Shown: one piece after another, positions 1-64,000 of the stretch
How the letters are laid out: every line of letters begins with the position of its first letter
How positions within the stretch are numbered: the stretch's first letter is position 1
From: Treponemataceae bacterium
GTDB taxonomy: Bacteria > Spirochaetota > Spirochaetia > Treponematales > Rectinemataceae
Reading direction: 5' to 3'
DNA length: 64,000 bases
NCBI GenBank assembly: GCA_963667725.2
Contig: CAXXHO010000005.1
Location: 576,001 to 640,000, forward strand
The notes under the pieces: model-generated
Seen by the model: only the letters and a program-made list of their open reading frames with translations
Told to the model about the DNA's origin: nothing
Database searches by the model: none
Made by a program: the position numbers and the translations under genes

Positions 1-1
1 G

Positions 2-925
2 GCCTTCCTTACCGACAAGGCCCTTCACGCCTTCGGCCTTCACGGCCAATCCTTCATGCCCATGATGCTCGGCTTCGGCTGCACCGTGCCCGCCATTATG
101 GCCACGCGCACGCTCAAGAGCCCCCGGGACCGGATCGCGACCATACTCGCCGTCCCTTTCATGAGCTGCGGCGCCAAGCTGCCCGTCTACGTTCTATTGG
201 CAGGCACCTTTTTCCCGAAAAACGCCGACAATGTCGTTATGGCAGTCTACCTGGCCGGCGTCGTACTCTCCATGCTCTCCACCGTTTTTCTGCGCAAGAC
301 CGTGCTGAAAGGTCAGACCACGCCCTTTGTCATGGAGCTGCCGCCGTACCGCCTGCCCACCTGGCGGGGAATATTCTGGCATGTATGGGGAAAAACCTGG
401 AACTACATAAAGAAAGCGGGAACGGTCATCCTCGCGGCCTCGGTGCTGATCTGGGTGATCACCACCTTTCCCCAGCCAAAGGACGCGGACGCGCAGCCTG
501 AATCGACACGGAGCGAATATCGCCTGGAATACAGTCTGGCGGGACGGATAGGCAAGTTCATCGAACCGGCCATAAGGCCGCTGGGCTTCAACTGGAAAAT
601 CGGCGTGGCCCTCATCCCGGGATTCAGCGCCAAGGAACTCGTCGTATCGACGCTCGGCATCCTCTATGGGGCGGAAACCGTCGATGGCGAAGAAACGGAG
701 TCGCTTCGGTCGGCCCTGCGGCGCGACCCGGACATGAACCCCCTCACCGCCATCGTCCTCATGATGTTCATCCTGATAATGCCGCCCTGCTTCGCGAGCC
801 TCGCGACGATAAAGGCCGAGGCGGGCAACAAATGGCTCATCTTCCAGGTAGTCTATTCGTTCACGCTGGCCTGGCTTGTCTCATTTATTGTGAAAGTGGC
901 CGGCGGGTTCCTGACCGGCGCCTGA
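2..925 (+). CDS. feoB: Ferrous iron transporter FeoB, C-terminal membrane part (5'-truncated by window)
   Basis: Open from window start; motifs LGFGCTVPAIMATR, FMSCGAKLPVY, FVMELPPY, AKELVVSTLG, PCFASL typical of FeoB gate/C-terminal domains. Confidence 0.93.
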   Translation, partial: AFLTDKALHAFGLHGQSFMPMMLGFGCTVPAIMATRTLKSPRDRIATILAVPFMSCGAKLPVYVLLAGTFFPKNADNVVMAVYLAGVVLSMLSTVFLRKTVLKGQTTPFVMELPPYRLPTWRGIFWHVWGKTWNYIKKAGTVILAASVLIWVITTFPQPKDADAQPESTRSEYRLEYSLAGRIGKFIEPAIRPLGFNWKIGVALIPGFSAKELVVSTLGILYGAETVDGEETESLRSALRRDPDMNPLTAIVLMMFILIMPPCFASLATIKAEAGNKWLIFQVVYSFTLAWLVSFIVKVAGGFLTGA

Positions 926-1303
926 GTTCCTGCCCATGCAGTCGGCGCAGATGCCCGTGGCGTAGAGCGTGTGGCTGCGGATCTCGACGCCCGAGTCCTT
1001 TTCCATGTCCTTCAGGAGAGGTTCCACCCTGCAGGCGCCGAGGTCCACGAAGCAGTGGCAGCGTTCGCAGTGGAACCAGTGCCTGTGCCGGGCGCCGCAT
1101 GAAACGTAGTAGCGCTCGGTGCCATGGACGGCGCAGTGGAGCACGAAGGACTCGGCGAAGCCATTTTCTTCCAGATAATGGAGCGAACGGTAAATCGTCG
1201 CCGTGTCGCAGATACTTCCCGTGATAGCCCCCACATCGAGGGCGCAGAGCGGTTTGCCCGCCGCGTCCAGGATATCCTGAACCGCTTTTCTCGCCTTGGT
1301 CAT
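881..1303 (-). CDS. Fur-family metalloregulator, probably Zur
   Basis: C-terminal 140 aa of the 881..2350 ORF: ATIYRSL helix, HRHWFHCERC and GICADC Zn sites; last gene of the metal ABC operon; 3' end overlaps feoB convergently by 45 bp. Confidence 0.85.
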   Translation of the reverse strand: MTKARKAVQDILDAAGKPLCALDVGAITGSICDTATIYRSLHYLEENGFAESFVLHCAVHGTERYYVSCGARHRHWFHCERCHCFVDLGACRVEPLLKDMEKDSGVEIRSHTLYATGICADCMGRNSGAGQEPAGHFHNK

Positions 1304-1311
1304 CGCTTCGC

Positions 1312-2151
1312 CTAAGCCTTGCGTCGGATTCTGAGCGCCGAGACGACGAGGAACGTCGCGCCGGCGACAAGGACGACGACGGCGCCCGAAGGCAGGTCCA
1401 ACCCCCAGCTCACGATGAGGCCGGCCGCCGAAAACGCCACCGAGAAGACCGTTCCCAGCACCATCATGCCTGCGAGATTCTTCGAAAAATAACCGGCCGT
1501 GCCCGCCGGCAAGGTAAGCATCGCGATCACCATCACGATGCCAACGAAGGTCTGGAGGAGGACGATGGCGACGGCGGTGACGGCGAGAATGACGAAGAAG
1601 ACGACATCGGTATTCACGCCACGCGTCTTGGCGAACTCCTCGTCGAAGGCGCTCGCCTCGATCTGCGGGTAATAGCTCCAGGCGAGGACGATGACGACGA
1701 TGTCCAGGACGGCGAGGAGGACGAGGTCTCTCGCGGACACGAGGAGTATGTTTCCGAAAAGGTAGCTCATGGGGTCGGCGTAGCCCGGCGTCTTGGCGAT
1801 GAAGACGATGCCGATGCTCATGCCGATGGCCCAGAGCGCGTTGATGACGGTGTCCTCTCGCTGCTTGGCCTTGAGGGAGACAAAGCCGATCAGGGCAGCC
1901 GAGATTATGGCGAAGACGAGCGCCCCCAGGATGGGAGACAAGCCCGGCACGATGTTCTTCGCCGAGAGGTAGAGGGCGAGCCCGATGCCCCCCAGCACGG
2001 CGTGCGATATGGCGCCGGCGAGGCCCGCGATGCGTTTCACCGTGACGACGGAGCCGAGGACTCCGAAAAGTACGCTGGACAGAAGGCCCGCGACCAGGGC
2101 GTTCCTGACGAAGGGCATGGCGGGATCGAAAAGCGCCGAGAAGAAATTCAT
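1312..2151 (-). CDS. znuB: Zn/Mn ABC transporter permease (ZnuB-type)
   Basis: Hydrophobic; AISHAVLGG, SYLFGNIL, FDEEFA motifs of ABC-3 permeases. Confidence 0.88.
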   Translation of the reverse strand: MNFFSALFDPAMPFVRNALVAGLLSSVLFGVLGSVVTVKRIAGLAGAISHAVLGGIGLALYLSAKNIVPGLSPILGALVFAIISAALIGFVSLKAKQREDTVINALWAIGMSIGIVFIAKTPGYADPMSYLFGNILLVSARDLVLLAVLDIVVIVLAWSYYPQIEASAFDEEFAKTRGVNTDVVFFVILAVTAVAIVLLQTFVGIVMVIAMLTLPAGTAGYFSKNLAGMMVLGTVFSVAFSAAGLIVSWGLDLPSGAVVVLVAGATFLVVSALRIRRKA

Positions 2152-2990
2152 GACCGCCCTCCTGTCGTGTTTTCCCGCGCCGCGACGGGATTGCCGCAGG
2201 ATTCCCCGTCTTCGGGATCGCAGCAGGCGTCGGGCAGCTCGGTGTCGTGGAGGACCTGGAGGACCGTGCCTCCATAAAGGCCCGAGGAAACGTGCTCGGC
2301 GGGGCCGGAGGCGTGACGCACGACACTGAGGGGATGTTCGCGGCTTTCACCGACGCAGAGGACCACGTCGGTGAGCGAGGACACGAAGGCGGTGTCGTGG
2401 GTGGCTATGAGAATCGTCGTTTTGCCTTTCAGGTTTCCGAGGACGGAAAAAAGCCTTTCCTCGCTCTCGCGGTCCATGTTGGCCGTCGGTTCGTCCAGAA
2501 TGAGCAGGTTGGGCGCGCTCGCGAGCGCCCGCGCCACGAGGACTCGCCGGCGCTGGCCGCCGGACAGGGCCGTATAGGAACGCTTGCGGAGATCGGCGAC
2601 GGCGGCCAGCTCGAGGGCCGTGTCTATATCGGAACAGGAGGCCTCGGCGCCCCTGCAGCCCTTCCCGAAGCCCTCCAGCCGCCCCATCCTCACCACCTCT
2701 TCCACCGAAATGGGAAAGGCCGGATCGAAGCTCATGTATTGGGGCACATAGCCTATGCCGCCTCTCGCCGCTTCCGGACGCTTGCCGAAGATCTCGACCT
2801 TTCCCGCGCCCGGCTTGGCCAGCCCCATGATGAGGCGGAGGATGGTCGTCTTGCCGGAGCCGTTCGGCCCCACGAGGGCGACAAGCTCGCCAGCGTGGAC
2901 ATGGAAGGAACTGCCGCGCAGGACCTCCACCTCGCCGTGGGCGAAATCCACGCCGGCGAATTCTATGGCGATTTTCTTGTGTTCGCTCAT
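2148..2990 (-). CDS. znuC: Zn/Mn ABC transporter ATP-binding protein
   Basis: Walker [34 protein letters not shown] overlap with permease. Confidence 0.88.
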   Translation of the reverse strand: MSEHKKIAIEFAGVDFAHGEVEVLRGSSFHVHAGELVALVGPNGSGKTTILRLIMGLAKPGAGKVEIFGKRPEAARGGIGYVPQYMSFDPAFPISVEEVVRMGRLEGFGKGCRGAEASCSDIDTALELAAVADLRKRSYTALSGGQRRRVLVARALASAPNLLILDEPTANMDRESEERLFSVLGNLKGKTTILIATHDTAFVSSLTDVVLCVGESREHPLSVVRHASGPAEHVSSGLYGGTVLQVLHDTELPDACCDPEDGESCGNPVAARENTTGGRS

Positions 2991-3002
2991 GATTTCCCGA
3001 TC

Positions 3003-3965
3003 TCAGCGGGTCGCGGCCTGCTTGAGCGCAGCCCGCTTGAGAGCCTCTCCCATGATTCCTATATTCTCGAGCCAGTTCTCTGCCAGGGGATCGATCTGGA
3101 CGACGACCCCGCCTATAGCCGCGGCCACCGTCTGCGCAGCGGCCGACGAGAATTGTTTCTGCACGAAAATCACCTTGGCCCCGTCAGCTTTCGCGTTCTT
3201 TATGAGGAGGGCGAGGGTTTTCTGCGTCGGCTCCTTGCCGCCGACCTCCACCGCCTCCTGCCTGATCCCGAAGTTGTCCAGAAAGTAGCCGAACGAAGGG
3301 TGATACACGAAGGCGGTGGCGCCCCTCAGCGGCGCGAGCTGCTTCGAGAGGTCGGCGAAGAGGGTGTCGATTTCCCCGCGGTACGCGTCGTGGTTGGCCC
3401 TGAAATATGCCGCGTCGGCGGGTTTGAGGGCAATCAGGGTATCCCTGATCGTGGCCAGCTGGAGCCTCACGGCATCCAAGCCTAGCCAGACATGGGGATC
3501 AATGCCGCCTTCGTCGTGATCCTCATCCGCCGCCCGAGCCTCTGGAGCCTCCTCCTCATGGTCATGCGTTTCGAGCGTCCTATAAGAGATGCCCTGGGCG
3601 CTGTTGACGATTTTGAGTTTGGGATAGAGGGATTTGACCTTGGGCAGAAGGGCGTTCTCGAACTCGACGCCTATGGAGAACCAGATCGCCGCCCCGCTCA
3701 GCTCCGCCATTTGGCGGGGCGTCGGCTCGTAGCTATGGGGGGATGCGCCCGGCCCAACGAGGGTGAGAATCCTCACCCTGTCGCCGCCTATCCTCGCGAC
3801 GAATTCGGACTGGGGAAGGATGCTGACCGCGATCGTAGGAACGGCCTGGCCCGCCGCGGACGCGGAAGCGATACAGAGGGCGGCGAATACGGGGAGAAAA
3901 ACGGCGCGGAAACCTCGAACGGATGGCCTTGTCTTGGTAAAATGAATAGTGTATTTGCGAATCAT
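3003..3965 (-). CDS. znuA: Zn/Mn ABC transporter substrate-binding protein
   Basis: Signal peptide, SPHSYEPTP, His/Glu-rich loop, DPHVWL, YHPSFGYF; ATG 3965 chosen because it follows a promoter match. Confidence 0.88.
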   Translation of the reverse strand: MIRKYTIHFTKTRPSVRGFRAVFLPVFAALCIASASAAGQAVPTIAVSILPQSEFVARIGGDRVRILTLVGPGASPHSYEPTPRQMAELSGAAIWFSIGVEFENALLPKVKSLYPKLKIVNSAQGISYRTLETHDHEEEAPEARAADEDHDEGGIDPHVWLGLDAVRLQLATIRDTLIALKPADAAYFRANHDAYRGEIDTLFADLSKQLAPLRGATAFVYHPSFGYFLDNFGIRQEAVEVGGKEPTQKTLALLIKNAKADGAKVIFVQKQFSSAAAQTVAAAIGGVVVQIDPLAENWLENIGIMGEALKRAALKQAATR

Positions 3966-4000
3966 TCGCAAAATATAGCGTCAAGAGCGTAAAAAGGCAA
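3954..4000 (-). promoter_or_regulatory. znuA promoter with Zur/Fur-type 9-1-9 operator
   Basis: Minus strand TTGCCT-17-TATATT (4000..3972); perfect inverted repeat TTTGCGAAT-C-ATTCGCAAA at 3954..3972 covering the predicted start site. Confidence 0.75.
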
Positions 4001-4022
4001 GCGCTTGGCGCATCGGTTCGCC

Positions 4023-4814
4023 TTATCGCACTTTAGCAGTGAGGCGATCGATGATGAGAATGGAGCAAACCGAGGCCGCATAGGCTAGAAGGGTGCCCAG
4101 CCAGGGTCCCAAGGCCACGAAAAAGAGGCCGGCGCAGGTCGAGAAGACAATTATATTGCATGAGGAGAGTATGAGGATCTTGCCGGTGGCCTGGGCGAAA
4201 TCGGGACCCTGGCTCATGGTCAGTATCACCATCGTGGAAGTCATGACGGCGGGAAAGGTGGCGAGCACTCCCGTCATGTAGGGAGGGGCCACCTGGGCGA
4301 TCGCGACAGCCCCGGCCACCACGCCGCCCGCGAAAAAAGCCCGGACCATGGAAACCTTCCAGGAAAACTTCACGGGCTTCTTTTCGACGCGCTTCGCGCC
4401 GAGTTTCGCGCTCACAAGAAAGAAAAGCGCGGCCGTGACGACGGCATACGCGGCTATGGAAGCGAGAAAATTGAGCGGCGGGAGGACGGCCAGCACAAGG
4501 ATCGCCGCTAGAGCCCAGGCGGCGAATGAGGCCGGCAGGGCGATTCGAAGCCCATACGGTATGGTAAAGACAAAAACGGCGAGGAATATCGTATCGATCA
4601 TCATCCCCATGGGAACGCCCGCCGTGGAAGCCGCGGCATACTCAGGTCCCTTGGTGATGCCCATAAAGAGGAGGGAGATGAGGATATTGGAAGGCATATT
4701 GCCGAGAAGACCGGCCTTCCGGCTGCCCAGACGCTCGCCGAAGTAGGTGACGGACGCTATCCAGGCGCCGGCGATGACAAAGGAGAGCGCAATGCGTATC
4801 AATACCATATTCAT
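4023..4814 (-). CDS. Multi-pass membrane protein of unknown function (two-repeat, DUF3147-like)
   Basis: About 8 hydrophobic segments; related halves (AGLLGNMPS / TGVLATFPA); start taken at MNMVLIR. Confidence 0.6.
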   Translation of the reverse strand: MNMVLIRIALSFVIAGAWIASVTYFGERLGSRKAGLLGNMPSNILISLLFMGITKGPEYAAASTAGVPMGMMIDTIFLAVFVFTIPYGLRIALPASFAAWALAAILVLAVLPPLNFLASIAAYAVVTAALFFLVSAKLGAKRVEKKPVKFSWKVSMVRAFFAGGVVAGAVAIAQVAPPYMTGVLATFPAVMTSTMVILTMSQGPDFAQATGKILILSSCNIIVFSTCAGLFFVALGPWLGTLLAYAASVCSILIIDRLTAKVR

Positions 4815-4965
4815 ACCGTAAATAACCTTTTCGATGCGGGATGTCGGGACAGGAAACCGAATCAGTATAGCCCGCATGGCCAAACGGCGCCACCTCGCGA
4901 TCCATGGTTTCGGGCGCCTGGAGACTATGATAAAATCCAGGATCGGATAAAAACTGGAGGTCGCC

Positions 4966-5955
4966 ATGGATTATATTCGATGGGGAATTCTCTCCGTTTC
5001 CAACCACTACAGGCTGCGGGTACACGACCAAGTCAAGGAATCCCCCCTCGCCAGGGTCCTGGGCATAGCGTCGCGGGACGCGGAAAAGGCCGCCCAGGAA
5101 GCGCGCAAGCTGGGAATCCCCAAGTCCTATGGTTCATACGAAGCACTGCTCGCAGATCCCGAGATCGATGCCGTCTATATTCCCTTGCCGAATCATCTTC
5201 ATGCCGCCTGGGTGAAGGCCGCGGCCGACGCGGGCAAGCATATACTCTGCGAAAAGCCCTTCGCCCTGAACGCCGGGGAAGCCAGGGAGGCGATAGAGTA
5301 CGCGCGGTCCAAGGGCATTCGCGTCATGGAAGCCTTCATGTACCGCTACCACCCGCAGTGGGCGCGCGCCAAGCAGATCGTGGAATCGGGGGAAATCGGC
5401 AAGGTCGTCTTCGTGCAGGCGCATTTCGCCTTCAACAACAAGGATCCCAAGAACATACGCAACATGAAAGAAGCAGGCGGCGGCGCCATCATGGATATAG
5501 GCTGCTACGCCGTGTCCAGCGCGCGCTTCATTATGGGAGGGGAACCCAAACGCGTGATTTCACTCGTCAAACGCGATCCGCAGCTCGGCATAGACATGCT
5601 CAGCTCAGGCCTTCTCGACTTCGGAGGGGCGCAGGCGCAGTTCTCGGTTTCGACGCAAGCCTTCGCCGCCCAGAGGATCGAAGTGGTGGGCAGTTCGGGC
5701 AAGCTGTCATTCCAGATTCCCTTCAACATGTACCCTGATGTTCCCGCCGAGCTTTCGGTGACGACGAGCGTAAGCACCAGGACGGTGCTGTGCGGTCCAG
5801 CGGGCCAGTACAGGCTTATGTTCGACGCCTATTCCGCGAACCTGCTCGCCGGGAAGCCCGAGCCGACGCCTGCCGAAGACGCGACAGCGAATATGGAGAT
5901 TCTGGACACGCTCTTCCGCTCCGAGGCTTCGGGGAGATGGGAGGAACTGGGCTGA
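4966..5955 (+). CDS. Gfo/Idh/MocA-family NAD(P)-dependent oxidoreductase
   Basis: VYIPLPNHLH, HILCEKP, EAFMYRYHPQ, GGGAIMDIGCY; GGAGG RBS. Confidence 0.92.
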   Translation: MDYIRWGILSVSNHYRLRVHDQVKESPLARVLGIASRDAEKAAQEARKLGIPKSYGSYEALLADPEIDAVYIPLPNHLHAAWVKAAADAGKHILCEKPFALNAGEAREAIEYARSKGIRVMEAFMYRYHPQWARAKQIVESGEIGKVVFVQAHFAFNNKDPKNIRNMKEAGGGAIMDIGCYAVSSARFIMGGEPKRVISLVKRDPQLGIDMLSSGLLDFGGAQAQFSVSTQAFAAQRIEVVGSSGKLSFQIPFNMYPDVPAELSVTTSVSTRTVLCGPAGQYRLMFDAYSANLLAGKPEPTPAEDATANMEILDTLFRSEASGRWEELG

Positions 5956-6034
5956 AAAGCACTACCCTGGCCGTCCTGGCCGGGGAGTCCAGGGCGGCAG
6001 CCAATCCTGTTCGTACTTTTTTTACATTTTTTTA

Positions 6035-6122
6035 TTGACAGAATCTAAAACTCGATCAAGAATACATTCTGTAAATGTAAACGTATACATTCATTCACTG
6101 AAGCTAGGTAAACGTATACATT
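6035..6122 (+). promoter_or_regulatory. Sugar ABC operon promoter with two LacI-type operators
   Basis: TTGACA at 6035; GTAAACGTATACATT exactly repeated at 6077..6091 and 6108..6122, quasi-palindromic around a central CG. Confidence 0.75.
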
Positions 6123-6153
6123 AGCTGACTGATAGTAAATAAGGAGCTCGTCC

Positions 6154-7674
6154 TTGACAGAACCGTTGATTATTGTCAAGAACCTCAACAAATCTTTCCC
6201 CGGCGTGCGCGCGCTGAAGGACATACAGTTCGACCTCTACCCCGGCGAAGTCCATACCCTCGTCGGCGAAAACGGCGCGGGAAAATCCACCCTCATGAAG
6301 GTGCTCTCCGGCGTATACCAGAAAGACTCCGGCGAAATCCTTCTGGACGGAAAACCCGTCGTCATCCCTAACCCGAAAGCCGCCCAGCGCCTGGGCATTT
6401 CTATCATCCATCAGGAACTTAACCTGATGAACCACCTGACCGCCGCCCAGAACATTTTCATAGGACGCGAACCGAAAAAAGGACCCTTCCTCGACGAGAA
6501 GGCGCTCAACAGGAAAACCAGCGAACTCTTCGCCATGCTCAGGATGGACATCGATCCGCGCGTGAAGATCGGCGAACTCACCATCGCCAAGCAGCAGATG
6601 GTAGAAATAGTGAAAGCCCTCTCTTACGATGCCCGCGTCCTCATCATGGACGAGCCTACGGCCGCCCTCAACGAGGCGGAAATCGAAGAGCTCTTCACCA
6701 TCATCCGCCAGCTGCGGAGCAAGGGCGTCGGGATCATCTACATTTCGCACCGCATGGACGAGCTTTTCAAGATTTCCGACCGCATCACGGTGATGCGCGA
6801 TGGCCAGTACGTCGATACCCTGAATATCGCCGACACCAGTCTGGACCACATCATCGCCCTCATGGTGGGCCGCAAGATCGACGCGAGCGCCCCCCAGCTG
6901 GACCTTTCCGCTGACAGGCCCGTCATGCTCAAGGTGAAGGGACTCTGTCAGGGTAAAGTGCTCAAGGACATCTGCTTCGAAGCGCGAAGGGGCGAAATTC
7001 TCGGCTTCGCCGGCCTCATGGGAGCGGGACGCACGGAAGCGGCGCGGGCGATTTTCGGCGCCGATCCCATCGACGCGGGCGAAATCTGGGTGAACGGCGT
7101 CAGGACGACCATCCGACGCCCCAGCGACGCCGTGCGCCATGGCATAGGCTACCTTTCGGAGGACAGGAAGCGCTTCGGCATCGCCATCAGCATGGACGTG
7201 GAGCAGAACTCCGCCATGGCCTCGATGAAGAAGTTCACCGGCTTCGCCGGTTTCATCAAGAACAAGGAAATCAGGAAGGCGGCCGCCGAAGTCGTGGAGA
7301 AGCTCTCGATCAAGACGCCCAGCCTCCAGCAGAAGCTCAAGTTCCTCTCGGGCGGCAACCAGCAGAAGGTAGTCGTCGCGAAATGGCTGATCCGCAACTG
7401 CGACGTGCTCTTTTTCGACGAACCGACGCGGGGCATCGATATTGGAGCAAAGCAGGAAATCTACGCCCTTCTCAACGAACTGGCCCGGGCGGGCAAGACC
7501 ATCATCATGATTTCCTCGGACCTGGCCGAGATCCTGAGACTGAGCCACAGGATCGTCGTGATGTGCGAGGGCCGGGTTACGGGCGAACTTCCGGCATCCG
7601 AGGCGACGCAGGAAAAGATAATGAAGCTGGCCACCCAGCGTGAAACCATGGTCAAGGCCGCCGCAAACCAATAA
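6154..7674 (+). CDS. Monosaccharide ABC transporter ATP-binding protein (RbsA/MglA type)
   Basis: Tandem ABC domains: [34 protein letters not shown] start after AAGGAG. Confidence 0.93.
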
Positions 7675-7689
7675 GTCAAGGAAAGAACA

Positions 7690-8688
7690 ATGGCAGAGAC
7701 AATCACCGCCAAGGCGGAGAAAGCGAAAGACAGCGCCACATCATCCCAGGCCAAGCAGAAGATACTGGCATTCTCCAGCCTCGTGATCCTGATCGTGGGT
7801 TTTTCGCTGGCCTCCCCCAACTTCTTCCAGGCGAGCAACCTCGTGGCCATCATGCTGGCGACGGCCGTCAACGGCGTCCTGGCCGTGGGCGTGAGTTTCG
7901 TCATCATAACGGGCGGCATTGACCTGTCGATCGGCACCCTTATGACCTTCACCGCCGTAATGGCCGCCCAGGTGGTCGCCAACATGCATCTCCCGGTCTT
8001 CCTCGGCGTGATCGTGGCCATCCTGACCGGCATAACCTGCGGCGGAATCTCGGGCGTCATGGTTGCCAAGCTCAAGCTGCCGCCCTTCATCGCCACCTTG
8101 GGCATGAACATGTTCACGAAGGGGCTTTCCCTCATCATCGCCCATTCGAAACCTATCTATTTTACCGAAACCCCGGTCTTCAGCCAGATATCCATGGGAT
8201 CCGTTCTCCACTTCGGCGAGGATTTCCAGATACCGAACGCCGTCATAATATTCCTCCTCGTCGCCGTCGCAGCCGCCGTCATCCTGAACAAGACAACCTT
8301 CGGGCGCTATACCTTCGCGATCGGATCCAACGAGGAAGCCGTCCGCCTTTCGGGCATCAACACCGACCGCTGGAAGATAGCCGCCTACGCTTTTTCGGGA
8401 GCCATCTGCGGCATAGCGGGCATCCTGATAGCCTCCAGGCTCAATTCGGCCCAGCCCGCGCTTGGACAGGGCTATGAACTCGACGCCATCGCGGCCGTCG
8501 TCATCGGCGGCACCTCGATGTCGGGCGGCGAGGGCACCATCATCGGCACGGTGATCGGCGCCTTCATCATCAGCACGCTGACGAACGGGCTGCGCATTCT
8601 CTCGGTGCCCCAGGAATGGCAGATCGTGACTACGGGCATCATCATCATCTTCGCCGTATATCTCGACATACTGCGCCGCAGAAAGTAG
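7690..8688 (+). CDS. Monosaccharide ABC transporter permease
   Basis: GGIDLSIG, PPFIATLG, AIGSNEEAVRLSGI, YELDAIAAVVIGG. Confidence 0.93.
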   Translation: MAETITAKAEKAKDSATSSQAKQKILAFSSLVILIVGFSLASPNFFQASNLVAIMLATAVNGVLAVGVSFVIITGGIDLSIGTLMTFTAVMAAQVVANMHLPVFLGVIVAILTGITCGGISGVMVAKLKLPPFIATLGMNMFTKGLSLIIAHSKPIYFTETPVFSQISMGSVLHFGEDFQIPNAVIIFLLVAVAAAVILNKTTFGRYTFAIGSNEEAVRLSGINTDRWKIAAYAFSGAICGIAGILIASRLNSAQPALGQGYELDAIAAVVIGGTSMSGGEGTIIGTVIGAFIISTLTNGLRILSVPQEWQIVTTGIIIIFAVYLDILRRRK

Positions 8689-8769
8689 CGCGTCAGTAGA
8701 CGCGGCGCGTTGATTTTGTGCCACACCGGGCCCTTCCGGGAACCGGAGAGATTTCATGAGGAGGTTGCT

Positions 8770-9717
8770 ATGAAAATCAGAAAGCTCACCGCGAGCCTGA
8801 TCGTAGCAATGCTGTTGATCACCGTATCGGGGGTTTTCGCCCAGCAGACGCTGTACATTCCCCTGATTTCCAAAGGTTTCCAGCATCAGTTCTGGGTCGC
8901 CGTAAAACAGGGCGCGGAACAGGCTGCCAAGGACTTCAAGGTGAACATCACCTTCGAAGGTCCGGAATCGGAAACCATGGTGGACAAGCAAATCGATATG
9001 CTGTCGGCCGCCCTGGCTAAAAAGCCATCGGCCATCGGGTTCGCCGCCCTCGACAGCAAGGCCGCCCTTCCCTATCTGCAGCGAGCGCAGAAGGCCGGCA
9101 TTCCCATCATCGCCTTCGACTCAGGCGTCGACAGCGATATCCCCGTCACTACCTGCGCGACCGATAACATCGCCGCGGCAGCCTACGCCGCCGACATGAT
9201 GGCCAAGCTCATCGGCAACGAGGGCGAAGTGGCCGTCATCGTCCACGACCAGACCAGCCGCACCGGCATCGACCGCCGCGACGGTTTCGTCAACAGGATC
9301 AAGGAAAAGTATCCCAAGATCAAGATCGTAAGCGTCCAGTACGGCGAAGGCGATCACCTCAAATCCACCGACCTCGCCAAGGCCATCATCCAGTCCCACC
9401 CGAATCTCAAGGGATTCTTCGGCGCGAATGAAGGCTCGGCCATCGGCGTGATGAACGGCGTCAAGGAAATGAGAAAGATCGGCAAGATCGTGGTGATCGG
9501 CTACGACTCCGGCGCCCAGCAGATCGCGGCCATCCGCGCCGGCGAGATGAATGGCGCCATCACCCAGAACCCGGTCGGCATAGGCTACAAGACCGTCGAA
9601 AGCGCGATCAAGGCCCTCAAGGGCGAAAAGCTCCCTAAAGTCGTCGACACCGGTTTCTACTACTACGACAAGACCAACATCGACGATCCCAAGGTCGCCG
9701 CCGTTCTCTATCAGTAA
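8770..9717 (+). CDS. Sugar ABC transporter substrate-binding protein
   Basis: GAGGAGG RBS, signal peptide, KGFQHQFW, ATDN, ITQNP motifs. Confidence 0.92.
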   Translation: MKIRKLTASLIVAMLLITVSGVFAQQTLYIPLISKGFQHQFWVAVKQGAEQAAKDFKVNITFEGPESETMVDKQIDMLSAALAKKPSAIGFAALDSKAALPYLQRAQKAGIPIIAFDSGVDSDIPVTTCATDNIAAAAYAADMMAKLIGNEGEVAVIVHDQTSRTGIDRRDGFVNRIKEKYPKIKIVSVQYGEGDHLKSTDLAKAIIQSHPNLKGFFGANEGSAIGVMNGVKEMRKIGKIVVIGYDSGAQQIAAIRAGEMNGAITQNPVGIGYKTVESAIKALKGEKLPKVVDTGFYYYDKTNIDDPKVAAVLYQ

Positions 9718-9829
9718 GTAGTCACTTTTCTAGGAATCAGGCTATGCTTCCTCTTGCCGTAAGGGCTGGGGAAGCATGGCTTCCCATTTCGCTTTTTTTC
9801 CACTACCTTCGTTTTTCTGGAGCTGCGTC

Positions 9830-10798
9830 GTGATAATCTGCTGCGGAGAAAATCTGATCGACATGGTGCCAATCGAAGGCGCCGACAATGCCGAACGAGC
9901 GCCGTACGGCGGCTTCCGTGTCGCCCCGGGCGGCTGTCCCTACAATAGCGCCATCGCGGCGGCTCGACTGGGCGCCGACGTGCAGTTCCTCGGCGCCATG
10001 GCTTCGGACTTTCTCGGCGACAAGCTCTATTCCAGGCTCGTCGAAAACAAGGTGGGCACGAAGCTGCTGATCCGTTCGCGGCGCCCCGTTACCCTCGCCT
10101 TTGTCGAGAAAAACTCAGGCGGCGAAGCGCGCTACGCTTTTTACGCCGAGGGAGCGGCCGACCGTTCCTTCTCCGCGGCCGACCTGCCGGCCGCGCTGCC
10201 GCCCGACGCGCATTTTCTCCTCGTCGGATCTATCTCCCTCGTCCTAGAGCCGGCGGCCGGCGCCATCGCTGCCCTTATCGAAAGAGAAAGGAACAGGCTC
10301 CTCGTCAGTCTCGATCCCAACATCAGGCCTTCGCTCATTCCGGACAGAAAAGCCTATCGCGAAAAATTCGAAGCCCTCTGCGGCGCCTGCGCCATTCTCA
10401 AGGCTTCGGATTCGGATATCGAATGGCTCTACGGTCCACTCCCCGAGGAAGAGATCGTTTCGCGTTTGCTGGATTTCGGACCCGAGGTCGTCTTCCTCAC
10501 GAAGGGCGAAAAAGGAAGCCTTGCGGCCACGAGGAGCGCCATAGCTTCGGTCGGGGCCTTTCCCGTTTCCGTGGCGGACACGATTGGCGCCGGGGATTCT
10601 TTCCACGCGGCCGTCCTCGCCGCGCTGGAAAGAAAAGGGATATGGAACCGGACTGGCCTGGCGGATTTGGAGGAAGACGATCTCAGGGCTTTGCTCCGTT
10701 TCGCGTCAGCGGCCGCGGCCATCAACTGCACGAGAGAGGGAGCCGACCCGCCCCGTCTGGATGAAATTGAGCGTTCGTACCCCGGCTGCGGCATATGA
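9830..10798 (+). CDS. PfkB-family carbohydrate kinase (fructokinase-like)
   Basis: GENLID, PGGCPYN, DPNIRP, DTIGAGDSF; GTG start inferred from GGAG RBS. Confidence 0.9.
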   Translation: MIICCGENLIDMVPIEGADNAERAPYGGFRVAPGGCPYNSAIAAARLGADVQFLGAMASDFLGDKLYSRLVENKVGTKLLIRSRRPVTLAFVEKNSGGEARYAFYAEGAADRSFSAADLPAALPPDAHFLLVGSISLVLEPAAGAIAALIERERNRLLVSLDPNIRPSLIPDRKAYREKFEALCGACAILKASDSDIEWLYGPLPEEEIVSRLLDFGPEVVFLTKGEKGSLAATRSAIASVGAFPVSVADTIGAGDSFHAAVLAALERKGIWNRTGLADLEEDDLRALLRFASAAAAINCTREGADPPRLDEIERSYPGCGI

Positions 10799-10835
10799 AC
10801 CTGGATTACCTGCAGCGCTTTTATAGGAGGCCAGC

Positions 10836-11270
10836 ATGCTTATCGGCATAAAATCCTGCATCTCGCCCGATCTCCTGTCCGTTCTTTTCAGGATGGGGCA
10901 CGGCGACGAAATTGTCCTGGCCGACGCCTTTTTTACTGGCGACGCCCTCAACGCGAGGGTGATCCGCGCCGACGGCATCAGGATTCCCGACTTGCTGGAC
11001 GGAATCCTGCGGCTCATCAACCTCGACAGCTATTCGGAATCGCCCATCGTCATGATGCAGCCGACGCCCGGCGACATCCTCGACACAAGCGTGGAAAAAA
11101 GCTACAGGGAAGTAGTTAACCGTTATTGGCCCGATACGCCCGCCTTCGCCCGCATGGAACGTTTCGCCTTCTACGAGCGGACGAAAAAAGCCTTTGCCGT
11201 CGTCATGACGGGAGAAACGGCCACGTACGGCAATATTATCCTAAAAAAAGGGGTAATTCCTGTCCGATGA
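10836..11270 (+). CDS. fucU: L-fucose mutarotase (FucU/RbsD family)
   Basis: MGHGDEIVLAD, ERFAFYE, TGETATYGNIILKKGV; near fucI. Confidence 0.88.
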   Translation: MLIGIKSCISPDLLSVLFRMGHGDEIVLADAFFTGDALNARVIRADGIRIPDLLDGILRLINLDSYSESPIVMMQPTPGDILDTSVEKSYREVVNRYWPDTPAFARMERFAFYERTKKAFAVVMTGETATYGNIILKKGVIPVR

Positions 11271-11334
11271 ACTATAGTAGATGAAGATCGATTCAGTGAA
11301 TGGAGGGGTGGTTTCGATGCAGTCTTTCGTCTTG

Positions 11335-11460
11335 GGAGGCATCGCCTCAGGAGGCATCGCCTCAGGAGGCATCGCCTCAGGAGGCATCGCCTCAGGAGGC
11401 ATCGCCTCAGGAGGCATCGCCTCAGGAGGCATCGCCTCAGGAGGCATCGCCTCAGGAGGC
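11335..11460. repeat. Perfect 15-bp tandem repeat (GGAGGCATCGCCTCA) x8 plus GGAGGC
   Basis: Read directly; last partial unit supplies the RBS of the LacI gene. Confidence 0.97.
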
Positions 11461-11465
11461 GCGGC

Positions 11466-12473
11466 GTGATTCATAAAAGCATCACGATACGCGACGTCGC
11501 GAAGCATGCCATGGTCTCCACGGCCACCGTTTCGCGCGTGCTCAACAACGACGACAAGGTGACCGCCGCCACGAGGGACAAGGTGCACAAGGCGATGGCG
11601 GCCTTGGGCTACAAGGTCAATTTCGTGGCGAGGAGCCTCAAGACCTCGAGGACGAAGACGATCGGCATCATGGCGCCAGACCTCTCGGGCGATTTTTTCA
11701 TGTATATCGCCGAAAGCATGGACAAGGAACTTTCCGCGCATGGCTACTCCCTCGTCGTCAGCCTCTCCCACGATTCAGCCGAGGAGGAAGCCAAGCGGCT
11801 GCGCCACCTCGCGGAGCGTCTCGTGGACGGGATCGTGATGATTCCGGCCACCGACAAGGGCGCCCATTTCGCTTTCCTGAAAGACTACGACATTCCGGTG
11901 GTCTTCGTGGACCGCACGGTCAACGACATGGACGCCGATTCCGTCCTTACGGAGAACGAGGAAGGCGCCTTTGAGGCGACGAAAGCGCTTATCGACGACG
12001 GCTATTCCCGCATAGGCTTCATCGGCGGCAAGCCCGAAATATCGACGTCGATCGAACGTTATGCGGGATATAAAAGAGCCATGGAGTCATCGGGACTTGT
12101 CATAGAACCGGAGTTCGTGCGTTTCGGCCCACCGACACTGCCCTTCGGCTACCATGCCATGGAAGAAATGATGAAGAGGGACGATTCGCCGGACGCGTGG
12201 TTCCTCGTCAACGCCTTCACGCATATAGGCGCGACGAATTATCTCATTAGCGAGGGGAAGGCGAAGGCGCAGCGGATCGTCATTTCAGCCTTCGACGAAA
12301 TGCCGTACTCACCTCTGCTCCGCTATTGTCGTTATGCGATTCAGCAGCCGATCGCCGAGCTGGGCAAGACGGCGGCGCGGCTCATCCTAAAGCGCATAAT
12401 GGAGCCGGAGACGCTGGAAACACAGGTCGTCAGGCTCAAGACGCGGCTCATACGGCACGTGTATAAACCATAG
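11466..12473 (+). CDS. LacI-family transcriptional regulator
   Basis: ITIRDVAKHAMVSTATVSRVLN HTH, ARSL hinge, sugar-binding domain; GTG start. Confidence 0.95.
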   Translation: MIHKSITIRDVAKHAMVSTATVSRVLNNDDKVTAATRDKVHKAMAALGYKVNFVARSLKTSRTKTIGIMAPDLSGDFFMYIAESMDKELSAHGYSLVVSLSHDSAEEEAKRLRHLAERLVDGIVMIPATDKGAHFAFLKDYDIPVVFVDRTVNDMDADSVLTENEEGAFEATKALIDDGYSRIGFIGGKPEISTSIERYAGYKRAMESSGLVIEPEFVRFGPPTLPFGYHAMEEMMKRDDSPDAWFLVNAFTHIGATNYLISEGKAKAQRIVISAFDEMPYSPLLRYCRYAIQQPIAELGKTAARLILKRIMEPETLETQVVRLKTRLIRHVYKP

Positions 12474-12526
12474 ACAATGAACACGGGGCCATGGCCCCCA
12501 TAAAGCTATAAATCGGGAGGATCCAT

Positions 12527-14335
12527 ATGTCAGATTTTAAAACACAGTCGCCAACGATGAGATTGCAAGGAAGCCTGCCCAAGATCGGCATCAGGCCCGT
12601 CATCGACGGCCGCCGCCGCGGCGTGCGGGAAAGCCTTGAAGAGGTGACGATGGGCATGGCGGCGGCGGCTTCCAAGCTCATATCCGAAAACCTCAGGCAC
12701 GCTTCAGGCCAGGGCGTCGAATGCGTCATCGCCGATACGACGATAGGCGGCGTCGCCGAGGCGGCGGCCTGTCAGGCCAAGTTCGAGCGCGAAGGCGTAG
12801 CGGTCACCCTGACCGTGACGCCCTGCTGGTGCTACGGCTCCGAAACGATGGACATGGACGCGACCACCATCAAGGCCGTCTGGGGCTTCAACGGCACGGA
12901 CAGGCCCGGCGCCGTCTACCTCGCCGCCGTCCTCGCCGCCCACAGCCAGAAAGGCCTCCCGGCCTTCGGCATCTACGGCCACGACGTGAAGGACATGGCC
13001 GACATCGAGACGATTCCCGCCGACGTGGCCGAGAAGATCTTGCGTTTCGCGCGCGCCGGCATCGCGGCCGCCACCATGCGCGGCAAGAGCTACCTTTCTG
13101 TGGGCTCCGTGTCCATGGGCATAGCCGGCTCGACCGTCGACCCCGATTTCTTCCAGGAATACCTGGGCATGAGGAACGAATTTGTCGACATGAGCGAGAT
13201 CACGCGCCGGCTCGAGGAAAAGATCTACTCCGAAGCCGAGTACAAACGCGCCCTCGCCTGGACCAAGGAATTCTGCAAGGAAGGCCCCGACAACAACCCG
13301 CCCGAACAGCAGCACTCCCGCGCGCGCAAAGACAAGGTCTGGGAAACCTGCGTGAAGATGACCCTCATCATGCGGGACCTCATGGTGGGCAATCCTGATC
13401 TCCGCAGGAAAGGCCTCGACGAGGAGGCGCTGGGACACAACGCCATCGCTGGCGGCTTCCAGGGCCAGCGCCACTGGAACGACCACTCCCCGAACGGCGA
13501 CTTCCTGGAGACAATCCTCAACTCCAGCTTTGAATGGAACGGCATCCGCGAACCTTATATCGTCGCCACCGAGAACGATTCGCTCAACGGCGCGGCCATG
13601 CTTTTCGGCCACCTTCTGACGGGCGAGGCGCAGATCTTCTCCGACGTGCGCACCTACTGGAGCCCCGAGGCTGTCGAACGCGTGACCGGCTGGAAGCCCG
13701 GAGGCCTCGCCGCCAACGGCTTCATCCACCTCATCAACTCGGGCGCCACGACGATGGACGGCACGGGCGCCCAACGCGACGCCGCGGGCAAGCCCGTGAT
13801 GAAACGCTGGTGGGAAGTGACCGACAAGGACGCGAAGGCCTGCCTCAAGGCGACCAGCTGGCGTTACGCCAGCCTCGGCTATTTCCGCGGCGGCGGCTAC
13901 TCATCCGACTTCCTCACCGAGGGCGGCATGCCCGTCACGATGATGCGCGTCAACCTTGTAAAAGGCCTCGGGCCGATGCTCCAGATCGCGGAAGGCTTCA
14001 CGGCCACCCTGCCCGAATCCGTGCACGAAAAGCTCGACCTGAGGACGGATCCTACTTGGCCGACCACCTGGTTCGCGCCCAGCCTCACCGGCGAAGGCCC
14101 CTTCAAGGACGTCTACTCCGTCATGGCAGCCTGGGGAGCCAACCACGGCGCCATCTCCTACGGACACATCGGCGCCGACCTGATCACCCTCGCCTCGATA
14201 TTGCGCATTCCCGTCTGCATGCACAACGTCTCCGAGGACAGGATTTTCAGGCCGAGCTACTGGAAAGCCTTCGGCATGGACCCGGAAGGCTCAGATTACA
14301 GGGCCTGCGCCGCGCTGGGACCTCTGTACAAATAG
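12527..14335 (+). CDS. fucI: L-fucose isomerase
   Basis: [47 protein letters not shown]. Confidence 0.97.
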
Positions 14336-14366
14336 GGCTTGCAGCGCCGCTTCGGCGGGTAAGGAT

Positions 14367-14404
14367 AAAAAAGGTTGCCAGCATATGCCGGCAACCTTTT
14401 TTTT
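14367..14404. terminator. Bidirectional intrinsic terminator
   Basis: A6-GGTTGCC...GGCAACC-T8 between convergent fucI and alcohol dehydrogenase genes. Confidence 0.88.
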
Positions 14405-14437
14405 CGCGAATTTTAGCGAAGGAGGCGGCGAGCGCCC

Positions 14438-15610
14438 TTATTCCGCCAGGCGATAGATCTTCTCGATGTCGACGCTCGTCAGCTTCACGAATTGACCGGT
14501 GGTATGCCTGTCGCCGTCGGTGCATTTTTTCGCCATCTCGGCGACTCGGTCGACGCCGATGCCGAGGCCAGAGAGGCGGACCGCCTGGCCAATGCTCTTC
14601 CAGAAGGCTTCGAGGCGGGCGATCCCTTCCCGGGCGACCGCTTCCTTGTCGAGATAGTCCGGTTCGACTCCCCAGACGCGGACGGCGAACTGGGCGAAGC
14701 GGGCTATGTCATGCGAAAGGTTATACTTCATCCAGGCGGGGAAGATGACGGCGAGGCCGGCTCCGTGGGCGATGTCGTAGAGACCAGAGAGCTCATGCTC
14801 GATGTCGTGGGAGGCCCAGTCGCCCATGCGCCCGCGGTCGAGAAGATTGTTGTGGGCAATGGATCCGGCCCACATCACTTCGGCCCAGGCGTCGTAGTCG
14901 GTCCTGTCCGCCATCACGCGGGGGGCGGCGGCGATCACCGTGCGTAGGGTCGCCTCGATGAGGCGGTCGGAGAACTCGACATGGGTGACGTTGGTGAAGT
15001 ACCGCTCCATCAGGTGGGCCATGATGTCGGTGACGCCATTGGCGATCTGGCTGGGCGGCAGGGTGAAGGCGAGTTCGGGATTGAGCACTGAAAAACGCGG
15101 AACGATGCAATCCGCGTTCACCGCCCTTTTAAGGGCGCCTTCTTCGTTGGTTATGACGCTTCCGGTGCTGGATTCGCTTCCCGCGGCGGGGATGGTGAGC
15201 ACGGTCGCGACGGGGAGGGCTTTTTCCGGATTGGGAGCCGCCCCGGTGTAGAAATCCCAGACGTCGCCCTGATAATGGAATCCGATGGCTATCGCCTTGG
15301 CCGAATCGATGACGGAGCCGCCGCCCACGGCCAGGATGATGCCGACATTCTCGGCCCTGCAAAGCGCCACGCCCTCGCGTACCAGGCTGATGACGGGATT
15401 GGGCTTGACGCCGCCCAGTTCCACCCATTCGACGCCGGCTTTCTTCAGCGAGGCGCGCACGCGGCCGAGGAGACCGGATTTCTCCGCGCTCGATCCGCCA
15501 TAATGGAGGAGGGCCTTGCGGGAGTAGAGCGCCGCTTCCGCGCCCACCTCGCTTTCCATCCCTCGCCCGAAAAATATCTTGGTCGGCAGCTGAAATACGA
15601 AATTATCCAT
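14438..15610 (-). CDS. Iron-containing alcohol dehydrogenase (butanol dehydrogenase-like)
   Basis: GGVKPNP, AVGGGSVIDSAK, TIPAAGSE, DIMAHLMERYF, HDIEHELS, IAHGAGLA. Confidence 0.92.
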   Translation of the reverse strand: MDNFVFQLPTKIFFGRGMESEVGAEAALYSRKALLHYGGSSAEKSGLLGRVRASLKKAGVEWVELGGVKPNPVISLVREGVALCRAENVGIILAVGGGSVIDSAKAIAIGFHYQGDVWDFYTGAAPNPEKALPVATVLTIPAAGSESSTGSVITNEEGALKRAVNADCIVPRFSVLNPELAFTLPPSQIANGVTDIMAHLMERYFTNVTHVEFSDRLIEATLRTVIAAAPRVMADRTDYDAWAEVMWAGSIAHNNLLDRGRMGDWASHDIEHELSGLYDIAHGAGLAVIFPAWMKYNLSHDIARFAQFAVRVWGVEPDYLDKEAVAREGIARLEAFWKSIGQAVRLSGLGIGVDRVAEMAKKCTDGDRHTTGQFVKLTSVDIEKIYRLAE

Positions 15611-15752
15611 GGTTGATCTCCTACCGCGGCCCATCGAGGCAACTTTACGGTAAACGCAAGTATAGCTCAGGAAATCGGCCTTGTCAGCAAACATGCCTTC
15701 TATTGACAGGAGAGAGGGACGGCCCTATTGTTTTTCGGGAAAGGAAGTCCAC

Positions 15753-16682
15753 ATGCCGAAGAAGTACCTCACCGTCTGCCTCAATCCCGTGATCCAGAAA
15801 ACCCTCGTGTTCGGCCGACTCGAACTGGACCATGTGAACAGGGCGAACATCGCACGCACCGACGCGTCGGGCAAGGGCGTCAACGTCGCGCGCGTCCTCT
15901 CCCAGCTCGGCGCCCAAGCCGTCCACCTCACGCACGCGGGAGGGCCGAACCGCGAATGGTTCCTCTCCCTCTGCGCCGCCGACGGACTCTCCGTCGAGTG
16001 GGCGGATTCGGGCTCGGAAGTGCGCATCTGCGCGACGGTGATCGATTCGGAGGCCAAGTCGGCTACCGAGCTCGTCGAGGAAGCCGCGGCCGTCCAAGAA
16101 GGGACCGAAGCGCGGCTTTTGGCCCTCTTCGACAGCCTGCTTCCTTCCTTCGATGTCCTCGTCATATCGGGGACGAAGGCCGCCGGCTATTCGGATGCCA
16201 TGATTCCCACGATGGCGAAGCGCGCCTCTGGGCGCGGCCTGACCATCTTCCTCGATATCAAGGGCAAAGATCTCGTCACCAGCCTGCCTTCCCGCCCCAC
16301 CGTCGTAAAGCCCAATCTGAGCGAATTCCTCGCCACCTTTCCCGCGCAGGGCGGCGCCGGCGAGGCCGCCCTGCGAGCCCATGTCCACGACTACGCGAAA
16401 TCATGGAAGGAACGATACGGCACCGACCTCATCGTCACGCGCGGCACCGCGCCTATCTGGTTCGAGGAAGGAGGCCGCGCCGCCGAAGAGCCGACCCGAA
16501 GCGTCCAGGCCATCAACCCCACCGGTTCGGGCGATGCCTTTACGGCAGGCCTCGCCTATGTCCTCTCCGAAGGCGGAAGTCTGCGCGAAGCTATCCGTGA
16601 AGGCGCGCGACTGGGAGCGCTCAACGCGACGAACCTCAAACCTGGCTCGATTCTCCGGCAAGAGGGGCAATCTCTTCCCTGA
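15753..16682 (+). CDS. 1-phosphofructokinase/tagatose-6-phosphate kinase-type PfkB kinase
   Basis: TVCLNP, SGKGVNVARVL, VKPNLSE, NPTGSGDAF. Confidence 0.88.
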   Translation: MPKKYLTVCLNPVIQKTLVFGRLELDHVNRANIARTDASGKGVNVARVLSQLGAQAVHLTHAGGPNREWFLSLCAADGLSVEWADSGSEVRICATVIDSEAKSATELVEEAAAVQEGTEARLLALFDSLLPSFDVLVISGTKAAGYSDAMIPTMAKRASGRGLTIFLDIKGKDLVTSLPSRPTVVKPNLSEFLATFPAQGGAGEAALRAHVHDYAKSWKERYGTDLIVTRGTAPIWFEEGGRAAEEPTRSVQAINPTGSGDAFTAGLAYVLSEGGSLREAIREGARLGALNATNLKPGSILRQEGQSLP

Positions 16683-17208
16683 TCCAGCCGAGAGCGGCTT
16701 CCACCTGGCGCAGCCGGAAGGCCGCGGAAAGCGCTTCGATCTCGTCAAAACGTATCCCTTCCCTTCGCGCCGCCTTTAGCCTGTTTATTTCCGTGGAAAG
16801 GGTGCCAGTCTGGTCGGCCACCATCCGGGCCATGTTGTCGGGACAGAGACCGCGGGCGAAATACAGCCTTGTAGTGAATTCGAGGTGCAGCAACCGCGGG
16901 CTGGAAGCCGTCGGTTCCATGATCCATTCATCGAAGCGGCGCTGTCCGGCTGGAGTCAGGGAGAGGAGGCGGCGTGACGTGCCTTCGCCTTTCCGCGGGG
17001 CCAAACCTGTCACCAAACCATGCTTTTCGGCTCGCTTGAGAATGGCGTAGAACTGGCTCTCGCTGATATGCCAGAGCCGGTCGAGCGAGGTCTCGAATCT
17101 GCGAAAAAGTTCGTATCCATGCGAAGATCCCTGCGCCAGAAGGCCGAGAGCCAAAAATTCCGGCCTCAGTTCCGATATGCGCTGTAGTTCATCATCTCTG
17201 TCATTCAC
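16636..17208 (-). CDS. PadR-family transcriptional regulator
   Basis: LGLLAQGSSHGYEL, WHISESQFYAILKR, LTPAGQ..F..W winged helix plus helical C-terminal domain. Confidence 0.85.
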   Translation of the reverse strand: MNDRDDELQRISELRPEFLALGLLAQGSSHGYELFRRFETSLDRLWHISESQFYAILKRAEKHGLVTGLAPRKGEGTSRRLLSLTPAGQRRFDEWIMEPTASSPRLLHLEFTTRLYFARGLCPDNMARMVADQTGTLSTEINRLKAARREGIRFDEIEALSAAFRLRQVEAALGWIREEIAPLAGESSQV

Positions 17209-17272
17209 GTGCTATATGTAAGAATCGCGATCGCGCATTGTCAAGTGGCGCTGTATTTTTAGGCGTTTTCAC

Positions 17273-17321
17273 TTGACGGCGAGCTTTCCTCAAGCTATTA
17301 CTCACTCAGTGAGTAATAGCT
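17273..17321 (+). promoter_or_regulatory. Selenium operon promoter with perfect 14-1-14 operator
   Basis: TTGACG at 17273; AGCTATTACTCACT-C-AGTGAGTAATAGCT at 17293..17321 covering the expected -10 region. Confidence 0.78.
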
Positions 17322-17361
17322 CTTTCCTTGAATTACTATCGTTGTAAGCAAAGGAGACCGC

Positions 17362-18432
17362 ATGAGCAATGATGTTATCCATGCGATAGCGGCCTGCGCG
17401 GATTCCGTCGTCGTAGCCACAGTAACGGGGCTCAAGGGCTCCGCCCCGCGGCACTCAGGCACGATGATGCTTTTCCGGCCCGACGGCAGCGCGGCGGGCA
17501 GCGTCGGTGGCGGCATCGTGGAACTCAAGGCCGCGGCGGCTGCCATAACCGCCTTCGAGCGGCGCCAGTCTTTCGGGATCGGCATCGATATGATCGGGAT
17601 GGAAGCGACCGGCAGCGAAGCAATATGCGGCGGGGAAGTCGAACTCACCATAGAATACGTCGCCGATACAGGCCTCTATGCCGCGGCGGACAGGCAACTC
17701 GAAAAGGGCTCGGGGATCATTCTCGTCGGCGAGCCAGTACAGCCGGGACAATCGAGGGAAGGCGGCTGCCTGCGCGCGGTGCTCGACCCATCGGGGAATA
17801 CCGTCGCGGGGGAATTACCGGAGAGCGTCCGCGGGAAGGTTGCGGCGATGGCCGCCGCAGCCTCGGCGAACGGCTTCGCAGCTTCCTCATCGGGCTGTTT
17901 TTTCAGCTTCATCCAGCCGGCAGATAAGCTCCTCATTCTCGGAGGAGGCCATGTCGGGCTGGCCATCGCCCGTTTCGCGGCCGAACTGGACTTCCTCGTG
18001 ACCGTCGTCGATCACCGCCCGGAATTCGCCGCGGCGGAACGTTTCCCGGAAAAAGTGCTGACGCGCTGCGGCGATTACCTCGACATCGTCGATCAGTTCC
18101 TCTTCGGCGATTCCACCTATATCGTCATCGCGACGCCGAGCCACCAGTTCGACCTTGAATGCGTGCGGGCCATTCTGGGAAAACGATACCGCTACGCGGG
18201 CTTCGTCGGTTCGCGGAGAAAGACGAAGATGGTCCTCGAAACCCTCATCGGCGAGGGCTTCGACAGGAACGAAGTCATCTCGCTTCGCGCCCCCATCGGA
18301 GCCAACATAGGCGCCCAGACGCCGGCTGAAATCGCCGTCTCGATACTGGCCGAAATCATCGCGGCGCGAAGAGGTTCGCCTGCCCTCGCCGCGATGGACG
18401 CGGATCGAATCCGTCGGAGGGCGGAGGTCTGA
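17362..18432 (+). CDS. XdhC/CoxI-family molybdoenzyme maturation factor
   Basis: GSAPRHSG, GSVGGG, ICGG, LGGGHVG, FVGSRRK, APIGANIGAQTPAEIAVSILAEI. Confidence 0.9.
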   Translation: MSNDVIHAIAACADSVVVATVTGLKGSAPRHSGTMMLFRPDGSAAGSVGGGIVELKAAAAAITAFERRQSFGIGIDMIGMEATGSEAICGGEVELTIEYVADTGLYAAADRQLEKGSGIILVGEPVQPGQSREGGCLRAVLDPSGNTVAGELPESVRGKVAAMAAAASANGFAASSSGCFFSFIQPADKLLILGGGHVGLAIARFAAELDFLVTVVDHRPEFAAAERFPEKVLTRCGDYLDIVDQFLFGDSTYIVIATPSHQFDLECVRAILGKRYRYAGFVGSRRKTKMVLETLIGEGFDRNEVISLRAPIGANIGAQTPAEIAVSILAEIIAARRGSPALAAMDADRIRRRAEV

Positions 18433-19280
18433 TGGACCTCGCCGGCGCGCTCGACATAGGGGAAAGGGATGGCCGGATTCCCTTGATCGCGGCTTTTGTG
18501 GGAGCCGGAGGCAAGACGAGCGCGATATTCGCCCTTGCGGACGCTGCCGCCGACTTCGGCGTGACCATCACGACGACCACCCATATCAGGGATCCGAGGC
18601 TCGAGAAGGGCAGGCGCTTCGGCCGCGTCCTCATCGATCCGGAACTGGCTGAGCCGCAGGCGCTGCTGTGGCGGATTTCTTCGATGTCGCCCCACCGCTT
18701 CGCTTCAATGAGAGGAGCCCCTCCCCTCATCGTCGCGTCGGGCGTGATCGCGGAAGAAGGAAAACTTGTCGGCATCCACCCGGAAAGGGCCGATGAGATA
18801 GCCGCCCAATGCGACATTCTCCTCGTCGAGGCCGACGGGTCCAGGGGGCGCCCCATCAAGGCGCCGGGCGCTCACGAACCCGTCATTCCCCCTCGCTCGG
18901 CCATCGTCGTGGGCCTCGTCGGCCTCGACTGCCTTGGCGCGCCATTGTGCGCGGCGACGGCCCACAGGCCCGAACTGCTGGCGAGCCTCACGGGATGCGC
19001 CGAAGGGGAGACTATCGAGGCAGGGCATATAGCCGCCCTCATCCGGTCTCCCGACGGGCTCTTCGGCCACTGTCCACCGGGAAGCCGGCATGTCGTACTT
19101 CTAAATAAGGCTGAGCTGCTTTCGCCTGGGCGGATTTTCGCCCTGCTCGACCTGATTCGACATGATCCAGGCAGAGCCGATCGCGTCGTCGTATGCTCCC
19201 TCGCGGAGCGGAAGATCTTTGAGATACTGGAACTGTCGGGTACGGGCTCGAAAAATCAGAAAGGAGGGGTCGGTCTATGA
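18432..19280 (+). CDS. yqeC: Selenium cofactor biosynthesis protein YqeC
   Basis: VGAGGKTS, ITTTTHI, LVEADGSRGRPIKAPGAHEPVIP, LLNKA. Confidence 0.9.
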   Translation: MDLAGALDIGERDGRIPLIAAFVGAGGKTSAIFALADAAADFGVTITTTTHIRDPRLEKGRRFGRVLIDPELAEPQALLWRISSMSPHRFASMRGAPPLIVASGVIAEEGKLVGIHPERADEIAAQCDILLVEADGSRGRPIKAPGAHEPVIPPRSAIVVGLVGLDCLGAPLCAATAHRPELLASLTGCAEGETIEAGHIAALIRSPDGLFGHCPPGSRHVVLLNKAELLSPGRIFALLDLIRHDPGRADRVVVCSLAERKIFEILELSGTGSKNQKGGVGL

Positions 19281-20098
19281 GTACGCAAGTCAGATCGCTC
19301 ATTCTCGTCCGCGGCGCGGGCGACCTCGCGACAGGGACCATAGCCCGTCTATCTTCGGCGGGATTTCTCGTCGCCGCCCTCGAAATCGGCAGGCCAACGG
19401 CCATCCGGCGCAGCGTCGCCCTTTCCGAATGCATGTACGACGGCGCAGCCAGGGTAGAGGGGATCAGTGCCGTGCGCGTATTCAACCCCGGGGAACTGAT
19501 CGCGAAGGCGGCGCCTGGCATCGTGCCTATTCTCGAGGATCCCCGTTGCGCGTCGCTGCGGGAGATCGCCCCCATGGCCCTCGTGGACGCCATTCTCGCC
19601 AAGAGAAATCTCGGGACGCGAAAAGACATGGCGCCCATCGTCATCGCCCTCGGTCCCGGCTTCGAGGCGGGCATCGACGCCCATGCCGTCATCGAGACAA
19701 ATCGCGGCCACGATCTGGGGCGCCTCATCCTTTCGGGTTCCGCGGAACCCGATACCGGCTGCCCGGGCCTCATCGGCGGCTATGGCGCCGAGCGTGTGGT
19801 CAAGGCGCCCATAGCCGGCGTCGTGAAACTCCTGCGCGACATCGGCGATCTCGTCGAAAAGGGCGAAGCCCTTCTCGCCGTCGAGGCCGGCGGTGAAAAA
19901 GTCGAGGTGCTTTCCCCGCTCAAGGGCGTGGTCCGCGGGATCATCAGATCGGGAAGCGAGGTATCGGCCAGGATGAAGATCGCTGACGTGGACCCGCGCG
20001 GCGTCGTGGAAAGCTGCCGATCCATCTCAGACAAGGCGAGGGCCATAGGCGGAGGCGTCCTCGAGGCCGTCATGCGTTTCGGGGGACGTCCGTTATGA
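19277..20098 (+). CDS. yqeB: Selenium-dependent molybdenum hydroxylase system protein YqeB
   Basis: VRGAGDLATG, PTAIRRSV, DAILAKRNLGT, ETNRGHDLGR, DVDPR, SDKARAIGGGVLEA. Confidence 0.93.
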   Translation: MSTQVRSLILVRGAGDLATGTIARLSSAGFLVAALEIGRPTAIRRSVALSECMYDGAARVEGISAVRVFNPGELIAKAAPGIVPILEDPRCASLREIAPMALVDAILAKRNLGTRKDMAPIVIALGPGFEAGIDAHAVIETNRGHDLGRLILSGSAEPDTGCPGLIGGYGAERVVKAPIAGVVKLLRDIGDLVEKGEALLAVEAGGEKVEVLSPLKGVVRGIIRSGSEVSARMKIADVDPRGVVESCRSISDKARAIGGGVLEAVMRFGGRPL

Positions 20099-21267
20099 TC
20101 TATCTGAACAACGCGGCGACGAGCTTCCCGAAGGCTCCGGGCGTGGCCGAAGCCCTCTTCGCGCAAGTCTCGTCCATGGGAGGAAATCCGGGCCGCGCGG
20201 GCCTGGGGAGCGCCCTGGGGAGCAGCCTGGACGCGGACAGGCTACTTCTCGCCGCGCGGGAAGCCCTGTGCCGGCTCATTGGCGTTCCCGATGCCTATTC
20301 CGAACGCATGATATTCACGAAGAACGCCACGGAGGCCATAAATATCGTCCTTCTGGGCATCGTCCAGCCGGGCGACACCGTCGTCACCAGCTCCCTCGAA
20401 CACAACGCCGTCATGCGGCCGCTCCGCTGGCTCGAGAAAACGCGGGGGACGAAGATTCTCGTCATCCGCTGCGACGAAGGCGGCACGCCCGACAGGGCCG
20501 ATCTCGCCGCGGCCCTCGCCCGAAGCCCCAACCTCGCCGTCTTTACGATGGCGAGCAACGTCTCGGGCGCCCTTTTGCCTTGGGAAGAACTCGCCAGGCT
20601 ATTCAGGAAGGCTGGATCCCTTGTCTGCCTCGACGCGAGCCAAGCCATCGGCCATATGGAAATCTCGGCGGCCTCCGATATCGACTATCTCTGTTTTCCC
20701 GGCCACAAGGGCCTTCTCGGCCCTACGGGCACCGGCTGCCTCTATATCGCGGGCGACACCATCCCGGAAGCGCTTATTCGAGGCGGCACGGGGAGTCGCT
20801 CAGACCTGGAAATCCAGCCCGGGGAACTGCCCGACCGCTTCGAGGCGGGCACGCAGAACCTGCCGGGCGCGGCGGGCCTTCTGGCCGCGACCGCCTTCCT
20901 CGCCTCCAAAGGCGTAAAGACCATCGGCGCCCGCGAGTCCGCGCTGACGGAGCGCCTGATCGGGGGACTCGGCGCTATCTCTGGGATACGGGTACACGGT
21001 CCCCTGCCGGGATTCCCTCGCGCGCCCGTCGTCTCCATATCTTCCGAAAGACCGCCGCTGGACGAATTAGCGCGGGGGCTCGATCTCCGAGGCATCGCCG
21101 TCCGAATGGGCCTCCACTGCGCCCCGGCCGCGCATCGATCGATTGGCACTTTTTCCACTGGCGGAACGATTCGCTTTTCGCCCGGCTTCTTCACGACCGA
21201 AGCCGAGATCGACGAAACGATCAGGGCCATGGAGGACATCGTCGCCCGAGGAGGATCGGATGACTGA
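20095..21267 (+). CDS. Class V aminotransferase, cysteine desulfurase/selenocysteine lyase-like
   Basis: IYLNNAATS, FTKNATEA, EHNAV, PGHKGLLGP (PLP Lys), RMGLHCAP. Confidence 0.9.
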   Translation: MIYLNNAATSFPKAPGVAEALFAQVSSMGGNPGRAGLGSALGSSLDADRLLLAAREALCRLIGVPDAYSERMIFTKNATEAINIVLLGIVQPGDTVVTSSLEHNAVMRPLRWLEKTRGTKILVIRCDEGGTPDRADLAAALARSPNLAVFTMASNVSGALLPWEELARLFRKAGSLVCLDASQAIGHMEISAASDIDYLCFPGHKGLLGPTGTGCLYIAGDTIPEALIRGGTGSRSDLEIQPGELPDRFEAGTQNLPGAAGLLAATAFLASKGVKTIGARESALTERLIGGLGAISGIRVHGPLPGFPRAPVVSISSERPPLDELARGLDLRGIAVRMGLHCAPAAHRSIGTFSTGGTIRFSPGFFTTEAEIDETIRAMEDIVARGGSDD

Positions 21268-22324
21268 GTTAAAAGGACCGCTTCCCGAAAGCGACGCGCG
21301 TCTGACACAGTATACGCGCTTCTCGGGCTGCGGCGCGAAGCTTGGCCCCGGCGTGCTCGAAAAAGCCCTCTGCGGTCTGGCCCAGCCCGCCTATCCGGGA
21401 CTTCTGGCCGACTTTTCCGGCTGCGAGGACGCGGGCCTATTCCGGATTGCGCCGGGGCTCGTCATCGCGCAGACCGTCGATTTCTTCCCACCCATCGTCG
21501 ACGACCCCTTCCTCTTCGGAAGAATAGCGGCAGCCAACGCGCTTTCGGACATCTACGCGATGGGCGGCAGGCCGATTAGCGCCTTAGCCCTCGTATGCTT
21601 TCCCGTAAAATCCCTGGGCATGGAAACGCTGCGTTCGATGATGAAGGGCGGCCTGGACGCCCTCATCGAAGCCGACTGCGCCCTTCTCGGCGGCCACAGC
21701 ATCGAGGATCCCGAGCCCAAGCTCGGCTACGCGGTGACCGGCCTCGTGGACGAGGGGAAGGCCTGGCGGAACAACAGCCTTCTGCCAAGACATGCGATCA
21801 TCCTCACGAAACCCATCGGGACGGGACTGATCAATATGGCCGTCCGCGCCGGCTGCGCCTCGCGGGAGGCCGAGAAGGCTGCCGAAACCTCGATGGCGAC
21901 CCTCAACAGACGCGCCGCGGAAATCCTTTCGGCATACAGGGTGTGCGCCTGCACCGATGTCACGGGCTTCGGGCTCGCGGGTCACGCCGCCGAGATGGCG
22001 GCGGGCTCCCTGTGCGGGCTCAGGCTGTTTTTCGGCGAAATTCCCCTCTTGCCGGAAGCGCTGGAGTACGCATCCATGGGTCTCGTGCCCGAAGGCACCT
22101 ACAGAAATCGCGCCGGCAGGGCCCATGCGCTCAAGGGAGCCGAGGAACTCGACGCCGTCCAGTCCGACATCCTCTTCGACCCCCAGACCTCGGGAGGCCT
22201 TCTGGCGGCCGTGCCTCGGGAGGTCGCTGCCGAAGCCCTCGCCGCGCTTCTCGCGGCGGGCGTCGCGGCGGCCATTGTCGGCGAGAGCGGCGGAGAAGCG
22301 GGGACGGTGGAAATTGTCCGCTAG
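21260..22324 (+). CDS. selD: Selenide, water dikinase (Cys form)
   Basis: SGCGAKL, EDAG, QTVDFFPP, ANALSDIYAMGG, TDVTGFGL, DPQTSGGLL. Confidence 0.96.
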   Translation: MTELKGPLPESDARLTQYTRFSGCGAKLGPGVLEKALCGLAQPAYPGLLADFSGCEDAGLFRIAPGLVIAQTVDFFPPIVDDPFLFGRIAAANALSDIYAMGGRPISALALVCFPVKSLGMETLRSMMKGGLDALIEADCALLGGHSIEDPEPKLGYAVTGLVDEGKAWRNNSLLPRHAIILTKPIGTGLINMAVRAGCASREAEKAAETSMATLNRRAAEILSAYRVCACTDVTGFGLAGHAAEMAAGSLCGLRLFFGEIPLLPEALEYASMGLVPEGTYRNRAGRAHALKGAEELDAVQSDILFDPQTSGGLLAAVPREVAAEALAALLAAGVAAAIVGESGGEAGTVEIVR

Positions 22325-22664
22325 CGGGCATGCCCTTATAGTGACCTTTCGCACGACGCATGCCGCCCTGCGCGCGGAACGGGCTTTCCTCGCCAAAGGA
22401 TACACCATCGAACTCATACCCGTTCCGCGCGGCATTTCGAGCGACTGCGGCTTCTGCGTCAAGGCAGCCCTGCCCGACGGCCGCGAGTCCGACGGCCGCC
22501 GGATACGCGGCGCCGCGTTCGACGTCGCGGAGCCTTGTTCTTCGATGATGGCTATGACCGCGGCACTTTCGTTCGAGGCGGTCTGGATGGAAACGACGGA
22601 AGCGGCGGCCAACGAAAGCCACGGAAAGGAGAAACGATATGAGCGAATCGACGCTGGTCATTGA
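22314..22664 (+). CDS. DUF3343-like putative Se/S carrier protein
   Basis: TFRTTHAALRAE...LIPVPRGISSDCG in the 21957..22664 frame, between selD and yedF; TTG start uncertain. Confidence 0.7.
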   Translation: MSASGHALIVTFRTTHAALRAERAFLAKGYTIELIPVPRGISSDCGFCVKAALPDGRESDGRRIRGAAFDVAEPCSSMMAMTAALSFEAVWMETTEAAANESHGKEKRYERIDAGH

Positions 22665-23274
22665 CGCGCGGGGACTCCCCTGTCCCCAGCCGGTCATACT
22701 GACAAAGAAGGCTATCGAAGAAGGGGCTGCCGGACGGATCGAAGTCCTCGTCGACAATGAAGCCGCCAAAGAAAACGTCCTGCGCTTCGCCGGATTCTCC
22801 GGCCGCCCCGCGGAAGCCCAGCCGGCCGAGGGAGGCGCCACGCGCGTCGTCATCAGGGAAGCCGCCGAAGCCGCGCCCGGAGAAACCACGTCCAGCGAAG
22901 CCGCTCCCGTAAAAATCGCGCCCGGAGAAACCCGGCCGGACGGAATAGACACCCTCTTCATTCCCACGGACAGACTCGGCCATGGGGACGACGATTTGGG
23001 CGTCCTCCTCATGCGCGGTTTCATCTACGCCCTCGCCGAGGGCGGCGAAAAACCCTCGCGGATCATTCTCATGAACGGAGGCGTCAGGCTCGCCGTCGAG
23101 GGTTCCGAATGCCTGGCCAATCTCCGGCGGCTCGCCCAGGAGGGAGCTGAAATACTCGTCTGCGGCACTTGTCTCGATTACTTCAAACTAAAAGAGAGAC
23201 TGGCTGTGGGAAGAGTATCCAATATGTATGAAATAACCGAGCTGCTCATGAAGGGGAATGTCCTCAGACCATGA
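22639..23274 (+). CDS. yedF: Selenium metabolism sulfurtransferase-like protein YedF (TusA + DsrE-like domains)
   Basis: IDARGLPCPQPVI, LVDNEAAKENV, LGVLLMRGF, MNGGV, CGTCLDY, GRVSNMY. Confidence 0.9.
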   Translation: MSESTLVIDARGLPCPQPVILTKKAIEEGAAGRIEVLVDNEAAKENVLRFAGFSGRPAEAQPAEGGATRVVIREAAEAAPGETTSSEAAPVKIAPGETRPDGIDTLFIPTDRLGHGDDDLGVLLMRGFIYALAEGGEKPSRIILMNGGVRLAVEGSECLANLRRLAQEGAEILVCGTCLDYFKLKERLAVGRVSNMYEITELLMKGNVLRP

Positions 23275-23299
23275 AGCGGAGGACATCCGCGCCCATATC

Positions 23300-24193
23300 T
23301 CAGTCGTCCTCCGGTCCCTTGCGCAGAAGAACCCTCGAGATCTCGCCCGCCCCCGGATTTTTCCCGCCTTTCGCGCTCTTCTCCACCACAAAATCGACCT
23401 TCTGGAGAAACCTGTCCCTGTAGTCGGTAGGCGAGATGCCCGTCGCCCGCCGGAAGGCCCGCGAAAAGGAAAACTGGCTGTCGAACTCGAGCTTGTCGGC
23501 TATCTCCCCCACGTGAAGATTCGTGCTCGAAAGCATGGCTCTCGCCGCCTCGATCTTGAGGCGTGCATAGTAGCGCATCGGCGGCATCCCCATATAGCTG
23601 GAAAAAAGCCTGACGAAATGCTCCCTCGAGACATCCAGATAGTCGCAGAGCTCGCTCAGGTCGAGGTGGCGCTCTATCCTCGCCTGCATGATGGCAATGG
23701 CCTTTCCGATGTGGGCGTTGTCTGGCGTGGCCCAGCTCGGTCCCTTGCCTGCCGCGATCTGGTACAGCATCGAAATGAGGGCGTGGCGCGCGGAAAATTC
23801 CAGCTCGGGCTCCCTGGAAAGATGCTTCTCGAGAATATCGGCGAAGAAGAAGCGGTAGCCGTTGCCCACGATACGCCCCTCGCCCCGCCCCACGAGACGA
23901 TCGAGGAGGGCGGACGTTTCCCCGTCCTCCGAGACGTCGATGAGAAGGGCGTAATAGGTTATGGGTTTTTCGAGGACCGTGGCGAGTATCTGATGCCACA
24001 TGCCGGGCGCGCTGAAGTAGAGGCTCCCTCGCTCGATCGCATAACGCGTCTTGTCGTTGCGGAAGCTGCCTTCGCCCGAAACGAAGTAATGGATTTCGTA
24101 GAGGTTTTCCCCATGGCAATGATCCCTGCCGTGCCAGGCTATCTGCCCCGGGTCGTTCAGGTGATAGACGAATACGATATCCTCGAAACGCAC
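23300..24193 (-). CDS. AraC-family transcriptional regulator
   Basis: Cupin (HCH..YEIHYF) plus C-terminal double HTH (FSRAFRRATGISPTDYR); GTG start uncertain. Confidence 0.9.
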   Translation of the reverse strand: MRFEDIVFVYHLNDPGQIAWHGRDHCHGENLYEIHYFVSGEGSFRNDKTRYAIERGSLYFSAPGMWHQILATVLEKPITYYALLIDVSEDGETSALLDRLVGRGEGRIVGNGYRFFFADILEKHLSREPELEFSARHALISMLYQIAAGKGPSWATPDNAHIGKAIAIMQARIERHLDLSELCDYLDVSREHFVRLFSSYMGMPPMRYYARLKIEAARAMLSSTNLHVGEIADKLEFDSQFSFSRAFRRATGISPTDYRDRFLQKVDFVVEKSAKGGKNPGAGEISRVLLRKGPEDD

Positions 24194-24396
24194 CGATTTC
24201 CCCCCGTAAACGTCAATAGTACCCCAGCCCGGGGTCCGCCGCAACCAATATCACTTTGGGACATTAATTATCAATTCCCGCCATTCCGGTATCACAAAAG
24301 TTGACCAAAGATAAAGTGAGGCCGATGGGCTCGAGCTTAGGTTCGCGTCCAAGACCTTTATCGCTGCCAAAAAAAATGGCAAAAGGAGGAATTGCG

Positions 24397-25449
24397 ATGA
24401 AAAAAACCCTATTGGTGATTCTGGGCATCGCGATCGTAGTTTCGGGCGTTTGGGCGCAGAAGAGCGCTCTCATCGGCGTCGCCATGCCGACGCAGTCGCT
24501 CCAGCGCTGGAATCAGGACGGCGCGAACATGAAGGCCAAGCTCGAGGAAAAGGGCTACAAGGTCGTGCTCCAGTACGCGAACAACGACGTGAATACCCAG
24601 GTCCAGCAGCTCGAGAACATGATCGTGCAGGGCTGCAAGGTCCTCGTGATCGCCTCGATCGACGGCTCGGTGCTCTCCGATGTCCTGAAGCAGGCCAAGG
24701 AATACGACATCAAGGTCATCGCCTACGACAGGCTGATCATGAACACGCCCGACGTCGACTACTACGCCACCTTCGACAACTTCAAGGTCGGCGTGATCCA
24801 GGGCCAGTACATCGAAAAGGCTCTCGGACTCAAGGAAGGCAAAGGCCCCTACAATCTCGAACTCTTCGCCGGCTCCCCCGACGACAACAACGCCGTGTTC
24901 TTCTTCAACGGCGCCATGAGCATCCTCAATCCTTACATCGCCGCCAAAAAGTTCGCCATTCCCTCGGGACAGAAGGACTTCACCGTCATAGCGACCCAGA
25001 GCTGGGATTCCGCCAAGGCTCAGGCCAGGATGGACAATCTCATCACCGCCAACTACGCCAAGGGCGCCAAGCTCGACGTCATCCTCTCGCCCAACGACTC
25101 GGTGGCCATCGGCGTCATCGCCTCCCTCAAGAACGCGGGATACGGCGCCGGGAAACCCTACCCCGTCCTGACAGGCCAGGACTGCGACAAGGCGAACGTG
25201 AAGGCCATGATCGCGGGGCAGCAGTCCATGTCGATCTTCAAGGACACCCGCACCCTCGCCGCCCAGGTCGTCGACATGGTCGAGTCCCTGATGGCGGGCA
25301 AGTACGCCACGGTGAACGACACCAAGACCTACTTCAACGGCGTGAAGACCGTGCCGTCCTTCCTCTGCGACCCCGTGTACGCGGACAAGAACAACTACAA
25401 GGCCCTGCTCATAGACAGTGGCTATTACAAAGAAGCCGATTTAAAATAG
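24397..25449 (+). CDS. chvE: Multiple monosaccharide ABC transporter binding protein (ChvE type)
   Basis: GVAMPTQSLQRW, IAYDRLI, YYATFDNFKVG, GSPDDNNA, TGQD, IFKDTR. Confidence 0.9.
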   Translation: MKKTLLVILGIAIVVSGVWAQKSALIGVAMPTQSLQRWNQDGANMKAKLEEKGYKVVLQYANNDVNTQVQQLENMIVQGCKVLVIASIDGSVLSDVLKQAKEYDIKVIAYDRLIMNTPDVDYYATFDNFKVGVIQGQYIEKALGLKEGKGPYNLELFAGSPDDNNAVFFFNGAMSILNPYIAAKKFAIPSGQKDFTVIATQSWDSAKAQARMDNLITANYAKGAKLDVILSPNDSVAIGVIASLKNAGYGAGKPYPVLTGQDCDKANVKAMIAGQQSMSIFKDTRTLAAQVVDMVESLMAGKYATVNDTKTYFNGVKTVPSFLCDPVYADKNNYKALLIDSGYYKEADLK

Positions 25450-25467
25450 ATGATAACAAAATAGCGT

Positions 25468-25500
25468 AAAGGGCTGGCCCGCGACGCGGGCCAGCCCTTT
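25468..25500 (+). terminator. Strong stem-loop between binding-protein and ATPase genes (partial terminator or mRNA stabiliser)
   Basis: Perfect inverted repeat AAAGGGCTGGCCCGCG-A-CGCGGGCCAGCCCTTT. Confidence 0.75.
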
Positions 25501-25564
25501 GCGTGGGTCGGCGCCAGGACGGCGCGTTCCGCCGTCACCGTGTATCGACAAGGAGCAAGCTGCC

Positions 25565-27115
25565 TTGGCTGACATCATTCTCGAGATGAAGGACATCACG
25601 AAAACCTTCCCCGGCGTTACCGCGCTGAGCCGAGTGAATCTGGCCATTCGGCGGGGCGAGATCCACGCCCTCGTCGGCGAGAACGGAGCGGGAAAATCCA
25701 CCCTCATGAATATCCTCTCGGGCGTCTATCCGCAGGGTACCTATTCCGGTTCCATCATATTCGAGGGGTCCGAATGCTCCTTCAAGGAAGTGCGCGACAG
25801 CGAGAAAAAGGGCATCGGCATCATCCATCAGGAACTTGCCCTCATCCCCTACCTGTCCATCGGCGAGAACATTTTCCTGAGGAATGAACGGGCCAAGGAT
25901 AACATCATCGATTGGGACAGGACTTATCAGGACGCCAAAAAATACCTGGACCTCGTAGGCCTCAAGGAAAATCCCCACACACCCATCAAGGACATTAGCG
26001 TGGGGAAGCAGCAGCTCGTCGAGATAGCAAAAGCTCTATCGCGCAACGTCAAGCTCCTCATCCTGGACGAGCCGACGGCTTCGCTCAACGAGGACGATTC
26101 CGCGCACCTGCTCGAACTCCTCCTCGATCTCAAGGCCAAGGGACTCACCTCCATTCTCATCTCGCACAAGCTCAACGAGATAGCCCGTGTGGCCGACTCC
26201 ATCACCATCATCCGCGACGGACTCACCGTCGAAACCCTGGAGAAGGGCAAAGATTCGATGGACGAAGACCGCATCATCAAGGGCATGGTCGGACGGGAAC
26301 TCATCGACCGGTTCCCCAAGCGTACGCCGAAGTTGGGCGATATCGCTTTCGAAGTCGTTGACTGGAACGTGTTCAGCCCTCTGAACCCCGAGCGGCAGAT
26401 CATAAAGGGCGCTAATTTCAACGTGCGCAAGGGCGAAGTGATAGGGCTCGCCGGCCTAATGGGCGCGGGACGCACCGAGCTGGCCATGAGCATTTTCGGC
26501 CGATCCTACGGGCTCCATATCAGCGGCCAAGCCTTCAAGCACGGGAAGAAAGTCGATCTCGGCAATGTCCGCCAGGCTATCGAGCAGGGTATCGCCTACA
26601 CCACCGAAGACCGCAAGACCGCGGGCTTGAATCTGATCGGCGACATAAAGGAAAACATCACCATCGCGGGACTCAAGAAACTTTCGAAGCGTTGGGTGAT
26701 CAACAGAAGCCGTGAAATTGGAGTCGCGGAGGAGTACCGCGCGAAACTCAACATCCGCTCGTCGAGCATCCTGCAGAAAGCCGGCAACCTGTCGGGCGGA
26801 AATCAGCAGAAGGTAGTCCTGAGCCGGTGGATATTCACCGAACCGGACGTCCTCATTCTCGACGAACCGACGCGCGGCATCGACGTCGGCGCCAAATTCG
26901 AAATCTACACGATCATCAACCAGCTCGCCGACGAGGGCAAATCAGTGATCTTCATATCGTCGGAACTGCCGGAAATCCTCGGCATTTCCGACCGCATCTA
27001 TGTAATGAACGACGGCCGCATCGTGGGCGAGTTCTCTCGCGGCGAGGCGACACAGGAAGGCATCATGAAGTGCATCATGCAGAGCGCGGCGGAGGGCGGA
27101 AATGGAAAGCATTAA
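25565..27115 (+). CDS. mmsA: Multiple monosaccharide ABC transporter ATP-binding protein (MmsA/GguA type)
   Basis: Tandem ABC domains [28 protein letters not shown] start after AAGGAG. Confidence 0.9.
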
Positions 27116-28274
27116 AAATCTGTTCAAAAAAAACATAAGTCAGTACGCGATGCTCATCGCCCTCGTTTTCATCATGCTTTTCTTCCAGATACTGACGAAC
27201 GGAATACTGCTCGTCCCGATGAACGTGACGAACCTCGTGCTCCAGAACGCCTACGTGTTCATCCTCGCGATAGGCATGACGCTCTGCATCCTGACAGGCG
27301 GCAACATCGACCTTTCCGCCGGCTCGGTGGTAGCCTTCATAGGCGCGTTGTGCGGCACCTTCATCATAAACCTGAAGATCAACACGGGGCTTTCGCTCGT
27401 CCTCGCCCTGGCTATCGGCATAGCCATCGGCGTCTGGCAAGGCTTCTGGATCGCCTATGTGCGGATACCGGCTTTCATCGTGACGCTGGCGGGCAGCCTC
27501 GTTTTCCGAGGGCTCACGCTCTTCATCCTGAAAGGCCTCACCCTGGGACCTTTCCCCGAATCCTTCCAGCGCATAAGCTCCGGTTTCGTCCCCGACATTC
27601 TGGCCAGGCCCAAGGGAGCGCTCAACGGAACGGCCCTCATCGTCGGCATCGCCGCCGCCGCGCTCTACGCGCTCTCACAGATAAGGCGCCGCGTTTCTCA
27701 CCGAAAAAGCGGCTTTGAAACAGCAGCTTTCCCCGTCTTCATCGCGCAGATAAGCTTCATCGCGGCGGCTATCATGGCCATAACCGTATGGTTCGCGCGG
27801 TACAAGGGTCTGCCCATCATCTTCATCATCATCGGGCTGCTGATACTGGCGTATTCCTTCTTCACGATGCGCACGGTTCCCGGCAGGTATCTCTACGCGA
27901 TGGGCGGCAACGAGAAGGCCGCCCAGCTTTCGGGGATCAACACCAACAAAGTGCTTTTCCTCGCCTACGTCAACATGGGGGCGCTCGCCGCGGTAGCGGG
28001 CATCGCCTTCACCTCGCGGCTCAACGCCGCGTCTCCCCAGTCAGGCATGAACTTCGAACTGGACGCGATCGCCTCTTGTTTCATCGGAGGCGCATCGGCA
28101 TACGGCGGCGTAGGCACCGTCATCGGCGCGATCATCGGGGCCCTCGTGATGGGCGTCCTGAACAACGGCATGTCGATACTGGGCATAGGAAGCGATGTGC
28201 AGCAGATAGTGAAAGGCCTCGTGCTTCTTCTCGCCGTGGCCTTCGACGTCATCTCGAAAAAGAAGGCGCGCTGA
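27102..28274 (+). CDS. mmsB: Multiple monosaccharide ABC transporter permease (MmsB/GguB type)
   Basis: [42 protein letters not shown]. Confidence 0.9.
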
Positions 28275-28326
28275 TCCAGGAAACGCCGAGCTAAGGTACC
28301 CGACCAACACGTTACGGGTTAAAAAT

Positions 28327-30072
28327 TTAGCCCGTAACGCTGCAGTTCTTGCCGCGATGCTTGGCTTCGTACATGGCGCCGTCCGCGCGCGCGAGCAGGG
28401 CGTCGCCTGTCTCATCGCCGTCGAACTCCGCCACGCCGATGCTCACCGTGACTTTCATGTCCTTGCCGTCGATGCAGCGTACGCTGTCTATGGCGAATCG
28501 GCTCCTCAGGCATTCGGCGACGCGGAAGGCATCGTCGCGGGTGGTTTCATGCATGACAATGACGAATTCATCGCCGCCGGAACGGCAGCAACTATCTTTT
28601 TCCCTTGTGCAGCTGTTCATGAGATGCGCGAGGGAAGCGAGGATGTCGTCGCCGACGCTGTGGCCGAAGGTATCGTTCACCGTCTTGAAGTCGTCGATGT
28701 CAAGAAGGAGGAGCGAAAGCGGGGTCTTCGTTTCCCTGGCCTTGGCGGCGGCCAGCTCCAGCTCGTTGAAGAGGAAGCGCTTGTTGCGCAACCCGGTGAG
28801 CCCATCCGTCAGGCTAAGTTCGCGATAACTGCCCTCGATTTTTTCCAGCTTCTTCGTTTCCGCCTCGAAGCGCTTGAATCTGTCAGCCAACGCTATAGAG
28901 AGCAGGACAGCCTCGGCGGCCATGCCTATGGCCACGCCGTTGACCGTAAAAAAGTTAACGGGCAGAACCTTGAGGTCCATGAGGGAAAAGACGAAACCGC
29001 CGAGGGCAAGGAAGAACCAGGCGATCAGGAAGTAGACGGCCGAGGGGAAACCTTGGATCATGCGGGCTATCGCGGCGCCGATAATGAAAACGGGCAACGC
29101 GAGTCCCAGGTAATTGGAGAGCGAGAACGCGATATCGTGCCATCCGATGAGACCGGTCAGCGATACCACGAAGCCGAGGGCTGAAAGGGAAAGGAAGACA
29201 TGGTAGAGGATGGGCCGGCCTTCCTTGAGCCGAAGGAAAAAGCTCGCGAAAAAAGCTCCCCAGGTGAGCATGCTTCCCGCCCAGAACCAGAGCATCGTCT
29301 GGTCGAAACCCGGGTTCTGACCAAAGATGAGCTTGGCGAGTCCCTGGACGAAGAAGACCCAGAGCGCGGCGGAAAGGATGTAGAGAATGTAAAAAAGATA
29401 GGTCAGATCCTTGAGCGAGAAAAGAAGGAAAAAGCTGTAGAGGACCATCGCGAGAAGAATGCCGTAGAGAAATCCGAAGGCCATGTATTCCCGGCCTTCG
29501 CGTTGCGCGAAACTGATTGCCGTTTCGATATAGAAGTTGACTTTGACGTCGGTATTGCCCGAAAGGCGAATATAGCAGGGCTGGCCTTTAAATGCCCCGG
29601 AAGGCAGTTCGAAAGCGAAGAATCTCGAGAGGGGCTCGTCCGGACGCCTTTCGGCTTGGGCTCCTGACCGGATTTCCTCGAAGCTCCCGTCGCCGCGCGG
29701 GACATAGAGGGAAACGCGCTCCAGAATGATGGAAAAGCTGGGCCTCACGACGAGAAGCCATTGGGAGGCGGGCGCGCCCGTCCCGGGAGCTTTCTGCGCC
29801 GAATCGAGCTCGGAGACGGGAATGGTGAAGCGAAGCCATGCGGCGGGCGCGGATTCGCCCACCCAGATCATTCTTCCGTCAACCGGCGTAAAGCGCGGGG
29901 CGAGTTCCGGTCCGGAAACATCGGCTATGCCGAGTTCTGGGCCGGCGTTGAAGAAGAAATCGCTCCGCTCATCGAGCTGGATAATGGACCGCTTGCCCTC
30001 GGACAGAGGAGCGGCTCCGGACTGAAGGCCGAGGAATACCGCGAAAAACAACAAGACAACGTTCTTCTTCAT
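28327..30072 (-). CDS. Diguanylate cyclase with 7TM-DISM-type sensor region
   Basis: Signal peptide, extracellular domain, about 7 TM helices, TDGLTGLRN, DIDDFK, intact GGDEF and RxxD I-site (REKD). Confidence 0.9.
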   Translation of the reverse strand: MKKNVVLLFFAVFLGLQSGAAPLSEGKRSIIQLDERSDFFFNAGPELGIADVSGPELAPRFTPVDGRMIWVGESAPAAWLRFTIPVSELDSAQKAPGTGAPASQWLLVVRPSFSIILERVSLYVPRGDGSFEEIRSGAQAERRPDEPLSRFFAFELPSGAFKGQPCYIRLSGNTDVKVNFYIETAISFAQREGREYMAFGFLYGILLAMVLYSFFLLFSLKDLTYLFYILYILSAALWVFFVQGLAKLIFGQNPGFDQTMLWFWAGSMLTWGAFFASFFLRLKEGRPILYHVFLSLSALGFVVSLTGLIGWHDIAFSLSNYLGLALPVFIIGAAIARMIQGFPSAVYFLIAWFFLALGGFVFSLMDLKVLPVNFFTVNGVAIGMAAEAVLLSIALADRFKRFEAETKKLEKIEGSYRELSLTDGLTGLRNKRFLFNELELAAAKARETKTPLSLLLLDIDDFKTVNDTFGHSVGDDILASLAHLMNSCTREKDSCCRSGGDEFVIVMHETTRDDAFRVAECLRSRFAIDSVRCIDGKDMKVTVSIGVAEFDGDETGDALLARADGAMYEAKHRGKNCSVTG

Positions 30073-30129
30073 TTACCCGCAGTATAGCAGGGCAGACGCC
30101 GACGGTGAATCTCCTTGCCGGGCAAACCT

Positions 30130-31392
30130 TCAGATTCCGGGCGCGTTGGCCAGGAGATAGTCCTCCGCCGCCTTGCACCAGAGCCCGTCGTTCGCTTCCG
30201 TGATATCGGCAAGCGCCGCGTAGAATGCGTCAGTCTTCCCCCTTTCGCGGAAATCGGCGATGGCGACGAGGTCCAGCTTCTTGTGCGTGTAGATGAGCTT
30301 CTTCGCGCCGGGAATCTTGTCGAGACGAATCGTGGTGTCGGCCACGGCGTTGAGGCCGCCGATATGCGTGATCATCACTTCGGGCTTCAGCGTTCGCTTC
30401 GCCATCATCGACAGCGATTCCACGATGTCGTCAGTGTTCCCGCCCGAGGTTCCGACGAGATGGTGCGCCGCGTAGTGGACGTCGTAGAAATTGAACGAGG
30501 CGGAAAAAGCGGGGTCTGTAGGACCGGCGAAAAAGTTGAGGCAGCCGTCCTGACCCAGAAGCCTGTCGGCCAGTTCCACCACGGGCTTTACGGGAGCGAA
30601 GCAGAAGACATCGTCGAATTTCCTTCCGCCGTTGAGCGAGGTCAGATAAGCGACGGGATCGGCCATATCTTTCGTGTTGACGTAGCGCAGCGTTATGCCG
30701 TTGCGTTTGGCTTCCTCGACGGTGATGAGGGAGGCGGCGCGCTTGAGTCGCGCATCGTCGATATCGGTCGCCACGATGAGGCCTGGCTTGCGGTCGGCGT
30801 GGATGGCGTAATCGATGGCTCCCATGCCCATGGGACCGACCGACGCGAGGAGGGCTAGACTGCCGCCCGGCACTATTCCCATCTCATGTTCGTAGGAGCC
30901 CGCCTTCGTATGGTACTGAGCGTGGTAGGCGCCGACGATGCACGACATCGGCTCGGAGAGGGAGCCCATGAAAAACGCGTCCGCCTCGTAATCGAGGAGG
31001 CAGCCCATCTCCATCACTTCGTTCGGGATGATGATGTAGGTGGCGTCGCCGCCTATCCACCGATAGGAATAGCCGGGCGCCCAGAGCGTGCCCTCGTAAT
31101 TGAGGGCGGGCTGGATGGCGAATTTCTGGCCGGCGGCGAACTGGGAGGCCCATTTGGCGCCGACTTTCACCAGTCTGCCGCAGAATTCGTGCCCGATGAC
31201 AACGGGATTGGAGGCAAGGGGCGCCCTCACCCGCTTGTGCCCGTCGCCCTGCATCGCGAGCTTGTGGCTCGACATGCATATGGAGTCGGATATAACTTCG
31301 GCGAGGATTTCGTCGTCGCCCAGTTCCGGCAACTCGAGTTCCTCGAGCCTGAGATCGTCTATACCGTGGAGTCGCACCATTTTCGTTTTCAT
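30130..31392 (-). CDS. Zinc-binding dehydrogenase, L-sorbose-1-phosphate reductase (SorE)-like
   Basis: DSICMSS, IGHEFCG, IQPAL, LSEPMSC, GPMG, NFFAGP, GTSGGNTDD, THIGGL. Confidence 0.85.
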   Translation of the reverse strand: MKTKMVRLHGIDDLRLEELELPELGDDEILAEVISDSICMSSHKLAMQGDGHKRVRAPLASNPVVIGHEFCGRLVKVGAKWASQFAAGQKFAIQPALNYEGTLWAPGYSYRWIGGDATYIIIPNEVMEMGCLLDYEADAFFMGSLSEPMSCIVGAYHAQYHTKAGSYEHEMGIVPGGSLALLASVGPMGMGAIDYAIHADRKPGLIVATDIDDARLKRAASLITVEEAKRNGITLRYVNTKDMADPVAYLTSLNGGRKFDDVFCFAPVKPVVELADRLLGQDGCLNFFAGPTDPAFSASFNFYDVHYAAHHLVGTSGGNTDDIVESLSMMAKRTLKPEVMITHIGGLNAVADTTIRLDKIPGAKKLIYTHKKLDLVAIADFRERGKTDAFYAALADITEANDGLWCKAAEDYLLANAPGI

Positions 31393-31490
31393 CACAGTCT
31401 CCTTCCGTTCAAAATACTGATTCATCAGGGCTTGCGGCCACCTGGATCGGCTCAGGGCGCGCCGCATGACGCCGGGTCAGGACGCCGGGC

Positions 31491-32999
31491 TCATCGCTTT
31501 TCGGCGATCAGCCTCAGCCATTCCTTTTTATATGCCTCGAAGCCGCCGAGGTTTCGCATCGGCGGCGCCGGGATCCGCGCAATGGAAAAAAGCCCTGCCA
31601 AATCCGACGGACTTTTGCCCTCGAGAGCGGCGAGTCCCGTGAGCGCCGTTCCGAAGGAAGTCGCCTCGCTCATGTCCGTGAGAAAGAGGGGATTTTCGGG
31701 CAGCGCCGCGGCCAGGATGGCGTTGTATTCGGCATTGTTCCTGAACCCGCCCTCGGTGAAAATTTTCTGTCCCGGCGCGAGCCCCGCCCGCTCGAGCGCG
31801 ACGATGGTCTGCAGGGCGAGCGAAAGGTTGAGAACCGCTTCCGCCTTGACCGGATCGGCGAGAAAGGCCGGCTTCGCCCTACCCGCCTCGATGTCGGGAA
31901 GCCTGTAGCGGATTCCGCTCTCGACGGCCTGCGGTATGGATCCGGGAAACTGCCCCGATCCGGGCACGATTTCGGGGAGGATGAAGGACGAACATTCATC
32001 GACGATGCCCGCGTAAAGCGACGCGTCGCGGTTTTCCTGGACACGGTTTTCCTGGGCGCGGAAAAGGCCCGTCCAGACTTCGTATTCCTTGCCGCCGAGG
32101 AAAATCGCCGTCTTGACCGGCTTGTTGTAGGCGGAGCGGTTGAAGAAGACGACCTTGCCGATCTCCTCGGGGGCGAAGCCATAGTGTTCCTGCGGATGCA
32201 TGAGGACGCACCATGTGCCCGTGGAGTTCACGATGAACTCGGTCCCGAAACCCTTGACGAGATAGGGCAGGAGGGAGGCGTTCGAATCGTGGATGCCCAT
32301 GGTGACGATGGTCGATTCGGAGAGCCCCGTCTTCCGCGCTACTTCTGGAAGGACAGTGCCCAGCACTTCCCAGGAATTCCTGAGAGGGGAAGGAAGTTTC
32401 CCCTCCAGTCCGAGTTTCTCCGCGACGGAAGAATAGCCGCCTTTGTTCCAGTCGTAGAGGTAGGTGTGGCAGCCAATGTACGTTCCTTCGACGCCAGCCT
32501 TTCCCGTGAGCCTCATGCCCCAGTATTGGGGGTAAGGCAGAGCGAGCTCGGTCTTTTCGTACGCTTGGGGGTAGAGCTCCCTGGCGAGGAAAAGTCCCTT
32601 CGCCGGATTGATGAGGGCGGAGAGGTTAGGCGTTCCCGTGGCTGCCTGCAGCGCTTCGGGATCGCCGGCCATGGCGTAGAAACGGCGCTGGAAGGCTTCG
32701 CCAGGCTCGTGCGTGTAGAAGAGGCAGGGCAGGGCGGGCTCGCCTTGGGCGTCGACACAGACGAAGGTGGCGCCATGCGTGCAGACGGCGATCGCCGCGA
32801 TATCGAAGGTGCGCGAAAAAGCTTTCAGGACGGAAAAAAACCACGATTCCATGCCTTCGAGATCGTGGGATTCGATGCCGCCTGCGATGAGAGGTTCGAA
32901 GCATTTCTTTTCTATGGCCAGGAGCTCGAGGCGAAGACTGTATATCGCCACTTTCTTGTTCGTCATCCCGATATCGATGACGGCTAACGCTTTTTCCAT
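31491..32999 (-). CDS. FGGY-family carbohydrate kinase
   Basis: IDIGMTNKK, THGA, GCHTYL, GIHDSNASL, STGTW, EGGF. Confidence 0.88.
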   Translation of the reverse strand: MEKALAVIDIGMTNKKVAIYSLRLELLAIEKKCFEPLIAGGIESHDLEGMESWFFSVLKAFSRTFDIAAIAVCTHGATFVCVDAQGEPALPCLFYTHEPGEAFQRRFYAMAGDPEALQAATGTPNLSALINPAKGLFLARELYPQAYEKTELALPYPQYWGMRLTGKAGVEGTYIGCHTYLYDWNKGGYSSVAEKLGLEGKLPSPLRNSWEVLGTVLPEVARKTGLSESTIVTMGIHDSNASLLPYLVKGFGTEFIVNSTGTWCVLMHPQEHYGFAPEEIGKVVFFNRSAYNKPVKTAIFLGGKEYEVWTGLFRAQENRVQENRDASLYAGIVDECSSFILPEIVPGSGQFPGSIPQAVESGIRYRLPDIEAGRAKPAFLADPVKAEAVLNLSLALQTIVALERAGLAPGQKIFTEGGFRNNAEYNAILAAALPENPLFLTDMSEATSFGTALTGLAALEGKSPSDLAGLFSIARIPAPPMRNLGGFEAYKKEWLRLIAEKR

Positions 33000-33028
33000 G
33001 ATGCCTCCGTTGCCGCGCCGGCCGCGCT

Positions 33029-34246
33029 TCAGTTGAGCATTACCTGGCCGCCGGTCACGGGCAATGCCTGGCCGGTTTCGTATTCCTGCTCCACGAGATA
33101 GTAAATGGCGCGCATAACGTCGGCGCCGGTGGTTCCGCGACCCATCGGAACCTTCGCTTCGTAGTAGGCTTTGACGTCGGCTATAGTTTTCGCGCCCGGA
33201 ACCTTGCCCGATTGGAGGTACTGGACGAAGAGACCCTTGACCGGATCGGACCAGAGGGGACCATCGAAGAAATTGCCCGGACAGATGGCGTTCACCTTGA
33301 TGCCGTACTGGACGAATTCGAGGGCGAAGCTCTGGATGAGTCCGATGGAACCGAATTTGGAGCCCGCGTAGGCGCCGTTCTTGTTGGAGCCCTGGAGACC
33401 CGATTTAGAGTTGATCTGGACAATGTCCGTCATCCAGCGGGGAGCAGCGCGCCACTGGCGGCGCAGGAGGCGGCCTCCGTGCTTAGCCATGAAGAAGAAG
33501 CCCGTGTAGTTGACGTCCGTGACGAAGCGGAAACTTTTTTCGTCCTGATCCAAGACGGAAGAGGCTTTTAGGACGCCGGCGTTCGAGACGATGAGGTCGA
33601 GGCCGCCGGTAGCGGCGGCTATCGTGTCGAACATGGCGGCGACCGAAGCTTCGTCGGTGACGTTGACGCCTACAGCCGAGGTCCTGGCTGAGCCGGCCGC
33701 GGCGTTCAGCTCATCCGAAAGGCTGGCGGCGCCCGGAAGATTGAGGTCGGCGATGAAGACATAGGCGCCGGAAGCCGCGAGGCCGCGGACGATTTCGGCG
33801 CCGAAGCCTTGGGCCCCGCCCGTGACGAGGGCGACCTTGCCCGCGACGACGGCGGCGCGGCCGAGGGCGGAATTGGCGGCGGCATCCGGCGCGGCGGCTT
33901 GGGAGGTCGCGCGGCCCGACGAAGCGGCGCCCGCGACCCCGGCGAGAGTAGTCGCTTCGAAAGAAAAAGCGTCATCGCCCAACTTTACCTCGACGATGGC
34001 CGGCAAGGATAGGCTCCGGCCGGCCGTCGCCTGGCCGAACGCGCGGGCGAGTTCGGCGGCGGCTTTCGCCTCGTCGAGAGCGCCGTCGGCGCCGAGGCAG
34101 GCCGGCGAGAGGTTCAGGACGATGGGCGATACGCCGCTTTTCTCTCTCGTCGATCGGGCGGGCGCGATGACGAGAGGAAGTCCCGTCGCGTCGAGAAAAA
34201 GACCCCTGACGAGGGGCGCGATAATAACGTTATTCGATGCGGTCAT
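33029..34246 (-). CDS. SDR oxidoreductase, sorbitol-6-phosphate 2-dehydrogenase-like, with N-terminal extension
   Basis: TGGAQGFG, SNAG, INSKSG, YAGSK, CPGNFFDGPLW, TGQALPVTGGQVM. Confidence 0.85.
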   Translation of the reverse strand: MTASNNVIIAPLVRGLFLDATGLPLVIAPARSTREKSGVSPIVLNLSPACLGADGALDEAKAAAELARAFGQATAGRSLSLPAIVEVKLGDDAFSFEATTLAGVAGAASSGRATSQAAAPDAAANSALGRAAVVAGKVALVTGGAQGFGAEIVRGLAASGAYVFIADLNLPGAASLSDELNAAAGSARTSAVGVNVTDEASVAAMFDTIAAATGGLDLIVSNAGVLKASSVLDQDEKSFRFVTDVNYTGFFFMAKHGGRLLRRQWRAAPRWMTDIVQINSKSGLQGSNKNGAYAGSKFGSIGLIQSFALEFVQYGIKVNAICPGNFFDGPLWSDPVKGLFVQYLQSGKVPGAKTIADVKAYYEAKVPMGRGTTGADVMRAIYYLVEQEYETGQALPVTGGQVMLN

Positions 34247-35616
34247 GGTTCATACCTGCCTTTGAGGAAGGATTCGGCCACCGAGACGGCGGGGATGCCG
34301 GAGCGGCCTATGTCCCGGCCGGCCTTGGCGTAGAGGGCGATTCTTTCATCGAGGCCGGAAGCCGCGTAGGGATTGCCGGCGGCGAAGAGGCCCAACGAAG
34401 GATCGACGGCGGCGAGGGCTTCATGGGCTACCATGGCCCAGGTCGAGAAGTTGAGATGGGCGAATTCGGGCAGCCGCAGCTCGGGGCAGTTGAATGACTG
34501 CCGGGGCTGGTTGATGTCCACGCCCGATATTTCCATGAAACCAAACTCGCGGCAAAGGCTCCTGACGCGGGCCAGCTGCGCGGAACTGTTGCGCGGCGGC
34601 ATGTAGGTTATGGCCAGAAAACCGATCTTCTTGAGCTCGGCGAATAGTTCGGGCAGGAAATCGTCCTCGAATTTTTCGGCCTTCTTGTCGCCCGTCGGAG
34701 ACTCGCCGACGTCGCCCAGGTAGGCGTAGGCGGGGATGGCTCCAATGGACTTCGCGAATTCGACGGCCGTTTTGGCGTCGACGCATTCGTCCGTGGGCTG
34801 GATGAAGAAGCTGGGGAGATACTCGGCCTTGAGGATGCCGAGAAGATCGTACATGAGATAGGGGTTCGCCGCGTCTGATAGAGCGGCGCGAACCTTCGGT
34901 TTCAGAGCGAGGCCGAGTTTTGTCTCAAGGCCGGCGACGAGGCCTTCGCCGCGGTCAAATCCAGCGATGAGCGCTTCAGCCATGGCGGCAAGGAGATGGC
35001 GCTCGGTGACGGTCCCGCCTTCGGCGAACTTGGAGCGTCCCAGCACGTCGCGATCGAAATCGAAGGGATTGAGGCCGGCCGATACGAGAATGGCGTTGGC
35101 GCGCTCGGCCATCGCGGCCGTGCGGGCAAGGCGCCTTTTCCGTATGGGTTCGAGGAACTCGGCGACGCGGTGAGCGGCCTGGGCGGGCACGCCCTGGACA
35201 GTCATGTAGACGATGCCGGCGGAATCGGGGTTGTTTATCTTACGGCCCGCGAAGAAATCGGGAGCCCCTCCCCGGCCGCGTTCGGATTCGGCGTGCATGA
35301 AGACGCGAATCTCGAAGCCCGTCACCGAACCCATGCCGAGAATGGCGCAGGCTTCCCGCATTTCCGCGGCGCCCGCGAGGGAGTCGTGATCCACGGAGCC
35401 CGCCACGGAAAGCCCTGATTTCCAGGCGCCGAGAGCGGCGGCCGCGGGCGTGTAGGGACTGAAGCTGTAGATAGTGTGTATGTGATTATTCGACTCTTCG
35501 GCGACGACGTTGCGCGGCGCGGCGGCGGCAGCCGCCGCGGAAGCCGCGAATGCCCTCAGCGCCTTAAGGCGCCGTCCGGGGCTGGCTCCGGAATCGTTGA
35601 TGTCGCCGTTCATCAA
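34243..35616 (-). CDS. PHP-domain protein (putative phosphoesterase)
   Basis: [15 protein letters not shown] metal motifs; overlaps both neighbours by 4 nt. Confidence 0.78.
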
Positions 35617-38069
35617 ACGCCGAGGCGCGCCCTGCGCGCGAGTTCGCCATTCGTCTGCACCGTCGTGACCACATGATCCTTCAGAGGAAGGATCCGCTCG
35701 TGGATAGTGTCAAGGATCCATTCCTTCTGCGGGAAGAAAAGCGCTTCCTGCTCGGCCGCGGGCGTGATCCAGTTCCTCGAACCGACGACCGCGACGGGGG
35801 CGTCGAGGTAATCGAAGGCGAGGGTCTGCACGTTGGACGCCACCGTGTGGAGGAAGGAGCCTCTCTCGACGGCGTCGGAAGCGAGGATAAGCCTTCCTGT
35901 CTTCTTCACCGATTCGACGATGACGCTGTAGTTCAAGGGAGCGACGAAGCGAAGGTCGATGACCTCGGCGGAGAGCCCGTATTTTTCCTCGAGCGTCTTC
36001 GCGACCTCCATGGCGCGGTATAAAGTGGCGCCCAACGTCACGATCGTGATGTCCTTGCCCTGCTTTCTGACCGCCGGCTCGCCCTCGGGGATTTCATAAT
36101 AGCCTTCCGGCACGCCGTTGGGCTCGAACTGCTCGCCGATATCATAGAGAAGCTGGCTTTCAAAGAAAATGACGGGATCAGTGCCGCGCAACGCGAGATT
36201 CATCATGCCCTTGGCGTCGTAGGGTGTCGAGGGGAAGTAAGCCTTGAGCCCGGGGATGTGGGCCACGAGGGCGGCCCAGTCCTGGCTGTGCTGGGCGCCG
36301 TACTTGTTGCCGACGGAGACGCGCACGGTGAGGGGCATCTTGAGAATGCCCGCCGACATAGACTGCCACTTGGCGACCTGGTTGAAGATTTCGTCGCCGG
36401 CGCGGCCGAGGAAGTCGCAGTACATGAGCTCAACGATGGCGCGCCCGCCCGAAAGCGCGTAACCCACGCCGGCGCCTACGATGGCGCCCTCGGAAATGGA
36501 GGAATTGAAGAGCCTGTTGTAGGGAAGCGCCTCGGTGAGGCCGCGGTAGACGGCGAAGGCGCCGCCCCAATCGCGGTTTTCCTCGCCCCAGGCCGCGAGG
36601 GTGGGATCGATGGCGAAGCGATGCGCGATGGCTTCGAAGAGAGCGTCGCGATACTGGTACATCTTGTTCTTGGAGACAGGCTTGCCCTCGGCGTCGGTGG
36701 CCTTGCGGATTTTTCCAGCGATGGATTTCACGCGGGCATTCTCCGAGAGGGGCTGGAGGAACTCGGGCTCCCTTGAGTCGAACTTCTCGACCTTCTGGTT
36801 CGAGAACATCACGGATTCGATGAAGGCGCCGTCCACGCGCGGGCACTCGGCCTCGTTCGTGGAAAGCTTCAGGACGGCTGTCAATTTTTCATCGACGGCG
36901 GCGCGCAACGTCTCGACGTCGGATTTCGACATCACCTTGTTCTTGACGAGGTAGGCGGAGAAGTCCTCGATGGAGTCGTTCTTCTGCCAGAGCTCGACTT
37001 CGTCCTTCGTCCTGTAGCTGGAGGCGTCGGAGGGCGAGTGGCCGGAAATCCGGTAGGTTATGGTGTCAAGGAGGACGGGGCCGCGTCCTTCGAGAAGAAT
37101 CTTTTTTTTGCGGGCGACGGCGTCGGCCACCGCGAGCGGATCGTAGCCGTCGACGCGCTCGGAGTGCATGGCGTCGGCGTTGACGCCCGCGCCAACCCTC
37201 GCGAGGACGCCGTAGCCCATGGTTTCGCCCAGGGTCTGACCGCCCATGCCGTAGAAGTTGTTGAAGAAATTGAAGAGGATGGGAGGAGCACCGCCGGCCG
37301 ATTCGGGCCAGAGGGTCTTGTACTGGTCCATGGAGGCGAGGGTCATGGCTTCCCATACGGGACCGCAGCCCATGGAAGCGTCGCCGATGTTCGAGACGAC
37401 GATGCCCGGTTTCTTGTTGATGCGCTTGTAGAGCGCGGAACCCGTCGCGATGTCGGCCGATCCGCCGACGATCGCGTTGTTCGGCATCGATCCGAAAGGC
37501 GCGAAGAAAGCGTGCATCGAGCCGCCCAGACCTCTCGTGAAGCCCGACTTGCGCGCGAAGATCTCGGCCATCGTGCCGAAGAGGATGAAGTTTTCGGCGA
37601 GGGAGGCGAGGTTGCCATAGGAAATGCGTTCGGCGAATCGGAGGGTCTCGCCGTCCAGGAATCCCTTCATGATGGATTCGAGGGATTTGGGATCGAGCTT
37701 GCGCGCCGCCGAAAAACATTTGGCGAGGATTTCGCCGTGGCTGCGGTGCGACCCGAAGATGAAGTCGTCCGGGTCGAGGGCGGCGGCCTGACCTACGGAG
37801 GCGGCTTCCTGTCCCATTGAAAGATGGGCGGGACCTTTATGGTTGTACTCGACGCCGTTCCAGGCTCCGGTCGTCTTGATCGAATTGAGCATGGACTCGA
37901 ACTCCCTGATCGCGATCATGTCGTGGAGCATGGCGACGAGCCCGTCCTTTCCATAGGTCGCGATTTCGGTGGAAAAATTGCGCTTGTACTGGTTCATAGG
38001 AATCGAAGGGATTTTGAGGACTCCGCTTTTCCGCAGGTCCGCGGGATCTACTGTCATGGATTTAGGCAT
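35613..38069 (-). CDS. 2-oxoacid/acetoin dehydrogenase E1, fused alpha+beta
   Basis: [21 protein letters not shown]...NN TPP motif, YRISGHS; beta part ISEGAI, ELMYCDF, GAQHSQ, EVIDLR. Confidence 0.92.
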
Positions 38070-38080
38070 GGTTTGTCTCC

Positions 38081-39472
38081 TTATTTCATGGCCCAGGCGG
38101 CTTCGCGGATCGCTTCGGAAACCGTGGGATGGGGGAATACGAGCTGACGCAGGTCGCCAGCGGTCAATTCATTTTCTATGACGGCCGAGGCTCCCCAGAT
38201 CGTCTCTGAGGCGTAGGCGCCGACGATATGGACACCGAGGATCTTCCCCGTCCGGGCGTCGGCGACGAGCTTGGCTGTGCCGGGGGCGGCAAAGCCGTTC
38301 TCGGCGACGAAGCGCCCCGAGACGCGCAGGGGGACGGAGGATGTGACGACCGCAAGACCACGGCGCTCGGCTTCCTGCTGGGTGAGGCCGATGCCGGCCG
38401 CTTCGGGCATCGAATAGACGGCCCAGGGAACGGCGTCCCAGCGCATCGTCTCGCCTGAGCGCGCGGCTTCCTCGCCGCGGAGGATGTTAGCGCTGGCGAT
38501 TTCGGCCATGCGGTAGGCCGTGTGCGCGAGGAGGCTTCGGCCGGTGACATCGCCGACGGCCCATACCTTCGGCAGGTTGGTGCGCATCCTGTCGTCCACG
38601 ACGACGCCCTTGGGCGAGACGTCGAGACCGGCTTCCTTGGCTCCCCAGCCTTCGACGCTAGGCTTTCGGCCGACGGCCATGAGGACGAGATCGGCCTCCA
38701 CAACGGCTTCAGCCGAGGCTGAAGCCGAGGCTTCGCTTCCGTCTTTCTTTCTATAGAAGACCGTCGCGCCTTCGATTTTTTCGACCTTGCAGCCGAGGTT
38801 GAAGGCGACGCTCTTCATGCCGCGGCGGAGGATGGGCGCCGCTTCCCTGTCCATGAAGGGTACGATCTCGTCGAGCATTTCGACGACCTCGACCTTCGAG
38901 CCAAGGGCTGAGAAGAGGCTGGCGAACTCGACGCCGATGACACCGCCACCGATGACGCAGAGACGCGCGGGCACTTCGGGGACAGAGAGAAGGCCGGTGG
39001 AATCCACGACGAGGGGGTTGCCCCGGCACCCGGGGATGGGCGGCATGACGGGAACAGAGCCCGTCGCGAGGATAATATGTTCAGTTTCGTATATTTTTTC
39101 GCCGATCTGGACCCTGCCCGAACCGACGAGGCGAGCTTCCGCCTTCACGACCTCGACGCCAAGCTTCTTCTCGGTGAGGCCGATGGCGCCTACGAGCTTC
39201 GTGACAACCTCGGTCTTCCATGCCTGCATGGCCTTCCAGTCGTAGCGAACGCTTTCGGCCGAGACGCCGAATTTGGCGCCCTCGAGAGCGTGGACGTAGA
39301 GTTTGGCCGAATTAAGGAGGGTCTTCGTGGGGATGCAGCCGACGTTGAGGCAGGTGCCCCCGAGGACGTCTTTCTCCGCAAGGAGGACTTTTTTCCCTTC
39401 GTGCGCCAGGCGTTCAGCGGCGAGGTAGCCGCCGGGTCCGCCGCCGATGACGATGATGTCGAAATCTTTCAT
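38081..39472 (-). CDS. lpdA: Dihydrolipoamide dehydrogenase (E3)
   Basis: [34 protein letters not shown]. Confidence 0.95.
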
Positions 39473-39488
39473 TTGTTCCTACCCTTGC

Positions 39489-40970
39489 TCACATGAGAGC
39501 GGCGAGCATGACGATGTCGATGTTCGCGATATAGTCGGCGAGATCCTTCAGGTAGCGCGCGGCGTCGGCGCCGTCCACGATCCTGTGGTCCACGGTGAGG
39601 GAGAACCCGATGCGCATTTCGACGCCCGGTTTGCCATCGGGGCCGATGGTCGCGCGCGGCGCGATGTTGTCCACTCCTAGGATGCCGGTTTCGGGCTCGT
39701 TCAGTATGGGGGTGAAGCTCTCGATGCCGAAGGCGCCGAGGTTCGTCACCGTGAAGGTGGAGCCCGAAAGCAGGTCGGGGTTGGGCGAACCGTCGACGCA
39801 GGACTTGGCGAGGAGCTTCGACTGTTCGGAGAACTGGCGCAGGGAAAGCGAGCGAGCGTCCCTGATGACGGGGACCATGAGGCCGCGCGGCGTGTCCACG
39901 GCGAGGCCGAGGTGGACCAGCTCGTAGCTGCGCACGACACCGTCCACGACGTGGGCATTGAGTTTCGGATACTTGGCCAGGACGCGCGTGGCGGCGAAGG
40001 CCACCATGTCGCCGATGGTTATGCCCGAGAGGCCGAGCGCGGGATCGGAACTCTTGAGGCGGCCGCGCATGGAGAGAAGTTTGTCCGCGGGCGCGCTCGC
40101 GTTGAAGGTGAGCTGGGCGCTGGCCTGGAGGGAATGCATCATGCGGTCCGCGATGATCTTGCGGATGCTCTTGATGGGCGTGTCGGCGTAAGGGCCGGGG
40201 AAGGCAGCTTCGGCGGACGGCGCTTGGGGCGCGGTTTGCGCTTGGGGCGCGGCCGCCTGTGCCACCTGCGCTGTCTGGGAAACGGCGATGTCGGCGAGGG
40301 TCGCCCTGCCACCCAGTCCGGAGCCGGTCTTGGCGGCTTCATAGAGGCCGCGGAGAACGGAGATATCCCGCGTCGCCTCGGTCCGGGCGGCGGCCGTGAG
40401 GCCGGGCCCGGCGGCCACCACTGCTTCCACATCGCGTTCGATGACGCGTCCGCCGGGCCCGCTGCCGGCGCCAATCGCTTCGAGGACGACTCCCGCCGCA
40501 CGCGCCGCGGCCTTGGCGCGCGGGCTGGCTGCCGCGTGGCCCCCCACCGTAACGGGTTGGGCCGCCGTAGCCGCCGTCGGAGCAGCCATCGGAGCCGCAT
40601 TCGCTCCCGGCGCGGCCTTCCCAGCCGCCGTCGGAGCCTCGGCCTTCCCTGCCGCCGCCTCCGGAGCAGTCGCTGTCGGAGCCGCCGCCGGCGCGGCGCC
40701 GGCCACTCCCGCTATACCTTCGAACGATTCGCCGGCGGCGCCTATCACGGCGATGGGCTCGAGAACGGGCACGTCGTCGCCTTCGTTCCGGAGCCGCCGC
40801 AGCAGCAGGCCCTCCACGCCGGAGGGGACATCCATCGTGGCCTTGTCGGTCTCTATCTCGCAGAGGATGGTGTCGGCCTTGACAGCCTGTCCTTCCGTAA
40901 CATTCCACTTGACGATGATGCATGATTCCACGGTATTGCCGAGCTTCGGCATTACCACCACATGAGCCAT
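39489..40970 (-). CDS. Dihydrolipoamide acyltransferase (E2)
   Basis: Lipoyl ETDKA, Ala/Pro linker, GSGPGGRV binding domain, TFTVTNLG, DHRIVDGA. Confidence 0.95.
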   Translation of the reverse strand: MAHVVVMPKLGNTVESCIIVKWNVTEGQAVKADTILCEIETDKATMDVPSGVEGLLLRRLRNEGDDVPVLEPIAVIGAAGESFEGIAGVAGAAPAAAPTATAPEAAAGKAEAPTAAGKAAPGANAAPMAAPTAATAAQPVTVGGHAAASPRAKAAARAAGVVLEAIGAGSGPGGRVIERDVEAVVAAGPGLTAAARTEATRDISVLRGLYEAAKTGSGLGGRATLADIAVSQTAQVAQAAAPQAQTAPQAPSAEAAFPGPYADTPIKSIRKIIADRMMHSLQASAQLTFNASAPADKLLSMRGRLKSSDPALGLSGITIGDMVAFAATRVLAKYPKLNAHVVDGVVRSYELVHLGLAVDTPRGLMVPVIRDARSLSLRQFSEQSKLLAKSCVDGSPNPDLLSGSTFTVTNLGAFGIESFTPILNEPETGILGVDNIAPRATIGPDGKPGVEMRIGFSLTVDHRIVDGADAARYLKDLADYIANIDIVMLAALM

Positions 40971-40979
40971 AGTGCCTCC

Positions 40980-41735
40980 CTAGACTACGCGCAGGTCGAG
41001 CGCGTTCTCTTTCATCGCCGCGAGGGCGTCTTTGTCTATATTCGAATCAGTGATGATGCCGTCCACCTCCGAGAGGGAGAGAACGTTCACGAACCCCGAT
41101 TTTCCGTACTTGGACGAATCGGCCACCAGCCAGGTCTCTTGGGCCCTGTTCCTCATCGCCTTGACGATCACCGAACCCTCCACGAGCTGGGTCGTCATCC
41201 CCCGGTCGACGCTGAAACCGTCGGTGCCGACGAAGGCGAGCCGCACGTTGAACTCATTGATGGCCTTGAGCGCCACAGGCCCCACGAGGGACTCGGTCTC
41301 CTTCATGAAGACGCCGCCGGTGAGGATGATATTGAGCGAAGGGTTGAGCCGGGCGTAGGAGAAGACGAGGGTGGAGTTGGTGACGATCTGGACGCCCCGC
41401 CTTCCGGTCAGGTAACGCACGATGAGGGCTGTCGTCGTGCCCGCCTCTATCATGATCCTGTCGTCGTCGTGTACGAACTCCGCGGCGGCGCGGGCAATCC
41501 TGTTCTTCTCCTCCACGTTGAGGCGCTGACGGTCGATGATGTCTTTATAGAAAGCCGGATAGGCGCCGCCGCGGGTTCTGTTGACGAAGCCTTTTTCTTC
41601 CAGGTTCTTGAGGTCGGAACGGATGGTGACGGCGGAGACATTGAGTTCGCGGGCGAGGTCGGCCACCGAAAGGGAACCCTCCTCAGCCATCTTGTCGAGT
41701 ATGAACGATTCGCGCTCGTTCAGATCGAAATTCAT
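40980..41735 (-). CDS. DeoR/GlpR-family transcriptional regulator
   Basis: VSAVTIRSDL, RTRGGA, EKNRIA, AGTTT, VTNS, ADSSK. Confidence 0.95.
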   Translation of the reverse strand: MNFDLNERESFILDKMAEEGSLSVADLARELNVSAVTIRSDLKNLEEKGFVNRTRGGAYPAFYKDIIDRQRLNVEEKNRIARAAAEFVHDDDRIMIEAGTTTALIVRYLTGRRGVQIVTNSTLVFSYARLNPSLNIILTGGVFMKETESLVGPVALKAINEFNVRLAFVGTDGFSVDRGMTTQLVEGSVIVKAMRNRAQETWLVADSSKYGKSGFVNVLSLSEVDGIITDSNIDKDALAAMKENALDLRVV

Positions 41736-41755
41736 CGGCGCCTCCGCAACGCTTA

Positions 41756-41832
41756 TTTCGAAACCCTTGCTATTTAGTTTCGAAATACTTTCGTTTCTCT
41801 TATAGTATAGGGCGCGATAAATGAAAGATCAA
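41756..41832 (-). promoter_or_regulatory. Promoter and putative DeoR operators
   Basis: Minus strand TTGATC-17-TATACT (41832..41804); palindrome TTTCGAAA at 41756 and 41778, plus TTTCG at 41789. Confidence 0.65.
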
Positions 41833-41865
41833 GAGCCATTCCCTTCGGCGAGACTCGTTTTTCGG

Positions 41866-42732
41866 CTAGACGCTCTTCCGCTTCGCGAAGGCGGAAGGAC
41901 TCGTCCCCGTCACCTTCCTGAAGGCCGCGACAAAGCGCGACATGGCGCCGAAACCGCACATGGCGCTCACCTGGCCCGGCTTCCAGCCTTCGCCCAGGAG
42001 GCGCTGAGCCTCGGCCACACGCTTGTAGAGGATGTAATTATGGAGGGTGCTGCCCGTTTCCTTCTTGAAGATCCGGCAGAGGTGGTACACGCTTATGCCG
42101 CATTTCTGGCCGATCGTTTCCAGCGAAAGATCCCCGGCGAGGTTGTCGTCGACATAGTCCAGAACCGAGGCGAGAGGTCCGCGCAGACCGGGGCCTCCTT
42201 CGCCTTCTTCGCCTCCATCGTCGGCGCCGAACACCCTATTGGTGAACATCAGGATTTCCAGGAAGGCGACGACCTTCCGCAGCTTGGCCTCGGGAGCGTC
42301 GCTCGCGCAGGCCTGACCCATTTTGTCGAAGAGCTTCATGATATCCATGGACTGCTGTGCCGACAGCCTGCGGATATTTCCCTTCCCCTTGGGACGATCG
42401 ACGAAGCAGGAAAGGAGATCGCAGCCGAAAACCTCGAAGGATCGCGCCAGATCCGGCCTGAAGAGCAGTTTCGCTCTTTCGAAGCGCTTGTTGGATCGGA
42501 TATGGAGCTTATGGACTTCCCGATTGTTGAAGATGATCAGGCTACCGGGCTCTGCCCCATGCATCTCGTTCTCGATAAACCAGGACACCTCGCCGGCCGC
42601 CACGAAAAACACCTCGAACTCTTCGTGGAGAAGGGGCAGATCGTTGAAAAGAGGCTTGTGTTCGCTGGGGAAATCGTTCTTCAGGGAAAAAAGGATTGAG
42701 TCATCGATGTTTTCACTATCGAAAGAGGACAA
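41866..42732 (-). CDS. AraC-family transcriptional regulator
   Basis: Cupin-like N-terminus; HLCRIFKKETG, FRKVTGTSPSAF; divergent from the reductase; TTG start uncertain. Confidence 0.88.
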   Translation of the reverse strand: MSSFDSENIDDSILFSLKNDFPSEHKPLFNDLPLLHEEFEVFFVAAGEVSWFIENEMHGAEPGSLIIFNNREVHKLHIRSNKRFERAKLLFRPDLARSFEVFGCDLLSCFVDRPKGKGNIRRLSAQQSMDIMKLFDKMGQACASDAPEAKLRKVVAFLEILMFTNRVFGADDGGEEGEGGPGLRGPLASVLDYVDDNLAGDLSLETIGQKCGISVYHLCRIFKKETGSTLHNYILYKRVAEAQRLLGEGWKPGQVSAMCGFGAMSRFVAAFRKVTGTSPSAFAKRKSV

Positions 42733-42966
42733 GCTTACCTCTCATTCGCGCGCTTTATGACGCCGGGTTTCATAATAACAGATTAGCCGGGGTTTTGGCC
42801 ACAAAAAGGTGAAATTAATAAAAGCAATTATTGATACATTAAAAGAGCAATATTCGATATTTTTCTATTGTAGTCCCCCAAATAGACGGTTAAAATTCCA
42901 CGACTGCCTTTTGAGCCATGCGCCTCGCCTTTCGGCGGCGCTAAAAGAACCTTATTGGAGAAGCGA

Positions 42967-45177
42967 ATGTCGAAAAGAATCGGGATCGCGGTATTATGCG
43001 TGCTCCTCATGTTATCGAGTTGCACCACCGTAAAGCAGGAAGGATTGTTCAACCCCGGGACCTATACGGGATCGGCGGAAGGGAAGAACGGGCCGGTGAC
43101 GGTCGAGGTAAAGGTCGACAAAGACTCGATCCTCAATATCGCCGTGACGGAGCATCATGAAACGGCTGGGCTCTCGGACAACGCCCTGAAGTTCGTGCCC
43201 CAGGAAATCGTAAAGGAACAAAGCCTCGACGTGGACACGGTCTCCGGAGCCACCATCGTCAGCCAGGCCATCATCGACGCGTCCGCCGAGGCGCTGGCCA
43301 AGGCGGGAGCCACGCCCGAGAAACTCAAGGCGGTCGCGAAGGCCGCGGAAGCCCAGGCCGCCGCGCCGGCTCATCTCATGAAACCGGGCGTCTATTACGG
43401 CGAAGCCTACGGCAAGTGGCCTAAGGACAGCAACGAGGGCGGCCGTTTCCTTTCACCCAAGGTAATCAAGCCGATCAAGGTCGAAGTGACCGTGGACGAA
43501 AAGAAGATCCTGAACGTCGCCGTTCTCTCCTGCGACGATACGCCAGGCTTCAAGGAATCGGCCATCAACCAGGTGCCCAAGGCCATCGTCGATTACCAGA
43601 GCATCGGCGTGGACGCCGTCTCGGGTTCCACCCTCACCAGCATGGGCATCATCGCGGCGACCACCCAGGCCCTCGAACAGGCGGGCGCCGATCTCCTGGC
43701 CTTCAACGCGAAGCAGCCGAAGGTCAACGCCTCCGTCGAGTACACGACCGACGTCGTTGTCGTCGGCGCTGGCGCCTCCGGCTCCGCCGCGGCCCTCGCC
43801 GCCGTCGAAAAGGGCTCCAAAGTCATCGTCATCGAGAAGACCGGCCAGGTAGGCGGAATGGGCGGCCTCTCCACCGGCTTCATCGGCGTGGGAAGCGAGC
43901 AGGCCAAAAAGGCGGGGAGCACCAAGACCGTCCAGGATGTCTTCAAGGAGATGATGGACTACACGAGCTGGACCGCCAACTCCTCCCTCGTGAAGGCCAT
44001 CCTGGCAAAATCGGGCGACACCGCCGACTGGCTCCAGGCCCACGGCTACAAGATGACCCTGCAGAAGGGTTCCTACACCCACGACACCGGCAAGGGCAAC
44101 GCCAAGATCCAGACGCTCTACGACAAATACATCATCCCCGGCGGCGGCCAGCTTCTCCTCCAGACGAGGGCCGAGGAACTCATCATGGACGGCAACAAGG
44201 TCGTCGGCGTCAAGGCGGTGAAGAGCGATGGTACGAAAGTGACCGTCCGCGCCGCGTCGGTCGTCATCGCCACGGGCGGTTTCGGCGGCAACAAGGAAAT
44301 GCTGAAGAAATATACCCACAGCGACAATTACTACCTGAGCGGGAATTCCTCGAACGAGGGCGACGGCATCAACATGGCCCTGGGCGCGGGAGCCGGCTTG
44401 AGCCCCGAAATCCAACCCCATCTCACCGAATTCGCGGCCAGCACGACCCTGGACTTCAACAGCTATTTCATGAAGTACATGAATTACGGCGGCCTCCTCC
44501 AGGTCAACATGGAAGGCAAGCGTTTCATGGACGAGGGCATCTGCGCGAGCCAGCCTCTCGCCAAGGGCGCCTCGGCCATCCGCACCGCGGGCTCATTCTT
44601 CGTCATTTTCGATCAGGCCACCCTGGACACCCTCGAAACCAAGGGTTACCCGGGCATCGTCGGAGCGGAAAAGACCGCCGAACTCATGAAGAGCATTGGC
44701 TGGCGATCGCGCGCCATAGTCCCCTTCACGACGATCAAGATGGAAATGCAGCAGGCCCTCGACGCTGGCGTCGCGTTCAAGGCCGACAGCTTCCAGGAGC
44801 TGGAGAAGGCGGCGGGATTCGCCCAGGGCGAGTTCACCTCGACAATGAGCCGCTATCTCGCGGCCGTGGATCAGAAGAAGGACGAGGAGTTCTACAAGGA
44901 CCCGGTCTGGCTCACGCCCATAGCGAAAGGTCCTTACTACGCGCTACGCATGGAGCCGGCGATTTTCGGAACCATCGGCGGAATCCGAATCAACGAGCGC
45001 ATCGAGGCGCTCAACGAGCAGAACAAGGTTATTCCTGGCCTCTATGTCGCCGGCCAGGACGGCGGCGGAATGTACGGTTATCCCTACTACGAGATCGTGG
45101 GCGTCACCCAGGGCTACGCTTACAACTCAGGCAGGATCGCCGGCGAGAACGCCTCGAGCTTCGCGGGAACCCGCTGA
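42967..45177 (+). CDS. Lipoprotein with two FMN-binding (flavinylation) domains and a flavocytochrome c-type FAD oxidoreductase domain
   Basis: Lipobox LSSC; DTVSGAT and DAVSGST motifs; VVVGAGASG, IATGGF, GKRF, GGIRIN, GLYVAG. Confidence 0.88.
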   Translation: MSKRIGIAVLCVLLMLSSCTTVKQEGLFNPGTYTGSAEGKNGPVTVEVKVDKDSILNIAVTEHHETAGLSDNALKFVPQEIVKEQSLDVDTVSGATIVSQAIIDASAEALAKAGATPEKLKAVAKAAEAQAAAPAHLMKPGVYYGEAYGKWPKDSNEGGRFLSPKVIKPIKVEVTVDEKKILNVAVLSCDDTPGFKESAINQVPKAIVDYQSIGVDAVSGSTLTSMGIIAATTQALEQAGADLLAFNAKQPKVNASVEYTTDVVVVGAGASGSAAALAAVEKGSKVIVIEKTGQVGGMGGLSTGFIGVGSEQAKKAGSTKTVQDVFKEMMDYTSWTANSSLVKAILAKSGDTADWLQAHGYKMTLQKGSYTHDTGKGNAKIQTLYDKYIIPGGGQLLLQTRAEELIMDGNKVVGVKAVKSDGTKVTVRAASVVIATGGFGGNKEMLKKYTHSDNYYLSGNSSNEGDGINMALGAGAGLSPEIQPHLTEFAASTTLDFNSYFMKYMNYGGLLQVNMEGKRFMDEGICASQPLAKGASAIRTAGSFFVIFDQATLDTLETKGYPGIVGAEKTAELMKSIGWRSRAIVPFTTIKMEMQQALDAGVAFKADSFQELEKAAGFAQGEFTSTMSRYLAAVDQKKDEEFYKDPVWLTPIAKGPYYALRMEPAIFGTIGGIRINERIEALNEQNKVIPGLYVAGQDGGGMYGYPYYEIVGVTQGYAYNSGRIAGENASSFAGTR

Positions 45178-45206
45178 GAACTTCGCTCCGCTTGCATTAA
45201 ACTTAG

Positions 45207-45243
45207 AAAAAGGGACTGTCCGGGAATGGGCAGTCCCTTTTTT
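45207..45243 (+). terminator. Intrinsic terminator
   Basis: A5-GGGACTGTCC...GGGCAGTCCC-T6. Confidence 0.88.
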
Positions 45244-45328
45244 CATTCAGATCGATACCGGAAAGCGGTATATTTGTTTCTGACGATGACGTCCCATTTT
45301 TGTTCTGGGAATTCCGGAGGTACATAGA

Positions 45329-46036
45329 ATGAAGAAATCAATAATGGTCGCTCTCCTCGCATTGGCCGTTTTCGCCGTCGGGGCTCAGACCGCGCCCCAA
45401 ACGCTGCCCCAGACGCCGACCGTCAGGGTCACCGGCGAAGCCATCGCGAGCGTGGAGGCGGACATGGCCCTCCTGAATCTCGCCATCGTCCAGCAGGCCA
45501 AGACATCCCTCGCGGCGCGGGAGGCGGTGATGACCTCGGCCGACAAGGTCATAAGCGCGCTCCTGGCCCTCGGCATCGAGAAAAAGATGATACGGACAAG
45601 CAACTTCCGCATTTCACCCGTCTACGACGAACGCCCCACCAAGCAGAACCTCATCATCGGGTATAAGGGCGAGACGGGCGTGACGGTGACGCTGGAAGAC
45701 ACGGAACTCGTGGCGCAGGCCGTGGAGACGGCGGTAAGCGCCGGGGCCAACGAGATACGCGGCCTGGATTACCGCAAGAAGAACGAAGATGTCCTTCGCG
45801 TCGAAACGCTGAAAAAAGCCGTCGCCAATGCCGCGCTGAAGGCTCAGGCCATGGCTGAGACGCTCGGGAGAAAGCTGGGCAAGGCCATCAGCGTCGAAGA
45901 GCAGGGTTATTCCATGCGCGCGCCCGACTCGAGGCTCTATCTCGCCAAGTCGATGGGCGCGGGCGACCAGGAAGCTTTTTCCCCGGGCAGCATCGAGGTG
46001 AACGCCTCGGTGGTCGTCGTCTTCGAGATGGAGTGA
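45329..46036 (+). CDS. SIMPL (DUF541) domain secreted protein
   Basis: Signal peptide; VRVTGEA..ADMA, AGANEI, KAQAMA..LG, PGSIEVNASV. Confidence 0.85.
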   Translation: MKKSIMVALLALAVFAVGAQTAPQTLPQTPTVRVTGEAIASVEADMALLNLAIVQQAKTSLAAREAVMTSADKVISALLALGIEKKMIRTSNFRISPVYDERPTKQNLIIGYKGETGVTVTLEDTELVAQAVETAVSAGANEIRGLDYRKKNEDVLRVETLKKAVANAALKAQAMAETLGRKLGKAISVEEQGYSMRAPDSRLYLAKSMGAGDQEAFSPGSIEVNASVVVVFEME

Positions 46037-46093
46037 GGCCGAGCCGCGCGAAATGCGTCGCACAAAAACGGGAAATAATGGTATAGTAGGGTA

Positions 46094-46390
46094 ATGCCCA
46101 GAAATCCTGAACTGATGCGTCACAATATCGCGGAGATGGCCCGCGCCCTCGAAGGCGCCGACGCGGCCCTCATCGAAGAATTCCTCTATTCGCTCCTCAC
46201 CCCGGCCGAAGCCGACGAAATGGCCAAGCGTTGGGCCCTCGTCAAGGAACTGTCGACCGGTATGCCCCAGCGCAAGATAGCCGAAGAGCTTGGCCTTTCC
46301 CTCTGCAAGATCACACGCGGCTCGCGCGAACTCAAGAAACAGGGCTCCGCCTTCAAGGCGCTGCTCGAGCGGCTGGATACCAAGAAATAG
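46094..46390 (+). CDS. TrpR/YerC-like small repressor
   Basis: LLTPAE, RW, PQRKIAEELGLSLCKITRGSRELK. Confidence 0.85.
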   Translation: MPRNPELMRHNIAEMARALEGADAALIEEFLYSLLTPAEADEMAKRWALVKELSTGMPQRKIAEELGLSLCKITRGSRELKKQGSAFKALLERLDTKK

Positions 46391-46470
46391 CCTTAGGGAT
46401 CTACGCATAGGCTTGCCCTGCAATCTTTTCAGATATATCGCTCTGAAAGGCAGGTACTAATTTGGATTCA

Positions 46471-49146
46471 ATGTGGTTTTCCAAATCAATTGAAAACGCT
46501 ATCCGAGAGCTTGATGTTGATGCGTCACGCGGACTCTCCGACAAAGAAGCTGAAATCAGGCTGGAAAGATATGGCAAAAACCTGCTCACCGCAAAAAAGG
46601 CCAAGAGCTTTTTTAGGCTTTTTCTGGAACAACTTCAGGACTGGCTGATCTACATCCTTCTGGCTGCTGTTGTAGTCACCCTTTTTTTGGGTGAATATTT
46701 AGATGCGACTATTATAATCATTGTGGTCATCGTCAATGCCATGCTCGGCGTAATTCAGGAAGTCAACGCCGGCAAGGCCATCGAGGCTCTCCGGAAAATA
46801 TCAAAACCAAAAGCATTAGTGCGCAGAAATGGTGAAGTCACTGAGATTTATTCCAGTAAAATTGTACCAGGCGATATTCTGATTCTTGATGCCGGGAGGT
46901 TTATCGCGGCAGATATCCGTTTGATCGAATCGGCCAATCTTCAAGTGGAAGAATCCGCGCTGACCGGGGAATCCGTCCCTTCCGAAAAAGACGCTTCACA
47001 GCTCTGCAATGATTCAAAAACCTCACTGGGCGATCGTTCAAACATGGCTTTTATGTCAACGCACGTAACCAGGGGCAGAGGCGTCGGGCTCGTGGTCGCG
47101 ACCGGAATGGATACCGAAATCGGGAAAATCGCCAACCTGATCAATGCTGAAGCAAGTTCGAAAACTCCCCTTGAAATCCGGCTGGACAAACTGGGTAAGA
47201 CACTGGGTTTGTTCGCTGTTGGCATCTGCGTCCTGATTTTCGTGATTTCCATGCTCCAGGGCCGGAATACGACCGCTATGTTCCTGATGTCAGTTTCGCT
47301 GGCGGTGGCCGCCATTCCTGAAGGTCTTGCGGCAATTGTGGCAGTTGTCCTCTCGATTGGCGTAACCAGTATGTCGAAAAGAAATGCGATCATTAAAAAA
47401 TTGCCCGCGGTCGAAACACTCGGATCGGTCAATATCATTTGCTCAGATAAAACGGGCACTCTGACACAAAATAAAATGACTGTCACGAGCTATTTTACCT
47501 TGGCGGGCCAGGCAGCCATTGAGCACGATCAAAAAAACGCAGCCACGGAAGACGTGCTGCTGCTCGCCAAAGCCATGATTCTCTGCTCCGATGCGACCTA
47601 TGAAGATGGGCATGGATCGGGCGACCCGACCGAGATCGCCCTGCTGGTATTGGGGGATCGGCTTGGGCTGAACAGAAAAACCCTGCTGTCTGAAAACAAG
47701 CGAATCGACGAGTTTTCTTTCGATTCTGACCGCAAATTGATGTCCACACTGAACGAAGAAAATGGGAAACTCACTGTTTACACCAAAGGAGCTGTCGGGA
47801 ATCTGCTCAAAGTTTCGACCAAGATTCTTGAAAATGGGAAAGTCATTCCGATTACCGAAGCTCATAAAGCATTGATTCGCCAGGCAATGGATGCCATGAC
47901 CATCCAGGCGCTCCGAACATTGGGGGTAGCATATAGACCAGTACGTTCGGTCATCGGTCCAGCCGAAATGGAGAAAGACCTTATCTTTATCGGATTTGTC
48001 GGCATGATCGACCCCCCACGGACTGAGGTGAAAGCCGCTATCGAAACCGCGAAACGCGCCGGAATCACGACCATCATGATCACCGGAGATCATAAAAACA
48101 CCGCGTTCGCCATCGCCAAGGAACTTGGAATAGCCGATAACATCGGGCAGGCCATTACCGGAAGCGAGATGGACGAATTTTCATCCGAAGAACTGGCCCG
48201 AAGAATTACCGAATACAGAATTTTTGCCCGGGTTTCCCCCGAACATAAAGTGAATATCATCCATGCGTTGAAGTCACAGGAGAACATTGTCTCCATGACC
48301 GGTGATGGCGTCAATGATGCCCCTTCATTGACGACTGCCGATATCGGTGTGGCCATGGGCATTACCGGCACCGATGTGGCCAAAGGGGCGGCAGACATGA
48401 TTCTGGCCGATGACAACTTCGCCACTATCGTATCAGCCATCGAGCAAGGCCGGAATATTTACGGCAATATCAAAAAATCGGTTACCTTTTTGATCACCTG
48501 TAATCTCAGCGAAGTATTGACCGTGTTCGTCTCTCTCCTTCTGGGTTGGGAAGCGCCGTTGATAGCCACCCAATTGCTGTTGATCAATCTGATCACTGAC
48601 TCTTTCCCGGCGGTAGCCTTGGGTATGGATCCCGGAAGCCCGGATGTAATGAAAGAAAAACCCCGCGGCGCCAATGAGAGTTTCTTTTCCGGCGGCGCGG
48701 CGCTGCATATGATACTTGGCGGAGTATTGATTGCGGCATTGACTGTCCTGGGGTACTGGCTTGGATATTATGAACACGGCTATAGTCCATTTGACCATTC
48801 GGTTCCCGTTTCTACCATCGAATATGCCAGAACAATGGCTTTTTTAGTCTTGGTCATGTGCCAGTTATTCTACGCTTCAGCGGTCAGGAATAGCTCAAAA
48901 TCAATTTTCAAGATAGGCCTTTTTTCGAATATATACCTTACCGGCGCGGTTTTACTGGGTATATTTCTTCAATTAATAGTGATTATAATCCCGGTCCTGC
49001 AGCGTTCTTTCCATTTGCGGATGCTCGATCTGAGAGCTTGGCTCATCGCAATTGCTCTAGGTTTGGTTCCTCTCCTATTCAATGAGGTTTTCAAACTATG
49101 CATCATGGCGGGCAAAAGAAAGAAGCGAAAAACATTGGCGGAATGA
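46471..49146 (+). CDS. P-type ATPase, Ca2+-type (P2A-like)
   Basis: LTGES, IPEGL, CSDKTGTLT, KGA, MITGD, TGDGVNDAP, NLITD; lower GC than flanks. Confidence 0.93.
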   Translation: MWFSKSIENAIRELDVDASRGLSDKEAEIRLERYGKNLLTAKKAKSFFRLFLEQLQDWLIYILLAAVVVTLFLGEYLDATIIIIVVIVNAMLGVIQEVNAGKAIEALRKISKPKALVRRNGEVTEIYSSKIVPGDILILDAGRFIAADIRLIESANLQVEESALTGESVPSEKDASQLCNDSKTSLGDRSNMAFMSTHVTRGRGVGLVVATGMDTEIGKIANLINAEASSKTPLEIRLDKLGKTLGLFAVGICVLIFVISMLQGRNTTAMFLMSVSLAVAAIPEGLAAIVAVVLSIGVTSMSKRNAIIKKLPAVETLGSVNIICSDKTGTLTQNKMTVTSYFTLAGQAAIEHDQKNAATEDVLLLAKAMILCSDATYEDGHGSGDPTEIALLVLGDRLGLNRKTLLSENKRIDEFSFDSDRKLMSTLNEENGKLTVYTKGAVGNLLKVSTKILENGKVIPITEAHKALIRQAMDAMTIQALRTLGVAYRPVRSVIGPAEMEKDLIFIGFVGMIDPPRTEVKAAIETAKRAGITTIMITGDHKNTAFAIAKELGIADNIGQAITGSEMDEFSSEELARRITEYRIFARVSPEHKVNIIHALKSQENIVSMTGDGVNDAPSLTTADIGVAMGITGTDVAKGAADMILADDNFATIVSAIEQGRNIYGNIKKSVTFLITCNLSEVLTVFVSLLLGWEAPLIATQLLLINLITDSFPAVALGMDPGSPDVMKEKPRGANESFFSGGAALHMILGGVLIAALTVLGYWLGYYEHGYSPFDHSVPVSTIEYARTMAFLVLVMCQLFYASAVRNSSKSIFKIGLFSNIYLTGAVLLGIFLQLIVIIIPVLQRSFHLRMLDLRAWLIAIALGLVPLLFNEVFKLCIMAGKRKKRKTLAE

Positions 49147-49222
49147 ATGCTTCCTTATTTCTTCCGCCTCGTTCACGGCCAGAAGAGGAGTACCGAATAT
49201 GGCCGTAAACGAGGCGATAGGT

Positions 49223-50518
49223 TTAGACCGACGCGAGCCCAAGCTGCAGGTCATCGATGATGTCCCCGACATTCTCGATGCCGATGGACAGGCGCACCAG
49301 GTCGGGCGTCACGCCCGAGTCGATTTGCTGCTCGTCGGTGAGCTGCGAGTGGGTCGTGCTTCCCGGGTGGATCGCAAGGCTCTTGGCGTCGCCGACGTTC
49401 GCCAGGTGCGAAAAGAGCTTGAGCGATTCGATGAACTTCTGGCCCGCCGGCCTTCCTCCCTTTACGCCAAACACGACCATGCCGCCCGCTCCCTTCGGCA
49501 GGAGTTTTTGGGCGAGCGCGTAGGAGGCGTCGCCCTCGAGGCCGGGATAGCGCACCCAGGCGACCTTGGGGTGGTTCTTGAGGAATTTCGCGACGGCGAG
49601 GGCGTTCTCGACGTGCCTCGGCATGCGGACATGGAGGGTTTCGATGCCCTGGAGGAAGATCCAGGCGTTGTCCGGCGAAAGGCAGGCGCCGAGGTTGCGC
49701 AGGGGCACCGTCCTGAAGCGCAGCGCGAAGGCGATCTTCCTGAGTTCCGGAGGAAGGTCGATGGCCCAGCGGAGACCGTGGTAGTTCTTGTCGGGGCTGT
49801 TGAAGAGGGTGAACTTGGGGTCGGACCAGTCGAAGGTACCAGCGTCCGTCGCTATGCCGCCTATCGCCGTGCCGTGTCCGCCCAGCCATTTGGTGAGGGA
49901 GTTGATGACGATGTCGGCGCCGTGTTCGATGGTCTTCAATAGATAGGGCGTGGTGAAGGTGGCGTCCACGACCAGGGGCAGATGATGCTTTTTCGCGATC
50001 GCCGATATGGCGTCGATGTCCGCGAGGTCGAGCACGGGATTGCCTATCGTCTCGATATAGAGAAGCCGGGTTTTTCCGTTGATAGCCGCCTCGAAGGAGG
50101 CGGGTTCGAGGACATTCGCGAACCTTGTGACGATCCCCAGGTCGGGGAGGATGGCGTCGAACATGGTGTAGGTGCCGCCGTAGAGATTGGTGGCAGACAC
50201 TATTTCGTCGCCCGCTTTCGCGATGGTAACGACCGTGTTGAAGATAGCCGCGGTGCCCGAGGCGACCGCCACCGAAGCGGCGCCGCCCTCAAGCTGACTC
50301 ACCCTCGCCTCGAGGACATCGTTGGTAGGATTGCCCATTCGTGAATAGATGTTTCCCGACTCCTTGAGTCCAAAGAGGTTGGCCGCGTGTTCGGCGCTCT
50401 TGAAGACGAAGGAAGAAGTCCGGTAGACGGGAACGCCACGAGAGAGGGTTGTCGGGTCGGGGCTATGTCCGGCTTGGACGGCTATCGTTTCGAAAGAAGG
50501 TTTTCTGTTTTCGGCCAT
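49223..50518 (-). CDS. metY: O-acetylhomoserine sulfhydrylase
   Basis: YSRMGNPT, LYGGT, SLTKWLGGHG (PLP Lys), HLANVGDAKSLAIHP, VRLSIGIE. Confidence 0.93.
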   Translation of the reverse strand: MAENRKPSFETIAVQAGHSPDPTTLSRGVPVYRTSSFVFKSAEHAANLFGLKESGNIYSRMGNPTNDVLEARVSQLEGGAASVAVASGTAAIFNTVVTIAKAGDEIVSATNLYGGTYTMFDAILPDLGIVTRFANVLEPASFEAAINGKTRLLYIETIGNPVLDLADIDAISAIAKKHHLPLVVDATFTTPYLLKTIEHGADIVINSLTKWLGGHGTAIGGIATDAGTFDWSDPKFTLFNSPDKNYHGLRWAIDLPPELRKIAFALRFRTVPLRNLGACLSPDNAWIFLQGIETLHVRMPRHVENALAVAKFLKNHPKVAWVRYPGLEGDASYALAQKLLPKGAGGMVVFGVKGGRPAGQKFIESLKLFSHLANVGDAKSLAIHPGSTTHSQLTDEQQIDSGVTPDLVRLSIGIENVGDIIDDLQLGLASV

Positions 50519-50685
50519 GGAAGTTTCCTTGCGCGCCGCGAGGGCGCGGGAGAGATCGCGGCGGCCCTTTGGGCCGCCGCCTGGAATATGCCCCGTCCGC
50601 TTCCGGCGTCGCGACGCGCGCCATGAGCCGGTCGGGGCCCTGTCATGCTGCATATCATGCCCAGCCTGCCGTCTCTCTCGCTCAA
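50482..50685 (-). CDS. Putative leader peptide upstream of metY (paralog of the metA leader)
   Basis: TTG start overlapping the metA TGA, GAGGAGG RBS; first 34 codons match the 51677..51781 peptide at 25 positions (counting the initiator); runs out of frame 37 nt into metY. Confidence 0.6.
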
Positions 50686-51620
50686 TGCCTTCCTCCTCGA
50701 GGGAGATTTATCGCCGCGAGATCGTAGGGGGTTTCCTGGTACACGCAGTAGTTGAGCCAGTTGGCGTAGAGAAGGTGGGCGTGGGAGCGCCAGGTAACGA
50801 GAGGCTCGCGCTTCGGGTCGCCGTCAGGGAAATAGTTGACGGGCACCTTTATGGACAGTCCCTTCGCCACGTCGCGGTCATATTCGGCCTTGAGGGTCAG
50901 CCTGTCGTACTCGGGGTGGCCAGTGACGAAGACGCGGCGCCCGTCGCGCGAGGCCGCGAGGTAGACGCCCGCTTCCTCGGAAGTGGCGAGGAGCTTGAGG
51001 TCGGGAACGACAGCGATTTCATCGGCGTCGACCTCGGTGTACCGGGAGTGCGGGGCGTAGAATTCCTCGTCGAAGCCTCTGAGAAGGGGCTCCCTGGCAT
51101 CGAGGGTCCTGTGCCGATAGAGACCGAACATTTTTTCAGGAAGGGGCCGCTTGTCGATGCCGTAGTGGTGGTGCAGCCCCGCCTGGGCTCCCCAGCAGAT
51201 GTGGAGGGTGGACCAGACGTTGGTCGTGGACCAGTCCATGAGGCGGACGAGTTCGGGCCAGTAGTCCACTTCCTCGAAGGGAATGGTCTCGACCGGGGCG
51301 CCGGTGATCACGAGGCCGTCGAAACGTTCCTCAAGGATTTCGTCCAGGGGTTCGTAGAAGGCGTCCAGGTGCTCGATGGGGGTATTGGCCGACTCGTGAG
51401 TCGCCATGCGGATGAAGCGTATGTCAGTCTGGAGCGGCGAATTGCCCAAAAGGCGCAGTATTTGGGTTTCGGTGACTATCTTGGTGGGCATGAGATTGAG
51501 GACGGCGATCCTGAGCTCGCGGATATCCTGGTGGAAGGCGCGCTCCTTCGTCATCACGAAAATGTTTTCTTCTTCGAGTTGTCGCGCGGCGGGAAGATCG
51601 TCTGGAATTCTTACGGGCAT
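50682..51620 (-). CDS. metA: Homoserine O-acyltransferase MetA family, predicted acetyltransferase
   Basis: [14 protein letters not shown] (Glu at the specificity position, as in acetyl-CoA users), ICWGAQA, PHSRY, TGHPEY. Confidence 0.94.
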
Positions 51621-51676
51621 AGGGCCTCCGGTCGCGCCTCCGTGGCGCGAAACGCCGCGGCCTCCCTTGGGGCCGC

Positions 51677-51781
51677 CTAGAAACCGCCCCGTCCGTACCT
51701 TGCGTCGCGACGCGCGCAAGAAGCAGGCCGGGGCTTTTTCATTTCACATATCATACCCACGCGACCGTCTCTTTCGCTCAT
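51677..51781 (-). CDS. Putative 34-aa leader peptide upstream of metA ([34 protein letters not shown])
   Basis: Translated by hand (below the ORF track cutoff); GGAGGA RBS; conserved second copy before metY. Confidence 0.65.
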
Positions 51782-51857
51782 GGACGCTATTCCTCCAATG
51801 GAATGGCCAAGGGGCCGCGATGATCCGCGCTATCCCCAGCCGCTTCAAGATTGTGTT

Positions 51858-51886
51858 ACTATGCATAACCACAAATGAACTGTCAA
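51858..51886 (-). promoter_or_regulatory. Sigma70-type promoter for leader-metA-leader-metY
   Basis: TTGACA-17-CATAGT on minus strand. Confidence 0.7.
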
Positions 51887-51958
51887 TACGCGATTCCCGC
51901 GTCGGACGGATGCCTGGTCCCGCTTCATCGAGTCCCGCTTCGCCTGGTCGCGCTTCGC

Positions 51959-51987
51959 TTGACCCCTCGACGTTCGCGTGCTAGGAT
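51959..51987 (+). promoter_or_regulatory. Sigma70-type promoter for metF-metH
   Basis: TTGACC-17-TAGGAT with extended TG. Confidence 0.6.
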
Positions 51988-51999
51988 CGGCGAAATCTT

Positions 52000-53040
52000 A
52001 TGAGTGTAAATTCCTATGCCACCGCGAAAAAGCGGAACATTTCCTCCCGTTCGAGCATTCTCGATGCGCTCGCGTTAGGTCGATGCGTATCCATCGAGGT
52101 GGTCCCGCCGCCCCGCGGAGGCGATCTGGAATCGATCATGGCGGCCGTGGAGACCATCGCGCCGCACGATCCCTCCTTCATTTCGGTGACAGACCACCCG
52201 GGCGGGAAGGCCTGGGCCGATTCGACGGATGGGCCGCGGCGGGTAGCCTTGCGGACGAAGCCGGGCACCTTGGGAACTGCCGTGGCGCTGCGGGACGCCT
52301 TCGGTCTGACGACCGTGCCCCACATCGTCGGGGGGATGGCCGACAGGCTCGACGTCGAGGACCTTCTCATAGACCTCCACTACGCCAACTTCCGCGATCT
52401 TTTCGTCGTGATGGGCGACGATCGCTTCACTCCGGCAGGCCAGGCTTCCATACGGAATTCCCCCGCGGGCGGAGGCTCAGGCGAAGAGGGCTACGCCCAC
52501 GCCTCGGACCTCGTGGCGCACATTTCCAGGCTGAACTCGGGCGAATACACGCCGCCGGCAGAGGGCAAGCCCACTGCTTTCACCATGGGCGTCGCCGCCT
52601 ATCCCCAGAAACATTTCGCCGCCCCGAACCTCGAGGCCGATATCGAGCACCTGGCGGAAAAGATAACCGCGGGCGCTAGTTTCGCCATCACGCAGATGGT
52701 CTTCGAGGCAAAGCCTTACATCGAGCTCGTGCGGCGCCTCCGCGAAAGGGGCATCGACGCGCCCGTCCTGCCCGGCATAAAGCCGCTTTTCAAGGCTTCG
52801 AGCCTGGACATGATCCCGCGCACCTTCTTCGTCGACCTCCCGCGGGGATTGGTGAGCGCACTCAGGGAGGCCAGAAGTCCCGAGGAGGAAAAGGCCGCGG
52901 GCATAGCCTGGACGGTAAGACTCTGCCGGGAACTTCTCGACGCCGGGGCTCCCGGCCTGCACTTTTTCACGATGGGGCGCGGCGCCGGAACGCGGTGGAT
53001 ACTCGACGCCCTTTTCGGGCCGAAAGGCGGCGCGTCGTGA
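52000..53040 (+). CDS. metF: Methylenetetrahydrofolate reductase
   Basis: SIEVVPP, FISVT, VPH, GVAAYPQKH, AITQMVF, PGLHFFTM. Confidence 0.88.
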   Translation: MSVNSYATAKKRNISSRSSILDALALGRCVSIEVVPPPRGGDLESIMAAVETIAPHDPSFISVTDHPGGKAWADSTDGPRRVALRTKPGTLGTAVALRDAFGLTTVPHIVGGMADRLDVEDLLIDLHYANFRDLFVVMGDDRFTPAGQASIRNSPAGGGSGEEGYAHASDLVAHISRLNSGEYTPPAEGKPTAFTMGVAAYPQKHFAAPNLEADIEHLAEKITAGASFAITQMVFEAKPYIELVRRLRERGIDAPVLPGIKPLFKASSLDMIPRTFFVDLPRGLVSALREARSPEEEKAAGIAWTVRLCRELLDAGAPGLHFFTMGRGAGTRWILDALFGPKGGAS

Positions 53041-56000
53041 GCGGCGCCGTAGCCGGCGGCGCCGTAGCCGGCGGCGCCGCTCACGACGCGCGCCTCAGGT
53101 CGATGTTCGGCGACAGGTTAACCCTGGCCGACGGTTCGACGGGCACTGCCCTCGAGTCCCTCGCGCCCGAAGTCGCCGCGGGAGGGCGCCTGGCCCTCGT
53201 TCCCCTGGAGCGCCCCGAGATTCTGGAAGCGCTGCACAAGGCATATTTCGACGCGGGTTCGGACCTTGTCGAGACGGCCACTTTCTCGGCCAGCGCGCGC
53301 GACCTCAAGCCTTACGCCGAGGGTTGGGCTGGCGGCGCTGAAGGCTGGCATAGCGGCGCGGAGGCGCTTTCATACGCCGTGAATATGGCGGCTGCCGGCC
53401 TCGCGGCGAAGGCCGCGCGAAACGCGGGTACGGGGTGGCGACGCCGCCTCGTGGCGGGGTCTATGGGACCGGGCGACGCGCCGCCTTCCCTGGGCTCATC
53501 CACCTACGCCGAGCTTCTCGCCTCCTATCTCCCCCAGGCACGCGGCCTCGCGGACGGAGGCGCCGATCTGGCCATCATCGAGACTTGCCAGGACCCGCTC
53601 CAGATCAAGGCGGCCATCGCGGCGCTCCGAAACCCAAAAGGCGGACACGGGCTTCCCTTCATCGTCTCCGCCACCGTGGACGGGCGGGGAAGGATGCTGG
53701 CCGGGACCGACATCGCCGCCTTCGTCGCCATCGTCTCGCCCTTCGCGCCGCTCGCCCTAGGCCTCAACTGCTCGGGCGGTCCCGACGAACTCGAAAGTCC
53801 CCTCGAGGAGCTCACGGCCCTCTCCCCCTTCCCTGTCTGCTTCATGCCCAACGCCGGCCTGCCCTGCTCGGTGAACGGCTGCACCTCCTACCCCTTCGGT
53901 CCCGAAATTTTCGCGCAAAAAGTCGAGGTCCTTGCCAGGCGCTTCGGGCTTGCCATCGTCGGCGGCTGCTGCGGCACAAGCCCGGCCCATATAGCGGCAC
54001 TCCACGCTCGCCTCGGCGACAGGCCGCGGGCTTCGGCGAGACCGGCTCCAATACCGGCGCTCTCCTCGCTCTACAGGGCGCGGGGCATCGGTCCCGGTCT
54101 CTTCAAGATCGGCGAAAGGGCCAATTCCGCCGGCTCGGCGGCTTTCGCCGCCCTTCTGGACGCCGAGAACTTCGAGGGCATGGCGGACAAGGCCCTGGCG
54201 CAGGAGGCGAGCGGCGCCGCGGCCATCGATCTCCATCTCTCCCGTCCGGGAAGGGACGAGGCAGCCGACCTGGAGCGTCTCGTCTCGCTCATCGCCCCGA
54301 GGGCACAGTCAGCGCTTTGTCTCGATTCAGGCGATCCCGAGGTTCTGGCGCGAGCCTTGCCTTTCGTCGGCGGCCGCCCCTTGCTCAACTCGACGAGCCT
54401 CGAGGACCCCGAGCGGGCCCGGCGCGTCTTCGCCCTGGCCGCGGAGTTCGGCGGCGCCGTCGTCTGTCTGGCCATGGACAGCGCCGGGCCCGCGCGCTCC
54501 GTCGCCGAAAAGACGCGCATTTGCCGCTCCCTCTACGACATTGCCACGACGGAGTTCGGCCTTCAGTCGCAGGCCCTGCTCTTCGACCCGCTCACCTTCA
54601 CGATCGCGGCCGGAGGCGACGCGGCGACCACCATCGAGGCGATCGGCGCGATAAAGGAGGCCTGTCCGGGATCGCTCACTGTCCTCGGGGTGGGCAACGT
54701 GTCCTACGGGCTGCCCAAGGCCGCGCGCTCGGCGGTGACTTCCCTTTTCGTGGAAGCGGCCGTCCGCGCCGGCCTCGACGCGGCCATCTTGGACACAGGC
54801 GGCATCCCGGCGCCCGAATCCATCGACCCCGAACTGCGCGCCGCCGCCCTTCGCGCCCTCGGTTTCGAGGACTCCAGCGTCGCGGGTTCAACACCCGGCG
54901 TAAACGCGGCATCCAGCGCAAGCGCGTCGGGAGACAGGTTGGACGATCTCCTGGCCTGGGCCGCGAACAGGAGAAAGGACGCAAACGGGAGCGCCCAAAG
55001 ACCTCCGGCCGCCGGCGCGTCGGGATCGACTGCGCCGACGGAGCTGCCCGCGTCGGCGGCGCCCGAGCTTGCGCAGGATCCCGCAATCGCGCTCGCCGCC
55101 GCCCTGTCGCGGGGCGACGCGACGCGTGCGGAAATGGAGGGAAAGCGGCTAGCCGAATCGGAAGGCGCGGCTCGCCTCGCGTCCGCCGTGACGGCTTCCA
55201 TGGCCGAATCGGGCAGGCTCTGGAACGAAGGCCTTCTCTCCCTTCCTCTCGTCCTCCGCTCGGCTGAAGCGGCGCGCCGCGCGCTTTCCGCCATAGCCGC
55301 GGCATCGGCCTCGACCAGCAAGGGCACGGTCGTCATGGCGACCGTCAAGGGCGATCTCCACGACATCGGCAAGAACATAGTTTCGGCCATCCTAGGCTGC
55401 TCGGGCTGGCGCGTCATCGACCTGGGCACGAACGTGCCGGCTTCGGCCATCGTGGAAGCGGTCTTCGGCAATGGCGCCGTGGCCGTCGGCCTTTCGGGCC
55501 TGCTCACCCGCTCCCTCTCGGAAATGAAGGCCAGCTGCGAGGCGCTCCAGAGCGCCGGCTCCCTGAGCCTCGTCCTCTGCGGAGGCGCTGCCGTCGATCC
55601 CTCCTTCGTGTCCCGCGAAGTCGAACCCAAGCATCCCGGCCTTGTGCTCGCATGTGCCGACGCCTTCGCCGCGGCGAAAGCCCTGGATGAATTCGTGGAC
55701 TCGAAAAAAGCGACCAAAACCGCACCGAGCTCAAGAGCCGAGAAAACCGACGACGAGCGGAAAAATCCCGTCTCAAGCCCGCGCGAAAGCGCCCCCATCG
55801 CGCCCAAGACCAGCCCTGCGTTCGAGCTACCCTTCCAAGGCGCCTCGGGCGCGATCCCTATCCCCTTCGACGAAATTCTCTCCCGCCTGGAACGCAAGGT
55901 GCTCTTCTTTTCCCGTTGGGGCTACCGCCGCGAAGAGTACGCCGAGGCAGAACGCGAGCTTGAACGCCTTCTCCCCGCGGCCGGGAATCTCGCGGAACCG

Positions 56001-56528
56001 AAAGCCATCTACGGTTATTTTTATTGCCGACACGATGGCGAAACCAGTCTCGCCGTCCAGACCACCAGCCAGGATACACCCTGGGTGCTGCCCTTTCCCG
56101 CCGAGCGCGGCGGACAGGGCAGGTCCCTGGCTTCCTATTTCTCGCCCGAGAAAGACGCGATCGCCTTCTTCGCCGCGACAGCCGGACCTGGAATAGCCCG
56201 CGCGGCCCGCACGCTGAAAGAGGAAGGAAGGTTAGAGGAGTATTGGCGTCTTCACGGCCTCGGTTCGGCCATCGCGGAGGCGGCCGCGCAGTGGGTCCAC
56301 GACAGGATAGCGGCTGAAATAGCCGCGGCTGGCGCGCCTACGAAGGGAAAGCGCTATTCTTTCGGTTTTCCCGCCTGTCCCGGTACCGAGTACCAGGACG
56401 CCCTCCTTGATATTCTCGACGCCTCTCGCATCGGCCTTCGCGCCACCGAGGGCCATCAACTCGATCCCGAGCACTCGGTCACGGCCTTTGTCATAGCCCG
56501 CCCCGACGCGGTCTATTTCGACGCTTGA
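53037..56528 (+). CDS. metH: Cobalamin-dependent methionine synthase (four-domain, divergent)
   Basis: Hcy domain GLNCS/GGCCGT, pterin domain IGERAN, B12 motif GDLHDIGKN and LSGLL, activation RYSFGFPACP; GTGA overlap with metF. Confidence 0.88.
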   Translation: MSGAVAGGAVAGGAAHDARLRSMFGDRLTLADGSTGTALESLAPEVAAGGRLALVPLERPEILEALHKAYFDAGSDLVETATFSASARDLKPYAEGWAGGAEGWHSGAEALSYAVNMAAAGLAAKAARNAGTGWRRRLVAGSMGPGDAPPSLGSSTYAELLASYLPQARGLADGGADLAIIETCQDPLQIKAAIAALRNPKGGHGLPFIVSATVDGRGRMLAGTDIAAFVAIVSPFAPLALGLNCSGGPDELESPLEELTALSPFPVCFMPNAGLPCSVNGCTSYPFGPEIFAQKVEVLARRFGLAIVGGCCGTSPAHIAALHARLGDRPRASARPAPIPALSSLYRARGIGPGLFKIGERANSAGSAAFAALLDAENFEGMADKALAQEASGAAAIDLHLSRPGRDEAADLERLVSLIAPRAQSALCLDSGDPEVLARALPFVGGRPLLNSTSLEDPERARRVFALAAEFGGAVVCLAMDSAGPARSVAEKTRICRSLYDIATTEFGLQSQALLFDPLTFTIAAGGDAATTIEAIGAIKEACPGSLTVLGVGNVSYGLPKAARSAVTSLFVEAAVRAGLDAAILDTGGIPAPESIDPELRAAALRALGFEDSSVAGSTPGVNAASSASASGDRLDDLLAWAANRRKDANGSAQRPPAAGASGSTAPTELPASAAPELAQDPAIALAAALSRGDATRAEMEGKRLAESEGAARLASAVTASMAESGRLWNEGLLSLPLVLRSAEAARRALSAIAAASASTSKGTVVMATVKGDLHDIGKNIVSAILGCSGWRVIDLGTNVPASAIVEAVFGNGAVAVGLSGLLTRSLSEMKASCEALQSAGSLSLVLCGGAAVDPSFVSREVEPKHPGLVLACADAFAAAKALDEFVDSKKATKTAPSSRAEKTDDERKNPVSSPRESAPIAPKTSPAFELPFQGASGAIPIPFDEILSRLERKVLFFSRWGYRREEYAEAERELERLLPAAGNLAEPKAIYGYFYCRHDGETSLAVQTTSQDTPWVLPFPAERGGQGRSLASYFSPEKDAIAFFAATAGPGIARAARTLKEEGRLEEYWRLHGLGSAIAEAAAQWVHDRIAAEIAAAGAPTKGKRYSFGFPACPGTEYQDALLDILDASRIGLRATEGHQLDPEHSVTAFVIARPDAVYFDA

Positions 56529-56603
56529 TCGCGAGATAAAAAAGGAAGGTTTAGCGAGGAATTGCCGCAGTAAGCGGCGCCAGTCCAAAGCAGTTAACAG
56601 TAG

Positions 56604-56909
56604 TCAGCAGCAGGAACTCGTCGAATCGCAGCATGAACCGCCGCCGCAGTCGGGCGCCGTTCCGCGCAGCTTCCCGATGATGATGGCTCCCGCGCAGCCG
56701 ACACCGGCCTTCACCACCAGGGCACCCACCGGGCAATTGCGCGCGCAGGCTCCGCACTCCATGCAGGTCTCGCGCGACGCGATCAGGGCTTTCCCCAATT
56801 CGATCCGGAATACCGTGTGCGGGCACACATCCACGCAAGCTCCGCAGCCGATGCAGGTTTCGCCGTCCAGGCTGAGCGTTTCGCCGTTTTTCATATAGGT
56901 CAGGGTCAT
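56604..56909 (-). CDS. hgcB: Mercury methylation ferredoxin HgcB
   Basis: CIGCGACVDVCP and CMECGACARNCP, GVGCA, Cys-rich tail ending CC; AGGAG RBS; 8 nt downstream of hgcA. Confidence 0.93.
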   Translation of the reverse strand: MTLTYMKNGETLSLDGETCIGCGACVDVCPHTVFRIELGKALIASRETCMECGACARNCPVGALVVKAGVGCAGAIIIGKLRGTAPDCGGGSCCDSTSSCC

Positions 56910-56917
56910 TTTTTCTC

Positions 56918-57997
56918 CTACAAACCGAAGAGCCGCGAGGCGCCGGCCGCCACAAGCCCCAGGGCGAGCGACGAGACCATAGGCCAGAAACTCCTGTCCA
57001 CTTCCAGGAGGGCTCCCGGCTGGCAGGTGTAGGTCGAAGCTCCCGTGAAGTTCATGGCGAGAAAAGCGACGACCGGCGTCGCGACAAGGATTCCCCCAAC
57101 CGCGGCCAGAACTGGTATATGGAAGATAAAGGCGCATGACAGGGCCCAGGCCGCCCCCAGCGCGGCGCCCTTTACCACGAAAGCCCTCGATGGAAGCCAG
57201 GGAAGCAGTGCAGGGAAAATCATCGTTCCCATCGGAATGCTGCCGAGAAGGAGGATAGCGGCGGGGATCGCCCGCGCCAGCCAGCCCCGCGCGGGAAGGG
57301 CGAAAACGGCGGCCAGCGCCAAGGCCGCGGGAATTATCGGCCAGGAATGGGCAATTTCCACGGGAGCGACGGCCATGCGATCCCGGAAATTGAAGGTGAC
57401 CTTGCTCATGGCGGCGCTCTTGACGCGGCCAGCGGCCAGCCATGCCTGTATGTCAGCGGCGCGCACCGGGCCCCATTCGACGCGGAAGCCGGATTTCTTC
57501 AGCACTTCGGGAGCCGAGACGCCCGGCGCCCCGAGCTGTGGCAGTATGAGGCCGCGATGCGAGACGAGATCGGCCAACTTCACTTTTGCGATCCGCGACA
57601 CAAGCTCCGCCGTCCCGAAGGATCCTTTGCCGGCCGCGCACCAGAGATTGATGCCCTTGGTGTCGAGGACGAGAATCCAGCCGTCCAGCCCCGCGAGATT
57701 CGAGCGAAGCGCGTCGAAACTCAGTTTATAGTTGGCGCTGACGAACACAGGCGAATCTTTGGTCGGATTGCCCACGGCGTAGATGCCCGGCAGAACGCTG
57801 TAGCGCATCCGGCCGACGCCCCATCGCGCCTTGAGCCCGCCCAGCCTGTCGCCTTTGTCCAGGCTCGTCGCCGCGACCGGTATCGTCCTGTCGCCATACA
57901 CCATAAAGCGCTTCACCCAAGACTTCTTGAGCCCTTCCAGGACGACGAATCCCGCCTGGGCCTCGGCCTTCGCGTCGCGTTTCAGAAGCAGGCTCAT
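56918..57997 (-). CDS. hgcA: Mercury methylation corrinoid protein HgcA
   Basis: PGIYAVGNP, SANYKLSFD, LDTKGINLWCAAGKGSFG cap helix, ILPQLGAPGV, WGPVRA, C-terminal TM helices and NFTGASTYT. Confidence 0.92.
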   Translation of the reverse strand: MSLLLKRDAKAEAQAGFVVLEGLKKSWVKRFMVYGDRTIPVAATSLDKGDRLGGLKARWGVGRMRYSVLPGIYAVGNPTKDSPVFVSANYKLSFDALRSNLAGLDGWILVLDTKGINLWCAAGKGSFGTAELVSRIAKVKLADLVSHRGLILPQLGAPGVSAPEVLKKSGFRVEWGPVRAADIQAWLAAGRVKSAAMSKVTFNFRDRMAVAPVEIAHSWPIIPAALALAAVFALPARGWLARAIPAAILLLGSIPMGTMIFPALLPWLPSRAFVVKGAALGAAWALSCAFIFHIPVLAAVGGILVATPVVAFLAMNFTGASTYTCQPGALLEVDRSFWPMVSSLALGLVAAGASRLFGL

Positions 57998-58497
57998 CGT
58001 TCGGTCGCCCCGGATTCCCGGCAGCAGCCACCCGATCCGTTCAAAGCGCCCGATCCCTCCAAGAGCCGCCAGGCTCGCATGGTCTTGGCGAACAAAGGGA
58101 GCGCGGCCATAAGCATATTTTTTTCGCCCGCAGGAAGCGACGCGAGGAGTCCATCATAATAGCGGTCGCAGAGATTATTGATAGAATCGGCCTTCTCCCG
58201 CCCTAAAACGGTGAGGCGGACAAGCTGGCGCCTGCGGTTGTCGGGATCTTCCCTTCTCTCCAGAATTCCCGCCCTGACAAGACCGTCAACCGTGCGGGAA
58301 AGCGTTGAGGAATCGAGCTCGAGGACGGCGGCCAGGGCCCCGACGCTGGCCTCCCCCGCCTCTTCCACCGCGAGCAGCAGGTGGCACTGCGCCGGCGTCA
58401 CGCCGCAGCATTCGGTCTGGGCGACGAGGGCAAGCTCCACCTGGCGCTCAAGCGCCCTGAGTCCTTTGCGAAAACTGCGGATTGAAGAATCGGCCAT
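57994..58497 (-). CDS. Cys-rich MarR-family regulator
   Basis: ECCGVTPAQCH, LDSSTLSRTVDGLV, EDPDNRR, LTVLG; stop overlaps hgcA start (ATGA). Confidence 0.9.
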   Translation of the reverse strand: MADSSIRSFRKGLRALERQVELALVAQTECCGVTPAQCHLLLAVEEAGEASVGALAAVLELDSSTLSRTVDGLVRAGILERREDPDNRRRQLVRLTVLGREKADSINNLCDRYYDGLLASLPAGEKNMLMAALPLFAKTMRAWRLLEGSGALNGSGGCCRESGATER

Positions 58498-58532
58498 ATA
58501 TGCTCCGTCGCCTTTATCAAGGCGGCGCGATA

Positions 58533-58562
58533 ACTATGAATGTATATTACATCAATTGTCAA
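58533..58562 (-). promoter_or_regulatory. Promoter of marR-hgcAB with inverted repeat in the spacer
   Basis: TTGACA-18-CATAGT on minus strand; ATGTA-TAT-TACAT at 58540..58552. Confidence 0.6.
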
Positions 58563-58628
58563 TACCATATATTTTGTACTGCACACATCAAGACAATTCC
58601 GTCTGCGCCATGCCCGCGCTATCGAAGC

Positions 58629-58659
58629 TTGACAGCGTAATACCACATTGTGGTATATT
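58629..58659 (+). promoter_or_regulatory. cysK-region promoter with 8-1-8 inverted repeat
   Basis: TTGACA at 58629, TGnTATATT at 58651..58659 (19-nt spacer); ATACCACA-T-TGTGGTAT at 58640..58656. Confidence 0.6.
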
Positions 58660-58892
58660 ATTGATAATGAAGGTAAACACCGACCACTATATACCGGAGG
58701 TAGCGGAGGGGCGTCAGTCCCTCCATGCGTGTCTCCTATCCCGCGCCCTCCCCGCCTGAAATGACGGCGCCGTCGAGGCGCGACCCCAGATCATCAGAAG
58801 CTCATTTTCATAATCGCCCGGACTACATCATCCGAACTACATCATCCGAACACGACACCGCGCATAAAAAGCAGGCGCGAAAGGAACATGAA

Positions 58893-59855
58893 ATGTCATA
58901 CGCGAAAAGCATAACCGACCTCATAGGAAACACGCCCCTCGTCCAAATAAAGGCACCCGACGCAGCGCCAAGGGCAAAGCCCTTGGCGATCGTCCTCGCC
59001 AAGCTCGAGTCCTTCAATCCCTTCTCGAGCATCAAAGACCGCATAGGCCTGGCCATGATCGAGGACGCCGAACACCGCGGCGCGCTCAAGAAGGGAAACA
59101 TCATCGTCGAACCCACCTCGGGCAACACCGGCGTGGCCCTCGCCGCCGTGGCGGCGGCCAAGGGCTACCGCATCATCCTCACGATGCCCGACACCATGAG
59201 CGTCGAGCGGCGCAAGCTTCTCGCGGCCTACGGGGCCGAGCTCGTCCTCACCGAGGGAGCCAAGGGCATGAAGGGCGCCATAGCGAAGGCGAAGGAAATC
59301 GCCGAATCCACCCCGGGCAGCTTCATACCCAGCCAATTCGACAACCCGGCCAACCCGAAGATACACCGCGAAACGACGGCCGAGGAGATCTGGCGCGACA
59401 CCGAGGGGAAGGTGGACATCGTGGTGGCTGGCGTGGGCACGGGCGGGACGATCACCGGCGTCGCCTCGGCGCTCAAGCCGCGAAAACCGGGGTTCGAGGC
59501 CATCGCCGTGGAGCCGGCCGCCTCACCCGTCCTCTCGGGCGGCCAACCCGGCCCCCACAAAATTCAGGGCATAGGCGCAGGCTTTATCCCCGGAGTCTAC
59601 GACCCGAAGCTCATCGACGAAATCATACAGGTGAAACACGAGGACGCCGGCTTGGTCGCGCGCGACCTGGCTAGGCATGAGGGAATCTTCGCGGGAATTT
59701 CGTCCGGAGCGGCGCTCTGGGCAGCCCTGCGGGTAGCGGCGCGCCCGGAAAACGCGGGCAAGGTCATCGTCGTCATCTTCCCCGATACGGGCGAGCGCTA
59801 CCTCTCCACCTGGCTCTTCGAGGAACCGGCGCCCGCAGACGTGAACGTAAAATAA
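58893..59855 (+). CDS. cysK: Cysteine synthase A
   Basis: [55 protein letters not shown]. Confidence 0.96.
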
Positions 59856-59871
59856 CAATCGACCTATAAAG

Positions 59872-59901
59872 AAAGGAAAGCATGGCTTCATGCTTTCCTT
59901 T
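59872..59901. terminator. Terminator-like hairpin after cysK
   Basis: AAAGGAAAGCATG-GCTT-CATGCTTTCCTTT. Confidence 0.8.
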
Positions 59902-60038
59902 GTGTTTTCCACCACATTGACAAATAATAAATACAAGCTCGCTGTAGCTAAAGTCTGTGGTTTATAACATCAAAACAAACCATTGCGGAGCCTTGAATAA
60001 TCTCATTTGACATGCGCTTTAGCTGACAATAAGCACTG

Positions 60039-61415
60039 CTATAAGCTACATTTACTCAACAAAGAAAGCGCTTGCCCAAAGCTTCCATCCCGCTCCAGAC
60101 CTTTTTTGTAGAGGGCAATCCAGGCATCGACAACGGACGCCGTCAAAACCCCATCCGTTAATGAGCGGAATTTTAATATTAGCGCTTCTTTGGTAGCGGG
60201 AGATTCAGGCCCCCACGGGAGACCGCCTTCAAGCGACTCAACCCCGCCATCAACAAAGCAGACGTCCACGCCTACTCCGAACTTTTGAGGAAATGCCATA
60301 TCCTTCTCGGCATCACTAACAATCCTGATTTTTCGCGACGCGTCCCTCACCTCGTCCGATATCCTAAAAGGAAGCTCAAACTCATTTCGCCCAAGTCTCC
60401 CCGCTACAAGCAAGGCTCCCAATGTATAAGGGATGCTATATTGGGTTTTTACTTTTCGATCAAAAGGGTCGCGGGAATCGTACAGTTTCAAAAACGCCGG
60501 ACCGCGAACCACTACCTCGCTTACGGCCTGGCATGGGTGCCGCGCGAGAACGGCTTCCAGCAGGGAAGCGGGAGCGTGCAACCACCGACAACAAGGATAA
60601 GGCTTAAAGTAACTCTCCATCAGCAGGAAACGTTGTCCCAGATCAGCCAACGCGGTCTCTTTACGCTCCGCGGAAAGCGCTTCACCCCCAAAAATTACCC
60701 CCAACCCGTTTTCTGCCTCAAAGGTATCGGTATCTCCGCATAAGCCCATAGCAGCGAAGTCCATCATCCGAATTCCCAGGAAGTCAGGCCATCCTGAATA
60801 AAAATCCTTCACGGTCGCGCCGCTGACCGCGGTACTGTACGGGCCTACCGGCGCGAGACAAGCGTTTGCCAACCCTCCGGCGATAACCGATGCCGGCAAG
60901 CCCAAGACTTTCCCGACGCCTGCGGCCGCGGCAAACGCGCCCATTGCGCAGGGGAAATGTATTTTCTTCTCCAGCATTCGCGCTGCATATAAACGACTTA
61001 TCCTGGTCCCAACCTCATATGCGCATACTATTCCAAGAACAAGCTGCTTGCCATCGCCATTGCCACGCTCAACCATGGAGAATATCGCTGGGATCGATGC
61101 GCTTCCCCAATGCCCCCCAAGAGACACGCCATCATCAAATTCTAAATGGTAGCCCAGGCACCCATGGGCCATCGCGGCTTCGGCATAGCCAGCTTTTTTG
61201 CCGGTTCCCCAAAGCGTTACATCCCCAGCCGCGTTAAAACGGCTCATTCTATCCAGCAACTCGGGATTTCCATCAACGTTCAACGCACCATAATAACATC
61301 CAACAAGATCGAAGAACGCGTCATTCGCTTTGGATACTACCTGCGGCGGCAACCGCGAAAAGGTAATAGCTGCGGTGAACTCCCCGAGTCGTTCCAGTAA
61401 GGTTAAATCAGACAT
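60039..61415 (-). CDS. MmgE/PrpD-family protein
   Basis: LEFDDG..GH, AYEV, YFKPYPCCRWLH, QYSIPY, KFRSL. Confidence 0.88.
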   Translation of the reverse strand: MSDLTLLERLGEFTAAITFSRLPPQVVSKANDAFFDLVGCYYGALNVDGNPELLDRMSRFNAAGDVTLWGTGKKAGYAEAAMAHGCLGYHLEFDDGVSLGGHWGSASIPAIFSMVERGNGDGKQLVLGIVCAYEVGTRISRLYAARMLEKKIHFPCAMGAFAAAAGVGKVLGLPASVIAGGLANACLAPVGPYSTAVSGATVKDFYSGWPDFLGIRMMDFAAMGLCGDTDTFEAENGLGVIFGGEALSAERKETALADLGQRFLLMESYFKPYPCCRWLHAPASLLEAVLARHPCQAVSEVVVRGPAFLKLYDSRDPFDRKVKTQYSIPYTLGALLVAGRLGRNEFELPFRISDEVRDASRKIRIVSDAEKDMAFPQKFGVGVDVCFVDGGVESLEGGLPWGPESPATKEALILKFRSLTDGVLTASVVDAWIALYKKGLERDGSFGQALSLLSKCSL

Positions 61416-62724
61416 GCTTCTCAGCTTCTCCGTCGAGCATTTCAAACCGAGCGCCCACCTTGTTCATTATTTCATAGAAGCCAGGGAATGAGACACTACA
61501 GCATTCCGCATCGTTCACGATCACCGACCCATCCGTAATTGCCATCCCGCATACCGCCATCGCCATGGCAATCCGATGATCGTCATAGCTTTCCACGACG
61601 CCGCCGTGTAGCGGAAGTCCTCCGTGAATCTCGAGAAAGTCAGGCCCCTCTAAAAGCTCGGCGCCCAGTTTCTCTAACTCGCGCTTCATCAATGTGATTC
61701 TATCCGATTCCTTCAGACGACATACCCCAATATCGGTAAAGCGCGATACACCCTGAGCAAATGCGGCAACCACCGAAAGAACCGGAAGCGCGTCGGGAAA
61801 ATCCGAACAGGTCGCGGTTATTCCATGGAGAGCCGTTCCCCCTTTCACGGTGAGGCACTCGTTAACTTTATCCACGACGATATCAGCTCCCATTCTGCGC
61901 AATACATCCACGATCGCCTCATCACCCTGGCTTCCAGAACAATCGATATGGTCAATGCGGAGCGTCGATCCCGTCAATATAGCGGCAGCCAACGGAAACG
62001 CTATCCCTTCCCAATCGGAAGGAATAGCTCGCTCAAAACGTCTAAACTTTTTGGGGCCCTCGATTTCCAGCCATGATAGATTTTCTTTATCGTAGGCAAC
62101 ATCGATACCAACCGACCGCAGCCAATCTATGGTCATCTTCACAAATGGAATTTCTTTAGGCCTGGTAAGCTCGATGCGAGTCTTACCCGAAGTCAACGCT
62201 CCAGCCATGAGCAGGCCGCTGACATGCTGGGAGAGTTCTCCTTCCATGACTACCGTTCCACAGTGCACAGGCCCCTTCAGGATTACAGGCGGAGCGTTCA
62301 CGGTATCACGCGTAGTAAAGGCTTGGGCGCCTAATTGCCGCAACGCTGCCAGCTGATCGTTTATTGGACGGGTACATATGGACTTGTCTCCCGTAATCAC
62401 TGCCCATCCACGAATTGTTGAGACAATCCCGGTAAGGAAATGGAGCAAGGTGCCAGAATTCCCCACATCCAGCACGCACGATGGCTGCTTGAGGTTGCCG
62501 GCGATGCCGGTAACAAACCACCCCTCATCGGTAAAGCGTACTTTCGCGCCCAAATCTTGGATTACCCGCATGCATGACAAACAGTCGGCGCTTGGCAGAG
62601 GATTGATAATTTTCGATTCACCTTCAGCTAAAGCCGCGAACAGCCCCGCGCGAATGGTATGGCTCTTAGATCCAGGAACAGAAAGGCTTCCGGATATTTG
62701 TGTGGCAGTTGTCTTTATTTTCAT
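61408..62724 (-). CDS. aroA: 3-phosphoshikimate 1-carboxyvinyltransferase (EPSP synthase) homolog
   Basis: PGSKS, GNSGT, RP, QGD, RLKESDRI, DDHRIAM, SFPGF. Confidence 0.88.
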   Translation of the reverse strand: MKIKTTATQISGSLSVPGSKSHTIRAGLFAALAEGESKIINPLPSADCLSCMRVIQDLGAKVRFTDEGWFVTGIAGNLKQPSCVLDVGNSGTLLHFLTGIVSTIRGWAVITGDKSICTRPINDQLAALRQLGAQAFTTRDTVNAPPVILKGPVHCGTVVMEGELSQHVSGLLMAGALTSGKTRIELTRPKEIPFVKMTIDWLRSVGIDVAYDKENLSWLEIEGPKKFRRFERAIPSDWEGIAFPLAAAILTGSTLRIDHIDCSGSQGDEAIVDVLRRMGADIVVDKVNECLTVKGGTALHGITATCSDFPDALPVLSVVAAFAQGVSRFTDIGVCRLKESDRITLMKRELEKLGAELLEGPDFLEIHGGLPLHGGVVESYDDHRIAMAMAVCGMAITDGSVIVNDAECCSVSFPGFYEIMNKVGARFEMLDGEAEKHV

Positions 62725-64000
62725 GCGTGTCCTCTCGTCAGGCGTTTCATCGCGCCATGCAGCGCCTTATTTATAATTGGGATATTTCCTGCAAGCGAGA
62801 ATAACGTTAGCAAAATTAAAATGATGGTAATCGGGTGAATGAAGGTGTTAGCGAATGGATTCTCGCTGCCAATAGCCAGCGACATCGCCCTACGGAAGTT
62901 ATTATCCATAAGCGTCCCCAGCACCATTCCCAACACCATCGCGGCTGGCGAGTATCCATGGTCTTTCATATAATATCCGATCACGCCAAATACAATCATC
63001 ACAAATACTTCATACATACTATTCGTATTTGCATAGGCGCCAACAATGCACAACACCATTATGATTGGAAACAGCACTTTTTTCGAGATCTTTACTACCC
63101 TGGCTAGAAGCGGCGCGGTCGTGTAGCCAAGCAATAGCAGGAATACGCACCCCAGCAATCCGCCAGCAACGATAACATTGAATAATTCCGGAGTCTGCGT
63201 GAACAGCAGCGGCCCCGGCACCAAACCGTGGATATAGAATACGGATAATATGATCATGGTCACCGAATCGCCAGGGATCCCCAACGCGAGCATAGGGATC
63301 AAGGCGCCGCCAATTACCGCGTTATTCGCGGTCTCGCTAGCGATGACCCCTTCGATCGCTCCTTCACCAAAAGGCACGGAAGGATGCTTTACCGTCCGCT
63401 TAGCGTTATCGTAAGAGAGCAAGGCGGCAATAGGAGCCCCAGCCCCAGGCAGGATACCCACGAAGATGCCGATTATCGAAGCGCGAATAGCAAGCTTCCA
63501 TTGTCGCAATATCGGCTTTAGCTCAAATCCTTTTTTGCTGATTTTTAGGATTTCCGCCTTCAAGCCTATCTCGTTGATTTGTCCTAATACTTCGGAGAAA
63601 CCAAATAGGCCAATCAAAGCAGGAATGACGGGAATACCCGATACCAGCGACTGTATCCCAAACGTGAATCGCGGGAGGCCCATAATCGGATCGATACCCA
63701 CCGTACTCAACAAAACACCGAGTATGGCACAGATTAATCCTTTCAAAAAGTTCTTGGAGGCTATCGATCCTACTGTCGTCAATCCAAAAACTGAAAGAAG
63801 GAAATAATCCATCGGCGAAAACCGCAGAGCGATCATGGACATCGGCCTTGCGATCAGGATAAGCGCCACGATTCCAGCGACACTACCGAAGGTGGATGCT
63901 ATAACGGCTGCCATTATAGCGGTCTTTGCCTTTCCTTGTTTTGCCAAGGGATACCCGTCCAGCGTTGTCGCCACGGCGGACGGAGCTCCTGGGATGTTCA
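62721..64000 (-). CDS. tctA: Tripartite tricarboxylate transporter large permease TctA (5'-truncated by window)
   Basis: NIPGAPSA.ATTLDGYP, GIDP...PRFTFG, GILPGAGA, ETANNA, LGIPGD, GLVPGP. Confidence 0.9.
   Translation of the reverse strand, partial: NIPGAPSAVATTLDGYPLAKQGKAKTAIMAAVIASTFGSVAGIVALILIARPMSMIALRFSPMDYFLLSVFGLTTVGSIASKNFLKGLICAILGVLLSTVGIDPIMGLPRFTFGIQSLVSGIPVIPALIGLFGFSEVLGQINEIGLKAEILKISKKGFELKPILRQWKLAIRASIIGIFVGILPGAGAPIAALLSYDNAKRTVKHPSVPFGEGAIEGVIASETANNAVIGGALIPMLALGIPGDSVTMIILSVFYIHGLVPGPLLFTQTPELFNVIVAGGLLGCVFLLLLGYTTAPLLARVVKISKKVLFPIIMVLCIVGAYANTNSMYEVFVMIVFGVIGYYMKDHGYSPAAMVLGMVLGTLMDNNFRRAMSLAIGSENPFANTFIHPITIILILLTLFSLAGNIPIINKALHGAMKRLTRGHA

Follow-up and report, generated by a model that had tools for sequence, protein, structure and literature searches.

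A Met/Cys-codon leader peptide read through a GC-clamped hairpin upstream of metA and metY in spirochetes: a candidate ribosome-mediated attenuator

In Campylobacter jejuni, a 20-aa leader peptide with three Met codons, MetL, has been proposed upstream of metBA (cj1727c-1726c; PMC3847290), and start-site peaks have been reported for it (bioRxiv 10.1101/2022.11.09.515450). In Streptomyces lividans TK24, a Cys/Met-rich leader of 29 aa, metL, precedes metNIQ and carries the cluster CMCRRMC near its end; its authors describe downstream hairpins with no typical Rho-independent terminator (PMC8079986). C. jejuni MetL was proposed to couple expression to charged tRNA, and its short RNA is reported to stop immediately 3' of the leader's stop codon. 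The spirochete element described here resembles MetL in that Met codons stand in a short ORF ahead of sulfhydrylase and homoserine acyltransferase genes. Compared by description, it differs from MetL in that an ORF of ∼34 codons runs through a 49-nt GC-clamped hairpin with no terminator seen, in that Met is accompanied by a conserved Cys (or Trp), and in its taxon, Spirochaetota. With S. lividans metL it shares an alternating Cys/Met cluster and hairpins lacking a typical terminator; metL, as described, is leaderless, lies before a transporter and has its Cys/Met cluster at the C-terminus. By that description the two show no evident sequence relation, and both are predictions. The initial annotation had proposed an undescribed attenuator for methionine biosynthesis. 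As to its kind this claim falls, similar mini-genes having been proposed in Campylobacter and Streptomyces, whereas the spirochete family and its layout are indeed uncatalogued.

The classical leader-peptide transcription attenuators are trpL, hisL, pheL, leuL and thrL. Like these, the spirochete element places a Shine-Dalgarno (SD)-led mini-ORF, rich in codons for the end product and overlapping hairpins, before biosynthetic genes. Unlike them, its regulatory codons precede the first hairpin arm and its ORF spans the whole hairpin, and neither a hairpin-plus-U-run terminator nor a conserved 2:3 antiterminator was found in it. In ermC and secM-secA, a stalled ribosome opens a hairpin and thereby frees a ribosome-binding site (RBS). 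Here too, the position of the leader ribosome would set which hairpin arm is free and how the downstream RBS pairs; since the arm in question could pair with the RBS itself, the proposed logic would be inverted relative to ermC and secM-secA. The position in met operons and a presumed feedback role are shared with SAM riboswitches (SAM-I to SAM-VI, SAM/SAH) and Met T-boxes, from which the element differs in having no Rfam match and in being, by all indications, translated.

The window, by which we mean the whole 64-kb stretch of DNA analysed, comes from a free-living spirochete. Both leaders in it lie on the minus strand, as do all features given below, and in each a ribosome-binding site is followed by a short ORF whose core reads M-x-C-x-M. 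Upstream of metA, a promoter-like site for the leader transcript (TTGACA-17 nt-CATAGT, 51858..51886) is recognised by consensus match only (10/12 positions) and is the best of seven such sites in 10 kb, 2.6 being expected from shuffles. A GGAGG sequence (51792..51796) lies 10 nt before the ATG of a leader ORF of 34 codons plus TAG (51677..51781), whose frame and stop position are conserved. The putative sensor codons Met10-Ile11-Cys12-Glu13-Met14 (51740..51754) include AUGs at 51754-51752, at 51749-51747 (out of frame) and at 51742-51740, followed by a 5-nt spacer to the first hairpin, H1; Met14, the out-of-frame AUG and the spacer are present in 31/31 copies of the element. H1, defined by folding and covariation, occupies 49 nt inside the ORF (51686..51734, codons 17-32), with a GC clamp in which GCCCCG (51734-51729) pairs with CGGGGC (51691-51686). 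Directly 3' of the leader stop lies a second hairpin, H2 (GGCGGCCCC AAG GGAGGCCGC, 51657..51677), without a U run, and folding comparison places a third, H3 (CGCGCC ACGGA GGCGCG, 51633..51649), in some lineages only. The metA ribosome-binding region GGAGGCCCUAUG (51618..51629) contains a GCCCU tract complementary to the H1 3' arm. The gene itself (50682..51620) encodes homoserine O-acetyltransferase (NF047918, 3.7e-145, above the curated cut-off).

The metY leader begins within the end of metA, where GGAGG (50692..50696) precedes a TTG start (50685-50683) by 6 nt and the metA stop TGA (50684-50682) overlaps that start (TTGA). Because the TAG of the metA copy is CAG here, the frame stays open for 67 codons (50482..50685) and extends past the metY start, which is in a different frame. 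Alignment with the metA copy places the sensor codons Met10-Ile11-Cys12-Ser13-Met14 at 50644..50658. H1 again spans 49 nt (50590..50638; folding, covariation), with the clamp strands 50638-50633 and 50595-50590 paired; it is followed by H2 (GGCGGCGGCCC AAA GGGCCGCCGC, 50558..50581; -22.8 kcal/mol) and, from folding comparison, H3 (50532..50548). O-acetylhomoserine sulfhydrylase is encoded by metY at 49223..50518 (TIGR01326, 1e-177, above cut-off).

Most of what the initial annotation read from the two leaders is borne out. Pairwise alignment shows ungapped homology across the peptide region, and a BLAST search of the genome aligns query positions 21-137 at 75% identity (∼120 nt, E 2.1e-15), with only these two copies in the 4.2-Mb assembly. 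The count of 25 identical residues in 34 holds with TTG counted as Met; each of the eight synonymous codon differences can be read from the codon table, the GGAGG sequences stand at 51796-51792 and 50696-50692, and the trailing 'Q...' of the metY peptide is correct, since CAG replaces the TAG of the metA copy. What had been missed is the 49-nt H1 at codons 17-32 of each ORF, followed by H2; it is in H1 that the nucleotide invariance of the leaders sits.

Other genomes were searched with a covariance model. The element was found in 18 of the 68 other genomes of the organism's own family (f1) and in 7/36 genomes of a sister family (f6) within Spirochaetota, and was absent from 78 genomes of the order's other families and from 150 genomes sampled across the phylum; it is thus confined to two families of one order. 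In all there are 31 distinct copies, 19 located before metY, 11 before metA and one before the binding-protein gene of a cystine-type ABC transporter, a weak model match (L060; 27 bits, 49% GC) being excluded from all counts. A match from the genome collection labelled Sphingomonadales (L041) was treated as a chance match, having neither the AUG motif nor the expected context. A dispersed repeat was rejected as well: the window's genome contains no more than two copies, and 30/31 copies precede metA or metY. A profile search of the leader peptide against 1.84 billion representative proteins gave six matches, namely two called leader peptides of the same family (P0003, P0005), a run-on leader-metA call (P0004), a run-on ORF (P0006) and two proteins with nine separate stretches each (P0001, P0002); among the four so classified (P0003 to P0006), nothing outside the leader family was recognised. 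A pattern scan of metagenomes returned at least 120 stretches, and among the 80 loci listed metY follows in four; we took the other listed loci for chance hits, the pattern being a loose one.

Comparative evidence supports translation of the leader ORF. In 27/31 copies the adopted start (ATG, GTG or TTG) is 47 nt ahead of H1, and in 18/31 a start at that position has an SD-like word upstream. A frame-0 stop occurs within -9 to +6 nt of the H1 3' end in 25/31 copies, compared with 1/31 for each of the other frames, and this stop at the foot of H1 is TAG, TAA or TGA among the copies. In the 19 copies that have the N-terminus SERDGRQG, the entropy of codons 2-9 is 0.46, 0.41 and 1.22 at codon positions 1, 2 and 3, with switches between AGA and CGN arginine codons: the leader N-terminus varies mainly at third codon positions. 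SERDGRQG is conserved at the amino acid level across two families with synonymous change near saturation. It is missing from the W-type and mini variants, which still keep the element.

The leader codons are also biased. Met makes up 17.0% of 470 leader codons compared with 2.1% in the long ORFs of the genome, and Cys 5.5% compared with 1.0%. From the start to codon 16 there are 80 in-frame ATGs, against four in frame +1 and 31 in frame +2, the latter being a single invariant out-of-frame AUG per copy that is created by an A at the third base of codon 11 in 31/31. The conserved core NNA-UG(Y/G)-NNN-AUG encodes x-Cys/Trp-x-Met. Divergent copies carry extra Met codons (MMM; MRERMWTMTMVWSMRM) and mini variants extra Cys codons (CCLCGM, FCVCGM), and some mini variants retain just one Cys and one Met codon. 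The proposal of a translated Met/Cys-codon leader tied to methionine genes is supported, and the frame, the start and Met14/Cys12 are kept in the homologues.

The structure of H1 is backed by covariation. Folding predicts a single hairpin of 16-20 bp in 31/31 copies; 87.7% of cells are paired, compared with 36-48% when the 3' partner is slid, and the covariation score of 0.196 (0.06-0.09 when slid) was reached by 0/500 shuffles. Within the clamp, GC is replaced by CG or UA, and CG by UA. The spacing AUG-N5-clamp is invariant (31/31), Pro17 is invariant and Arg18 nearly so. The H1 apex GCGCGCGUCGCGACGC is conserved at the nucleotide level, synonymous sites included. Over codons 17-32 the entropy is 0.75, 0.68 and 0.71 at the three codon positions, and this lack of periodicity does not support the earlier reading of RRD/ARRD as peptide-level conservation. 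The apex consists of invariant nucleotides, changes in the loop are non-synonymous (R-to-C/S), and the inner part of H1 (ARRD) is wholly missing from mini variants, whose hairpin has only a 7-bp clamp and a 5-6-nt loop. The motif reflects conservation of the RNA rather than of the peptide. Nascent-peptide arrest at PRP, likewise suggested in the initial annotation, is conceivable.

Downstream of H1, a strong hairpin occurs at the place of H2 in 31/31 copies, with stems that vary among copies; downstream structures differ in the mini variants and in the three W-type copies, which belong to a single genus. No U run follows H2 or H3 of the window leaders, and a terminator scan of 10 kb gave 8 sites (10.5 expected), none of them in the leaders. 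The hairpin 3' of metY likewise has no U run. As in the initial annotation, which recognised no known riboswitch or T-box, Rfam scans returned no matching family: there were no matches in the 64-kb window at the gathering score, none at the metY loci of 13 relatives, and in a permissive scan of the leader region (E up to 10) six weak unrelated matches, with no SAM, SAH or T-box family among them. Three further candidates were dropped. A small hairpin between AUGs 2 and 3, and a pseudoknot in which the AUG strand pairs with post-H1 sequence or with the H1 loops, were held in few copies only in alignments judged by eye, and a -1 frameshift site (A AAA AAG) is present only in the window metA copy and is unconserved.

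We lean towards the view, which we hold to be somewhat probable, that the element is a leader-peptide attenuator through which the downstream methionine genes respond to how much charged Met-tRNA, and probably Cys-tRNA, is available. What the leaders show is an ORF with biased codons, hairpins and an association with sulfur amino acid genes; from this we infer the following direction of control and output stage. The short ORF would be translated from its own SD site up to the x-Cys/Trp-x-Met core, exactly 5 nt before the GC-clamped H1. Since the codons x-x-Pro-Arg form the 5' arm of the clamp, the ribosome would have to open H1 in order to proceed. Counted from the first P-site base, the helicase site of the ribosome is ∼11 nt away; at that distance, a ribosome awaiting Met-tRNA at codon 14 or Cys-tRNA at codon 12 would abut a closed H1. 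Closed H1 would sequester its 3' arm, CGGGGC, and ribosomes entering H1 would free it. The freed arm could then pair with the C-rich tract at the metA or metY ribosome-binding site or, in the genus of the window, act alternatively via a relay through H2, in either case lowering initiation. At the window metY copy, where the leader stop is lost, leader ribosomes would run over the metY start itself. Because closed H1 would lock the arm and entry would free it, a shortage of Met or Cys should hold ribosomes before H1 and keep the genes on.

Predicted duplexes bear on this output stage. The duplex of the H1 3' arm with the RBS averages -10.0 kcal/mol, compared with -6.1 for 1628 RBS windows of the genome, and is at or below -10 kcal/mol in 48% of copies and in 9.8% of control windows, a comparison that is confounded by GC content (0.62 and 0.52, respectively) and by the mutual relatedness of the copies. 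In f1 the C tract is found on the 3' side of the SD (GGAGGCCCC), and in f6 copies and some others it is mostly on the 5' side (CCCGGAGG); in the window genome, CC follows GGAGG in only 55/697 genes. Masking the 5' half of H1 lowered the modelled RBS accessibility from 0.49 to 0.42, a modest effect, with a fall of more than 0.1 in 12/31 copies and a rise of more than 0.1 in 2/31. Accessibility was essentially unchanged for the two window copies (metA, 0.35 to 0.35; metY, 0.56 to 0.60), and the output-stage model is weak for these two. Opening of the RBS by a ribosome stalled at Met14 or at the stop was rejected, two masking schemes giving no consistent change. Other features count against the attenuator, among them the lack of a canonical terminator and the small number of sensor codons in some mini variants. 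In mini and read-through variants the leader ORF extends to, or over, the metY start, which could couple translation positively, the wrong direction for feedback. Several copies carry Met codons at positions 15-16, where, on the geometry given above, a stalled ribosome would have the clamp open, the opposite state to a stall at Met14. The conservation of SERDGRQG exceeds what a pure codon counter needs and so speaks against a plain codon-sensing attenuator, and the invariance of the out-of-frame AUG and of the apex GCGCGCGUCGCGACGC is left unaccounted for by codon sensing. It is possible, though doubtful, that the logic is inverted relative to textbook attenuators, perhaps acting via the nascent peptide, so that the closed clamp is the ON state and ribosome entry, or arrest by Met or SAM sensed via the conserved SERDGRQGMLCGM chain, releases the 3' arm and silences the RBS.

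The same Met/Cys-codon sensor might instead act through trp-type transcription attenuation, with H1 as 1:2 and H2 as a 3:4 terminator; a ribosome stalled at the Met codons would free the H1 3' arm to pair with the H2 5' arm (2:3), and termination would be prevented. The position of H2 directly after the ORF in 31/31 copies suits this arrangement, and in the genus of the window CGGGGC can pair with GCCCC of the H2 5' arm, as it does in the minimum-energy fold without the H1 5' arm (window metA copy, L026). However, this complementarity is unconserved: the corresponding arm of L025, GGCGACCGCC, has no GCCCC, metY copies have only 4 bp between the two arms, and the W-type and mini variants have other structures at this place. 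Moreover, the conserved Cys12/Met14 codons precede region 1 instead of lying on it. The lack of a U tract after H2 also stands against termination, with the reservation that the post-metY hairpin has none either, which could mean that this organism's terminators are atypical, and that S. lividans metL is likewise described with hairpins but no typical terminator (PMC8079986). On balance we regard transcription attenuation as unlikely. Slightly less credit can be given to a metabolite-sensing arrest peptide, in which Met or SAM in the exit tunnel would cause the chain SERDGRQGM-L-C-G-M-x-x-P-R-P to stop the ribosome on the H1 5' arm, the freed 3' arm blocking the metA or metY RBS in direct feedback repression without tRNA sensing. 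Ligand-dependent arrest has precedents in TnaC, SpeFL and plant CGS1, and complementarity of the freed arm to the RBS would turn the genes off at high Met, as feedback demands. This reading would explain why eight N-terminal residues, which codon counting does not need, are conserved in two families, yet the W-type and mini variants keep the element without SERDGRQG. Pro17 and Arg18 would fit arrest too, but Pro-Arg is forced by the GCCCCG clamp and so is not independent evidence. The variably placed extra Met/Cys codons are better suited to codon sensing, and the leader peptide showed no arrest motif belonging to a known family; we consider this form of control quite unlikely.

The invariant features raise the further possibility that the RNA alone is functional, the AUG-rich strand and H1 forming a SAM/methionine riboswitch or a protein site to which the ORF is incidental or accessory. 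Methionine genes are often controlled by riboswitches. The nucleotide-level invariance of the out-of-frame AUG (codon 11 NNA, 31/31), of the apex and of the spacing would be explained in this way, and the covariation of H1 agrees with it. Against it, the coding signature of codons 2-9, the SD-led starts, the frame-specific stop (25/31 versus 1/31) and the excess of in-frame ATGs (80 versus 4) all indicate translation. Mini variants lack the conserved apex, their short clamp and loop leave little for a ligand pocket, and no SAM, SAH or T-box family was matched even at E up to 10. We find a purely RNA-based element very improbable.

MetJ/MetR-type proteins, SAM riboswitches and T-boxes are the usual explanations for methionine control, and to our knowledge methionine is among the few amino acids without a textbook case of ribosome-mediated attenuation. 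The spirochete family provides a well-supported comparative case, with 31 copies, a coding signature and covariation, in a phylum for which, as far as we know, few RNA regulators have been described. Together with the Campylobacter and Streptomyces proposals, as published, it points to Met/Cys leader peptides upstream of metY/metA being widespread and uncatalogued. The layout, in which a GC clamp follows the sensor codons after exactly 5 nt, the ORF would have to open the clamp, one clamp arm is complementary to the RBS and no terminator is seen, offers a compact, testable system for converting ribosome position into gene control. If the inverted-logic reading of the attenuator is true, it would constitute a bacterial translational feedback switch for methionine that uses neither terminator nor riboswitch; should it work by arrest, it would represent the first equivalent in bacteria of the SAM-sensing peptide of plant CGS1. 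The element is suitable for description as a new cis-regulatory family, which would improve annotation of the met regulon in free-living spirochetes.

The minus-strand sequence at positions 50482–51800 of the window agrees with the initial annotation, which had placed homologous leader peptides before metA and metY. The metA leader ORF (51781..51677, minus strand) starts with ATG, 10 nt downstream of a GGAGG, and has 34 codons, ending in a TAG that lies 56 nt from metA. The metY leader (from 50685, minus strand) starts with TTG, 6 nt downstream of a GGAGG, and its frame is open over 67 codons because CAG replaces the stop codon of the metA leader. The two leader regions align without gaps at 75% identity (E 2.1e-15) and are the only copies in the 4.2-Mb assembly; none precedes the divergent methylenetetrahydrofolate reductase gene (52000–53040). 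The genes that follow them, both on the minus strand, encode homoserine O-acetyltransferase MetA (NF047918, 3.7e-145) and O-acetylhomoserine sulfhydrylase MetY (TIGR01326, 1e-177). Since the metA stop codon and the TTG of the second leader overlap (TTGA), this leader would be an internal control point of a metA–metY operon. Upstream of the metA leader there is a promoter-like TTGACA-17-CATAGT (51886..51858). Another promoter-like sequence, TTGACC-17-TAGGAT with an upstream TG (51959–51987, plus strand), faces the reductase gene.

No Rfam model reached its gathering score anywhere in the 64-kb window, and at E up to 10 the leader region gave six weak, unrelated matches, none of them to a SAM, SAH or T-box family. 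Relatives were first collected by BLAST and an exact-pattern scan, with one genome per species; the number of distinct copies was 13 at first and later 18. Of the 17 loci from the pattern scan, 14 are labelled as spirochetes, two only as ‘bacterium’ and one as Sphingomonadales; the last was rejected as a chance match. A covariance model built on the core of the element (R1) was used for the genome searches. Among the 68 other genomes of the window's family, 18 contain the element by this model and 38 have MetY. In a sample of the order, R1 matched 11/36 genomes from this family, 7/36 from a second one and none of 78 from four other families; a phylum-wide sample of 150 genomes was also negative. 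After duplicates, reverse-strand echoes and one weak match (L060) were dropped, 31 distinct copies remained. The ORF that follows, judged from its N-terminus, is metA in 11 copies, metY in 19 and a periplasmic binding protein gene in one. The last copy (leader at L030:987-1096, gene at L030:83-910, both minus strand) is the third that a congeneric genome carries, and its protein best matches a cystine ABC transporter family (2.2e-42, under that family's cut-off). By this assignment, the regulon of the element appears to extend past metA and metY.

Several features indicate that the leader is translated. The adopted start codon (ATG, GTG or TTG) lies exactly 47 nt 5′ of a GC-clamped hairpin, H1, in 27/31 copies, and in 18/31 a start at this position was flagged with a Shine–Dalgarno (SD)-like word upstream. 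In the remaining copies the start is nearer to H1 (e.g. MVCSM, with GGAGG 9–10 nt upstream) or slightly farther up. When the clamp is read as Pro-Arg, a stop codon in that frame falls within −9 to +6 nt of the H1 3′ end in 25/31 copies, compared with 1/31 in each other frame; three further copies stop at +18 or +24, and three, including the metY copy of the window, have lost the stop. The stop may be TAG, TAA or TGA, and its codon position is kept where the distance to the next hairpin shifts by 1–3 nt. In 19 copies, drawn from both families, codons 2–9 (S-E-R-D-G-R-Q-G) show entropies of 0.46, 0.41 and 1.22 for the first, second and third codon positions, with arginine switching synonymously among AGA, AGG and CGN. 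From the start to codon 16, ATG occurs 80 times in frame, 4 times in frame +1 and 31 times in frame +2, the last representing one invariant AUG in each copy. Met accounts for 17.0% of the 470 leader codons and Cys for 5.5%, against 2.1% and 1.0% among this genome's long ORFs, and in divergent copies further in-frame Met codons appear at other positions (MLCDMMMPR; MRERMWTMTMVWSMRMP). We conclude that this cis-regulatory element of methionine genes is real, conserved and translated.

The 3′ part of the leader behaves differently, as it forms H1, a hairpin that the initial annotation had overlooked. From GCCCCG through CGGGGC, H1 folds as one imperfect hairpin of 48–50 nt with 16–20 pairs in 31/31 copies, and its mid-stem varies freely among copies yet remains paired (CUGUCCAC/GUGGACAG, CCGGUCC/GGACCGG, GCUCUCC/GGGAGC). 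In the 31-row alignment, 87.7% of cells are paired, compared with 36–48% after a shift of the 3′ partner by 1–3 columns; the covariation score of 0.196 falls to 0.06–0.09 with a shifted partner and was reached by none of 500 shuffles. The clamp itself covaries, with its inner G-C pair changing to C-G or U-A and another C-G pair to U-A. Codons 17–32, which correspond to H1, lack codon-position periodicity (entropy 0.75/0.68/0.71), and the ‘peptide homology’ is therefore, in its second half, RNA homology. The apex, CGC-GUN-GCG, is what had been read as an ‘ARRD’ motif; changes in its loop give non-synonymous R-to-C/S substitutions, and ‘RRD’ does not hold as a peptide motif. A second strong hairpin, H2, begins at most 18 nt from H1 in 31/31 copies, with widely differing stems and a C-AA(A/G)-G apex flagged by script in 20 copies.

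Five family genomes with metY and no full R1 match have a reduced (mini) leader instead, consisting of an SD and start, NNA-UGY-NNN-AUG-N5-GCCCCGC, a 5–6-nt loop and GCGGGGC, so that the clamp has 7 bp. Mini or other variants lie upstream of metY at L095, L096, L097, L099, L100 and L090 and at the metagenomic loci L113, L118, L133 and L137. The four metagenomic loci were picked out among the 80 that a loose pattern scan listed, the others in that list not being followed by metY. Mini variants lack Met10, the SERDGRQG N-terminus and the entire inner hairpin, and several carry extra Cys codons (CCLCGM, FCVCGM). Variant ORFs end inside the hairpin or beyond it, and several extend up to the metY start or over it; one variant with Trp for Cys12 stops three codons into H1 (MSVWSMGKPRQ*). 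What stays invariant across the family is therefore x(NNA)-Cys/Trp-x-Met, followed after 5 nt by a GC clamp with a 5′ arm read as Pro-Arg.

The element is tied to metA, metY and one sulfur-amino-acid transporter. This association, the frame-specific Met/Cys excess and the placement of these codons before a hairpin fit a ribosome-read sensor of Met-tRNA and Cys-tRNA, and stalling at Met/Cys codons, as initially proposed, is the best-supported reading of the sequences. The leader ribosome would read the supply of both charged tRNAs at codons just 5′ of H1, which it must open to proceed. About 11 nt separate the ribosomal helicase site from the first base of the P site, and structures that stimulate frameshifting lie 5–9 nt past the A-site codon. 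By these distances, a ribosome that waits at Met14 would stand directly against H1 while the hairpin is still closed, and the clamp would have to open one or two codons later. When Met or Cys is short, ribosomes would be held 5′ of the clamp; we infer that the gene is on when the clamp is closed and off when ribosomes enter it.

This logic is favoured by complementarity between the clamp 3′ arm (CGGGGC and neighbours) and a C-rich tract located at the controlled gene's ribosome-binding site (RBS), together with masking of H1 in silico. Most copies from the window's family have GGAGGCCCC/GGAGGCCUC as this tract; those of the sister family, and some others, mostly have CCCGGAGG, placed on the opposite side of the SD; CC follows GGAGG in only 55/697 genes of this genome. 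The duplex averages −10.0 kcal/mol versus −6.1 for 1628 ribosome-binding windows of the same genome, with GC contents of 0.62 and 0.52 and copies that are related; 48% of copies and 9.8% of controls reach −10 kcal/mol or lower, a comparison confounded by GC content and kinship. In the predicted fold of the window's metA copy without the H1 5′ arm, CGGGGC pairs with the H2 5′ arm, and the freed H2 3′ arm (GAGGCC) pairs with the metA ribosome-binding region. Masking the H1 5′ half lowered modelled RBS accessibility from 0.49 to 0.42 on average, with drops above 0.1 in 12/31 copies and rises above 0.1 in 2/31.

Other observations weigh against this output. The modelled masking effect over the 31 copies is small, the window's own copies show no loss of accessibility (0.35 to 0.35 and 0.56 to 0.60), and two earlier masking schemes gave no consistent change. 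Several copies have Met codons at positions 15–16, where a stall would open the clamp and produce the opposite state. The leader ribosomes of read-through and mini variants get as far as the start of metY, and could activate rather than occlude it. No hairpin-plus-U-run terminator was found in the leaders. A hairpin between the convergent ends of metY and a plus-strand gene (49170–49225; ∼16 bp arms, 20-nt loop) also has no clear U run on either strand; terminators of this organism may be atypical, so that a transcriptional rather than translational output is possible. Nor does codon sensing account for every constraint. The third base of codon 11 is A in 31/31 copies (AUA, CUA, UUA, GUA, CAA, CCA, UCA), making it a rare codon in this GC-rich genome and creating the invariant out-of-frame AUG between the sensor codons (51747–51749 and 50651–50653, minus strand, in the window). 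Neither this AUG, the nucleotide invariance of the H1 apex in full-length copies nor the amino-acid-level conservation of SERDGRQG is explained by reading or counting codons.

A palindrome, TACCAC-N3-GTGGTA, lies shortly 5′ of the leader ribosome-binding site at metY and metA in most relatives (e.g. L010:2796, L012:1443(-), L014:1745, L024:1436(-), L088:1386, L094:1302, L097:1309, L100:1318/1334 and L102:1377/1392) and is absent from the metA promoter of this genome. In the window it overlaps a −10-like GTGGTATAAT (58640–58660, plus strand), between a TTGACA and cysK (58725–59855, TIGR01139, 1.2e-136), and it occurs twice more just beyond the window edges. We consider it a candidate operator for a transcription factor that would govern a Cys/Met regulon; if so, promoter-level and leader-level control would be combined. 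The first ∼55–60 residues of the cysK open frame (58725–58900, plus strand) fall outside the cysK model match, which begins at residue 55–63. Of two nearby minus-strand ORFs, one matches the mercury-methylation corrinoid protein HgcA (56918–57997; NF040863, 3.6e-114, over cut-off) and the other is MarR-regulator-like (57994–58497).

Methionine leader peptides have been proposed before. The metL of S. lividans (MSTTSDRTPATEATTTPGARCMCRRMCAF), upstream of metNIQ, is followed by hairpins and, according to its authors, lacks a typical terminator (PMC8079986), in which, as far as that description goes, it resembles the present leaders. A MetL leader peptide was proposed for C. jejuni (PMC3847290); start-site profiling peaks are reported for it in a study that also describes another Met-rich uORF (MMYQMR), located upstream of a methionine transporter gene (bioRxiv 10.1101/2022.11.09.515450), and a 5′UTR is reported to control met genes in Xanthomonas (PMC6230763). 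Compared by description, none of these reports, which came from full-text searches, covers this family, its hairpin-embedded ORF or its taxon, and the family has no Rfam entry. ‘Undescribed’, the term used at the outset, thus appears to apply to the present family and not to methionine leader peptides as a kind. The interest of the family lies in its unusual geometry and a possibly inverted output logic.
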